A DNA stretch of 63,341 nucleotides, counting the filler, from Hyphochytrium catenoides (Eukaryota > Protista > Hyphochytriomycota): assembly GCA_900088475.1 (NCBI GenBank). It is 3 parts of 3 records of this genome, joined end to end, with 100 filler letters (N's around TTAATTAATTAA, not from the genome) between each part and the next. Parts side by side here need not be neighbours in the genome. Positions count along the whole stretch, not along the records: positions 35,496 to 63,341 come from FLMG01003383.1; 2 more parts are not named here. One strand, written 5' to 3'. This document shows, piece after piece, positions 1 through 63,341 of this stretch. The notes below the pieces were generated by a model that was not told the origin of the DNA, did no database searches, and worked only from the letters and a program-made list of their open reading frames with translations. How positions within the stretch are numbered: position 1 is the stretch's first letter; every line of letters starts with the position of its first letter. The position numbers and the translations under genes are program-made.

Positions 1-76
1 CATGGTCTTCTTCCGTGCGTTGCTCGTGGATTGACATAGGCTCTTATACTATCCTCTTTTCTTTCGCTACTGCTAG

Positions 77-1035
77 AATGAGAGACCGAACAAGGAAATT
101 GACAAGCTGAAGGCAGAGATCTTAGCAAGAGATAAGGAGCTTCAGCGGCTTGCGGTAAGCGCTCTCGAATTTCTTTCAGTCCTGTTCCCACAATCCTCGA
201 GCTAGCTTCTAATTTACTTCTTCTAATTCGTCTTCAGTAATGTGCCAGACTATGCTTGCATCCCATTGACCTCAACTTATCGCTATCCTTGCTTCCAACT
301 TGGAATTTCGTATCGAGGTCTCACTTGTTCGTTGCCTTGGACTGCAACAATCACAGGCGGAGATAGAAAAAGAAGTGGCGCGCCGTCACAGTGCCGAGGA
401 CGGACTCGCGCAACTCAGGCAAAGCCATGAGACTCTTCAGCAACAAGCACAGGCGGTACAAGCTGAGCTTCAGGCCCAGAGACGAGAAAACGCTGCTATA
501 TTAGAGAAACAGAAGCGGAATGACAAGGAGGGAGAAGGTCGCCCTGGTGCCGCTAATGGCACGCATGACGCAGCACTACTCAAAGCACTAGAAGAGGAGG
601 TGCGAAAGGGTCAATTTTTGCCTGACCAAATGTCTTCTCTCTAGACCACCTTTCAGCTCCTATTCCGATCATCTATTGTCTTTTTCCAAGTCTATTCCAC
701 CTCTTCCCGCCTCAGGTGTCGCCAGCACGCTCCTACAAGTCCATCCTCTCCTATTAAGTTGCCATGTTTTGCTCTTTCTCTAAAGCTGTAGAGAGGCTGT
801 TTCCACATTGTCCCTCACTTGCTTTCTTCCTCCTTTTTCACTAAACCTCTTGACATGTCAGAAGAGAAAATTGGAGGAGCTGATGGAGGAGCACACGGAC
901 CTCTTGGTCCTCCTTGCCAACCTAGAACTGGAGAAAGACGCCATGGAAGAAGTTCTCAGAGAAGAAAGAGGGGAAGGGGCCGTAGAGAGGGCAATTTCTC
1001 TCTCTAGAGAAAGAGGAGCCATGGATCTTGATTAA
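77..1035 (+). CDS. 3' end of a coiled-coil protein with a Uso1/p115-like C-terminus (5'-partial; exons 77-154, 357-599, 862-1035)
   Basis: Three phase-0 exons with AG/GT borders join in frame: NERPNKEIDKLKAEILARDKELQRLA | AEIEKEVARR...LLKALEEE | KRKLEELMEEHTDLLVLLANLELEKDAMEEVLREERG. The EHTDLLVLLA segment resembles the Uso1/p115 tail (EQDDLLVLLA). Confidence 0.6.
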
Positions 1036-1251
1036 TGAACCAGCTTCCTTCTTCTTCCTTATGAACAATAATTTAAAGTGGTTCTTTCCAGATTCAGGAG
1101 CCTCAGTTTAGTGGCGTATTGCTTGTGCGCCCACCGGTCACGGTGACACCTTTCTTACATTCAAAGACTGAGGTTCATAAATGAAACGAAGAAGTCTGTT
1201 ATAGGTTCAACGGCTGGGATGTGCAGACCGTCGGACCTGTTCCAGGGCAGC

Positions 1252-4154
1252 TTACAAGTCAGTCTTGCTCTGATGAACGCGCTTCTGAGTCCTTCTATCG
1301 ACTACTCTGTTGGTCGCCCCTCGTTCCTGTGCTGCTATGGACTTCAATGTGGCATTAGCACGACGTTCTGCGATCTGCATCAGTCCCGATAACTCCGAAA
1401 ATCTCCGCTGGGCTTCATGTGATACGCGAGGATCTCCGCCTTCTGCTGCCTGAAATATGCAGAGGCGCGAGCACTGTCACTAGCAAGCCACTCACTCGCC
1501 GACCTCTCGCTTCCACCCTTTCCCCTCCGACTTTTCCTTTCTTTCCAGAGACTACCTCTCTTCCTAACTTTCTCTTCCTAAACAGCTACCTGTTGGAACC
1601 AGAACAGAGCCATTTTATAGTCAGTAGGCACGCCTTGACCGTTGAAGAAGAACTTCCCTAGTAGTAGCTGCGCAGGACCATAGCCTCTGCCCGCGGCCTG
1701 GGACGGGGATTGGAAGCGTGTGAGAAGGTGTTCTAGGTGTTCTAGCTTGGTGATGGAGTTTGAAGCTGATCATCAAACGTAGAGTGGTTGACTGGCGCTA
1801 CCTCTTTTGGTAGAGAATGTTCTCCCCTTAGCACCAAATTCTCATTCGATTAGCTGTCCTCTCTGTCTCTCTCTAGCTCCTTACGATTCGTCCCTCAAGC
1901 GCATATTTGCACTCTATTGCTCTGCGCTTTCCTCAACTTACATTCTTCATCCACTGGGCTGCGGTGACAAAGTCCTGCGTGAAACCCCTTCCATAAGCAA
2001 ACATCAGACCGAGATTATAGTGGGCCTCTCCCTCTCCCTGAGCTGCTGCTTTTCGATAGAGTCCCGACGCCTTATCCCAGTCCTGCGGGCCTCCTCGTCC
2101 GTACTCGAACATTAAACCTGATAAGGTAGAGTCAGAGAGAAGAATGGGCAAGGAGATGAGCGAACAAGAGATTGAGAGTAAGAAGTCAGAATGATGATGC
2201 ACGGGTGACGGGCTAAGAGGGATTTTGACTTGGGTTACGCAGTTTCTGAGCTAGCTTACTGACTCTTTCTTCGTCAGGTCTCTATAGGCGGAGGGGACAG
2301 CCTAAGAGCCTATGATCCTTCCCAGTACCCTTTGCTCTCTAAAGTCCCGTCTCTCTAACGTACCAAGTCTCACTTGCGCCTTAGGGTTCCCGCTATTGGC
2401 GGACATCTCGTAGAGCTAAAAGAGCAGGAGCAATGGGAAGTGCCATGTACGGAGGTGAGAATGCAACCGAGAACGGGGAGACTGTCATCGGAAAAAGGCG
2501 AGAGGAATGAAAGAGAGTGCGGACTACCTCTCTCGCTCTTTCTGGGTCCTGCGGAACGCCCCTTCCTTCATTGTACATGCTAGAGGCACGACAAGCAACA
2601 AAGAAAGGCGGCAGGTGACCAAAGCATAGCGAGAGCGGAGCGTCAACGACTGAAGTGCACGGCTACAAAAGCAATCTTTTGAGAAAAAGGAAAGTAAAGC
2701 AGAGAGATCGTAGTAGATCAGATAAGAGAGACAGGTCGTCGAGTAAGAACTATAGACTTCAAAATGCAACTCTCACAAAGGAGCAGAGATACAGGTAGAC
2801 GAGGAGGATGAAAGATAATGGCACAGTCTTGAGGGAGACACACGGAGCCCTTGGAGGAGTGTGACATTGGTTGGATTTGAACAAATAGCAAAGCATCCTG
2901 CCGCATGCGCTTGCCTAGACCTTACCTGCCCAGCAGCCATTGAGAGTCAGCGTGCTGATCGTCCGATGCCTGTCGTAGCCAGGCCGCCGCCGCTACATCA
3001 TCTCGACCGACCGCGGTAGTGCCAGAGGCCAAGAGGAGACCAAGAGTAGACTTGCTTTCCACATGATTCCGTTCAGCACCCTACAGTGAAGCAGGGATCA
3101 ATACGAACATATAGGGCACTGTCCAATGTAACCAGAAGGTTTAAAAACAAGTCAGAAGAAGTAAGACAGTAGCACACAATAGGCCACTTTACTGGCGGGA
3201 GAGAACGGTGACATTGATAAAGTCTGGTACGTTGGTAGGCTAGAAACTCGTACACGACATGGGTAGATTAGCAATACGTGATTGGAGAGCGCAATAGCCA
3301 CACGGGAGGGACGGGCGGAGGCTAGGGAAAGGTACGGTCCTCAGGTACCTGTCTTAAGTATGCGATAGCTCCTTTGGGGTCCTTAGGGACGCCCTCTCCA
3401 TAGAGCTTCAACAGAGCCATAAAATAGATTGAGTCTAAGTTGAAAGTAAAGAGATAGGAGCACGAGGGTAAGTTAGAACCGAGAGCTGTCCCTAAAGCTC
3501 CCCCAGGCAGAGCAGCAGAGGTAAGGACATGCAGATAAAGTCCTCTCAACCTGGGTAACGGAGACACAGTGTTCGGACTGCTCCCTTTATAGATATAGAG
3601 GTCCAATCCAGAATTGATAGATGCGATAGGATGCAACGATAAAGTTTGAAAGCCACTGGGAGTCTTCAATCGATTCCAATACTTGGACGTATGTATAAGA
3701 GCACAAGAGAGAGGAAGACTGGAAGTGATGAATTAGAGAGAGAGAGAGAGAGAGAGAGAGATGCGCAAATGCCCGTGTGTGCGAGCAAACGAAGGACATG
3801 AGGGCGTGGGGGCGGAGGTGGCATAAGGATGGTGCACCTCACTAAGCTACCTGGATGTCCACTATCGGCCCGTTGCTTCACCCGTAGTACCATGTCTGGT
3901 GTCAATCGTCTAGAGAAAGCACTTCTTCCATCAGCAGAGTTAAATGACAGGCTCGAATCAAGCGCAGTCAGTTCTGCGTCGGTGACAGGCTTTCCATAAG
4001 TCTTGTAGAACGCATTCAGGTCCTTTGGTACACGAAGAAAGTCGCCCGTGCTGGCCGTAGTAAGGGAACAGACCACGGCAACATGTACCGCTAATAGAGT
4101 AAGGTGCTGCCAGTGGGTTATTCGGCACTGTGTGCCTAACGGAGAGAAAACCAT
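1252..4154 (-). CDS. Sel1-like repeat protein with N-terminal hydrophobic signal, multi-exon
   Basis: Spliced exons give several Sel1 repeats: YFMALLKLYGEGVPKDPKGAIAYLRQ, MYNEGRGVPQDPERA, GLMFEYGRGGPQDWDKASGLYRKAAAQGEGEAHYNLGLMFAYGRGFTQD, GPAQLLLGKFFFNGQGVPTDYKMALFWFQQAAEGG. N-terminus has LTLLAVHVAVVCSLTTA; the last exon ends ...HQSKTDL* (stop 1252-1254). Confidence 0.85.
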
Positions 4155-4738
4155 CCCTTCTTATTGAGCCCAAGCCGTGGTCCACGAACAAGCTGGCTGC
4201 TAAAGAAGAGAAAGCTCCTCCGAGTCACCTGGGCAGAGGAACTAGACTCGCAACACTCGTTCAGACTCTGTGGAGCGTTCGACCAGTATTAAGACCCTTA
4301 CCCCATCCAAAGCCATGGTCTCTTCTCATCAGACGCTTCGCCGAAGAGTGGCAGGGTGGCCATCAGGCTGCAGAGCGAGCTTTCTGCTTGCAGCAGCATC
4401 GCCAGCAGCGGCGGGCGGCGCGAGCGGCGGGCCGAACCGCCATCAGCGGGCGGCGCCAGAAACTTCAACCAGCCTTTCAGCTTTCGTGATCATAGTGCTT
4501 TCATTTGGCATAATTAACATCCAGATTACGAATCAGCCCGGAGGCCTCGTTTGTCGTCGCTGTTCAAGGTCTGTGCGTTAATGCCTTGTTTCCTTCTTAC
4601 AACTCCGTTCTGATTCATTATAGTACGGTACGAAAGGAACCTCTACTTGGAATACGGTGTGGATCCTCAGGAATAGTGAAGTCGTCGTGTCAAGCTACAA
4701 GGCGTTACACATCTCGTCTGCCCCAACAAGTAGCGGGA

Positions 4739-4801
4739 TCTTCTCTCTCTCTCTCTCGCCCTCTTCCTCCTTCCTCTCTGTCTCTCTCTTTCTCCCCCAC
4801 A

Positions 4802-4836
<35 letters not shown>

Positions 4837-4886
4837 ACCCACTGTCTCTCTCTCCCTCTCTCTTTCTCTCCTCCCTCTCTCTCACA

Positions 4887-4956
<70 letters not shown>

Positions 4957-5130
4957 CTCTTATGCTTCTCTCTCGCCCCTTTTCTCTCCGCCAACTCTCT
5001 CTCTCCTCTCTTCTTTCTGTCGCGCTCTCTGCTTACCCTCCCTCTGTCTACATCCTTGCTGTCTTCTTTGCTCCTCCTGTCCCTGCAGTCTCTCTCATTC
5101 CGCTCCGTTTGCTCTTGGTCTCTTCTCTCC
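4739..5130. repeat. (CT)n/(GA)n microsatellite and low-complexity tract between two divergently transcribed genes
   Basis: Long interrupted CT run, purest at about 4890-4950, between the ATG at 4154 (-) and the ATG at 5516 (+). Confidence 0.95.
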
Positions 5131-5515
5131 GTCGTGTAAACGCCGCTCATACCGCTGCCGTGCTGGCATCGACCTACCGCACCTCTTGCTTTCACTCGCT
5201 AGCGAGGACTAGAACGCTACTGCTGCTGCTGCTGCTGTTTGCCATCGGTTCTACTGCCTAGAGGATAGCAGGAAGCAGGATATTGCAGGGTCTAGCTGGC
5301 GCAGGTAGCAATCTCAGTGGAAAGCAAGTGGGCGTAAGATAAGCGAAGTGAGTCAAAGCATCGCATGAGGAAGAAGGAGACCCTAACGGGAAGAATAGAA
5401 GTGTGAGAAGGATCTCTCAGCGGCCCTATATGGCTTTTAGAATGAAGGATGTAGAGGTGGCTGGACGAGCTGGGAGCAGAAGATAGGCCCGCAAGGGCCG
5501 AACAGAAGATAGATC

Positions 5516-6649
5516 ATGGCAGAGTTTACCTACCTGTTTCTCTCGAAGGAGAGCATTCTCAGAGAGCTTGATGAGCTTCTCCGGTACGTTGAGCTGCCCT
5601 ATCCCCTTCTCTGTGCCGCCTTCCCTTGGGCTCTCATCTCTCTTCCTGCCTGCTTTCCCTTTCGCTAGTCCTATTTACTCGTCCGTTTTATCTCTCCCTG
5701 CTGTCTATCCCCTCTCTTCTCTCTCTCCTCTCATTTTACATAGAAACGGCGAGACAGTTAGCTATGTCACTTACCCTCAATCTTTCCAGCCTGGCGCAGA
5801 GCGAAGCTCCAAAGCAGACAGCCTCGGCTGTGCGCCTCCAGGCGGCCTGGAGAGGAAAAAGAGTCCGCTCACAAATATCCTCGAAGCGGTAAGAAACGGC
5901 GACAAGCTCATCCTTCCATCTCCTTCCGCCGTCAACTTCCCCCTCTCAACTCCTTCCGCTCTCCTTTCTCTTGTATCTTGGCCTGTTTGTCCTTAGCTCA
6001 ATGTGTGGCCGTTGCTTTTATCCCCCTCCCCATCTCTATATATTTGTCCCCTATATAGTCTCTGTGCAGATAGAAGACTTTCCTAACCATTGAGTCTCCT
6101 CAGGACTCAGCAGGATGGTCGAAAACTAAGTTTCTTCTCGTCTCTCGCCGTTCTAAGTTCAAGTTTGGAGACAATTCTTCCTTCTCAATCTCACCCTATC
6201 TCTTCCTCATGCTGTCCTCCTCCTATCGCTGTTGCAGCTCTGCGGCACATCTCATTAGCCGCGTCTACCGCGGCTTCGTAGGTCGGCGACTGACGCAACG
6301 GATTCGAGAGCAGAAGGAGGAACGACTGGCTCTCTCTGTCTTCCACTATTGCGCTATACGGATACAAGTTACCTACCGAGGTTATATGAGCAGAAAGTAA
6401 GAGAAAATCGAACTGCATGAGAGCTGAGAATGGCCAGCTAAGAGGAAGAGTGTAAAATCATGTGGGCCAATGCGGTGCATCTTCTTTTTTTCTTTGAATA
6501 AGGTCTCTATCGTGCGTGTTCCTATTGACTCTGTTCTTGGGGCTCTGGCGCTCTTCTCAGTATTTCTCCTCCCTTGCCTTCTTACTTTCTTTGCTTATCA
6601 GGTACAAGCATGACTTTTATGCACGGAAGAAGTATCTCTCAGATTTAGT
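5516..6649 (+). CDS. SPATA17: SPATA17-like IQ-motif ciliary protein (3'-truncated at the linker)
   Basis: Exons MAEFTYLFLSKESILRELDELLR | LAQSEAPKQTASAVRLQAAWRGKRVR (IQ) | SAAHLISRVYRGFVGRR...CAIRIQVTYRGYMSRK (IQ) | YKHDFYARKKYL. IQ motifs followed by DFYARKKYL are typical of SPATA17. Confidence 0.75.
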
Positions 6650-6749
6650 NNNNNNNNNNNNNNNNNNNNNNNNNNNNNNNNNNNNNNNNNNNNTTAATTA
6701 ATTAANNNNNNNNNNNNNNNNNNNNNNNNNNNNNNNNNNNNNNNNNNNN
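6650..6749. other. Artificial contig-joining linker (44 N + TTAATTAATTAA + 44 N)
   Basis: Exactly 100 bp; the central 12-mer (6694-6705) gives stop codons in all six frames. Confidence 0.97.
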
Positions 6750-6820
6750 AGAGAGAGAGAGAAGAGAGAGATAAAGGTTCCTACAAGTAGAAGAGAGAGA
6801 GAGAGAGAGAGAGAAGAGAG

Positions 6821-6852
<32 letters not shown>

Positions 6853-7507
6853 AGGATGAGGGTTTCTCTACAGAACAGAACAGAGACGAGTCATCGAGAC
6901 AGTCCACAAGGCTCTCACTCCAGACTTCCAGAGCATTGAGAGAAGGGAGAGGCGAGGGAGAGGAAAACAGAAAGAGGAGAGAGAGACAGAAGGAGAGAGG
7001 AGACAGAAGGAGAGAGAGGACAGAGGCGTCAATTTGATCTCTGACTTGCCTGACGGCCGCTGGGCATGTCCAAGGTGAGCTGAGCGTCTTCGTTTCTTCT
7101 CGATTCGTCCTCGCTTTCCCCTTGTTATTCTCTCCATAAACTCTTCGCTTCTCTTCTCTCTTGCCGTGCTGCTAGCTTGTCGGGCTGTCGGGCTGTCGGG
7201 TCAGCGCTCTGATGCCATCATCATCATCCACCACGCCGCATTTTCCTGGCTTGCCTGTCTGTGTGGAGGTCTGATGAGTGATGGGGTCGAGGCTTCAACA
7301 GCCCACATCAACACGGCCGATTCTCACTCCTGGAGGACATCAGGTGGTCTCTTCAGTTATCGAACAACAGATCTTGGACTTTGAGCACAGGCTAGTCCTG
7401 GGGGATGCTGAGGAGGCCGAGACGTTACACTGATGTCTGTTGGTTCCTGGCTCTCCTCCTCCTCTTCTTCCTGTTGTCAATATCGCTGTTGCCGCCTCCT
7501 AAGCGCG

Positions 7508-7572
<65 letters not shown>

Positions 7573-8213
7573 CCTGATATTACAAAGAATGCTATTTCTT
7601 CTTAGCCCTTGTCTTTTTACTACCCTAAGGTCTCCTGCCTCCTTCCTCTGTCAAAAGTTCCTTTCCTCTCTTTCTCTTGCTGTCTCTCTCTATTTGTCTC
7701 TTTTTCTCTCTATTGCTCTCTCTCTCTCTCTCTCTCCCCTCTCTCTCGCTCTCTTGGTCTCTCTCTCTCTTCTTTCTGCGTCATTCTCTGCTTTTGTACT
7801 CCTCCGCTTGGGTCTTTCTGTCTCTCTTGATCTCTCTCTCTCCTGTGGTCTCTCTCACTACTCTCTCTTCCCTCTGCTTCTTCTCTTCCCTTTGTGCTCC
7901 TCCTCTTGGGTCTTTCTTCCTAAACCTTTCTTCCCTCCTCCTTGTCCTGGCGCCACGACTGGGTTGAAGAAGGGAGTTAACGAGAGAGGGCAGGACATCC
8001 AGGCAGCCGAAGGACGCATGGAGTGGCAACAGGTCTAGCACTGCGGCAGCTTGAGACAGAAAGGTGTAAAAGGGCTTGTTTAGCCTCGACTAGGCAGCTG
8101 TGTAGTTGGCAAGACAGCATTATCAGGGTTGAACAGACAAAGTGTCTATAGTGTCTCAAGGTAAAGCAGAGAGAGAAGAGAAGCCCAGAGCTTCAGAGTC
8201 TGGCATAGGAACG

Positions 8214-8509
8214 ATGCCGTCTCCCAAGTTAGGGAAGGAGATGCGAGATGACTATCAGCTGCTGCAGAAAGAGTATAAGAATATGGAGCAGAACCGCAAG
8301 GTAAGCGACATGGAGAGATGAAGAAGTGGAAGTCTTTAGTCCGCTGGTCCACTGTCGATAGCTAGGGAAGTAGGGAGATTATAAAGCAGACAGAGGGAGA
8401 ATGGGACTGAAGACTCCAACCGAACATACCTGGAGCTTCTGTTCTGTCCTTCTATGTCCTCAGATCATCACTGTCTTCTCTCACTCTCTCTCGGTCTTTC
8501 TTTCTCTCG

Positions 8510-8543
<34 letters not shown>

Positions 8544-9634
8544 TCACTTCTCTTTTTTTTTTCTTCCTTTCTTTCTTTTTCTATTTCTCGATCGCACTAT
8601 CGCCAGACCTCCTCGCTCTTTCTCTCTCCGCCTTTCTCTCTTTTCTTCTCGGATCTTACTATCTTCAACATTGATTAATCCTTCCTTTCGTTCTCTAACG
8701 CCATGCTCTACTTCATCCCCATTACTTTTGCAGGCCTATGCGGACGAATGCAATCAGGTCATTCGCAAGCAGCAGACACAGATCGACAAACTTCGGAAAG
8801 AGAACGAGGTGATGGTGGACGCTGATCCCTCTTCTCTATCGTTAGCCTCTTAATCCCCGTTTATTCCTCTTTACGTTTCTCCCTTTTGCTCTCGAAGATC
8901 TCGACTTTACCTTCGCTGTCTTCAGTCGATTTTACCTCCAAGATCCTGATACTTCTCTCTCCGCCTTTCTCTGTCTCTTTCTGCCTCTCTCTTTCCCCCT
9001 CTCTCTCTCTCTCCTTCCCACACGCTCGCTCTAACGTACGCTCTCTACACTCTCCCTCCCTTGGCTCTCAGGCTTTAAAAAGTCAGATCCTTCTCGAAAG
9101 TCGGTCCACCAAGCCAATCAACCCCGCGAACACTGAGACTTTTGTCAATCTTCAGGACCAGGGTAACTGATATATGGACCACTCTCCTCTATCTCTGACC
9201 TTGCGTTGCTGGGACTGCAAATTCCGCTGTTATTATCTATCACCTGTGCTGTCTCTTGCCCACTCCTCTCTCCATCTCTCTCTTTCTCTCTTTCTTGTTC
9301 TCTCTCCTCCTTGTGTTACATCTATAACGACGCTTGCTGGGCCTCGTAAGCACCTCGCCATCCTTCAGTGCACCATAATCTCTCTCTCCTGTACTGAGTG
9401 TACTCATTCCTCTCTCCTCTCTCTCTCTCTCTCTCTCACCCACACTCTTTCTCTTTTCCGTCCTTAGCGGATAGTTACACCGCTAAGATAGATCAGATGA
9501 GCCGTCAGCTGAACAGTACCACAGAGCAAATCAACGTCCTCAGGCAGAAAGTGCTGCACGAAGTAAGAAGGATATGGGAAGAGAAATCAAGGGAATGGAG
9601 GTGACAGTGCTATAGAAAAAAAGAAAGGGGGAGC

Positions 9635-9674
<40 letters not shown>

Positions 9675-10850
9675 AAGAAAGAGAGAACGGTCCGTATGGC
9701 GCTTTTCTCTTCCTAGCTTTTTGCATACCTTACTCAAGCATCTCGATCCAGAGCTTCAGCTCAAGTCTCTCGTCTCTCATGTAGTATCCACTCTTTCTCT
9801 CTTCTCTCTCTCATTCTTCAATACTTCTCCCCAGTCCGCTGTATAAAGCTCTTTTCCTGGGCCTTCCTTTCTTTGTCTAGCAATCCCGCCCTCTTTCTCT
9901 GTCTTCTCTCACTTTTTGTTTCTTCTCGCTTATAGCGAAAGCACATGGGAGGTGTTAACGCTGCGAAGGAGAGCCAAGCAGTCCTTTCAAAGCAGATTAA
10001 GATTTTAGAGAACCGTCTGGAGAAGGCGCTAGTCAAGTTCAATGAGGTGACTTTCTCTCTCTTTGTCTCTCTCCGCTCATCTCTCTTCTCTTCCCTACTT
10101 CTCGTTCAAGCTTCACCTCCTCGCTATGGTCTGCCCTAAGTGTGCTTCAACCTTTCTCTCTTTAGGCTCTGGCTCAGAATAAAGAGCTCAGGGAGCAGAT
10201 CGACAGTTCTAGGAAAGAGAGAAGCATCTTCGACAACATCCATGCGTAAGTATAAGGAGAAAATGAGGAACAGGACGGGTGACACTTTTCTCTCGCTGTC
10301 TGAAGCAAGGAGCTCACTTAGACAGTTCTTCCTAAATTTCAAAGCCATCTAACCCTGGCTAACTCTCTCTCTCTCTTTCTTCCTACGCCAACTCTCTATC
10401 TCTATCTCTGTCTGCGCCTTCCTTCATTCTTTGTACCTCACTGTCTCCCTCCTTTCCCTCTTTCTCTCTCTTTCACTCTCTCCCTCTCTCTCACTCTCTG
10501 ACCCTACCAACTATCCTAGGTGAGCCCCGCTACCTACCTCTTTGACCTGACAATACCTTCCTTTTGCCCTCAAGATCTCTTTCCTTGCCTCTCGTCCCCC
10601 AGAGTCCTCTCCTCCTAGCACCTAACGAATCTTTGGCTTATCTCCCGCAGGAAGATGGCGAAGGAGCTACAGAGCAAGAAGAAGTTGATGGCGGAAGCAA
10701 TAGAGAAGAGCAACCTCGCGTATGAGCGGAGAGACGGTGCACAGGTTAGCTTATAACGGATAAGATAAGAGGTCCACAATCATGGAGAAGGCCTCTTGAG
10801 AGGGTAGAAACAAAAGAGAGAGAAGGGAAGAGAGCTAAAGAGAGAAGGGA

Positions 10851-10905
<55 letters not shown>

Positions 10906-11679
10906 CTGAGGAGTTAGAGGCAAAAGTGAGAGAGGGAGACACATACAAAGAGCGAGAGGAACTTGCACGGCGTTGGATGGAAAGGACCTCAAGAGAGAAA
11001 GAGGAAACGGCAGACGTTTAAGAAGCTCTGTTCAGAAGAAGATTCTAATGGCGGTTCGCTAGGTTGATATTGCTATTATTGAGCAAGCGAATCGGAAGGA
11101 GGAGGAAGAGTTTGCAAAGCAGGTCAGCTTTTTCACTTTCTCTTTCTCTCTCTCTCTCTCTCTGTCTCTTACTCTCTCTTTGAAACCCTTCCTCTCGTGC
11201 CTCTTGTCTCGTTGTTTCTTACTCGCTCATCACCTCGCATGTCGGAGTTCTCCAACCCGCATAGCCTTCGCTGCATGTCTCTCTTTCTCACTCTCTCTCT
11301 GTCTCAGTCCTCATTGTTTCCTTTACTTCTCTTCTCTGTGCCCTTCTCTGTGCCTTCTCTCATGTTCTCGCGCTCTCTCTGTCTCTGTCTCTCTCTCTGT
11401 CTCTGTCTCTCTCTCTGTCTCTCTCTCTCTGTGTTCCTCTCTCTCCTCTGTCTCTCACTCTCTAATCTTCGCCTTCTTATCTTGGCGTATCACGTGTCTC
11501 CTATAGATTCGCGAGGCAGATAAGCAGCTAGCGGCGGACCTGGAGCTTGGCGTCAACGTCCCGATGGCGGACAAGTTTGGCTCTCTCACGGTTGAACAGG
11601 AGACTGCCCTCAAGTCACAGGTAGAAGAGCCTCCCTCTCTCAGACACCCTCTGTCTTTCAGTCTCTTTCTACTGCCCTT

Positions 11680-11710
<31 letters not shown>

Positions 11711-14700
11711 CTCTCTGTCGTCTCGCTTCCTCTCTCTCTCTCTTTCTCTTTCTCTTTCTCTGGCCTTCTAAGTGCTGTTTCTCCCTTCCCTCTTTTACTT
11801 CCATCCTCAATCTCTCTATCTCTCTTCTTTTGCTCAGTTCTTCTCGTGCTCCATCAGTCTTTGCTGACTACTCTGCTTCTTTCGTTCTCACTCTGTTCTG
11901 GTTGCAGGTCAACAATGAAGCTTGGCTGATAGCAAAAGAGAAGGTAAATGTCCAGGTGTCAGCTGAGAAGCTGCAGGAATTCGAGGCAGCGTTTTCAAAG
12001 ATACAGGCAGCCACCGGTATTGTTGAGCTCTCTCTCTTTCTATCTCTCTCCTCTGAATTTTGGCTCTAGCAGTCACTACTTCTCCTTTCTCTCTGTTCTT
12101 CTCTCGTGTTTACTGTTGTTTTCACTCTCTCTCCCTCCTATCTCTTTTCTCTCTCTTCTCTCTTCACTTTCGTCTGTCTCTATCCTTTCCTCGGCGTCTC
12201 TCTCTCTGTTTTGCTGTATCTCTCTTGACCTCTGAAGCTCGCTCTTCAACTCTTGTCCCGCCCTCTCCTTATTCACTTTAACTGCCGCACTGCGTACTTT
12301 CTATCTATTGCTCACGTCACAGAGTTGCGTCACTCCCTGAGTCAACATTCTGAGCCTTTTTTTCTCTCTCTTACTTTCTTTCTGTCTCTCTCTCGTTCTC
12401 TTACACTCTCTCTCTCTCCCTCACCCTCTAACTCTCTCCATTGGCCCTGCTTACCCACGATATCTGAAGGTATCCTTGACATCGAGGAGCTGGTTCGTCG
12501 GTTCATCAAGAATGAGGATCAGAGCTTCTCTCTATTCTCCTACGTCAATGAGCAGCAGAATGAGATTGACAGATTAGAAGAACAAGTGCAGGTAAGAGCA
12601 GGCGAGAGACCAACACGCGACAAGCCGAAGAAGAGGAGAGAAAGAGGAGACGGCGAAGGAGGAATGAGAAGACAGGAGAGAACAATGAATAAAGAGAGAG
12701 AAGGGAAAGAGAAAGAGAGACAACGAGAGAGAGACACAACGGTAGCACCCTGATGGGGAGTTAGGATGTGAAAGGGAAGAAAGAGGCCCGACAGGGCGCT
12801 GAAGGATCACCTGCAAAAAGCACGCTGTCCTCTTGATAATGAGTGAGCTTCTCCGTTTGCTCCATAACACTTTAATTTCTAGGCTCTCAAGAAAGAAGAG
12901 GCTGCCTTGTCGGAGGACACAGGAGAGGATTCTACCCAGCAAAAGCAGTTGCTTAGAAGTAAGTCTAGAACATCTTCCCTTTAGATTCCCATTAAGACAG
13001 TCATTCTCTTCGTTATGGCATCATTTCTCATCTACCTCCACCCTTTCTCTCTCTCTCTCTCTGTCTCTCTTTCTCTTTTTCTTCTCTCTCTCTCTCTCTC
13101 TTTTCTCTCTCGCGCGCTCTCTTTTTCTCTCTCTTTGTCTCTCTCTCTCTCGCGCGCGCGCTCTCTGTTCCCTCCTCTGTCGCCATTTTTTCTGTCTCCC
13201 TCCGGCTCGTCTCTCAGTCCTTGTCTCTGGGTGTCTCTCACGTTCTCTTCTTCAACCTCACCAAAATCCCAGTTCCCCGCTCCTATTCCCTTTCTTTCTT
13301 AGAACCTCACCTTTGTCCGCGGTGTGATATTTGTCCTCACTGCGTTTGTCCTGCAGGCCTAGAAGAGAGAATACTGACGACAGAAGGAATGACAGAGAAG
13401 TTTGAAACAAAGTGCAAGGAGGCGCAGAAGACTGTCAACGCTGTTAAGGTAACTCATGAGAGAAAGATACCGCGGAATAAGAAGACTTAAACTCAGAAAA
13501 ATATAAGGTGGAGAGAGAGAGACACAGGAGAGAGGAAATGTTAGTCATCCCGAAAGGGATTCTTGCCTTTGAGAGCAGGGTGGACTTCTCTCTTTCTCTC
13601 TCTCCCCGCTTTTCTCTCTTCTTAAGAGTCTCCCTATCTGTGTCCCTCTCTCTCTCTCTCTCTCCCAATGGCACTCTCATGCACAGAGTGGCACGCCCTT
13701 ACGCCCAGCAGAGTTTGACCTGTTTCCTCTTCCTAATTTCTTGTTCTCGCCATGTCTTTTTCTAAGATGGGCATCCAGAGCATCTTCACTAAGCTTCAGG
13801 CTACGAGGGAGTCGATAGAAGGAGACAGACCGGTGTCAGACGGCGCTGTGACAGAGGCCAACCTCTTGCAATACTTAGGTCGTTATCCTCTTCTCTCTCT
13901 GTGTCTCTCTCTCTCCCTCTGTCTCTTCCCTCTCTTTGTCTCTCTCCCTCTTTGCCTTCCTCTCTTTGTGTCTCCCTTACTCGTTCTCTTTTCGCTATTC
14001 TCTTGGTTCTTCTCTCAGTTCCCAAGATCCTCTTCTCTCTCTCTTCTCTCTCTCTCCTCAATAATATCTCTTCAGACTCAAACCTTCTTAGTGCCCAGTT
14101 CAGCTTGCTCATCCCTTCTCTCCTACTCAATCTAGGTCTCATCGAAGAGCGAGCCAACAAGCTTTTATTAGACTTCCGTGCGCTGAAGCAGCTCCAGCAA
14201 GCGGCACTTGAGATCCATCAGCAGCACCGCTCGCTCAGCTCTCTCTCTAAGAGCGATGACAAAGCAGGAAAGAGAGGCAGCGAGAAGAAAGGTTCTCCTA
14301 CGCGCGGAGGAGGAGCAAACACCGAGACTCTTTCTCCTCCTTCTCCGTCTCCCGCTGGAGTCGGAAGCTCTCTTTCCCCTGAAGGGAGAGTTGTGGGTCG
14401 TCCTGCTTCTCCTACCAGCTCCTCCAAGAGTCCTGATGCCTCTTTCCATATCAACCCGCCTAACTTAGAAGACTATGGCTTTGATGACGAGAGCGATGAA
14501 GAGGAAGGAGGGGCAAAGCCCTTCACGAGAGACGAACTAAAATTGAGAGTGAGTGAGCTTTGCAGAGAGCCTGCTGACCTCTCTCTCTCTCTCTTTCGCT
14601 CTCTCTCTCTCTGCCTGTCATCCTTCTCCCTGTTCCCTTGTCCTCTCTTACTCCTGCGTGGTTTCTCTTCTCTCTCTCATCTCACACACTTGGTTGCTCT

Positions 14701-14900
14701 TTCTCCTTCTCTCTCTCTTGCGCGTCAGGTTTCCATACATCATTTATCTTCCAGTCTATCTTTTCTCTCTCTCTCTCTCTGCTCTTCTTCATAATGTTCT
14801 GACAGGCGCTGTTGCGCTCTCTCTCTTCTAGACACTGCGTGGCATTCAAAAGCTCAAGCATAAAAGTCCATCCAGGACTCAGAAGGCCAAAAAGACATAG
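8214..14900 (+). CDS. ODA1: Outer dynein arm docking complex subunit (ODA-DC2/ODA1; CCDC114/CCDC63 family), about 17 exons
   Basis: Spliced exons include RKHMGGVNAAKESQAVLSKQIKILENRLEKALVKFNEALAQNKELREQID, FEAAFSKIQAATG, DIEELVRRFIKNEDQSFSLFSYVNE, VTEANLLQYLGLIEERAN and KPFTRDELK, all hallmark blocks of the family. Stop TAG at 14898-14900. Confidence 0.92.
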
Positions 14901-15469
14901 CGGCGAGATTTGTATGTGACGTCGGCGGGAGAGTGATCAAAAGTCAAAGGCAGGGATTGAGACAGAAGCGACAGGACAGGAGGGGAAGAAAGAGAGAAAG
15001 AGAGAGGGAGGGAGAGAGAGAGAGAGTATGAACGATGTGGAAGCCAATCTGATGGTACAATGAGCTAGAAGCTCTATTAGCAATAAAAAAAAAACAAAAA
15101 ACAATAACTCTAATAATCTCTATGACAAAGGTTAGCAGACCCCTTTGCAATCTCTCCTCTCTCCTTCTCCGGCCCAACTTTTCCCTTTCACTTTTCTCTT
15201 ATCCTCGCTGAAATCTTCCTCGTATTCACCGTACCCAAAAAGAAAAAAAAGAGAGAGAGAGAGAAAGAGAGAGAGCACAATCCGGAAGAAGGACGAGAGG
15301 CTCCAAAGAGAGCAAAGAGAAGTAAGAATGAATAGATAACTTACATGAGGGGAAATAGAGAAGAGAAGGGCGCTTCTAATAAGTATGAACACAGCGTTGA
15401 CTGAGTGAGAGAGAATGTTACAAGGAGGAGAAGGTCGCTCTTGCTCCTGAGAGAGAAACTCTGATTGCT

Positions 15470-17728
15470 TCACTCTCCAACAACGGAAGAGAGTCTGCAG
15501 AGACTTCGCTTGTTATCCCGAAGGGAATTTGATGAGCGCCGTCGTTTGAGAGAAGGGGAGAGCGTGCGCAAGAGCGTAAGGATGTCTCCCATCGCTCCCT
15601 TCATACTCTTTCGTATGCTATTTCTCCTGGGCATCTTCTGACCTCTTCTCTCACTGTCGTCCATCTCTTCGCTATCTTCAATCGGTACCCTCCATCCTGA
15701 GCTTCCGCTTCCACCAGACGGGCTCATGCTGACCGTTGCCATGTCAAAAAAGTCTTCTTCGTCCTCATCCTCATCCATTTCCTTTAGAATATTGTCGAGC
15801 ACTTCGTTCCACGAGCGAGGACAGTCCAGCAAACAAGCCTCAGTCTAAGGCAACAAACAAGAGAAGAACGATATATGTCAGCGGTCAAGCCACAAGTTGA
15901 TTGCTCTTCAAAGAGAACGCCAACGTAAACATGTAGATGCACAATACCCAGTAAAGCTAAAATGGCTAAAGGATGTTATACTATCTTCTCTTCGTCTGCC
16001 CTTACTATTCTCTCTCAACCTTTCCGGCTCTTGTTGTTGGTGCTTTTCCTCCTCCTTATCTGTCCTCTAAGAATGCTCCTGCTAACATCGCGCTAGCTTC
16101 TTATTACCTGTCGTGGACTGTTCTTCCCAGAAAGGTTTACATAGCCTGAAGTTAGCTTGCAAGCACCATGTTGGACCTGCTTCAGTGAGGGAAGCTCCGC
16201 AATAGGATTACAGAGTGCCTCCGAAGCAGGATCGATACCCTCTGCAGAGACAGGAGATTCAAGAAGCACAACGAGAGTTACCAACAGATAGGAAAAGCAT
16301 TCGTTCTCGCAAACTCCAACAGCCCCAAAGCTGCGTAAAGTAAGCAAGAAAAAAGAACGAGAGATTCTGACGAGAGCAGGGAGAAGATAAAGCATATGAC
16401 GCGTAATTAAAGCCTCATAGCAAAGCTAACCCAGCCAGAACGTGGCCAAAGTCAACTTCAAAAATCCCTATCAATGCCCTAGATAGCCCTCTTGTACTTA
16501 CTATGCACGGTGATAATAGCATAGGGAAGAAGAACACCCTCTTGTTGCACGTTTCCTGCATCACCGCCTCTCTCCTTCATCAAGGATGACAAATTTGGTG
16601 ATGGGAGAACAAAGATCTCTTCATCCATTCTGATAGAGACGGAGAGCTCGTCCTCCTCTGTCACCTTTCTGAACATGCTTCGCTTGAACTGCACATAAAG
16701 CACGGGCTTTAATCCAGGGAACATTCTTTCCTCTGCGCTCTCGTTCGTTTCCTCGCTCTGAGGCTGCTTTATTCCTGAGATCCGTCTGACAATCTTTTCG
16801 AACAACTCTGGACTGATGTCTTTCGTCGTAACTTCGGCCGCTAGTGCCCTATGATGCACCCTTTGCTCTATCCTAGGTGCTCCTATCGATAATGGGAAGA
16901 GAGGAGAACCGAATCGGTGATCAGAGGGATCACTCGCCTTCTTTACTACCGCTATGCAGATGTAGTCATTGAGCAGTGGGATACCCATAAATGGCCGAGG
17001 ATCTCCTCTCTTTCACGAAGTATGACATGGGGCAAACGCAAAGGGAAGGGATATAGGGACAAAAAACATCGTCATACTTGCTTTCATCGGCGCAACGAAG
17101 TAAAAGGAGATGAGAGGTAATATCAGTGCTCGAAACGGGAAGTTGCATACCATTATTCCGCCTATGGTTCCAGCAGAGTCTGACGACTGTCGACCCTTCC
17201 GCGGCCGCAAGGCTACCATTTAGCATGGAACCTTTGCTATCATCCAGATAGATTTGCCTCTCGACGCCAACGTATCGCGACTGCATCTTGTCTGATGAGA
17301 GTGAGCGTAAAGTCAAAAATGGTAGTAATGGAAAGTACACGACACATCTTGACTATTATCAGAGAAGACAAAAGGCGAGGTGTGGACTTCACAGAGAGCT
17401 ACGTTCCTGAGAATCAATGCTCCATCCACCAACCGGCGGGGAAGATCAGCTCTCAGGGCCAATCAGCGGCATTATGTGTCCCGATGCGGCTAAGAATTCG
17501 AAGCAATGACTCACCAATTAGCATACGTTTGATCAGCTCCGCGTCTTCTAAGGGCACAAGAAGCTTTTGTCTATGCATTCTTGGGGGCCTACTGATGCAC
17601 TCGTCATCCTCAATGAAAGTGCCGTCAGAGCTGTTGGTATTGATCCGTCGGAGATTACTCTTTGGAGGTTGTCCCTCAGGATTGGAAGGTTCTCTAGAAA
17701 GTTTCTTGAATAATTTACGCACGCTCAT
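15470..17728 (-). CDS. Divergent VTC (polyphosphate polymerase-like) domain protein, multi-exon
   Basis: Blocks align in order with the Vtc4 catalytic domain: RQKLLVP (~TTKYWVH), QIYLDDSKGSML...VVRLCWN (~SVYFDN..LY...IRLRWY), LKPVLYVQFKRSMF...SIRMDEEI (~LQPVVRTFYNRTAF..RISLDTEL), LPYAIITVH (~FPYAVLEVK), CKLTSG (~SKFIHG). Start codon tentative. Confidence 0.7.
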
Positions 17729-20700
17729 TGCTCAACCAAAAGGCCAGCTTGGCAGTGATGGATCTTCGTGACCACCTTGGGCTCGTTTAAGGGGCCAATC
17801 TTCACGTAGTTAACGAAAGTGAAACAATGTTTGGTGGATAGCCTGGAGCCATTTGAAATACTCCGACTAGTAGCACCGTAAAAGAAACCTGGTGAATACT
17901 CAGCTTCTTCTGTGAGGTCTCCGTCTGAAGCAGTCCTCCAGGGTGGTGCTGTTACTTTCACTCTAGGATTTTTACCGATTTATACTTCCAGAGATTGTCT
18001 AAGGGCCTCCCTCTTGCTTAGCATAACTAAATCTCCGTTAGCTTCACCTTATTGCCTCTTATGAAGCTTGATAACAATCCTTCAGTAAACCGATAGCGCC
18101 TTGTATTGAATTGAGCCTCAATCTTCACTAGTGTCTCTCGCAGTCTCCGAATCTCTTTGAGCTCTTTTCTATCCAGTTGTACAGTCCAGCAGCAATATTG
18201 CAGTTTGCAGGCCGTAGTATCAATAATGAACTTACTTATTTGGGCCGTCTGGCATTGGAATTACAATTTAGCTCCAAGAGAAATGTGCGAGAGCGAAATC
18301 AATAAAGCCGCATCAAGCCAGAGAGGCTTGATTTCTGATGCCTAAAACCATCCAACCTCCTACCCTCTCACCGTTTGGCCTAACCTTCTAATCCTTAACC
18401 GCTTGTTGACTCAAGCAGTAACAATTGATAGCACCGACAACCTAGAACTACTCCTCCTAATCGTTCCTTCAAGACTGGGAAAGTATATTACTAATCCCTT
18501 GATTTGGGCGTGAAAGGCTTTAGGACCAAACCTTATTACCATGAGTCATAATAAGAACAGAGAAAAGGCTCCATGTTGAAAATGGATTCGTTCTTTCAAG
18601 GGGGAGGATCGTCCCTCTCCCAGTCCCATAAGTGCCAGCCTCAGTATTGGGACAGTATTATTTGCTTGTCAGAAGATCTGGCTACACCAGGAAGACGAAG
18701 AAGGCAGGTGCGGTTTCAATTTTGGGGCGAAAAGGGCTAGGTCGCAACCAGCAATGACAACGGGAGTGTGATATAAACGATAGAAAGCTATGGAGGTTTA
18801 GAACAAGGAAGATCCCATCTGGCACCTGACTCTTCAGGTCTCTGGAAGGACAGCCATTAGCCATTAGTAGAACATGCTTCGTAGGCCTGGCCCGCTTTCG
18901 TGGATAAGATTCGGTAGAATGGCTGAATAACACAAGAAGCCTCCTAGTTGTCCGTTCTTGACCTGCGCATCTCCACATCCTCCCTTATTTTGTACAGATA
19001 CACACTTTACACACTGTTACAGCGGAGTACGCATATCTCCGAAATCAAGAGAACAAGCTAATTTGACAAGCTTTGAAGTTCTGCCTTCAAGAACGCAAAC
19101 ATCAACTGAAATATTTCAGTTTCGCTTCAGCATCACAAACAGATACCGGACACTTGCACAAGTAGCAAGCAAAGTCAAGTCCATCCTGTTAAAATCTACT
19201 TGCCAACGAGTATAAATTCTACCTCTACCGTAACTGAGGCACATGTGTGACTAGTACATACTTGTACTTGTTATCTAATCAGCTATTGGAGTAAAGTACT
19301 TGTACTTGCTACGGTTTTGCCAATCAGGGGATGATAGCCAAAATAGTTGTACTGGCATTTCCTATAGGAAAGGTGGACGAAGCTGAGATAGATTGCCTGA
19401 CAAAGTCGAGGTTGTTTACCATAGATTTATAACAACAGCTATGCAAGTAATACACCAGTACTACCAGTAGGTTAGTGGGGCTTTGGAGTCTTACTTGTAG
19501 AAGAACAATGCCAAAAAGACGCAGTTGCCTGCGGCGGGGGGGTGGTCCCGACCGCTGCTACTGCATTGGCATTGAGAGGTGATGGCAAGAGATTGAAGAT
19601 TGTAAGGCACAGCAGCAGGGCCGCTGCTGGAGCTCATTGCTGGCAGAGAGTCAAAGATACCAAGCACATCATCGTCATTGAGAGGGCGGGCAGCAGCAGC
19701 CCTCCACGCACAGCGGCCGTAGTAGCTGCATTCTTTGGCCATGAGAGTCTAACAATCTGCAGAGATCTTCTTTCTTTGACTGTAATAAGAGCAAAGAGAT
19801 GGTAGTTGGGCAACCAGGTTGGTAAGCCAACTTAAGCGGAGGAAGCAGGACTACTTAATAACGCGGCGGATGACTGCCTAGAGAATGAGTTAGGACTGTC
19901 CGGCAGAGAAGACTGTTTGCAGCAAGGTTGAATCTAACAGTCCTGTCATCCTACAAGTAGTGGCCCTCTCTGCCGTGGCACCTTCGTCTTAATGTACACA
20001 TTTACTCTGTCAGGCGGCATATGGTGTGGTTAGAGCGCGTATAAGGTGCCGCTATATCGAACACCTCCAGGGGAGGAGGGATCCAAGTCACGAGAGTGCA
20101 GTGTACTTCTTGAGGGCACTTTGCGCCGAAGTTTTGAAGATAAAAGAAACGAAATACTTAGTAGCATTCACAACAAAGCTATGAACCTGCCGCCGAACGA
20201 AGCAGCGACGTCCAGACCCTTCCTGAGTGCTAACCAAGGCCGTGCACAATTTTCAGTAGTAGCTAGCAGCACTTTCGCTGCTCTGAGGAGAAGGATAGGC
20301 AGTTATTATTGAGATGGAGGAGCAACATTATTTAGGCGGACAGCATCTTGTGTGCAGACTGTTTCAGACTGAAGTGGTGATTGGTTGCTATTATGGGCAA
20401 CGGCAGTGCTTACATCTGGTGGAACAACAAAATTAATGAGGCGCGAGGACAAAGCGTTGCCGCACAAGTTTTTCTTCCATAGATAGAGTAAAAGACCTCA
20501 GTCTGAGGCTATTTCTAAGCCGTTGGAATGACCTTGCTCCCGCTTGACTGCACCTACTACTAGGGCGCGCCTCGTTTTCTAAGGGTCTAACCCAACGAGT
20601 GCTGTGTGAGGTATGAAGATGCAATCCCAACCATCCACTCATCATATTATATTGGAGGCAGGCGAGAAGGTCAAAGAATTTATGAAAGAGCTAAGAGGAG

Positions 20701-21621
20701 TGCACCAGAGGAACGACAGAAGAGAAGGTGACTTGCTACTATGACGCCGGTCTGTGTATACTGATATCATCCTCATATTAGGTGCTGTGCTTCAGCTAGT
20801 TCTCATTTTAAAGGCGACCGACCGGCGAACGAAGAAGAACCCATAACCCCAATCTGCACCGTCATCCAACTTCCCTTCCTGTTTAAAGATTCCTTGTTGA
20901 GACTCAAGATGTCCTTTCTTCTCTGAGAGGGTCTTTGACCGAGCGCCTCTTCGTCTGGCCGCTCCCTCCTGCAGGGCTGCGCTCTGCAGCATCTTCCTAG
21001 CCAAAGGAGGGATCTCATTCCCCATCATCTGCCCCCAAAGATGCTCATTCTTCAGCACCACTGTCTCTCTCTTCTTTCTGTCCATTATTGGGAGGAAGAA
21101 GACAGAACTATCTTCTTCTACTTGTAGGAAGCACAGACCTGGATGGTCAAAACTAGCCGTTATGGACGTTATCTATGCGAAAGTAGAGATGGGGTAAAAT
21201 GAGGTGAAAGGACGTCCTTCTTCCAAAGACCATAACGCCCTCTTTTCTCCGCTGCTGATGGGTTCTTCTTTCCTTCTAGCTTGCTTGAAGGAAGCCAACA
21301 GATGAGGAGGAGCGCCACCACTTGCCTCTTGTCTAATCACCGCTGTCCAGGAAAGCAGCTGCTTCTTCTTCGTTGTGACTGGCACCACGGGTTCCAGACC
21401 CTCTTGCCGTTCTCTTCTTGCTGCTTGCCGAGCTCCTTTTCAGCGTTGATTGAGGAGGAGCTAAGACACAACGCTATTGAGTTTCAGCTGCGCTTTGCTA
21501 CGTGTTCCATCTCATTCTGCATGACGGAAACAACTGCTTGAAAGCTCTCTGTTTGTTCAAGTTTGCAGTCTTCTCCTCGGACGGGAAAGCGGGCTTAGGG
21601 CCAAGCCTTGAGCCAGAAGCA

Positions 21622-24482
21622 ATGGTACGTCGCTAACACCAATGGTTGATGCGGTCAGACATACAATGGATCCTTTCCTTCCCTCTCTGCCGCTGCCGCT
21701 GGACAGTTCAGACGTGTAGACGCCTTCTTTCAAACCTTGTGGTCTGGAGCCGCACATGCACTTCATTCCATGGTCACCAGGCTGTTCTCATCTCTCTCTT
21801 CTTTGTCCTCCATCCTCACTTCTCTCCCGCTGCGTCTGCAGAGTTACCAAGGAGAGGTGTTGGCTGGGTTACGACATGGTGGGAGTTCAGCTTCTCCTCT
21901 TCAGTCTTGTTGATCTCCTTCCTGCTCTTTTAAAAAATCTTCCCACTGGCCTCTCTCATGGCCTACATTCAGCCACGACTATGGTCATTTGTCTGGCTCG
22001 CGGCGTGGGTGCCCTTGGCCGTCTTACCGTCTAACAGTACAAGTAGGCTCAAAGGATCCTTGTTCTCTTAGTGCTATCTGTGGTTCTGTCTATTCTGCCT
22101 GTCCCTGGAAGATTCTTTCAGAATACTCAGTTCATTGTCAGTTATCACCATTATCTTACCCACACCTTGCCATCTCCAACTTCAGGGAAAGGAACGTATA
22201 CCTTCCCTCGAGACACCTTTCGTTATGAGGGAGAATGGGCTCATGGAAGGATGCACGGTGAGCTCTGGGCCCTTCACTAGACTGCTCCTGTCTGGCTACT
22301 TTCCGCCCATGCCATCCTGACTTGAGCTCCCTCTTGCTCAAGTTGAAGCTACATTTCAGCTGTCTTCTGAAGCAAGGCTTTTGCCTTGGAGGGCAGTCCC
22401 TGCGCACATTCCTACTGTCTTCTTCTCGTGCCCCTCTGGCTTTGTCTCTTTGACCTTGTTTGCGGGCATATTTGACCTTGTCCTGAGGTTGGCACTATAG
22501 GGCATGGAACACTCTCTCTCATTGATGGGAGCATTGTCAAAGGGGAATTCAAAGGTGGAGAAATAGAGGGACAGGGAGAGAGAAGATGGCCCGATGGTCG
22601 ACTTTATATTGGGAGCTTCGTCCGAGGCGAATGTCACGGTCATGGGACGCTTCAGCATCCCAAAGGGTGGAAGTATGAGGGAGAATGGGCCGATAACCGG
22701 TGGCATGGTAAGGACCTATAACCGCTTCTCACTTCAGTCAATAGTACATACCTTCTGTATTAGTGCTATAACCCTTCATTTGTTGTGGGGCGAGGTGGTC
22801 AGCTCCTGGCAATATCTCAAGACTACCCTTGGCAGCAGCTCCTCCTTTCTGAAGACTGATACTGATTTGATGGGCCTGACGTCGGTGTTTGAAAGACTTC
22901 CAGAACTATGCTGCGTTAATCCTCCACTAAAAATTGGCGCTATGCGTAGGTAAAGGAAAGCTGAGCTACGCTGACGGCTCTGGATATGAAGGCGAGTTCT
23001 CTTTTCATAGGATCCACGGTGAAGGCACTATGCGGTACAAGGATGGCGCCGTATATAAAGGTTGTTCATATGCCCAGAAGCAGTGGGCAGTTAGTATTCG
23101 AAGGAAAGGGCTTCAAATATGTAGAGCGGGAAGCCAACTTACACAGTGGCGGAGGATGGGGGTCGGAAAGAGAACAAGGGACGACTTGACAGACGAAGCA
23201 GCGTGGGCTGAATGGGTGGTATGGTATGGACGGCAATGGTAGAAAGAGACGGGTCAGTTGGTATAAGTCGGCCCTGAGTGGTATGTCTATGTGGCTCAAT
23301 TCAGCTTGTCCTTTGCTAGGCTATTGGGATAAAGGCCAACACAATGGTCCTGGAGAGTGGAGCTCGCCTAGCGGGGATTTTTATAGAGGTAAGGTGTAGT
23401 CTGTTGAAGCACCAGCAACGAGGGAGTTAGTGTGCCCAGAGAGGCGAATGTTACTTACCATTATATGCCATGGCTACTTAGGAGATTGGAAGCATGGGAG
23501 GAGACAAGGAACTGGCTTGGGCTTTCATCAGGCAACTGGACTCACCTACAACGGCTCCTGGGCTGATGATAGACCCCAAGGTAGTGCCTGAAACAATTAT
23601 GCGGCACCAGTTGAGCTATTTATTTACTTCTTCGCTTTGTCTGCTTCGCTCGCTCAAGTTGCGAAGAGCGCACTCACTAACGCCAGTCTCATCCGTTACA
23701 AGGTGTCCCAAACAGGCTGCGATGTTCCTTCACAACCAGGAGTGGAGAGAAAGAAAGAGGAAAAGACGTGCAGGAAGAATTGCCTACCTTTTATCCAGGA
23801 GAGGCATTGGGTCCTATTAAGATCGACTTGCTTTTCGTAAGGAAGACCGCCATGTCGTACTCCCTCAAGTTGTTACCATTCATATCTTGCCTCCGCTGTT
23901 TCTCTTGGCATCCGCTATAACTCTCACCCTTATTTTGCTCTATCTGTGCTTCTTCCTCTCAATCTCTCATAATAGGTAACTAAAGAGGCTCACAAGGAGG
24001 AGCAGAAGGAAATATCAGGGGAAAGTGGACGGAGAGTCAAACTAACTTTGGACTGTCTTTCTGTTGAGTCCGCCACCGATAAGAAAAGGAGAAAATCAAA
24101 AGGCAACAATACACCTGTGCCGCCGGTGGACTCTGCACCCATCAATGCTGGACTAGAATTCTCTATCGCCCGCGAAGCTGAGGCGCCAATTGTTCATTCT
24201 CAGCCCGCAGAGGTCACCCCATCAACGCAGGAAGCAGTGCCAAAGAGCCAAGCAGATTCCTCGACCCCTAAAATACGAGACCTAGAACTTACCCTGACTG
24301 ACGGGAAAGGTGTCACGCCCGCGGTAGTACTTGAAAGCTCTCTTGTGCCTGGGCTCTACCTGTTAAGGTTGCAGGATGTGTCTCCGCCCTTGTATAACGA
24401 GAAGCCGCTCGCAGAATCCAAGTTACTCTTCAAGGTCATAGCCCCAGAAGAAAAAGAGAAAGAGAAGCCATCTAAAAAGTAA
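21622..24482 (+). CDS. MORN1: MORN-repeat protein, MORN1-like
   Basis: ATG(21622-21624)|GTACGT, then SYQGEVLAGLRHG | KGTYTFPRDTFRYEGEWAHGRMHG | HGTLSLIDGSIVKGEFKGGEIEGQGERRW and further MORN repeats ending YNGSWADDRP. A later exon carries the ESGR motif seen in MORN1. Confidence 0.8.
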
Positions 24483-24815
24483 ATGGACAATTTATTCAGA
24501 CTGAAGCTTTGTGTCCTGAAGCATGCCGATACAAGCAGTTGAGATAGCACTGGCAAAGACAAGCCAGTGACATCAAGTAAGAGATACAGAAGTAACGGTT
24601 AGGGTAGAAGAAAGAAAAAGACATCCAGAAGATACAACAAACAGGCAGATACAGATGCAAGGAAAGAGCAGAGCCACTTTTCAACGAAATGGTTGAGACA
24701 CAAGCCACTAACGTAGGTCTAGCCACAGGTATCTCATAAATAAGAGAAAGAGACGGGCCGTATTTACACGAGAGGTAATGGAGAAGAAATAAATAAATAA
24801 GGTCCTCAAAGAACT

Positions 24816-27441
24816 CTATGCAAAGTCAAGGAGAGTGTCAAACAACTGCTCCGAAAGCATCTTTATGACTGGATCCCAATGGCTCCTGTTTTCCACGAGA
24901 AGACGGCGGAGTGTACTAAAGAGCTCTTGTACCGGCACAATGAATGCCGATAGGATGAGCGGCTTGCTAAGCATTTGTAGGGCTTCGTATGCCACCTATT
25001 GTGCAACAACCGTCTTTTTAGATCCCGCTTCGTTAAATACTATTTCGACAAAAGCCACAGCCAAGTACTGGGGATTCAAATATCAACGGGAAGGTTTAGA
25101 AGTTCTAATGCAGGTATTCAAAGAGAGGGTTATATAGCGGAGAATTCCTGACAAGAGAACAAGACGGAAACGAAGAGTGAGAGAGCAAATCTTTCATGTG
25201 TCTGGCTGAAGTAAGGGTATTAAGGAAAGCTAATGGACAAGGAATAGGACGGAGACCGCAGTAAACGGTGGAGGTATAACGTCTGGGAAGCTCTGTTTCT
25301 GATTACCTTAAGATGTGGGCTAGTAACCAGCCCAACAATCTTTCTTAGAAGACTGCAAAGAACCCTTTTGCAGGGTAAAGGAGAGCGCTTGCGGAGAAGC
25401 AGGTGCAGAGCCTCATCTGAAAGCTTAATGAAGAAAACCTGCCAATTAACAAGCATGAGCTCCCAGGAACCACTAACAGCACACAAACAAATCGACAGGG
25501 AGGTCCTTACCATTTGGTCGGAACCACACAGCGGCCGGCATCTCCGTATCTTATCAATTAACACCTCTGCCCTGCTAGGAAACATCTCCAGGAAAGAGAT
25601 AACAGTCTCGCCCAAGAAGCTATCCGCAGAACCTCGCAATAGATAATCCAGTGAGCGAACCATATCGTCCAACTCAAGCTCGGTCAATGTAGTGTCCGCG
25701 TGACAGAAAATATCCTCACTACACACGGGAGAACATTAGATTAGGGGACCCAAATACGACTTAAGTATGTCAGCTTGTGGCCACAATAAGCTACAAGAAA
25801 GGCAATGAAGAGATCCCAAAACTGCGTGCTCAGATTTGTTCTTACCTAACAGCTATCAGCGCCAGGAACTTAAGAATAAAGGCGAATAGCTCAATTAGGC
25901 AGGCGGCACTGGAGATCGGCTTCTTCACCTGCCCCTGAACCGCACTCGTAGGATTCACCAGCTCTCCTCTTATCTTAGCAAAGTGTTCGGCGGAAGACAT
26001 AGCAAGGGCTTTGGGGAACACTGGGCGGAGAGACGGACAGTTCTGATAGATCGCACAGAGGACCACTAAGCGTGGACTGACCGTCCGGTCGTCCTCATAG
26101 CGTATCTCGTCGATCAACTGCATGATAAGGTGGGACAAAAAATGAAGAGAGTAAGCCGAGGGCTTTCTTGAGTGCACGCTACCGATGACGAGATATAAAC
26201 AGACTCTTTTGAGTAGGTACTACGAATCCAGGCAGGCGAATATACAGAAGCACTCTCAACTAAAATGTCAGGAGGAAAGACTTTGATTGCGATTGTGGAG
26301 TAGGGCCTTCCCTAAGACGTCCACACACCTCATAGCAAAGCTCGGCGTTGAGGATGCGCTGGGCTATTTCACTCGGGGCAGCTGTACGAAGGGGGAGCGG
26401 CTGCCCTGTCTTCCTCACTTTCTCCTCGACGATCACTCGCAGGCCTTGCTGTAGAAGATCTCGGTCTAGGTCTTCCGGTTCCTCGTCTATCAGAGAGTCA
26501 TGAGGATTGTCAGAATAATTATCCGGAGAAACACCTAGTTGGCAGTGAGACAATATCAAGAGATAAAATAGGTAACCTCGGGTACAAAAAGCCGCTTACC
26601 GCTGGAGCTTGCCGAGAACATGGCCTTGGTATCCTCCGCGAGGGGATTGTCTCCAGCCAAATAGCTAGCCAGCACTTCAGCAGTTTGTTCAGCCGTCATT
26701 CTCAGGCTATCGTGATGCCGATTGTAGGGTCTTCTCGAACGGCTCCTCTTTCCAGCCTTCTTCACGGTGGGTATCAGGACATTTTCCGCTTTGGCACTGC
26801 GTCCGAAAACAGACTCGAAGACAGTGGGAAGTGGAGGAGAGCGAGAGAACTGGTCACTGGAGGATGGGACATCACTGGCCTGGCGACTGCAATAAAAGAG
26901 AAAAGGTCAGTGAGCTGCTGGCTCAACTACAAAAGGGAGTCGAAGCCCTACCTATCCGACCCATTGGACCCAATGCCAAGCGGTGCGGTACTCGTCGTCA
27001 CTGGAATAATCTCAATGCAGTTAATTCGCTTCTTCTTGGGCTTGATGACACCTGGTAAGGTAGAACAATAAGATCAAGTTTATAGGTAGAAGTCGCCGTC
27101 CACAACCTACGGTTACCTTCTCTCTCTTTTCTGTCAGCTGCAAGCTCAGAATGGACTACTTTCTGAGTGTTCTTGGAATGATCGCGGAGCTTTTTCATCT
27201 TCCTCAGAGACTTCAACTTCAAAAGGTCCACATCATCATCCTGATGGGTCGGACTAGCCGGTCTTCCAAGACCGAAGGACCCCAGGGGCTTGCAGATGCG
27301 AATTGGAGAAGAATCGACAGCCATCTGGGGAAACAGCGTGTCAACGGCACCGCATCTAATCAAATGGCTAGCTAGGGCGTTACCTTCAGCAAAACTAGTC
27401 TCTCTACCTATCGCTAGCGTTGACAGAGCCCGACCTAACAT
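24816..27441 (-). CDS. Highly divergent PP2A B56/B' regulatory-subunit-like protein with long N-terminal extension (start uncertain)
   Basis: Collinear B56-like blocks: LIDEIRYEDDR...VLCAIYQNCPSLRPVFPKAL (~LLDLFDSEDPRER..ILHRIYGKF..RPFIRKAI), AACLIELFAFIL (~IAELLEILGSII), VISFLEMFPSRAEVLIDKIRRCRP (~[24 protein letters not shown]), SPHLK|VAYEAL...NRSHWDPVI (~SSHFQVAERAL...SHWNQAV). Stop at 24816-24818. Confidence 0.72.
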
Positions 27442-29223
27442 GAGACTGATCAGACGCCGTCCATAACGATGCTCAAACAAAGACCCTATGTTGGAAAGGC
27501 ATCAACCTCACCGTATAACCTCCTTGCAGAGTACTCTTGGCGCGCAATAAACTCTTCCGGACACAATTGCGCCTTTCGGGCGATTTGCCTGTGTTCGCAA
27601 TAAGCTTCAGCTTTTCGCTGCTGGAGAATCTCGGCTTTTGATTGTGAATACGCGTTTGCGCGATTTCGAGACGGTGCCGCGAAAAAGTCTCTTCTGCTTT
27701 TCTGTGTTTCTTGACTTCAAATTTGTTGTGTGCAAGCTTAAGTTTGGGTGTCGTCAGAGTGGCGTATTACTACTAGGGTTCTCCCGTGCCCTTGGACCTT
27801 TTTCGGTGAAAAGAGGAGACAGCCCGTATTATTACTGACACCTTTTCGGGCTATGTCAGAGTGATGTAGTAGTATTTGGCTGTTAAAGACAGACTATACG
27901 TACATGTGAACAGCCCCGTATGCCAAGGTTAGAAAACGGCCCGTTCTTCCTGTCTCATCAAGGTTACAGGCAGTTGACATTTTGTGACAGGAAGAAGATG
28001 GAGGAAGACAAGAGGAACGAAGCTCTGTACTGACACTTCTGACAACGGCCAAACGCCAAAGGAGGAAAAGGAATCAATTGAAACGAAACATTAAAGTGAA
28101 GTTTATTTTTAGCCGGAGCTGCAGTCGTGGAAGAAACATACATCTTGAAACCAACATTACGAAAGTACTTCGATTTTTAAGAGATTACCTTATCTCCCAT
28201 ATTTGACTGCTTTATTTACTATCTGTAAAGTTTGAAAGGTCAAAGATGGAGGTCCACACCAGATTCCTGTTGCATCTTCACGCCACTTTGTGCCCCTCTC
28301 ATTTCGTTCTACAACTACTAGAAGGTACTTGTAGAACTTTCTCTAGGACTCTCATCAAGAGAGGAAGAAAACCCATCAAACCTTACAACCACAATCCCAA
28401 CTATCACCCGCTTTTCTGGCAGAACTTGTAAATAAAGGGGTCGTAGGAACTACTAGGAAACTAATAAGGCCCTAATAAAGGCTTACTTTATAGTGCAAAC
28501 ACAACCAAAAGAATCTTCCAGTGAATCTGGAAGAGCTCTGACTGGTCTCTATGTAAATTGACGCCTATTATTGACAAATCACATAAGACTGTCTTCCCGC
28601 ACTAGAATACAGGAGCTAATAATAGAACTAATGCAGGTTCCGCTGGTACGAATTCGGAAGTACACTGTAAATGACAGCTCTGGGCTTTGATTTGTCTCTG
28701 ATCTGGTGTCAGCAAGGCAGTTAAAGACCTTTGGCCTAGCTTTTGGTCATCTCCTTATTGAAGAAAGTGCAGATCTGTCGTCGCGGCAGGTGACTGGGAT
28801 CTTTCCCTTATTGGATTCTCTTGATGAGCTCTTGTGCAGGTTTGTTCCAACTGACGCTTCCTAGTTTTATGCACCATAGAACTACAGATCTTTGGGAAGG
28901 ATACCAGGACAGCTCGTGCGACCACGACGAATATCTGAGGAAGTTCTTCCTAGGAGAGCAAGAAAAGCCATGCAGAGGGACCGTGCGCATCAGGGTTTAT
29001 GAGCGGTCCGCCTGCCGCCTGTCTGTCCACACTACTGTTAGACTGCGACGAGTGTAGCGTAGATCCTACGTCTCTTCTATTGTCAAACTCTCTTCCCTCA
29101 CTTTATCTTCATCGTAACCTGTTCATTCAGCCGTGAGCTTATAAATAATAACATTGCGTCACTGTTTGACCACCAGAAGCAGTGAGAGTAAGCAGCCCGA
29201 GACAAGCCATTTGCTTTCATGTG

Positions 29224-32200
29224 CTATTTCGCCTTACTCTTGCTCCAAGATTTGCTCTTTTTTTCACTAACATCAGCATAGTTGCTCTCCGCTTTCTCCT
29301 GCGGTGCGGTGGTGGGGTCGAAGAAAGCGAGTTAGAAAGATCATAAACGGCTTGGAGATAGCCAACGCAAAAGATAGTAGGCATACAGAAGTGTTGCTCA
29401 AGTGCTTGTATCACATATATAGATGGAGCAGCGGCAGTCAAGAAGAGCCATCTCAGCCAGCTGAAAATGTGGCGAGCGAGCAAGGTAAAGGACAGGGAGG
29501 TTGTGGATCGTCCACCTGGACGGTGTTGATGGGGAAAGGAACACTGATGGGAGTAGAGAGCGGCCGAAATCCAATAGATAAATACGAGGAAGATCGAGAT
29601 CTCTAGACAGAGACGGAGTATGGTTGACCTAGGAAAGCACCTTGTTGCCAGGCTTGGCGATGGTGATATGTCTTTCTAGCCCTGTTCCCACGCTCTTGTG
29701 CAGAAGGCCCAACCTTTCAGCCTCCTCGTGGGCGAGCATGCGCTCAAAAGAGTTAAGAGCAGAAGAGAGATGCATTACATCTGTCCTGTCTCCCTCTGCA
29801 TACTTGCGAATCAGGTCCACCACAGAGTGCCGAACGCTAACTTCAGTGCTTCCTAAATTACAAACCCGTAGTGGTAAGCATGGGTCTCAAAAGAGAAAGC
29901 GTGAGGGAGAGAATGGACGCTGGTAGGCGGCAATCCATTCCGAAGACCTTAAGCCAATAGGGCTACGCCACAACAAGAAAGGACCCAGCAGTATCTTCGG
30001 ACCAGTTGAAATAAAGAATAGAGGACCCGGGCCCGTTCACGCGCCATGCTGGCATATCAAACACTGTCGTCAACCTTACCTCTTCCTTGCCTCTTGTGCG
30101 GTGGTGCCGCAACAGCTGGCTCCCCTACATTTTCTTGTCCGTCCTTCTCTGCTGGCTGGGCCTTGACTGTTGAAGCCACCTGGTCATCATCGTCCTCACT
30201 CTCACTACTACTAGAGCTACCACTTGTACTTCCACTGCTGGACCTTTTCCGATCGGGTATGCCTTCTCCTGCTCGCTTTGACTTCTCATCACTTTCTTTC
30301 CTAGGTCTCTTCTTTGAAGGAGCGGGGGCTTCTTCAGACTTGCGCTTACTCTGAGTCTGATTCTCTTGCTTCCGAGCTACCTCATGCTCTTCCTCATCTT
30401 CGCTGCTCTCAGAACTGATGATAGCCTCCCTGCTAGCCTTATTGGTGGATGGCATTGACTCTCTTTGGTCTACCTTTCTCGCGATCTCTGCTCCCACTTT
30501 AGCTCCCTCGCCGAAAGTGTTTTGTGCACTCCCATCTTTGTGACTTGTTCTCACTCTCTGATGGCCCTGTAATATCTTGAGAGAGTGGACACTTTGGTCG
30601 CAAGCCGCACACAAAGAGACACCGCAGGGAGAACAGGAGAACTCTCCACGGGCCTGGTCACACTCACTACAAGCGGGTAGAGAAGTGGGCGACGGCGCTT
30701 TCGCTTCCTTCCCCTTTGCGCCCGCTTCAGTTCCAGAAGGAGCTGCCTCGCTATGCAGAAACCTACCAGGAAACAACGAGGAAGATTACGATTTCATGGA
30801 AGGCAGCTTCTGGCGGTGCAGGCAGAGATAACGTGATTTACAAGAGACCCAAAGAAACAAGGCAACAGGAACATGGTCTCAGACCTGCACTTGTCGCCCC
30901 ACTTGCATGATGAGTTACTTCTAAAGTTATGGCAGACAACAGGAGTCTTATCAGCCTTCTTCTCCTTGATGTGCTGGAACCTACACAGGGGAAGTGTGAC
31001 AAGAGAAGGTCTTGAGAAAAAGAAGTCAAACAGACAATAGGAGAGGCAAAGCGAGAGGCAAAGCATCTGAGAGCCAAGCAATCGGAAGGACACCTGTGCC
31101 AGTGGAAAGGAGCAGCTACTAAGTAGCAGAGAGTGACGGAATGTTAGGAGCGTCAAGCTTGCACTGCGTACCTGCATTTTGCACCTCTTCTGCACTCTCC
31201 CCGTTGGTATTTAGCACAAATAGCCTCATATTTGATAGCTGCCTCTCCCTCGTCCTTGTTCCCATTGTCGACTTCTTTTACGGTGTCATCCGTCTTCTCT
31301 TTCTCTGATGCGGAGCTCTTCGAAGGTGTCACAATAGTAGGGCCTATAGGAGATGGCACAGCAGTAGGGCCTATAGGAGATGGCTTTATAGCAGGAAGAC
31401 TACCGGTGCTTGAGGAAGTCTTCATATGTGGGTTGGGTAAGGGAGGGGTCGGTGTTCGCAATGTAACGGGTGCGACAGGAAGATGGGCCATTGGTCTGAC
31501 ATCTCCTTCTGAGAGGGAAGATGGGCTGATAGAGCCATTAACATCATCAGCAGTCCTCACTTGAACCGTGCTCCCGTCAAGGATCTAAAATGGCAGTGAG
31601 AAGAGCCCCCATACATTGGCCGAGAGAGGCAAGCGTGCAGTAGAAAGGAGAGCACATCAGCGCCTGCCGTCGGTGATGCGGCGGATACTCAAGATAATGC
31701 AAATGAAAAGCCCAAGCACTGGCCAGATGCGGAGGAAGAGGGTATATAATGTAAGCACAAGCTAGGGATGGAGACGGCACAGAGTCCAAAAGGCAGAAGT
31801 ACGAAGAAGGAGGAGCTGGTAGAAGATAAGAAAAGGGAGGACAAGTCTCTTACTGCTCCGTCCATGGCTGCGATGGCCCTCTTCGCCGCAGAGGCTTCAG
31901 CGTAGGTGACTAAGACCAGAGAGGTGGCAGACAACCGCTCGACCTACAAGTCCCAAGAACGTAGTTAGACCATCACCCTATTCGGCTCGCGATACTGATT
32001 CTCTATATTATCTGTTCGTCTGCCTCCCTGCTCTCCTGACGCTATTTTATGACGGAGTAGTGTTACTAGAGAAACGAAAGTAGTAAGAGCGGCATGACTC
32101 ATGCCCCTACAAAGACCATCAGCTGCAAGATCTCAAGAGAGGCGACGAAGGAGACAGTCCAAGCTTTGGACCACTAAATTAGCGCTCACCTGCACTGACG

Positions 32201-32288
32201 TCATTGCCCCATAGCCCCTGAAACATGCTTCCACCGTAGCATGCGTCGTATGCGGCGACACATTGGTTACGTGTATTGTGCTCGACAT
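29224..32288 (-). CDS. Multidomain RNA-binding protein: RRM + 2 CCCH zinc fingers + B-box + R3H
   Basis: RRM: TIHVTNVSPHTTHATVEACFRGYGAM|..LVTYAEASAAKRAIAAMDG. CCCH: CAKYQRGECRRGAKCR|FQH and CHNFRSNSSCKWGDKCR|FLH. B-box: CSECDQARGEFSCSPCGVSLCAACDQSVH...H. R3H: LSSALNSFERMLAHEEAERLGLLHKSVGTG. The last exon ends KSKAK*. Confidence 0.85.
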
Positions 32289-32663
32289 GATGACGGTCAA
32301 GAAGAGATGTCCCACAGGGAAAGCGACGCAACCGAGCGCACAGAGAGAAGAAGAAGAAAGAGAAAAGCTCGAGACAAAGCTCTGGGAGGATCGTGCCACT
32401 GCTGACTAGCGACAGATTATACTGATGGCCCTTCTGCTTGAAAGAACGCGCTGAGGAAGCTTCCTAGAGCTCCTTCAATGAGAGTCTGCTTTCTGCAATG
32501 AAGAAGGGAAAGCAGACATTCTGATGACAACAGGAGACTGATGATGCTGAAACAGAGCTTTTTGCTGTCAGTGGCTGGCCAAGCAACGATCAGAAGCCAT
32601 GGATTTGCTCGCCGAGGATAATGGTATAACCCCTTTGGTGAATCACAGCTCTTCATCAATCGC

Positions 32664-32736
32664 GGTCGTATAGCTCAGTCGGTAGAGCGTAGCGCTAATA
32701 ACGCTACGGTCCAGGGTTCGAGCCCCTGTATGACCA
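32664..32736 (+). tRNA. tRNA-Ile (anticodon AAT), copy 1
   Basis: 73-nt cloverleaf GGTCGTA...TATGACC-A; D arm GCTC/GAGC; anticodon stem TAGCG/CGCTA with loop CT-AAT-AA; T loop TTCGAGC; followed by an oligo-T Pol III terminator. Confidence 0.97.
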
Positions 32737-33014
32737 TCCTTTTTTTGCCTTTATTACTGCTCCTTGAACCCTCTATCGCTAGGCTGCCGTCAGCAATAAT
32801 TACAGCTGAAAGCCATCTTCCTACTTTGGTTGGCTGAAAACGCGGTTCAAAGAGGAAGGAGAGACGGAGAGAGGAATGGTAGGAAACTGGACCCACCTCA
32901 CAGATTCTATATCAAAACGAAAGATCATACTGTAGTTATCTTATCATAAGATGCCCCCAACTAACGAACTTAGCCCTTCTTGAATGTTGTCATTTCATCC
33001 GCAGTCATCGAAGT

Positions 33015-33087
33015 GGTCGTATAGCTCAGTCGGTAGAGCGTAGCGCTAATAACGCTACGGTCCAGGGTTCGAGCCCCTGTATGACCA
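33015..33087 (+). tRNA. tRNA-Ile (anticodon AAT), copy 2
   Basis: Identical to copy 1, also followed by TCC plus a T run. Confidence 0.97.
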
Positions 33088-33645
33088 TCCTTTTTTTGCG
33101 CTCATTATATAACAATATATGAAAGGTTGCGCTCTGACATTTCCTCGGCTGAGTTCGCATCTCTGTCTTCTTTTATTATTGCTGGGCCGCTACCGCTGCT
33201 GCCGCTGCTGCTCCTTCAGAGACTGAGATCCAGGCTTCCTCCTGATCTGCTGCCCTCATCTCTCATCCGCTTTGCACTCTGCTTTTGATCTCTCTGTCTC
33301 TCTGTCTCTCTCTCTTTGTCTGTCTCTCTCTCTCTCTCTCTTTCGTGCGCGCGCGCGTTTGCTCTCGCTCTTCTGCTGCTGTTCTCTCTCTCTCTCAATC
33401 TCACAATTCGCACTCGTTAGTTGAGAAGAGGGTTTGCACTCTGTCGATGGCTTTCCATTGCTTCGTCGTCTGCCATCCTCTTGGCCTCTCTTGCTAGCAT
33501 CAGGTCTCTCTCTCTTTGCCTTTCGTCTCGATCATCTCTGCCGCTGACTTGGATTGTCCATTAACTCCATCCTCCCGTAAGCGGCAAGGAAGAAGTCTCA
33601 TTTGGCTGTTGTTTCGGTGCTAGCTAGTCCCTCTCCCTCCCCATC

Positions 33646-35140
33646 ATGGATTTTCAGGAGGGATCGCCTGGCAGACTTGAAGAGAGAGAGCTCGCTCCTC
33701 TTCCAGGCGAGGAAGGTGCAGGACGGAACGACCATGAGATCAAGATAGGTGAGGTTGGTCTGGGCAACGGCCTGCCAAGCATATCTCTCGGGCCCCTGTC
33801 GCCTGTTCCCCTTTCTCAAGAACAAGAAAGAGAATCAGCGAGGCGCTCACCTCGGCGCTCACCTCGGCATAGTACTCTGAATCTTGAAGAGATCCCTCCT
33901 TTCATAACTTCCTCCATGAAGCAAAGAAACACTCAGCAACAGAAAGATTATAAGGGAAGATGGAGAGGTTCTCTGCTTCCAAGGAGAGAAAGGAACTCTC
34001 AGCGCTACGTCCCCTCCCTCAGAGCAAAGCTCCAGGTTTGCGCCTATTCAGAAGGCTTCTCTTTCGGGCCTCTACCTCTGTACAACTATTATACGGGCTC
34101 TCCCTGGTGCTCTTCGCCCTGTTCTCTCCGTTTTCTCAGAATCCTGCTCTTCAGACGTTCCTTGCTGTCTCTACTCTATTCTTTGCCGCTCCCCTTAGCT
34201 CTCTCTTCAACTTAACTGCATCTCTCTTTCCTCTCCCTGTGTGTCTCTCTCACACCCACAATGCACCTTGATGGTTCCCTCCAGCTCTCTCTCTAACTTA
34301 ACTCTATCTCTCCTGTTTCTTTCTCTATGCTCTCTCCTCACACACGGTTGCACACACTGATCAGCTCTATCTGGCTCTATCTGTTATCTGTTGCAGTTCT
34401 ATGCTCAAGAGTACGAGCTGTATGCCAAGCTTGAGGCTGCAAATGTGATTCTCTCTATCGCCTCCTGTCTGCTCTACTTGGTCGAGGTCTACAGTGAAGA
34501 AGAAAGAGAAGACAAGCTGATGCTCTTTCTCATTGCCGGCATCATCTTGAACATTTTCTTCCTTGTAGACTTTGCCATATCTCTCTTGATGAACCAGTAC
34601 CCGTCCNNNNNNNNNNNNNNNNNNNNNNNNNNNNNNNNNNNNNNNNNNNNNNNNNNNNNNNNNNNNNNNNNNNNNNNNNNNNNNNNNNNNNNNNNNNNNN
34701 NNNNNNNNCTCTCTCTCTCTCACTTCTCTTCTCTTTCTCTCTCTCCTGTCTCTCTCTGTGACTGTCTCTATCCCGATAGAAATATTGCCTAAGAGCCTAC
34801 ATTCCTTTGTCAATCCCTTGTCTTCATGTTGTCTGTCCCCTTCCTAGAAATGACGAATTAACAGCTCATCTTGCCCATTTCTCCTCCTCCATCGGTGACT
34901 CTTCTCTTTATCACTTGCCCACGTCTCTCTTCTTCTTCCTTTTCTCCGTATCCTGCTTTAGGTCTGGTTGACTTTATCACCAGTGTCCCTTTCTTTCTCT
35001 ACCTTGTTGTGTGTCTCGGTCATGAGACACCTCTTGTGTTCCTCCTCCTGCCCCTGAGGGTGATGAAGGCTGTCAGCGTGCTGAGAATCTTACGAGTCTA
35101 TAGGAACTTCATGAGACAGAGAGAGGAGACAGTTGAACAT
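33646..35140 (+). CDS. Voltage-sensor-domain cation channel, probably a BK/Slo-like K+ channel (S1-S4 only; 3'-truncated)
   Basis: S1 NVILSIASCLLYLVEVY, S2 IILNIFFLVDFAISL, S3 GLVDFITSVPFFL, S4 LRVMKAVSVLRILRVYR with periodic basic residues. The pore is not visible because the scaffold ends; there is an internal N gap at 34607-34708. Confidence 0.72.
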
Positions 35141-35395
35141 GTAAGAAGAGTTGCGACGGGGGAACGTAGAGAGGCGGTCACGATGGGAGGAAGGAGGAGA
35201 GAAAGAAGCACTCCTTCTTCATATCGTCCCTCTTCCGTCTCTTCTACGTTCGATAAGACACTCTTTCGCGGGCTTCCTTAACGTTCCTGGGCTATGTTTC
35301 CAATCGCTCTTTCTATCGTCTGTCGTTTTCTCTGCTTGTTCTCTTTCCTCTCTCTCTCTCTCTCTCGCGCGCGCTCTCTCTCTCTCTCTCTCTCT

Positions 35396-35495
35396 NNNNN
35401 NNNNNNNNNNNNNNNNNNNNNNNNNNNNNNNNNNNNNNNTTAATTAATTAANNNNNNNNNNNNNNNNNNNNNNNNNNNNNNNNNNNNNNNNNNNN
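35396..35495. other. Artificial contig-joining linker (44 N + TTAATTAATTAA + 44 N)
   Basis: Same 100-bp design as 6650-6749; 12-mer at 35440-35451. Confidence 0.97.
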
Positions 35496-35497
35496 CT

Positions 35498-38218
35498 GCA
35501 GCCAACACAGCACAAGCTACAACTACCACTTCCGGTTCCGCTGTTGTCTCTGGTGGTCTTGGGGTGGCGCTAGATACGCGCCTGGGTGGCACAGTGTATG
35601 CTAGCCATACGGGGGACGCAACAAGCACGACGACTGGGTCACTGATTGTAAGTGGAGGAGTTGGAATTGCAAAGAGTGTGTTTATTGGTGGAGCCCTCAC
35701 AACCAACAGTGTGCTAGATGCAAGCGCAACGAACGTGGCCTCGATGGTCGTCTCTGGTGGCCTTGGGGTGGCTAAAGACAGCTACTTTGGCGGTACAATC
35801 TACGCTACCAACACAGGTGACTCTTCGAACTCAATGACTGGTGCTATAATTGTTAGTGGCGGACTTGGCGTGTATAAAAAGGCCTCTATCGGAGGAGTGC
35901 TTACGGCAGCCAACACTGCGGAGTCTACCGCTACGACTGTCGGTTCCGCAGTGGTGTTTGGAGGTCTTGGGGTTGCCAAAGACAGCTACTTGGGTGGGAC
36001 TGTGTATGCGACCAACACGAATGATGCTTCTACTTCAATGAGTGGAGCCATAATCACACGCGGTGGACTGGGCGTGTACAAGAAAGCATTTATTGGGGGT
36101 ATCCTGACTGCAGCCAACACAGCACAAGCTACAACTACCACTTCCGGTTCCGCTATTGTGTCCGGTGGGCTTGGGGTGGCGCTAGATACACGTCTAGGTG
36201 GCACTGTGTATGCTAGCCATACGGGAGACGCAACAAGCACGACGACTGGATCACTGATTGTAAGTGGCGGCGTTGGTATTGCAAAGAGTGTGTTTATTGG
36301 TGGAGCCCTCACAACCAACAGTGTGCTAGATGCAAGCGCAACGAACGTGGCGTCCATGGTAGTCTCTGGTGGCCTTGGGGTGGCTAAAGACAGCTACTTT
36401 GGCGGTACAATCTACGCTACCAATACAGGTGACTCTTCGAACTCAATGACTGGTGCTGTAATTGTTAGTGGCGGACTTGGCGTGTATAAAAAGGCCTCTA
36501 TCGGAGGAGTGCTTACGGCAGCCAACACTGCGGAGTCTACCGCTACGACTGTCGGTTCCGCAGTGGTGTCTGGAGGTCTTGGGGTTGCCAAAGACAGCTA
36601 CTTGGGTGGGACCGTTTATGCGACCAACACGAATGATGCTTCTACTTCAATGAGTGGAGCCATAATCACACGCGGTGGACTGGGCGTGTACAAGAAAGCA
36701 TTTATTGGGGGTATCCTGACTGCAGCCAACACAGCACAAGCTACAACTACCACTTCCGGTTCCGCTGTTGTGTCCGGTGGGCTTGGGGTGGCGCTAGATA
36801 CACGTCTGGGTGGCACGGTGTATGCTAGTCATACGGGGGACGCAACAAGCACGACGACTGGATCACTGATTGTAAGTGGCGGCGTTGGAATTGCAAAGAG
36901 TGTGTTCATTGGTGGAGCCCTCACGACCAACAGTGTGCTAGATGCAAGCGCAACGAACGTGGCGTCCATGGTAGTCTCTGGAGGTCTCGGGATTGCCAAG
37001 GACAGTTACCTGGGCGGAACGCTGTATGCGACAAACACCAACGATGCTTCCAATTCAATGACTGGAGCCATCATCGTCCGCGGAGGGATCAGTGTGTACA
37101 AAAACGCATTTATTGGGGGGGTGTTGACTGCAGCCAACACTGCGCAGGCTACAACTACCACTTCTGGTTCCGCTGTTGTCTCCGGTGGCCTTGGGGTGGC
37201 GCTAGATACGCGTTTGGGTGGCACAGTCTACGCCACTAATACGGGCGATTCCACAAGTACGACGACTGGGTCATTGATAGTAAGCGGCGGAGTTGGAATT
37301 GCAAAGAGTTTGTTTATAGGTGGAGCATTCACGACCAACAGTGTGCTAGATGCAAGCGCAACAAACGTGGCATCTATGGCAGTCTCTGGAGGTCTTGGAG
37401 TGGCTAAAGACAGTTACTTTGGTGGTACAGTGTACGCTACAAACACAGGAGAGTCTTCAAACTCAATGACCGGAGCAGTGATCATCCGCGGTGGACTCGG
37501 TGTATATAAAAAGGCATTTATTGGGGGTATTCTGACTGCAGCCAACAACGCGCAATCTACGGCTACCAATACCGGTTCCGCAATGGTGTCTGGTGGTCTT
37601 GGCGTAGCCATGGACACGTATATTGGAGGAACGGTGTATATTATGCATACTGGTGACTCATCCAGCACGACAACGGGTGCACTCATTGTGAAAGGAGGAG
37701 CGGGAGTTGCAAAGAATTCATTTATAGGTGGTGTACTTACAGCTGCCAATGCGTTAGACGCAAGTGCAACTAACGTGGCTTCCATGGTTGTGGCTGGGGG
37801 TCTTGGGGTAGCCAAAGACAGCTACATTGGTGGTGTTGTCCGCGCATTAGGTGGCATCGATGCGACAAGCTCTACAACCGGATCTCTGGTTGTGAGTGGT
37901 GGGATTGGCGTCCAGCAAAATAGTCACCTGGGTGGCGATCTGTACGTTGGCACCTCCTTGAAAGTAGCTGGTACCCCAGCGGACTCTACAGCCACAAACG
38001 CGGGCTCAATCGTTATCACAGGAGGACTGGGATTAAGCCAGAACCTTTACGTCGGAGGCTCCGCTGTCTTGGGTCAAAGACTCTACATTCCGCATGCGGG
38101 GGACATGTCCAACACCTATGGCTCCACCAGCTGCCAGAAGGGAGAGTTTCGGTTTGATGATACGTATGCCTACTTCTGCATTACCGGTGGTACTTACAAA
38201 GTGGTATCTCTCCTATGA
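35498..38218 (+). CDS. Intronless G/T/S/A-rich 34-aa tandem-repeat protein, viral/phage fibre-like (5'-truncated at contig edge)
   Basis: The frame is open from the contig start. About 25 units of consensus (S/A)TSTTTG(S/A)L(I/V)VSGG(L/V)G(V/I)AKxx(F/Y)(I/L)GGxxxxxxxxD, ending SCQKGEFRFDDTYAYFCITGGTYKVVSLL*. Confidence 0.85.
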   Translation, partial: AANTAQATTTTSGSAVVSGGLGVALDTRLGGTVYASHTGDATSTTTGSLIVSGGVGIAKSVFIGGALTTNSVLDASATNVASMVVSGGLGVAKDSYFGGTIYATNTGDSSNSMTGAIIVSGGLGVYKKASIGGVLTAANTAESTATTVGSAVVFGGLGVAKDSYLGGTVYATNTNDASTSMSGAIITRGGLGVYKKAFIGGILTAANTAQATTTTSGSAIVSGGLGVALDTRLGGTVYASHTGDATSTTTGSLIVSGGVGIAKSVFIGGALTTNSVLDASATNVASMVVSGGLGVAKDSYFGGTIYATNTGDSSNSMTGAVIVSGGLGVYKKASIGGVLTAANTAESTATTVGSAVVSGGLGVAKDSYLGGTVYATNTNDASTSMSGAIITRGGLGVYKKAFIGGILTAANTAQATTTTSGSAVVSGGLGVALDTRLGGTVYASHTGDATSTTTGSLIVSGGVGIAKSVFIGGALTTNSVLDASATNVASMVVSGGLGIAKDSYLGGTLYATNTNDASNSMTGAIIVRGGISVYKNAFIGGVLTAANTAQATTTTSGSAVVSGGLGVALDTRLGGTVYATNTGDSTSTTTGSLIVSGGVGIAKSLFIGGAFTTNSVLDASATNVASMAVSGGLGVAKDSYFGGTVYATNTGESSNSMTGAVIIRGGLGVYKKAFIGGILTAANNAQSTATNTGSAMVSGGLGVAMDTYIGGTVYIMHTGDSSSTTTGALIVKGGAGVAKNSFIGGVLTAANALDASATNVASMVVAGGLGVAKDSYIGGVVRALGGIDATSSTTGSLVVSGGIGVQQNSHLGGDLYVGTSLKVAGTPADSTATNAGSIVITGGLGLSQNLYVGGSAVLGQRLYIPHAGDMSNTYGSTSCQKGEFRFDDTYAYFCITGGTYKVVSLL
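35516..38100 (+). repeat. Coding tandem repeat: 102-bp unit organised into 612-bp and 408-bp higher-order repeats
   Basis: Near-identical segments 612 bp apart (e.g. 35850 vs 36462); six distinct 34-aa unit types. Confidence 0.9.
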
Positions 38219-38611
38219 TACATGTGAGATTGCTTATACGTAAACTCGATTGCCCGTTAAGGGCGTCATTGCTATCGATGTAAGCACCAGTGATACATCT
38301 GATTGTGTGGAAACTGGTAATGGAGATGCGAACAGAAATAGAGATCCTCCTTCTGCAGTCTTTTCCTAGCTCTTGATAGAGGCCCAAAGTCATTATACGT
38401 CCGATAGCGATAGCATGACAGCTTATACTCTTATACCTCGGGACAGGTTTTATGATATACTCATGCAAAGGACAGATGAGCTTCTGTACATTGGCAGATA
38501 TCACCTTGTGCCTAAAATTAGAATCATGACTAGGGAGTGAGCAAAGACGAGAAAAGAGGTAGATCTTTATGAAATTGCCACTATGATGGTCCTATCTTCT
38601 ATTATGATGGG

Positions 38612-39472
38612 CTAGAGGTCAGAGCCTGAGACGTTGCCATCGCTAACACTATCACAGTCGTGCATAGGTAACGTCTGGGAGGAAGAAGATGGAGAGAAAG
38701 TCCCTTCTTGCTCGTCGCTGCTGTCACTCGTCATGTTGTCGACCTTGGGGCTACCCTGCTCACTGCTAAAGATTTCCTTTTTGATCTTTGAAAACTTCGG
38801 GATGCCATGAGGGTTGTCAAGCATTTCCTTGAGCTTTGCTTCTAATGCACTAGCTTGTTGTCCGAACCTTACCCTCGGTTGGCCTTGAGACTTTGCTTCG
38901 GATGCCCTTAACGCTGCAATCGAGTTTCTCATGCTCCGAATCTGTCTATGGGGCCATCTCTTAATGCCGATTTGCCGACAGATTTTCTTGAGCAAGGTTG
39001 TGCAAATTCCTAGGTGCTTGGCAACATCTACTATGGGCATGTCGAAATAATTACGAAGCTCTTCTAGAGTGACGGGGGAGGCCGCCACCTTCCTCTGCAT
39101 GGGTATAGTTTCCAGCAAGGTAGCCCTGGTGGTCGTCTTAACGGGCACCCAAGCGGCTTTGCTAGAAGTAGATCTGGCTTTGGCGGCTTTGCTAGAGTGA
39201 GCTGGAGGAGATGGCCTGCTACGTTTCAATGAATTGGGAGATGAGGACCCCAGTCCTGAAAAAGAGCTGGTGAGTTCTGCATGCCGAAGGACGTGCCCTC
39301 CATCGTCCTTCTTATCAACCTTGCTCGGTACAGGATTGCCGACCATGTATGTGGAGTCTCCTCGCAAACGCAGCAAAGCAATGCATGTCATATAGTCTGC
39401 AGTATCGACACCGCTGCGCTTGAACTCCTCTTGGAAGGGGGTAGAAAGCTGATTGGCGATTGTCAGAGCCAT
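38612..39472 (-). CDS. RWP-RK domain transcription factor (single coding exon)
   Basis: VTLEELRNYFDMPIVDVAKHLGICTTLLKKICRQIGIKRWPHRQIRSM is a canonical RWP-RK domain (RWPHRQ variant) followed by a coiled coil. Confidence 0.92.
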   Translation of the reverse strand: MALTIANQLSTPFQEEFKRSGVDTADYMTCIALLRLRGDSTYMVGNPVPSKVDKKDDGGHVLRHAELTSSFSGLGSSSPNSLKRSRPSPPAHSSKAAKARSTSSKAAWVPVKTTTRATLLETIPMQRKVAASPVTLEELRNYFDMPIVDVAKHLGICTTLLKKICRQIGIKRWPHRQIRSMRNSIAALRASEAKSQGQPRVRFGQQASALEAKLKEMLDNPHGIPKFSKIKKEIFSSEQGSPKVDNMTSDSSDEQEGTFSPSSSSQTLPMHDCDSVSDGNVSGSDL

Positions 39473-41327
39473 GCTGCTAGCAACAGAGATGGTCGCTATG
39501 GGTCAAGCCTGCAGATCGGACTCTTGTAGGTTGATGCCAATGTCTTCACTTGTCCTATCTGCAGCTTGAAGACTCTGAAGCGAAAGCGACACTGAACCAG
39601 AACGTCGGTTGGGCAACCTGCTGACCAAGCAGTGAGGGTAAAAAAACGATTTGAGACATAGTGGTAGATGACTCTGGCAAAGAGCATCCCTTCACTCAAG
39701 ACGAAAGGACAGCCCATCATCATCCCATGCGCAAGGTCAAGCTAATGATATGAAGAGACAGGGGCTTCAAGGCCTGAGGATCAATCTGCTGTCCTAGGAC
39801 GATGGTGGATGATGATGGCAAGGAGGTTGGTTTCGCCAACCGATCAAATCCTTCTCCTATATCCTCCCCTCGAGCTATTCGTCCGTCCTGCTGTTCTTCC
39901 GTGCAGCGCTTTGCACTTCTGTTTACTTCTCTCGTTTACTGGCGCACACACTCTCTCTCTCTCGCTGGGCACCCGAGGGTGAGTGACTGGCAAAGAGCCT
40001 GGGTCTTTATGGCAGTAGATTGTCTTTTTCTCTGCTGGTCTCTTCCCTGAAGATGAACAAGCAAGAAACGGCCCGAAAAAGTCATTACGGGAGCGAATCT
40101 TCCCAAAACTTCATTTGGCTCCTTTGTATTAAGGAATAAACCGCATTACATGAGGGAATAAATAACAGGCAGTAGCCGGATATTCGGAACCGGGCCAGAA
40201 TCAGATGAAAGTTTACTCCGTATCTTTCATTCACCGTTGGTTACAAGCCATCATTCACTTGAGGCAGAGAGTCGAAACGACAATTCTGATCCTTCTCTTC
40301 TTCCTCCCCAGCCTCTTCTTTGGAGCAGCCATCGCTCTCTATCTCTCATCAAGTATCTCAACCTTGGACTCACCTTCTCCTCAACCTTCGCCTCCACTCT
40401 GGCGTTTGCTGAGTGCCTCGCACCTATGATCGCTGAAGGAGGCTTGGAAATGGATTAGTAGATTGTCTTTGCGTGTCTGTTGGCTTCGCACCTGGGTATG
40501 CTGGTGGCTTCAAACATCATAAAACCATCATCATATTGTTACCCTCATGTCAGTGACCCACGCCTATAGAGACAGCTACCTACTGGGGCGGCTGTGACTG
40601 GGCAGGTAGCGGTTTACTAAGGATAGCCTTTGTCACCTGTTGCTTGCTGACCCTCGTTCATGGGGCGCAACCCAGACAACGATGAGCCAATAGTGAAGTT
40701 AACTCTGGTTCAAGTTGGCCTTCTTCCTTGTGAGACAAAAGATCGCCCAGCTCGTGTCAGATGTACATGGACCCTTATCCGATCCCTCTGCTCTTGTTAT
40801 CCCCTCCAAATAACTCCAGGAGAGCTACGCCCTTCCTTGTATCGCCTAAGTACGACCGGCGCCATGCTGACGCTGGACTATTTCAGCAGTTACCCCATCT
40901 TCCTAGCCCCAGTTCTACTTTTTCCCAGTTCGTGAGGTCAGAGGTCTACTCGCTGGAAAGGTCTATTTCTCACGGTCGCGTGCTGGAACCAGTATCCCAG
41001 TAGGTCATATAGCCCCCGTGACCGAACTTGTTGGAGCGTAAAATACGGTCTATGCTAATTTGATACGGGAAAGCTCTTAATCCCCTGCGAACAGATCGAC
41101 TCGAGGATTGAACCATGCCATCAATAGGATGCTTTCGATAAGTCCAGCAAGAGTAGGAGCACACAGCGTTACACAGACAAATAGATCCTATTGGCAAGCG
41201 GGCGCCTATAGTAGAAAGAAAAGTCTATAGTCTTTGATTGCCTGTCGACGTGTCTGCAATGCTGTGACCGCCCGTCAGGTTACAATAAATAGATTTCTCA
41301 CAGAAGTACATCCCCCAGCTCTGACTC

Positions 41328-41969
41328 TTATCTAATCTGAAGCTTGGCCATCCCCGCCATCAGTCTCAGCATCCTGCTCGGTCNNNNNNNNNGCTGGGAG
41401 GGTATCCGAGCGCTCCGGTTATAGTCATCCGCAGTACCACAGATGTGGGGGCTATCGCTAAACTTGACCTTCTTTTTACCGATGAGTCCAGAACTTGCAG
41501 TTTCCTTGACTCTGTCATTTACAGACGAGGGCGCACGCTTCCTCTTACGCAAGCAGCTGGTCCCTTTGGTCTCAAGCGAACCGCTGCTTCCTTGGCCCTC
41601 AAGCTCCAGGTCTATCCGGGGGAAATATTCCGCCATTTGATTTGCCAAATGCAGCTTTAAAACACGGACAAAGCGAAGTATTTTTTCGGAGTCTGCAACC
41701 AGGCGTAAGGCATTCACGATATCCAAGCTGTATGTCCGCTCCTGCGCCATGGCTTTCTTCATCATAATATGCCTTTCAAGCACTCTAATCTCAGCCAAAG
41801 CCCGATCGAACCTTGCCTGTATACTGTCCTGTGATGCATCTGTCTTCAAGTTAGCCGTCGCTAACCCTGCTCTGAGCTGGTTGCTTCCATCGACAGCTAG
41901 AGTTGAAGCCATAACTTCTCCTTGGGCTAACGCGGACGAGGTTTCTGATGGGCCTTCGTAAGAGTTCAT
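41328..41969 (-). CDS. Hypothetical protein with coiled coil, basic NLS-like patch and PP1-docking-like motif (start uncertain)
   Basis: Long non-repetitive ORF (track 41328-42137; likely ATG at 41969, MNSYEG) containing RKRKR and KKKVKFSDSPHICGTADDYNRS; 9 Ns at 41384-41392. Confidence 0.5.
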   Translation of the reverse strand: MNSYEGPSETSSALAQGEVMASTLAVDGSNQLRAGLATANLKTDASQDSIQARFDRALAEIRVLERHIMMKKAMAQERTYSLDIVNALRLVADSEKILRFVRVLKLHLANQMAEYFPRIDLELEGQGSSGSLETKGTSCLRKRKRAPSSVNDRVKETASSGLIGKKKVKFSDSPHICGTADDYNRSARIPSQXXXXPSRMLRLMAGMAKLQIR

Positions 41970-43044
41970 GCCCTCACCACAATAGCCTGTGACTGAATCG
42001 TATCCATGAGCTCCAGAGACTCCAAATGTCCAATACACAGTTCCAGCTTCCGACTCTTCTTTTAGCGAGACAGCGGGCAGAAGCCCCGATAAGCGCTGAC
42101 TTCCACCACTTTGCACCCTCCCGCGGACCCAGAGCACCCTACTTGAGCCTTGTTCACCTCCTGATTAGGCCAATGGTCGTAGGAGGAGAAATAGCCCCTA
42201 TGTGTCTTTTTGTTACAGGGCTGCTGCTGGGTCAACTTGAGAAGTGAGCTGGCTTCAACAAGTCACAAGTGAGCATCTTCTCCAGCGGCGCTCTTCCTTT
42301 CTCCCCTTCCCTGGCTCGACTCATTTGGCGCTAGCCACGTTCATGTCACTTTCTCCATTAGCTCGACACCAGGTAGTTCTCCCTCCTACAATGTCCCTTT
42401 GTGCATCATATCTCGCTTCCTACTGTCACTCTTGGGCTGCATCATGCTCTCTGTCCAGCTAAACTTATACGGCTTTGTGGTGTGACCACCGTGCGAAGCC
42501 ATTGATGACTGACTGTGGTCAACACCTGACAGCAAGGCAGGAAAAAAGAATATATTCGAGGCAAGTGGCGACATGTGGGGAAACCTTCATCGCATGAACC
42601 TTTCCTTTCCGATAATTTGGGCGGTTCCTGAGTTATTCCCTTCCTTTGGGAAAGTTCTCAAATCTTCATTCCTACCCTCAAAGTTTCTGAGAAAGGAAGT
42701 CAGAAGAGTCCGGGGTTTATTCTGATAAGCTTGATAATCACAAATCAGTTACCATCACCTACACTTTACTACAGTAAAAAGTTCACCCAGGTACAACCAG
42801 TTCCCGCCAACCTTCGAAATTTGATAAAAGAAAGTTCGTGATGAAGTTTCTTCTGAAGCCTTATTTAGGTCGCGTGATTTAGATTTTTATCGGGAAGTTG
42901 GCGATGACAGTCTTTAACTGGGAATTGTGACGAGGAAGATCGAAGCTGCTTTGGCAAGGAGAAAACGGGCGCCACATTTGATTTGCTCTGACAGTCTTTG
43001 CCTTCAGCACGTGTCGTCTCAACGTTGTGGCTGAAAAGCGTGAA

Positions 43045-44895
43045 ATGGCAGCCTTTAGGAAGCTAAGGAGAGTGCCAGGCCTTCCACAGGAAGTAGTGGG
43101 AAAGCTGGCATTTCAGGGCGTTATCTACTTCAAGGTAGTCTTGCCTGTTCAATGTCATACTTGGCGCGACGCTAAGTGGTTTTTAGGACATATTAAAGAA
43201 ATCGGACTTCGAGCTTAGCCGGATGCTAGATTTGAACATATCTGAAGTGAAGGTAGGAGTAGCGGCTGCAGCAGGGAAAGGACAGCATGTCTGATTAGCA
43301 AATGCTAGGAGCTTATGCATGTCATTTACGGGGCCGTTGCACCAGTGTACGAGACGGTAAGCCCCACTATGCACTCTCCTGTGCGTGAATCAGGCACTGA
43401 CCAGATTTTAAGGCCTATGAGAAGTACTTGATGAGATCAGAGATGGCGACGGGACATCTTACAGGTCTGGAAACCCTAGACGACTCTCTTCGTGGCGGTA
43501 TACCAGCGGGATCCATAACTGAGGTAATCTTTGCTCCCTTGCTTATCTACCTTGGCTTTCCCTGATACGCGGGGGTTCGCAGTTGGTTGGAGCCGCGGGA
43601 GCAGGAAAGACGCAGTTTTGCCTAATGATGAGTGCCTTTGTCGCCCTCCGAAGTCTCGATGAAGAGAAAAGCCAAGCAGTCCTCTACTTTGACACTGAGA
43701 AGAAGTTTAGTGCTGCAAGGTATATTCTGTCCTTAGGTTCAATGGATATGGGTTGGTTATTCTTTGCTCAGACTTTTTAATTGGCAGATTCATGGAGATT
43801 ATGCGATGCAAACATGGACTTTCGAACAGAGAACAAGTTGAGAAAATGTGCCGAGAAGTCCGCGTCGTCCAAGTCGATGCGGCCAGTGACCTCATTGATC
43901 AGTAAGGAAGTCTCGTCAATCTATAGATGATTCCACCACTCTTGCTGACCTTCCCGCCCGAAGTATCAGTCAAATCGAGACTACAATTATTGACAGCAAT
44001 ATCAAGCTTATCGTTCTCGACTCTATAGCTGTCGTGCTGAGAAAGGTGAATTATAACTTCTATATCTTGGAGCCTGGTGCTTACGTAACACCTTGTCTAT
44101 AATAGGAGTTTGGCAACGATACTTTGTTGGAACGGCAGGAGTTGATGAACAAGATTGCCAGCAGCCTGAAGTAGGTAGCTGGAGGCAGGAATGAGAAGTT
44201 GAAATGCGGGGGCTAAATAATGGGTCGAACCTCTCAATTTAATGTGCTCCTTGTCAGGTGTGTCGCTGAGACTTTCAAAATACCGGTGCTGGTCACCAAC
44301 CAAGTGACCACCAAGCCGTCAGAAGGTGAGCTTTTTACTTGAGGAGGATCTAGTGCCCGAAAGTGGATAGAAGAAGAACTAGTTAGATGTTTAGAGTTGA
44401 CAGAATTCCGTAGAAAAAGCAGCCCAAGGAGGGAGGATCACTTCGGTCAGTAGCTAATAGTGACTACATGGCAGGCATAGACTCAAGCTCATCTGTATTA
44501 AGCCCTGCCCTCGGCAACTCGTGGTCCCACTTCGTCAACACAAGGGTAAGTAGGCGTTGGTCGATCTGAAGAAGAGAAATGGCGATGAGGCTTACAAGGT
44601 TGCTCATCTGCGGTTCTAGATCGTTCTAGAGGATTTCCTTGAGTACAGACGAATGAGGGTAGAGAAGTCGCCAGTTTCGGCGAAGACGAGGATCTACTTT
44701 CGAATCCAGGTATGATGAAGCAGATGTTACATACTGCTCCGACGGAGTGCGTTGCGATTTAGATAATCTGACAGCGCTGATCAGGCCAACGGCTTGGTAC
44801 AGATTCAGCCACCTGCCCTTGATAGACACAAAGGTTCGGGAATATCATCTGTTGCTCGTCTGGACAAGGTGACAGGTACGACGGGAGCGTCATAG
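43045..44895 (+). CDS. RAD51B: DNA repair protein RAD51 paralog B, many short introns
   Basis: MAAFRKLRRVPGLPQEVVGKL; TGLETLDDSLRGGIPAGSITE|LVGAAGAGKTQFCL (Walker A); LYFDTEKKFSAAR; KLIVLDSIAVVLRK|EF (Walker B); IPVLVTNQV; PALGNSWSHFVNTR; VEKSP. Confidence 0.88.
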
Positions 44896-45044
44896 ACTGC
44901 CGCCCGAACCGCCTTCTAAGTGCTCCCCAGCTTCGTCCAATCCACGCTGGAATGTTGCTAAGGAGATACCCAACGAGAACATTAACCCACAACGACGCGA
45001 AAGTATGACGGGAGCCCTGGGCTCGGAGAACGCCTCTCCTAGCG

Positions 45045-48000
45045 CTATTCAGCCGTGGATGTCGAAGGCTGGGCCTCCTCGGCCGACCCGTTCGGCTCTC
45101 CAGACTATGTAAAGAGCGTTCGAGGGTGAGTGCCCAGTCAGCAATAAAGAGAAAGAGGCTCGTGGGGTCTGAAAACGAAGGAAAACAAACTAGCTGGCTC
45201 TTTGAAGGATAAGCGGATGTAACATGGTGGTCAAAGGGCAATTGAGGATAGACAACGACGAAAGGTGAATGTGCAAAAAGACCATTGATAAGAAGAACCC
45301 CTCCTTCTCACCTTATTTTTCTGCAGGGATCTCCTTCTGTCAAGCCGCCACCGCAGATGGTCCTAAAGATCCGATGTGACTGACGTGAATGGAACTGCAA
45401 GCGGTAATCAACTCACCTGCATGTAGTTGGCCATCATCTTTGAGGACTGCAGAAGAGACCGAAATCTGCTCCCTTCAATCTTGATCAAGGTGCTCGGTTT
45501 GAGGCATTTGACAGTAGCTCCCCGCTATTTCACCGCAAGGTAGGAGGGTTGTCCAGCACAAAGAAGCCCGCAGGGAGAGTTTTAGCTGCTATGATGACAT
45601 GAGAAGAACCTCCTTTCTTTCTTACCTCGGCTGGTAAGGGGCAGTCTGTGAGGAGTCCTGAGACACCAAGAGGAAAGTACTCACCAGGAACCAGACGGTC
45701 GACTACCTGCACAAGTTAACAAGCTCTTTAGAAACAGAAGACCAACCGAAGAATAACAGACTGTTAACGAGCGTTAGCCTAGCTGCTGCGACTATGCGCT
45801 CTAGAAAAACACTAGGCTGCCTTGGTAAATTCGGGCTTCGTGTGCAAGATGCACAGTCTCAGTGCTTGTTACCTTTCCTTTAGTGGTAACTTCAAGCTCC
45901 CCATCCACTACGACATAAAAGTAGTCATTTAACTCTCCTTCTTTGACAATAACGTCTCCCGCCTCACACCTAACAGAGAGATGTTAAGAGGCTGGAAGCT
46001 TGGATGGTAGTGACCGTTCTTGCCCATCGGCGAACAGCTCGTCATCTCTCCGATAAATCTGTATCACCCTCACAATCACCATCATGCTGGACTACATCTT
46101 CCATCAACCTTGCTGTTCTTTTGACAAAGCTTTTTGAGAGATTTGTAGGTTTACCTGACTTCAGAGAGATCAGTGGCATCCTTGATGAGGGAGAGGAGGT
46201 GGCCGATGACCCGTTGGGTAGCGACTATACTTATACTCTCATTCACATTACTGAAGACGTCTGTGAGCTTGGCAAAGTCGCCCGGTAGCAGCCTCAGTAA
46301 CTGGAGCCAGAGCCAATAATTAGCAGTGGATTCCTCAACATCCCGATGAACGCGGGTTACCAGCACCAGACATGGGAAGAATCATGAGTTATACCTTGCA
46401 AGTAGGAGAGCTGCAAAAGTAAGATGCCATCCTGGGTGCTACTTCTCCATCCGCGGTCAGTATCTCTAGTTCCCCGAAATGCGTCCCCTACAGTCAGAGA
46501 TTAGTCCAGGCGAGCCTTGATAAAAGAGTCCACCTACTCCTTCATTCACCCCATCCTACCGGCAAGATCTTGGCTACCAAGGTCACCGAATTCTCCTCGT
46601 CCAACTTCAAGGGGTTTTTAGCTAACACCATAACCTGCCCAAAGTAGACGTCGGAGACCAAAACGAATGGCAGTCAAATGAAGAGGATGGGAATAGATGT
46701 CAGTGTGGCATATCTCGCTGGCCACCAATGGTGACTTACCTCTCCATCAAGAAGAATGTATACTGCGTCACTCCTCTCGCCTTCTTCAATGATCAAATCA
46801 TACTCTTTACGTTCATACGAGGGCAAGCTGGAAATCGCTTGCCTTATGTTGTCATACTAGAGAAACAGCGTGCGGTGTGAGCATTTTGGGCATTCGACAT
46901 GAACTGAACGGTTTATACATGTGGTAAGGAATGACTAGACAATCCATAGGGAATGACATGACTAGAGAGTCTATAGGAATTGACCCTTACCTTGATGGCG
47001 TTATCGCTTACATCAGGGTCACCGCTAGCTGCACTTAACATTTCTCCAGCTTCCTCGTCACTGAGATCCTCACTGCAGAAGGAGAAGATGTCATTTCTGT
47101 CGCGCTCTCTCAACGGTTGACAAGGAGAAAGAACCCGGCGGAGGAGCACCAGTCTGGCTGGGGGAGAGAGTGGCAAAGAGACGTTCGAGTTACTCACCCT
47201 AGCCCAGATGCAACCCTTTTAAGGTCTTCTGCAGTAATGAATCCTTTACTACTTAGGTCAAAGACATTCAGGGCAAATAGGGTCGCATTTGCCTTATCTA
47301 CAGCGTTCTCTCTATATGTCAGCCAGTTAGAGCGCCGGAAATCACGAGACAAAGGAGGAAACGAGACTATTACAGCTTGCGAGATACGTGGACTCATCGC
47401 TCTCCATCCACATACAAAAAAGGCATTGGTTCCTTACTTATCAGCCGACATCCCCCATGCAAAGTTCTGCAAGCGAGTAAGCGTGCGTCTCAGTTTCAGC
47501 TCCGCAACCACGTCCCTGAAGCCTTTGCCGTCCGCATTGGCAGCACCGACTAATACCGCCAGAATAGAGGCCTGAAGCCTCCGCCTGCCTCGCTGAAACC
47601 TTCTGAGCGATTCTGACACATCCTGGTGCGGTCATACGAGGGTCAGACAGTATTTCTCCCACTTCATTGCGTGCCTACTAACAGGAAGGGGCTCTCCTGG
47701 TAGCTCTGAGTCCGCTGCCAGCCATGGGTGACGTAATGCTTCCTCAGCCGTCAGCCTCGTATCAGGCGAATCTGCATGGATAGTCAATAGTGTACTCAAG
47801 ATGACTGAAGTCACGGTGTGTAGATGTGCGTCAGAAACTGTCGCACAGATTGAGAAAGATCCCTAATACATTACACGTAGAACAGAAGCTGGGGCATCCA
47901 AGTTGAATGCCTGAACATACCGGTGATTAGCCTTGAAATGAGATCTTTGGCTTCGGCGCTGATATGATTCCAGACAGGCTCATCGAACGTCCAGTTGCTA

Positions 48001-49936
48001 GCTTTGATTTGCTCTACAAACTGCAAGTTGAGAGGCAAAAAGACGTCGTAAAATAACTCGTACATGCCCCTAAAAGCAGAGGATAACCCTATACCTGGTC
48101 ATCGTCATACTTGTTAGTGGGATCAAAGGGATGGTAGCCCGCCAGCAGTATGTACATTGTGACACCAAAGGCCCACCTTCCTCATGGTAGGAGAAGCAGA
48201 AAGTATAATGAGAACGGGGGGAACGGCCGGTACCATGATTTCGAACAAAGACGAGGAGAAAAGAGGGAGGGAGCAGGAAGAGATAGGAAGTTGAAGATAT
48301 AGCCAAGCAAAAGAGCCTCGGCGTAGTGCCCTTACATGTCCGCAGGTAACCCTATTGCCTTGCTTCCATTATAGTACTCGGGTGCCGTATAGGATGGCGT
48401 TCCTTTGCTAGGCCAAGGTTGATCACCTGCGCGAAAGGAGATTCCAAAGTCTACCAGGCTGAGTTTTTTATTCTCATCCACCTACGAGATGGTAGTGCAA
48501 TTGTTGGGCAGACGCCATCACAAGTCAGCGTCAATACGCAGTAGGAAGCCAACCAAACTGATATACCAGAGTATTTTCTGGCTTTAGATCCCCGTGTACG
48601 ATACCTTTCCGATGCAGATGCAGTAAGGCGCTACACAGCTGACGCAGAATGCCTGCTGCCTGTCGAGACAGTCACAAAGGGAGAAACTCCTTTACTACGG
48701 TGCACAGCACTATTCGTAAGCACATCAGTAGGAGCTTACATCGCGCTCAGAGTAATGTCCGTCCCTAGCTAAGCAATCTAAAAGATCTATTCCTGGAACT
48801 AGTTCCTAAACAATGACAAAGAGAAGCATGTTATATAGGTATATGCGAAACGGGGGACTTGGAGACAGAGGGAGAGGCTGAAGCATCTCGGACTTATATT
48901 CATAGACGAGATTGCAAGAAGCAAGGCAGGACTACACCGCACCCGCAAAACAGGCGTCAGTTTCCTTCCTGCCTCCCTTGCCTACCTGCACTATATACCA
49001 ATGTGTATCTGTGGCCAAAACATCAATCAGGGAAGGGATATTTGGGTGCTGTCCGGCAATTTTTAGGACGTCGACTTCACCCCAAAAGACGCTGATGACA
49101 GACAGCGCGCGCGCGAGAGAGAGAGAGAGAGAGAAGGAGAGAGAGAGAGAAGGAGAGAGAGATGCCATGAATAGGGGCTTTAACGCCGGAAGAAACACAG
49201 TCACCAACCGGGCATGGATATTTGTTTTGTCCATCTCCTTGATGGCCACCATTTGACCCGTTTTTCTGTCCTTTGCCTTCAGGACTTTCCCATATCCTCC
49301 TGACCCTGCAGGTCAATGGGGAAGGTTAGTTTTCCATGCAAATTCAAGGAACTTTGGCAACACCTAATGGGGCTTTAGATAGCTCTCCATCACGCTTTAT
49401 GTTCAGTCGTGTTCACCTAGCTGCCCAGGCTCCACGAGGTAGAACTCCTCTATCGACTTAGCCTTTCGCGGGAAGGTGATGCCAGCGCTAGGGCTGCACT
49501 GTGGTAGGTTGGCGATGGAGCCACTTTCGTCCTCCTGCAGGCCGCACAGGCCAAGCAAAGACACCAAGCCCGTGGCTAAGACTGGACTTAACCATCCTCT
49601 GAGGGAGATAAGGTGTGAGATCATAAGAAAGGTAGCGGAAAGGTGGTGCATAGCACGAACAACGACCTAGAAACGGGGAAAGCAATTCTAGAGGTAACGG
49701 TAGGGGACATTGAGCAACGCACTTCGCTGGAAGGCCAAAGGTGCAGCGCCAGAATGACTATGAGGACGTTCCCTTTGCGTCTACCTCTGATGCTGAAACC
49801 GGTAGTTTGCCAGGCAAGAAGTTGAAAGATGCGGCTCTCGAGGGCTAGGCTTCCCAAATGCCCTTCGAAGAAGAGTAGAGTGCCCTGAAGAAGACACCCA
49901 TCGTCGACCTCTAGCCCTTGCGATGGCTTGCAACAT
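45045..49936 (-). CDS. CaMK/CDPK-like Ser/Thr kinase with EF-hand-like pair and two C-terminal cyclic-nucleotide-binding domains
   Basis: Kinase motifs LG|[43 protein letters not shown]. Then [30 protein letters not shown] (EF-like), [18 protein letters not shown]...HFGELEIL...PRMAS (cNMP 1) and [21 protein letters not shown] (cNMP 2). Confidence 0.85.
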
Positions 49937-50461
49937 CGTCTCCCACCCCCGATCTCCCAGCCACTTGATGGTCGTTCAACTACTATCTGCTTGACATTTC
50001 ATCCATGCAGCAGGACGACATCTCCATAGCCTAGCGTGGTGCTGCCTATCAGGAGACGGACGACCATGGACGAGATGGGAAGGACCAAAGGCAGAAGTTG
50101 TTCGAGGTGTGGCGGTTGCTATAGGATGTCGAGGCGATGGGCAAGAATCCCAAATCGAAGATAGAGATCGCCAGACCACTGATGATGGTTCGCAGAGACT
50201 GACAGGTGTCAGACAGAGTGGCGACGAGAGAGAGAGAAAAAGGTAGGTTGTTGAAGTGCTGTGATTAGACAGAGGCTACAAGAGAGACGCTGCGAGTGGA
50301 AGACAGAAAAAGGGAAAGTAAGCAAGCCTCTTTGCAAAATACCTTGGGAATTCTTCCTAGAAGGAAAGCTATAGATTGCTCCTGATACTATAACCTGTAA
50401 GATCATTGAAATGTTTCAGCTGGAAAGAAATGCCATATTATTCACTAGTTACAAACGGCGG

Positions 50462-52301
50462 TTAGCGACTCTCCTGGCATTTGGCGCATGAGCATGTGAA
50501 GAGATACTCTTTCAGCTGTTCTTGGCGCGTCTCATGCGGCTCGCTCTCTTCAATGTAAGAGATGCAGAGCTCCTCTCCTTCCTCGATGTCTCTATTGGCT
50601 CTAACGGAGCAACTGCCGTCCAGATTGTACTGGATGAACACATTGGGCACACAGCTGTGGTTCATACTGCAGACGAGACTGTACAGCGCCGTCCCTTCTA
50701 CTCTCGGGAAGAGTTCTGATGTGATCGTAACAGAGTTCTTGGTATTTTGAGGCTGGCTTTTAGCTCCGGCTTCTTCGTCCGAAGGTTGTTTATCTTGGTT
50801 GATATCACTGCGGGTGGTGCTGCTGTCGTCATTGTCTTCCTCTTCGTCTCCATCTGCGAATGACTCTGCCACCTTCCTAAGGTAGGGTCCCAGGATCTTT
50901 GCTGCCTCTCCACGTCCTTCTTCAATGGTCATGGAGTTCACTTCCTCGAGATACAGCACCAGAGGGGATGGCACCTCTAAGCTTATGTTGTTTAGCTCAA
51001 AGGTCCCAACCACGCACGAGTAGAACTCTTCCGTCACTAGCTCGTCGAGGATGCGCTACGAGGGAGACGAGAGTCTGATGAATGCCAAGAGTAAAACCAC
51101 GACAAAGAGAACGGTAGACCATCAGTATGAAGAGGATGCATGACGATGACGTTCAAAATACCCTCAAACAGCGCTAGAAGTGAGAGGCAGGGAGTGCCCT
51201 TATTGCCAAAAGCTGGAGGCAGGATCCAAAAGAAGACCGGGGAGAGAGGGAGGCTCGATTGAATTGTGCAGTCCCGACATCCTAATGCCTACCTCAACTT
51301 CGTGCGGGTCGATAGTGTTGAGGGCCTCCACACGGTGGATGATGGCTCTTTTCAGCAAATCAACTGAGTCGTTCAGAAGTTCTTTGAAGATAGCCAAATA
51401 AATATCCAAAGACGGAGCTTCTCCATCTTCAGGGTCATAGCTGACCGCGATAATATCTTCCCACCGCGTCCTATGGAAGATGTCAAAGGGCATCTTACAA
51501 GCCTTGAGGTCGGCAGCACCGCTTTCTCTCGTCTTCTTGATCCACTCGCAAAGGATTTGTGCCACGACGCGCCCAGCAAGAAGGAAAATCTCATTGGTCT
51601 CTATCTCACAGGACCAGAAAGAGAAAAGGTCAAAGGTAAGTAAAAGCTTAGTAGTGCAGTCGTCAGCAATGCTTGAGGCTTGGTGTCTTACCAAGAGAGT
51701 GATCCACAAACTCTGTCACTGGCGATACAGACTGTCCTTCGGAGCAGAGCAGGCAGTGGTATTGGCCAAAAGCTTCCTCCCTACATTGCTCACTGCAGTA
51801 GAGCTCGCCACACGAGCAAGGTACGGGAGACGCAATGTCTGGCTTCTTAGGGAAAGGAGGAGATGTAAACTCCTCCACTGGCTCCCCATCTAGAAGTTTA
51901 GAAAGCTGTTCCTCTATCGAGCCCAGCGCCTTAAAGCAGTGTGCGCATCCATCGATCAATTGCTGGCAGTAAAGTCCAGACAGAACGCAGATAATGGTCA
52001 GAAAGACTACAAGAGAAAAGTGACATCGACCACGAGGAGATCAAAACGGACCAAAGTCGAACCTTATTGTCTATCTCCTGCAGCGCAACCACTGGCCGCT
52101 CTGTCCACACTTCGTCTCCCACGCGGATGGACTTCTTAGCGAAGACGCCTTTCCCTTTGTCTCCTCCTATCCACTGAACCCTGGAAGCGCTCCATTAAAT
52201 TAGACTGGCCAATGCACAAATACTAGGTCTTCTTACCGAATCGGTTTATCAGCAATGAGAGCTTCGAAATAGTCCTGCACCAAAAGGTGTGTTAGGTCCA
52301 T
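50462..52301 (-). CDS. SET and MYND-type histone-lysine methyltransferase, SMYD5/ATXR2-like
   Basis: GKGVFAKK; CAHCFKALGSIEEQ; PCSCGELYCSEQCREEAFGQYHCLLC; ETNEIFLLAG; ALYSLVCSMNHSCVPN; IEEGEELCISYI; YLFTCSCAKC (post-SET). Confidence 0.9.
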
Positions 52302-52804
52302 GGCTTTCGACTTTCAGCCCACCGGTAAAGAGCCTGCCCCACACTGACCTGGTGTTCCATGTATCCTTCTGCCATCAATAGAACGCGTCGGTGGTCAGGC
52401 TACCTCTGCGTCAGGGCTATCCTGTCAAGAGTCTGCCTACCCTTCCAACGATGAGTTCACAGAGTAAGACACGATCCTAATGGCGGTGCAGCTTGGGCCT
52501 AGTCCATAATCGTTCTGGAGGATATAAGCGAGGTGGAGACACATAGGGACATAGGTCACGAGTGATGAGCAGTCAGAGACAAGCACATAAGAAGCACTCC
52601 CTGGAACTACTAAGAGCTGAAAGGATGAAAACGGCTGCGAGCATAAGCTTCTGAACTCAGAATCACCCCCTCCACTGAAAACACACCTCTTGCTTTCACT
52701 CCAAGGGTAGATCTGACGGACATGGAGGATCACAAATAAGACCAGTTTGTGCAGTTACTAGCTCTGGTTGACCAGCAAGGAGTAACGGCCGTCCATCACC
52801 GAAG

Positions 52805-52856
52805 TGAGAAGCTCCTTGTGTCGTCCCTGTCCCTGAGAAGCTCCTTGTGTCGTCCC
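52805..52856. repeat. Short direct repeat (TGAGAAGCTCCTTGTGTCGTCCC x2, 29-bp period)
   Basis: Two copies at 52805-52827 and 52834-52856. Confidence 0.85.
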
Positions 52857-53540
52857 CTGGGGGTAGCGAGCGGTCTCACACAAGTGCACAAGTGAAAAGC
52901 AAGGGCATGCGTCCTGCCACTGACAGTGGATTGCATTGCTGCTTGCTTGCTTGTCCTATCTTTTCATAGAAGCCATGGGGCCCACTAACCTCTCTAACAC
53001 TTTGTTCCTGTGTCCTTGCACGCCTGGCGTTTGGTTTTGCTTAGCCTCCTTTTCGTCCTTGTGTCCCATGCTTGTAGGTGGGCTCTCCTCGCTTTGCTCC
53101 GTCAGCAGCTGATGATGTCGCTGCTCCTGCCGGTACCTGCGCCATTCACTCTCGTGTGTGGAGGATCGCTTACCTTCTTCAACCAGATCTGATCGCTGTA
53201 TAGAAAAGGATGCAGGCTCGACATGGGTTGACCTTTGCACTTAAGGTGATTGATGACAACGATTCTGCACGTTGTCCAAGAATGGCAAGATCCCCTCTTA
53301 GGAGCTCCTCGAAGGCGGGGTTGATAAAAAATAAGCGATGTCCCGTCTTTCTTCTGCTAAAGGCTTCGTGACCATTGCGACAACAAATGAACGAGACCAT
53401 ACAAAACGCTTGTCGATTAATTAGCCATATCAGAACAATAGAGGCAATAACCACCGCCGCAATCTTGGTTGGCGTCGGGAGAAGAGAGAACTGAGAATCT
53501 AAGTGTGGTCAAAACAAAGGGGGCCTGATACTGACGACGA

Positions 53541-56388
53541 TCAAAATCGACTCTGCAGCAACCGTGATAACTCCTCCCAGTGATGCATAATAGCACGAGC
53601 CCCAGCCACTTCCAGCTTCTTCGAAGCTAGCTCACGCTTGTGAGGGGGTAGGCTGCCCACGTACCCAATGACAGGGATGCCCGCCCCAACAGCAGAGAGA
53701 GTGCCATTTACAGAGTCTTCTATAGCAACGCATTGGTCTGGACCTGCTCTCAGATCTTGCAAGGCGTGACAGTAAACCGCCTTGTCAGGCTTACTCTTAG
53801 GTACAGGGAGAGAGGAGACAGCACTGTAGACGTGGTCCTTAGGAATTCTCAAGTCAAGCCTTGTCTTCTCTAGACAAGCCCTGACTCGAGGAAGAGAACT
53901 GGATGATACCACCGCAAAGTTTGTGCCTATAGGAAGAGTAGGAGAGAAGGTGAGGAGTAGATCAAAGACACATAAGATAAATGAAAGGTATAGCGATCTC
54001 AACGGAAAGAGGAACAAGTGCCAGAGAGGAGGAGAACCTAGAGACGGACAGCTACACAGACAAAAGAGAGGTTAAGGGCCAACTGCGGATCAACACTAAG
54101 AGAAAGGAGCGTGAACCCAAGGTGGAGAAGATTCGTGATTCTACCTGTCCCTTCCAGGAACTCTAACATTGCCGAGACACCCGAGCACGTCTCTACTCTT
54201 TCCTGCAAGTACCCAGTGACCCGCGCATCTTCCTGTAGGGCCAATTCATCCAGCTCCTGCGGTCCAACGGCAAAGTTATGCTTCTTTGCTAGTTCCAGAA
54301 CAATGCCCCTGAAGGCCATACCAACATATGCAGACTCCAGCTCATGGGGTAGGTAGCGGTCAGAAACGCCCTTCCGTTGCAACAGCTCATTGAGGACGCC
54401 GGTGCAAGCCTCAAAGGCGTAAGTCTCAGAGTTGACCAGTGTTCCATCACAGTCCAGTAGAAGGAACTGCCAACTGGGAGCACACGCTAGGGCCTTTGGA
54501 GACAGGGTACCGGTGGGGCTGCTGACTTTGTTGGGAGAAGATGGAGTTTGGTGCTCGGTGTCCAAGAAGTGCTCAATAGCTCTTTGTAGACCCAGAGCGG
54601 AGATTAGCTGCAGGCTGAAGGTGAAGAGCTGGATGAACTCCTTTATCTCAGCGACTCTAAGGAACCGAGAGTCGTCCAGAACCTCTCCAACCTGTCTGAG
54701 AAGCACTTGTACTTCAGCTGGAGAGGCTTTTCCCGTAGCACCGAGCTCTATCTGATCACTAAGAATGAGAAGGTTGTCCGCTAGAGGGTCATCCTGCTCA
54801 ATGTGACTTCCCGTTTCGCTGGAAGATGAGAAATTCACCATCCAGATTGCTGCAGCAAAGGCAGGACCCAGGAGAACATCCTGGCTGGCTTCATACGCCT
54901 GCAGGATGGGCTCAAAGAAGCGCTGAGCCACCTTCCTAGTGGAGCAGCGGCTGATGCGTGAAATGGAGTCAGCGATTTGCTCGTTGCGAAACCTTTCTCT
55001 TATGGATGACGCGTACTTTGCCAAAGTCTCTCTCGTATCTGGACACCCAGGAATGCTCAGAAGGACCTCACAGAAGTCCCTGTGAAGCTGGGACAGTAGT
55101 CGGTATACACGCGGGTCCTTCAGAGCATCGTGGACCCATGTATAGCCCAGTCTCTGGCCGCAAACCGCAATGACATGGTGTCCACCATTCACCAAGAAAG
55201 CCTTACGCTTCCAATAATAACCGCAATCCTGCACAACCTCCGCCCCGGCTTGCGTCCAATCGGGATTCTCATATTTCAGGTTGTTTGGAGCGATGACGAA
55301 GCTCTTGAAGGTCTCGGTGTGAACCTGGACGTGCCCCAAACAAGGATCAGGGGAAGGAGAAGAGAAAGAGTTGCTGTTGGTCTTCTTCTTCTCCGCTCTG
55401 TGCTTATTCGCAGATCGTGCTGCGGTGTCTAAGCTGCTAACCTTCATGTCCGAGGCGATTCTGTCTACCATCGTTGTTAAAAACTGAACGTTCTCTTCAA
55501 CCCACTCAGCTGTCTCTGGCTCGGTGTGCCTCAAGATAGTCAATAGAGCCGTCTGCAGTCTCGTTCCATTGTTCTCGCAATTGTCGAGAGACATGATGGT
55601 CAGCGGGCGCTTGCTCCGTTGCCGTCTCAGAGTCAAGCCTGGATGTAGCAGATGGGGTAAGATAAAGGTAGCCAGGGGAGCAAATAAAAGGAAGGACCCC
55701 GGCGGAAGCACTCAGAGGCAAGAGAAGCCGATAAGAAGCGAAGACGTCAAGAAACTGATGGAGAAGAGAGCACGGAGAGGAGGCGGAAGAGGAGAACAGA
55801 GGGCACGTATGGCAGAGGAAGAGGAGAAGAGGAAACAGCAGTTTTGATATTCAATAATAATGAGGAGAAAGGAGGCTCTGTACCGTTCACGAGATAGCCG
55901 TAGATTGTCCTTGGCGCGGCTCCACCCTTGTGGTGCTCGCCTTCTAACCAATTGAGGTCAAACTGAACGTTCCAGTCACCAAGGTTCAAAGCACCATCTT
56001 GGAGAAAGTAGCCTTCGGAGGTCACGGTCAGAGTGACCACGCGGATGCGCGGATCTGCAAGCCATTGGACCAGCCGGTCAGGGTCACGCGATGCTGCCAC
56101 TGTCTCCACTATGGGCGCCAACAGCGAGAGACGCTTGCATCTCTGGTCTTTCTCCTGCAGCAGGTACATCCCATCTCTTGCCTTTAGATGCTCCACCACT
56201 TCGCAGGAGCGGATGGAGGAGGCAACAATGCCCCAAGAAGGATCTGTTCGGAGGATATCCTGGACGAACGGTCCCAGAAAGGCGAGGGAGAACTTCCCTG
56301 TGCCAATATGAAGGATGCCCGGGGTGACTTGGGAAGAGTCAAAGCTTGGCGTTGAGATAAGAGCCTCCTCTTCTGCCTGATTCATCAT
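53541..56388 (-). CDS. Fusion of a long-chain mannitol dehydrogenase-family domain and a HAD phosphatase (M1Pase-like); 794 aa; exons 56388-55884, 55638-54145, 53926-53541
   Basis: Exon lengths 505+1494+386 = 2385 nt, in frame. Dehydrogenase motifs: GILHIGTG, VVTLTVTSEGY, MSLDN, MVDRI, RKAFLVNGGH, RFRN...DSISRI. HAD motifs: LLDCDGTLVNSE, VVSSS, SKPDKAVY, AIEDSVNG. Confidence 0.92.
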
Positions 56389-56403
56389 TCTCTCCACGTG
56401 CTT

Positions 56404-56435
<32 letters not shown>

Positions 56436-59400
56436 TATCGTGCCTTGATCCCCTCTTGTTCTTCTCTTAACGGCGATCCAAGTCCAAACCTCTTGCTCGT
56501 CGCACTATAAGATATAGAAGCCTGCTAGTTGGTAGGCTCAGGAGAAGACGATAAAGGGATGACGAGAAGACGAGATAGGTGACTCCGGTCAAGGGAGTGC
56601 AACACGAGGAGCGCTGAGCTGCGCAACAAGGAGAAAGTTTGCTAATGTCCTGTCGCTTAACCTCCGACTAAAGAAGTGTCAATGGATGTGCGTCCCTGCC
56701 CAATCATGAGTAAAGAGTAAGAGAAGAGGAGGACGGTGATGACAAAAAGGGAGAAAGGACAGAGCAGAGGGAGAGAAGAAAGGAGGAGAGGGACTGAACA
56801 CGCCGCAGCAGCAGCCATAAAAGCTGACTGTGTCTGGCTGAGAGGCCAGGACCGGTCCTCCTCCCTCTTCCTTCTGTTAGGACAGGCATGATGGCATCGC
56901 GGACGGAGTTATACCAAGAAGTTGCTGGGATAGGTAGAAAAGCAACGTCATCAAGAGTTTATGCTGCTTCTTCCTCCACTTCTAACGAAATAACCATCCT
57001 GCGTTGATAGGCTTTTTGCGATCGAGATGAGTTCCTCCTTCTTTTGTACGGCTCCGTCTCTCACGGACCAGTGCATAAATGTATCTTCCTTGCTTCTTGT
57101 CGTGTGTGGCCCCTCGTTCGCTGAACAAGCGCGATAAGAAGAAGACGAACAAGAAGAAGAAGGCGGACATAAGCGGTAGGAGAAGACATCTCCCCGCAGC
57201 AGTCACGCTCTTTCTTCTTCTAGAAGGAGCGAACAAGTCTGGTGGACGTGTCTTCCTACTTCTGCCTGCAGAGAGTAGCGACTAGTATCTGGCTCCCAAT
57301 ATTGTCAAGGATTGTTGATAGGTCTATTCTTCTCCTCCTCCTGATATGCTCCTCCTTCCTTGTGGACCCATCTAAAGGATTATAGCTCGCTAGCTCACTG
57401 ACCAGCCGGTCCTCTTCTTTCTATTTCGTTATCAGCAGCTGTGGCTGTTGTTCCTTCTTCTGTTGGCTCACATCATCGGTCCATTCTTCTTCTCTCCTCT
57501 TCGTCTCATCCTGCTCAACTAATGCCTTTACTACTTGCGGGGTATTGGCTGCCAGACGCTCACACATCCCGTCTAGCCCAGCAGAAGCGCCTGTTCAGGA
57601 CATAGTAGGGTAGCACTTTTTTGGACTCGAGGGTGATGATCCAAGTAGAGTTAAAGGAAAGAGTAGAAGAGGAGGCGGAGATTGGTCTCGAGATGAAGAG
57701 GAACAAGAGACAGAGAAGAGGAGCGGATATTATTATTAGGGAGCATCCTGGAAAGAGAGAATAGTGTATGACAAGCGCCTTTGTTCTTCTCTTCTTCTTT
57801 CCCTTGATGATGACGATGATGATGGCTCTTTCTCTCCATCACATCCCTGCTGTCTGTCACTCCTTGGCCCTTCAGATCTCTTAGAAGAAGGGTCATCAAA
57901 CAAAGTCGGCCGCCAAAGTGGCAGCTGCTGCGGGGGCATCTATCATCAGAACCAGCAGCTGCATTGGCGGTTGGCGGAAACGAGGAATAGAGGTAGAGCG
58001 ATAAGGAAGGTTAAAGGCTCTTACAATGTGCTATGGAAGGTGCAAGTAGGTGGTGGCGGGACGTCGTGGCTAGTAGTAGGGCAGAGAGTGGGAAGAGAAG
58101 CGCTTCGCAAGCTCTGTAGGAACAGACGCTTATGCTCCATCTATCTCGCACCACCCTTTCCCTCGCGCTATTCTGCGGCTTCCTTCAATAGTCCTCTGCC
58201 CCGTGCTTGCGGATTCTTCGTCCGGTGACAGGAGGCAAAGGGGCCAGTTGCACCTTTCATAGTCGTTTCTGCTGCCCTGTTGACGACTGAGCGGGCGCGA
58301 GGTGGAGAAAGCTGGGCGCTCAGTAGACGCAGGTGCAAAACAGCACTAAACAATGCTGCTAATCGTGGCCGTCCCTCTCCTTGGTTGTCAGTGACAACGT
58401 TTTACCTGTTCTAGTTAGAAGCACGTGGCTGCGGTGGACACAACCCAGCCCCTCAGGCTTTGCCATGGTATAATAGAGTACACTCGGAGGGTACGTCCCA
58501 CACGATTTTGCGGAAGGATGATCATCAGGACCGCTGCAGACAAAGACTGCAAAGCCTGAAGTAGTGATGGTTCGTTTGTTCCTAAAGTAACAGACGTCCA
58601 TCCGCCCATCATTGTGCCGCTTCCCCTGACTGAGAGAGCAGCAGTAGGCGGTGTAGGACGGGACGGAGTCGTTCCTTAATAACCGCTTCGCTGGTTAAAA
58701 AACAGACGTCGTCCCCTCTCTTCTTCCCTTGAGATAAGTACAACGACAGGGAGGACAATCTGCCAGTACACGAGACGCCGCCGGTGATGGAATGATGTCC
58801 AAAGGCACACGTGTCCGTTCAGGTGACAGAGAAAAAGGTAAACAATGTGATGATGGAGGCAAGGAGCGAGGACCACCCATGTGCTGAATGGTTTGAAGGG
58901 GTACGTGTCCAACGACAAGAAGAAGTAGCGCTACCTCTGCGCCTAGGAACCATCACATCAGCTTTGTACGGCTGACCAGGCATTAATGACCTACTCTGGT
59001 GGATCTATGAGCAGCTGAAGAGGTAAAGGTGAGTCGTCGGAGCTGAGTTGCACATGTGACGAGCTTCGCCACAAATGGTCCCTCTCATGTACACAGACGG
59101 AAAGATCCGCTTGGATCTATCTACCACCTATCCTATCAATGAAACATGTTCTTCCTTTCTGGTACGCCTCCTGCTTATCTCTCATTAGATCTAGCATTAA
59201 TCCCTGAGGAGATCATCACATTCTTCACTGTCTCTCTCTCTTCAGAGGCAACTGCACCTTCTCTCGTACAAAAAGGAAGGCAGGCTTCTTCATCTCTCCT
59301 CCTCCTCCCTTGTGATGACTCCTCGTCCACCTGCCAGCCTGATCTCCTTTCTCTTCTCCTTCTTCTTCGCTCTTCTGATGGAACATAGGCCTGCATCATG

Positions 59401-62400
59401 CGGCTCATAAATCTTCTCTCCCTAGAACCTTTACCCCTGATCTTGCACGTGCAAATCTCATGGTGACGGCCGTGCAGGAGCAGCTGCAAGCGGCGGGTGC
59501 ATGGCTGCAGCTGGCATCTGTCAGGAGCTGATGAGGAGACCAGCGAACAGACTTGACAAGGGTGGAAGCGGCGGGACCTTGGGGGTGTGGCTCCTAGGTA
59601 CTAATCCCGGGGGAATACTGTAAGGGCTGTACCACAGCCATCGTACAGGGGCGGGAATGGGGGGTGACGTCTTGGTTGGGTTGGGACATGGGGTCTGCGG
59701 GGCTGCCCCTGTCCAACTGGTAGCACTATGATGACAGTCGAAGGACCTTCCTATTGTTTCTGCATAATTTTAATTGATCATGATCAGGATTCATTGATGC
59801 CGCAGCGCAGCAGGAGTCGTCCTCCTCCTCGCATCATGTCAAAGAGCTTGACCACCGTCCTCATCAGCCTCATCATCATCATCAAGATCCATCGCCCCAA
59901 GGTCTCAAGGGACCATAGCCCAGCAGCCTCCAATGTAGCCATCAAAGAAAAGGCCAGTCTACTAGCAGTAGAGGATGATCCTGCGGGCTGCGGGGGATGT
60001 AAGAGATAGCCCGTCCGTGGAAGGAGCGAGGAGGAGAACATAAGGATAGATGCTGCGGCGGCGATCTAAGGAAGGAGATGTCTGTCAACGCAGAAAGGAA
60101 GAAGGGGAGGAGGCTTTCTTTGAATCTTGATCTTTGTGAATCACTAGGATGGGAGGACTAGAAGGGCACGACCCGAGGATAATGAGTGAGGCGACTCCTT
60201 GAAGCACCTGCACCTGACGGACACCATCATAGAAGGACAGCTGTTTGTACAGCCATTGATCGATGGTTCTTCTGAGGTTTAGAGAGGTGGGGAAGGTTGT
60301 CTGCTTCTCCTTCTCCGCTCGTGCTTCTCTCCTTTAAGTTCCTTTTTTCCTTGCTGCTGCTCTGTCTCCTCGTGGTGCTCATGAGCACATGAGCACATGA
60401 GCATCAGGCTTCCTGAGGGCCGTCTTCCCTCTCCAATGATAGCGGCTCCTTCGTATTATTTATTTAGTTCCGCCTTCTTCTCGTCTATTATAGTTCTATC
60501 TTCGCCTTTTTTCACCAGCTATCCCCGGGCTGACCACCACAATGCATGATGAAGAAGCGATGACCCACTGCTTTGTTTGTGTGTGCGCTGCTGTTGTCTA
60601 GTTACTGCTGCCGGCCGCTGTCTGCTCTTCCTAGTGGTTCTTCTTTCACTCCTCCGTTTCTTGAGTGAGGCTAATGCTATGTGTTTTGGATGATGAGGGT
60701 GATAAGTCACTAGTGCTACGATGATCAGCGGGGCTGTAGATACGACAGCGCCTTCTTGTCGGCCCTGCTTGTTTCTAAAGAAGGCAAATCGCTTACTGAG
60801 GATGAAGACTGAGTTTAGGATGAAGATGATAAGGAGGATGATATAGGCGAAGACCTAATGTGAGCCGCAAATGTTATGTCATACTAGCTGCAGTCAGCGG
60901 TAAAAAGGAAGAAGGGCACCTTTCGTTGTCAACAAGCTGTAGACGAGCAGCCTAGGCGGAGAGAAGATTAGTGGGTGCTTGCTGCTGCCTCCTCGCTCGC
61001 TTGTCCATTGGTATTCCTGTTCTTGGGAGAGTCTCCCTAGAAAGATAGTAGAGACCAATAAATTCGCGGCTTCCACTTACGACTCTGACCTATCGTCTTG
61101 AACTGCCATGCCGGCCGTGGGCGGCCAGGGGCCTGCAGCAAAGACATCGTTGATCTAGCAATTTGTGCAGCATACTAACATTGTGCTGCTCTAAAGGCAC
61201 TGCCTGACACACAATGGGCTACTCGTAGAATGGTGAAGAGGGGGTGCAGAAAAAGAGAAAGCTTTGATGTTCCCTCAGAGCGATCGATCAATGGCAAAGC
61301 CTTATTCAGGGTCAGATGACAAGCCCATGGAACCACATCGGGCGGACTCTGAGAGGGCTTCCGCCATGAAAGAGAAGGCAAAACTGTCGTCTGAACTTCT
61401 TAACGTAGCGGGCTTCTTCCTCCCGCCTTGTGGAAAGGGACTCATCATCTTTGACGCTGCTGCTGGTGCAGGGTTACGTATCAAGCATTGGCAAGTCGTT
61501 TTGTACGGTTTGTGCAGCTGCAACCTCCTGTGTCTCATGCCATTGTTGATGGTGATGATGATGATATTACGTTGCAAGTGCCATCTGATGGGTGCCATGC
61601 TGCAATGCCCCATGGTGGCGGCCTTCCCCTCGTGCGAGAAGTCCAGCAGCCCTCGCCACGCATAACTAGAGCTCATGCACTTCTCCCATGACCATTGGTC
61701 GTGCTTTACACACAGTCTAATGGCGCATTCTAATGGCTTCTGATCGCCATTATTGATGCCAAGATGGTTTAGCAGACCGTTTGCTTCTTGGCCCGCAGCA
61801 TTATCATCCAGCAATAATCGAAAACCCGTCTAAGCGGCAATGGATAGTCATCATGCGCGGAAGAAGAGGCGATGAGTTAGTGTCAGCAGTTGGCTCCCCG
61901 AGATCGCTAAAGAAGAGAAGAAAGGAACAAATGCGGGCAGCGCTCTTGCCATTGCAACAGCTCAAGATGGTCCGTCTCCTCCTCGAGTGCCTCAGCTTGA
62001 CGTCAGGATGTTATAAGAAAGATCTCTAACTGATAGTAAAAAGATCTCTATACTGAGAATCATATGCAAGTATCTGCGGTGCTGACTAAAAAGGCGCGCT
62101 GAACATCCCTCCGCCTGTCTCCCAGGCCTTCGTAGTTTATCGTCGTCAAGGTATCAGCTCACTCTTTCTGTGTGAAGTGTGCTAACGAGAGACCGCTGCT
62201 GGCTGTTTCTGAGTACGCCCAGACGGCGACACAAGCACAACTAGCATAAGCTGGAGGACAAATCAAGCTTGAGTCTCGCTCTTCGATAAAGAGAGCTTGC
62301 TCTTCCGGTGCACTGATGTCTCCTACTTCCTTTCGTGCGTGTGAGAAGGTAACTCAAAAAGGCAGAGAAGATCGATCGACGCAGAGGTATCACCACGGAT

Positions 62401-62741
62401 CTGAGGCCGCTGGACCACGTGCTTTTATTGACGTATAGGGAGGAACTTCGCGTGTTATAGGCTAGACGTTCAGATGGGAAGCCTTGTCCTCATATGTAGG
62501 AGAGAGCATGCAGAGTATACAGAGAAGGGGAATGTATCTACATCCATGAGAAGCGGGGATGGAGCGAGGAGACGTCGTAGCAGGGCAACAGTCGCTTGTA
62601 ACTTCTGGGTTGAATAGGAGACAAGAAGGGGGAGATGTGAAGCAGAGAAGCGCTTGACAGGGCACATAACGCCGCGCGAAGACGAGAGAGAGGAGGAGCA
62701 TCTTAACTAGCCCCCTCCACACGGGGAAGAGCCCAGCTCAT

Positions 62742-63174
62742 CTAGAGCTCGCTTATGTTGCTCTCCGGTGGAGGCGTTCTAAGGCCGTCACTACTTGATG
62801 AACACTCTGGCCCGTAGTGCAGAAGACTGAAGAGAGGCACGTTGCCAAGGTCATCCTAAGTACACAGTGGTGCGGAGAGCGTAAGAGGCGGGGAGGCACT
62901 CCGCTGATGAGAGCAAATAGGAGAGAGAAAGTGGAGAGAGGAAAAGATAACTATACTAAGAACAAGTACACAGAGAGAGAAAGGGCGAGACGAAGACGAA
63001 CAAGCGGCTGCATACTAGATTTACTTCTTCCATACGAAGGACCACGGCGCATTCCACGAGCACGCCGCCTGCTTTCTGCACAAGGTCGCATGCTGCCAGC
63101 AGGGTGCCACCGGTGGCCACCATGTCGTCCATGACCACCACTCTGGACCCTGGAGCAATCGCGTCTTCATGAAT
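62742..63174 (-). CDS. APRT: Adenine phosphoribosyltransferase, last two exons (5' part lies beyond the window)
   Basis: IHEDAIAPGSRVVVMDDMVATGGTLLAACDLVQKAGGVLVECAVV (PRPP-binding motif, APRT-type); probable final exon DDLGNVPLFSLLHY...SEL* (stop 62742-62744). Confidence 0.82.
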
Positions 63175-63341
63175 CTGCGAGCCCAATAGAGCGCAAGGCA
63201 AGCGAGAGAACGTCAGCGAAGCGTAATAATCAAGATTAGAAAAGTAGGGGCAGGGATAAGCGGGCCACAGGATAGCAGTGGAGGCGTGGAGAGCAGAAAG
63301 CAATTGCTGCTGTCAAGAGGAAAGAGAGAGAGAGAGAGAGA

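Follow-up and report, generated by a model that had tools for sequence, protein, structure and literature searches.

The conversion of fructose-6-phosphate (F6P) to mannitol by one protein has precedents in a green alga and in Acinetobacter. In Micromonas pusilla an M1PDH is fused to a C-terminal HAD domain, and this fusion gives mannitol in E. coli and cyanobacteria, as stated in a passage of bioRxiv 10.1101/2020.07.01.179531 that cites Madsen et al. 2018. In the bifunctional MtlD of Acinetobacter baumannii/baylyi (AbMtlD; PDB 7OCN-7OCU; NF046057) the HAD-IA domain is instead N-terminal to a PSLDR dehydrogenase of the short MtlD type, which bears a helix-loop-helix dimerisation insert. Crystal structures of AbMtlD place R609, R613 and K614 around the phosphate of F6P and R606 at the sugar hydroxyls, and their authors regard this arginine motif as the hallmark separating M1PDH from M2DH (PMC9168451). 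Elsewhere the two activities reside in different polypeptides: the M1PDHs of brown algae, which carry the PSLDR blocks A-E, and their HAD M1Pases are separate proteins, and the M1PDH of Eimeria tenella (AAD02688.1) is separate from its M1Pase, a non-HAD histidine-phosphatase. Bacterial MtlD (E. coli b3600; 3H2Z, 5JNM) has about 380 aa, and M2DH (Pseudomonas fluorescens 1LJ8/1M2W; Aspergillus fumigatus 7RK4/7RK5) has a long two-domain scaffold of about 490-530 aa.

The window, i.e. the whole stretch of 63,341 nucleotides of Hyphochytrium catenoides DNA that was analysed (filler included), carries on its minus strand a fusion gene of three exons and two GT-AG introns (Table 1), which, to judge from its sequence, probably makes mannitol from F6P in one protein. 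Its 794-aa product, hereafter WIN, is a single polypeptide like AbMtlD, with the domain order reversed, and has the same domain order and the same proposed two-step chemistry as the Micromonas fusion, the latter being compared by description only. Its dehydrogenase comes from an uncommon and unstudied branch, whose members are almost always accompanied by the same phosphatase.

Table 1. Features of the fusion gene and of its product WIN, in window coordinates
Feature	Position	Strand	Remarks
Whole coding region	53541..56388	-	794 aa + stop; spliced CDS 2385 nt, single terminal stop
Exon 1	55884..56388	-	aa 1-168 plus 1 nt; N-terminal part of Rossmann domain
Intron 1	55639..55883	-	GT..AG, 245 nt, phase 1
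Exon 2	54145..55638	-	single open frame, 497 codons
Intron 2	53927..54144	-	GT..AG, 218 nt, phase 1
Exon 3	53541..53926	-	HAD core motifs II, III, IV, then stop TGA at 53543-53541
GTGKFSLAF, aa 29-37	56278-56304	-	exon 1; no FHRAH
LTVTSEGY, aa 120-127	56008-56031	-	exon 1
Low-complexity insertion, aa 236-271	55331..55438	-	dehydrogenase surface loop; lineage-specific
Catalytic PSLDR motif K312-R313-K314-AFLV-N319-GG-H322	55178..55210	-	KxxxxNxxH, R before lysine
D392xxxR396 + R399xxxR403-K404-xxx-R408	54920..54970	-	M1PDH-type arginine-rich (putative phosphate-site) motif
Ser/Pro/Thr-rich interdomain linker, aa 528-557	54473..54562	-	exon 2
HAD motif II, VVSSS, aa 670-677	53895-53918	-	exon 3
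HAD motif III, K in SKPDK, aa 711-715	53781-53795	-	exon 3
HAD motif IV, EDS region aa 734-741, E737-D738	53703-53726	-	exon 3

The second exon completes the Rossmann domain and continues through the catalytic C-domain, a helical extension peculiar to the clade, and the linker into HAD motif I and the cap. Since this exon alone spans the dehydrogenase through to HAD motif I, the fusion is independent of the splice model, and a mis-joined gene model is ruled out. The predicted exon junctions, which are based on homology and strain variation, read PRTIYGYLVNGLTLRR at intron 1 and LEGTGTNFAVVSSS at intron 2, and both keep the register of P0001, a homologue that lacks introns. Support at the DNA level came from Logan contigs of two DNA runs, X1 and X2, which carry the same organism label as the window and either of which may be the sample behind its assembly. 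Contigs of both runs cover the gene, and no difference breaks the frame: the sole indel is a 1-nt deletion in X2 at position 54070, inside the predicted intron 2, two further variants lie in intron 1, and the 11 exonic differences comprise six synonymous and five nonsynonymous changes, two of the latter falling in the interdomain linker.

In WIN, the N and C domains of Mannitol_dh are followed, after a linker, by a complete HAD-IA phosphatase. Searches with Pfam profiles recovered Mannitol_dh with 30.5 bits in exon 1 and 51.4 bits in exon 2 (gathering cut-off 27), Mannitol_dh_C with 92.8 bits in exon 2 (cut-off 30.7), and HAD_2 with 34.5 bits (cut-off 23.8) and Hydrolase with 31.4 bits in exon 3, along with weak HAD matches at the C-terminal end of exon 2. 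Catalytic motifs are intact in both halves. The GxGxF of the dinucleotide fold is G29TGKF33, an IMSLDN block lies at aa 183-188, and the catalytic lysine motif has the KxxxxNxxH form defined in PMC9168451. In the HAD half, motif I (D564-C-D566-G-T, in the DCDGT region at aa 561-573) is encoded by exon 2 and, with motifs II-IV and a HAD_2 score above threshold, identifies a member of subfamily IA of the HAD superfamily. The low-complexity insertion of the dehydrogenase was found in none of the aligned homologues. The initial annotation had described a spliced 794-aa ORF joining a long PSLDR to a C-terminal HAD, with FSLAF in place of the FHRAH of M2DH and an R-K pair at the catalytic lysine; the reading frame, free of internal stops, the order of the domains and all of the quoted motifs were recovered in the present analysis. 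With NCBIfam models, DalD and fructuronate reductase match the N-terminal region encoded in exon 1, where MtlD has no match. The MtlD equivalogs NF002645-NF002653 reach at best 79.9 bits (cut-offs 356-404, 404 for the best), the bifunctional MtlD model NF046057 gives 28.7 and 23.8 bits (cut-off 800), and the models nearest to the HAD, YieH 6-phosphogluconate phosphatase and hexitol phosphatase HxpB, all score below cut-off.

Structural comparison by Foldseek was carried out with an AF2 model of the homologue P0001, not of WIN itself, and placed the long-form structures 7RK5 (M2DH), 5ITG (sorbitol DH), 4IM7 (YdfI) and 1LJ8 (PfM2DH) first, with E about 1e-25; MtlD 3H2Z and 5JNM followed with E about 1e-15. 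M2DH was the best structural match (target-normalised TM 0.77-0.82), and AbMtlD gave a TM of about 0.4. WIN thus resembles M2DH in its long scaffold, as had been proposed from its sequence blocks, and has the TVTxxGY and xDN blocks in common with it, whereas bacterial MtlD lacks the long N-domain blocks. WIN differs from M2DH in having SLDN and RK instead of SCDN and MK, besides FSLAF, in arginines R399 and R403, which have no counterpart in M2DH, and in the clade-specific C-terminal helical extension. Taken together, neither the GxGxFHR(A/S)H, SCDN and MK of M2DH proper nor a position in the clade of the assayed M2DHs was found for WIN. Within AFDB, only the Spizellomyces protein exceeded 23% identity to the clade model among the clusters; the single eukaryotic cluster that aligned over both halves showed 15% identity, and the Eimeria-type U6GIH8 (825 aa), whose annotation relates it to M1PDH, shows the long-form fold and aligns over about 550 residues, but at an identity of only 19%. 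On the phosphatase side, the best HAD fold match of the P0001 model was 2FDR, and 2FDR (Atu0790) was also the first solved match, at E 5e-18, of P0185, which is 49% identical to part of the WIN HAD half; this resemblance is accordingly one of the relatives P0185 and P0001 and not of WIN's own HAD. The HAD M1Pases of brown algae were aligned to this same structure, and the HAD domain of AbMtlD is recognisably related to the WIN type.

The arginine-rich segment of WIN (D392SISR396-IS-R399CSTR403K404-VAQR408) aligns residue for residue with DDVERVGRQPLRK of E. coli MtlD. AbMtlD has KxxxxNxxH, DxxxR and RxxxRK in common with WIN, and WIN R396, R399, R403 and K404 align exactly with AbMtlD R606, R609, R613 and K614, positions that are also identical in bacterial MtlD, which shares in addition the arginine before the catalytic lysine. 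WIN therefore displays the DxxxR followed by RxxxRK of M1PDH (AbMtlD D602, R606, R609, R613, K614), and the AbMtlD equivalents of D392, R396, K314, N319 and H322 contact F6P/M1P (PMC9168451). The completion of the M1PDH motif, xxxx(E/D)R ending six residues past the lysine, is absent from WIN, in which K404-VAQ-R408 brings the arginine two residues nearer to the lysine than in AbMtlD and has Q in place of E/D; the spacing equals that of UxuB (QKLPQRL), which binds a carboxylate. Across 265 aligned family sequences, a basic residue at position 609, 610 or 613 occurs in none of the 196 canonical M2DH/UxuB-type proteins, and most of the sequences that have one fall in four groups, each with a physical link to a phosphatase: the WIN clade, the DH-HAD fusions of actinobacteria, the fusion group of P0135 and a group in histidine-phosphatase operons. 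Within the WIN clade the pattern is variable: most members have RVGARATSK, with the arginine at 610 rather than at 609 and 613 as in WIN, the exact MtlD-like R399/R403 pattern is found, outside WIN, in just two members, both from the other subclade, and the nearest relatives of WIN have only the R403-type arginine in common with it.

In two maximum-likelihood trees the WIN dehydrogenase falls in a long-chain clade that is small and distinct (UFBoot 80 and 100) and lies outside the group of true M2DH, UxuB and actinobacterial enzymes. This clade and a small sister group are set apart from both the M2DH/UxuB group and MtlD, the latter forming a separate clade on a long branch in both trees; the trees are unrooted. 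Those members that have names come from chytrids and Obscuribacterales MAGs, none being a green alga, and they are labelled as hypothetical proteins or by automatic transfer; the nearest named relatives of both halves of WIN are zoosporic fungi. No close orthologue above 40% identity was found among 1.8 billion representatives searched. Indirectly, these observations and the low AFDB identities speak against a place for WIN within the described Micromonas fusion clade. For a scan of genomes the first clade alignment proved too divergent, and a tighter alignment recovered no more than four MAG species, all bacterial, among 185,579; viral contigs scanned with the clade alignment, by a single peptide pattern (a weak negative), yielded no relative. 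The initial annotation had seen in the dehydrogenase an enzyme of M2DH lineage re-specialised for a phosphorylated substrate, with MtlD-like basic residues. Of this proposal, the long scaffold stands and the basic residues coincide with those of AbMtlD, but the nesting within M2DH does not hold, as the clade lies outside it in both trees, and with the trees unrooted phospho-sugar specificity could equally be ancestral. By these placements the dehydrogenase belongs to a rare PSLDR clade of its own; that it is not a modified M2DH forms part of the best explanation given below. Fusions elsewhere in the family have other origins: P0115 is actinobacterial, of Geodermatophilaceae type, and P0135 is an orphan close to ordinary M2DH. 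Neither belongs to the algal clade, and both represent separate fusion events.

At 12 of the 13 clade loci an orthologous HAD is either joined to the dehydrogenase or lies next to it. The two are fused in WIN, P0001, P0104, P0106 and P0107; the HAD directly follows the dehydrogenase, sometimes with overlapping frames, in six further loci (L008, L010, L012, L014, L015 and L016); and in Spizellomyces the two genes stand head to head, the HAD there having 49% identity to the HAD half of WIN. At one clade locus, that of P0133 (L026), no HAD neighbour was seen. The clade HADs score 94-216 bits against the WIN HAD domain. Four of the clade loci further encode a second, divergently transcribed dehydrogenase, which is a canonical M2DH with 44-47% identity to the Pseudomonas and Penicillium enzymes, FHRSH, SCDN and MK motifs and none of the extra arginines. 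Its presence beside the clade enzyme implies that the latter is not redundant with M2DH, and with the motif and tree results it rules out a plain M2DH identity for WIN. One of the loci, L007, also carries a fructokinase-like PfkB gene and a mannose-6-phosphate-isomerase-like cupin. Together, the M2DH, fructokinase-like and PMI-like neighbours outline a mannitol cycle, and these associations, with the HAD linkage, lend strong contextual support to the one-polypeptide mannitol pathway suggested at the outset. Near the fusion gene itself lies an RWP-RK gene whose closest match is an oomycete cluster, and a nearby ORF has a weak resemblance to giant-virus and phage repeat proteins.

The explanation that we favour, with a probability of about 0.62, is that WIN is a bifunctional F6P-to-mannitol enzyme of a rare PSLDR clade and that such fusions have arisen several times independently. 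Its N-terminal long-chain PSLDR domain would use NAD(P)H to reduce a ketose phosphate, F6P to mannitol-1-phosphate being the likeliest reaction, and its C-terminal, 2FDR-like HAD-IA domain would strip the phosphate to release free mannitol. The fusion would then constitute the biosynthetic arm of a mannitol cycle within one polypeptide, with flux presumably running towards mannitol, the intermediate possibly being channelled between the two sites, and the gene presumably being expressed. The Micromonas fusion, which makes mannitol and has the same domain order, provides a functional precedent. The same reduce-then-dephosphorylate logic might alternatively be applied to another substrate or product, such as sorbitol-6-phosphate, a pentitol or tetritol phosphate, or a heptitol derived from sedoheptulose-7-phosphate. 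The deep separation of the clade from every assayed PSLDR, the variable arginine pattern within it and the nearest curated HAD models being YieH and the broad HxpB, all below their cut-offs, are consistent with such a role. We nevertheless consider it unlikely, as the M2DH, fructokinase-like and PMI-like neighbours suit fructose, mannose and mannitol and not pentitols, and five residues of WIN (D392, R396, K314, N319 and H322) are the F6P/M1P contacts of AbMtlD.

Less probable by far is a dehydrogenase acting on an unphosphorylated or acidic sugar, in the manner of M2DH, fructuronate reductase or mannonate oxidoreductase, with the HAD as an unrelated housekeeping phosphatase. The fold, the best profile scores, which are of the M2DH, DalD and UxuB type, and the UxuB-like spacing of K404-xxx-R408 would all agree with this. 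It is difficult to reconcile, however, with the dehydrogenase-HAD linkage, which extends over bacteria-like contigs, chytrids and WIN and includes repeated fusions, with the four loci in which a canonical M2DH already lies beside the clade enzyme, or with R399 and R403, which both M2DH and UxuB lack. Finally, the sequencing runs listed, none of which is of RNA, the dearth of orthologues above 40% identity, a patchiness typical of transferred genes, and the nearby ORF weakly like giant-virus and phage repeat proteins could suggest that the gene was acquired by horizontal transfer or with a virus-derived region and is now silent or decaying, devoid of present function. This seems the most improbable of these readings, given an intact frame of 794 codons with canonical introns and all catalytic residues, and a second read set that keeps the frame and has its only indel in an intron.

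A broader and more tentative reading, which we regard as possible but rather doubtful, is that WIN represents an undescribed ancient PSLDR lineage that was ancestrally phospho-sugar-acting with a dedicated HAD, and that may make a polyol other than mannitol. Near the joining point of MtlD in the tree there are three other long-form groups with extra basic phosphate-site residues; the P0135 and actinobacterial groups include HAD fusions, and the P0143 group adjoins a histidine phosphatase. Were the ancient-lineage reading true, phospho-sugar specificity would be ancestral for the family and M2DH and UxuB would be the derived forms, the reverse of the scenario in the initial annotation, and the module would have moved by horizontal transfer among bacteria, chytrids and this eukaryote, with several fusions.

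Long-form M1PDH-annotated proteins of the Eimeria type and the Micromonas fusions have already been described, which limits how unusual WIN can be said to be, contrary to the extent first claimed for it. The kind of enzyme is known, no current view is overturned and the value of the finding is incremental. Single-protein routes from F6P to mannitol have nonetheless been used in metabolic engineering, in the form of the Micromonas fusion, E. coli MtlD with Eimeria M1Pase, and Acinetobacter MtlD, and a phylogenetically separate family of the same logic would add catalysts to this set. The alternative placement of the arginines at 610 or at 609/613 would offer a natural test of phosphate-recognition residues on the long PSLDR scaffold. 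The pairing of the dehydrogenase with the HAD also predicts a function for chytrid and Obscuribacterales proteins presently labelled as hypothetical or as mannitol 2-dehydrogenase, and suggests that a mannitol cycle may operate in early-diverging fungi as well as in the organism of the window.

Scripted splicing of the reverse strand reproduced exactly the three-exon, minus-strand gene proposed in the initial annotation, yielding a 794-aa protein with a single stop, at its end. In Pfam searches, exons 1 and 2 matched Mannitol_dh, exon 2 also matched Mannitol_dh_C and exon 3 matched HAD_2/Hydrolase, in every case above the gathering score. Exon 2 alone covers the second half of the Rossmann domain, the catalytic domain, a linker and HAD motif I (DCDGT), and the fusion is therefore independent of splice choices. 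Both splice junctions are in register with the intronless homologue P0001, and the organism has spliceosomal introns. The gene is also covered by Logan contigs of two DNA runs (X1 and X2) labelled as the window's organism, one of which may be the sample behind the window assembly. The sole indel among these contigs, at position 54070, lies within predicted intron 2, two more differences fall in intron 1, and none of the 11 exonic differences, six of them synonymous, breaks the frame; this read variation gives modest support for the predicted introns and for purifying selection on the fusion gene. A 36-residue low-complexity insertion (SSLDTAARSANKHRAEKKKTNSNSFSSPSPDPCLGH) splits the dehydrogenase at a point where the homologues all have a short conserved loop.

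Features of the fusion gene and of neighboring genes in the window
Feature	Position	Strand	Remarks
Exon 1	56388-55884	minus	spliced from reverse strand
Intron 1	between exon 1 and exon 2	minus	245 nt; GT..AG
Exon 2	55638-54145	minus	single 497-codon open frame
Intron 2	between exon 2 and exon 3	minus	218 nt; GT..AG
Exon 3	53926-53541	minus	carries HAD_2/Hydrolase match
Low-complexity insertion	55331-55438	minus	
Repeat-protein ORF	35564-38218	plus	ORF call; at least 884 aa, open at left edge of piece
RWP-RK transcription-factor gene	38612-39472	minus	Pfam 83 bits; single exon, 286 aa

Crystal structures of the Acinetobacter baumannii MtlD identify KxxxxNxxH as the catalytic motif of the PSLDR family, DxxxR as a contact with the sugar hydroxyls, and an arginine-rich motif, 609-RxxxRKxxxx(E/D)R-620, around the phosphate of F6P, which is described as the feature telling M1PDH from M2DH (PMC9168451). 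All the motif blocks initially quoted were found in the window protein by alignment, and its K314x4N319x2H322, D392xxxR396 and R399xxxR403-K404 match E. coli MtlD DDVERVGRQPLRK column for column. The end of the arginine-rich motif differs: K404-VAQ-R408 falls two residues short of the MtlD length and carries Q where MtlD has E/D, with the same K-xxx-R spacing as E. coli UxuB. In an alignment of 265 family sequences from this analysis, a biased sample, a basic residue at position 609, 610 or 613 is absent from the 196 canonical M2DH/UxuB-type proteins; the full MtlD arginine pattern is seen only in E. coli MtlD, the window protein and two members of its clade, and, with an extra R610, in two actinobacterial fusions.

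An exhaustive HMMER search with exon 2 over 1.84 billion representatives recovered only 12 proteins at E <1e-30, none of them with more than 40% identity. With weaker matches added, they make up a group whose sequence signature is clear: G(T/P/A)GNFALAH where others have GxGxFHRAH, SLDN instead of SCDN, W-x-(R/L)-K-F ahead of the catalytic lysine, D...RV(G/A)AR(A/G)TSK(V/I)S(E/D)RL, and a roughly 40-residue helical extension at the dehydrogenase C-terminus. Its named members, whose annotations all read hypothetical or stem from automatic name transfer, are the chytrids Spizellomyces punctatus, S. 'palustris' and two Gaertneriomyces species, and MAGs of Candidatus Obscuribacterales/Melainabacteria. 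The HAD half finds its best stand-alone match in a partial Paraphysoderma sedebokerense protein, with 49% identity across the matched part. Zoosporic fungi are the nearest named relatives of both halves. An AF2 model (pLDDT 89.6) of the homologue P0001, rather than of the window protein, matched M2DH 7RK5, sorbitol DH 5ITG, YdfI 4IM7 and PfM2DH 1LJ8 (E ~1e-25, target-normalised TM 0.77-0.82), with E ~1e-15 for MtlD 3H2Z and 5JNM, while its HAD half best matched 2FDR. This predicted structure agrees with a long-form scaffold.

Maximum-likelihood analyses of the dehydrogenase (89 taxa, LG+F+G4; and 68 taxa, LG+G4, with six MtlDs and the neighboring dehydrogenases added) both recovered the window group as a clade (UFBoot 80 and 100). 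In both trees a split separates this clade and a small sister group (P0135, P0152, P0214) from MtlD and from every M2DH, UxuB, actinobacterial and P0143-type sequence (supports 97/93 and 74). Hence, the window dehydrogenase is neither nested in the true M2DHs nor specifically tied to MtlD, and in these unrooted family trees it appears as a distinct long-form lineage. The proposal of an M2DH lineage independently re-specialised for a phosphorylated substrate is thus not borne out by the trees, the reverse polarity being equally possible. Within the clade, the window protein joins P0105, P0001, P0106 and P0133 in a long-branched subclade (supports 99-100). R403 (position 613) is common to it, P0001, P0105 and P0133; R399 (position 609) is found in it alone within the subclade and, in the wider clade, only in P0118 and P0119, most members having the position 610 arginine instead.

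Genomic context of the relatives supplies the strongest functional evidence. Across 13 loci of the clade, the dehydrogenase is fused to the HAD in five (the window protein, P0001, P0104, P0106 and P0107) and directly precedes it in the same orientation in six (L008, L010, L012, L014, L015, L016), with overlapping frames in two of the latter. The partner HADs score 94-216 bits against the window HAD domain, above the 69 bits that the related P0185 reaches with 2FDR, and are therefore treated as orthologues. At the P0133 locus no recognisable HAD adjoins the dehydrogenase, its neighbors being a lyxose/mannose-isomerase-like gene and a PRK-family kinase. In Spizellomyces punctatus (KQ257463.1; L020:3732-7944) the dehydrogenase gene SPPG_07177 (labelled uncharacterized or mannitol 2-dehydrogenase) lies head to head with a separate gene for the orthologous HAD (49% identity to the window HAD half), at a distance of about 1.5 kb; the two may be under bidirectional control, with products that make mannitol. 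Four loci (L007, L012, L014, L015) additionally encode a divergently transcribed second dehydrogenase with 44-47% identity to Penicillium and Pseudomonas M2DH, FHRSH, SCDN and MK motifs and none of the extra arginines; it falls inside the M2DH clade of the tree and by these measures is a canonical M2DH. At L007 there are also a PfkB kinase, with fructokinase as its best model, and a cupin whose match is to the isomerase portion of type II phosphomannose isomerase (PMI). M2DH, clade dehydrogenase, HAD, fructokinase and PMI are the parts needed for a mannitol cycle, and such a module also argues that the clade dehydrogenase is not just another M2DH.

Most neighbor genes on L001, L007, L008 and L010 lack a Pfam family. 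On L001 (1-2274), the metagenomic contig of P0001, an HSP70 gene is broken into several short ORF calls, which points to introns and hence to a eukaryotic origin of the contig; the fusion gene on it is intronless. In the window, the repeat-protein ORF consists of Gly/Thr/Ala-rich repeats of about 90 residues (GGLGVAKDSYxGGTxYATNTGD...) with no Pfam match. Its nearest Atlas clusters are nameless (scores 0.81-0.87, leads only), some being from Nucleocytoviricota or phage bactofilin/tail-like beta-helix proteins, and it could be virus-derived or horizontally acquired. The nearest Atlas cluster of the RWP-RK gene is from oomycetes (score 0.93, 218 shared features), an affinity at odds with the fusion gene's fungal relationships.

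Mannitol synthesis by one polypeptide is already established. In the Acinetobacter MtlD an N-terminal HAD is combined with a short MtlD-type dehydrogenase (PMC9168451). The Micromonas pusilla fusion has the dehydrogenase N-terminal and the HAD C-terminal, and yields mannitol in E. coli and cyanobacteria (bioRxiv 10.1101/2020.07.01.179531). Long-form proteins annotated as M1PDH also exist, such as the 825-aa "M1PDH, related" entry of Eimeria type, which aligns across the whole long fold at 19% identity. Brown-algal M1PDHs have PSLDR blocks A-E, and the corresponding M1Pases are HADs aligned to 2FDR. Given these precedents, the central surprise of the initial annotation, namely an M2DH-like scaffold acting on a phosphorylated substrate with its own phosphatase fused, proves to be a known kind of thing. 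The Micromonas fusion quite probably lies outside the window clade, since no green alga is among the named members, all AFDB clusters apart from a Spizellomyces one have at most 23% identity to the clade model, and the sole eukaryotic AFDB cluster aligned over both halves has 15%.

C-terminal HAD fusions among long PSLDRs fall into at least three separate sets (the window clade, the actinobacterial Geodermatophilaceae type, and P0135), and within the window clade they occupy several tree positions. The actinobacterial type (P0115, P0261-P0263, P0137) and the metagenomic P0135 are two separate such fusions; the former group keeps FHRAH and SCDN and has RL(S/A/C/T)RR(G/S)SxK, with extra basic residues at phosphate-site positions, and its unfused relatives include UniRef entries already named mannitol-1-phosphate 5-dehydrogenase. 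Two bacterial contigs (L021:3338-8210 and L022:1969-7618, holding P0143 and P0217) carry what looks like another candidate mannitol-cycle operon: a long PSLDR from a different clade, with arginine at the 609-equivalent, precedes genes for a canonical M2DH-type dehydrogenase, a PfkB kinase, a PMI-like cupin and a ROK kinase. A histidine-phosphatase gene just upstream of it on L021 recalls the Eimeria M1Pase, which is of this type.

The motifs, the fold class and the dehydrogenase-HAD linkage were shown by this analysis; we infer the substrate, cofactor preference, any channelling and expression of the window protein. The initially proposed function is plausible and has gained support from the genomic context of relatives; we put the probability that the protein converts F6P to mannitol at about 0.62; that the same reduce-then-dephosphorylate logic serves another sugar phosphate is a less likely alternative. 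In the conversion of F6P to mannitol, the PSLDR domain would bind NAD(P)H at G29TGKF and take open-chain F6P into the interdomain cleft, with K314, N319 and H322 providing catalytic and hydroxyl contacts, D392 and R396 touching the sugar hydroxyls, and R399, R403, K404 and probably R408 ringing the phosphate. Hydride transfer would then give mannitol-1-phosphate (M1P), which the HAD domain would hydrolyse by a D564 aspartyl-phosphate mechanism with Mg2+ held by D564, D566 and E737/D738. As has been argued for the A. baumannii MtlD (PMC9168451), fusion would make the sequence effectively irreversible and limit free M1P. The clade to which this protein belongs appears to be new: rare, uncharacterised and consistently HAD-coupled.
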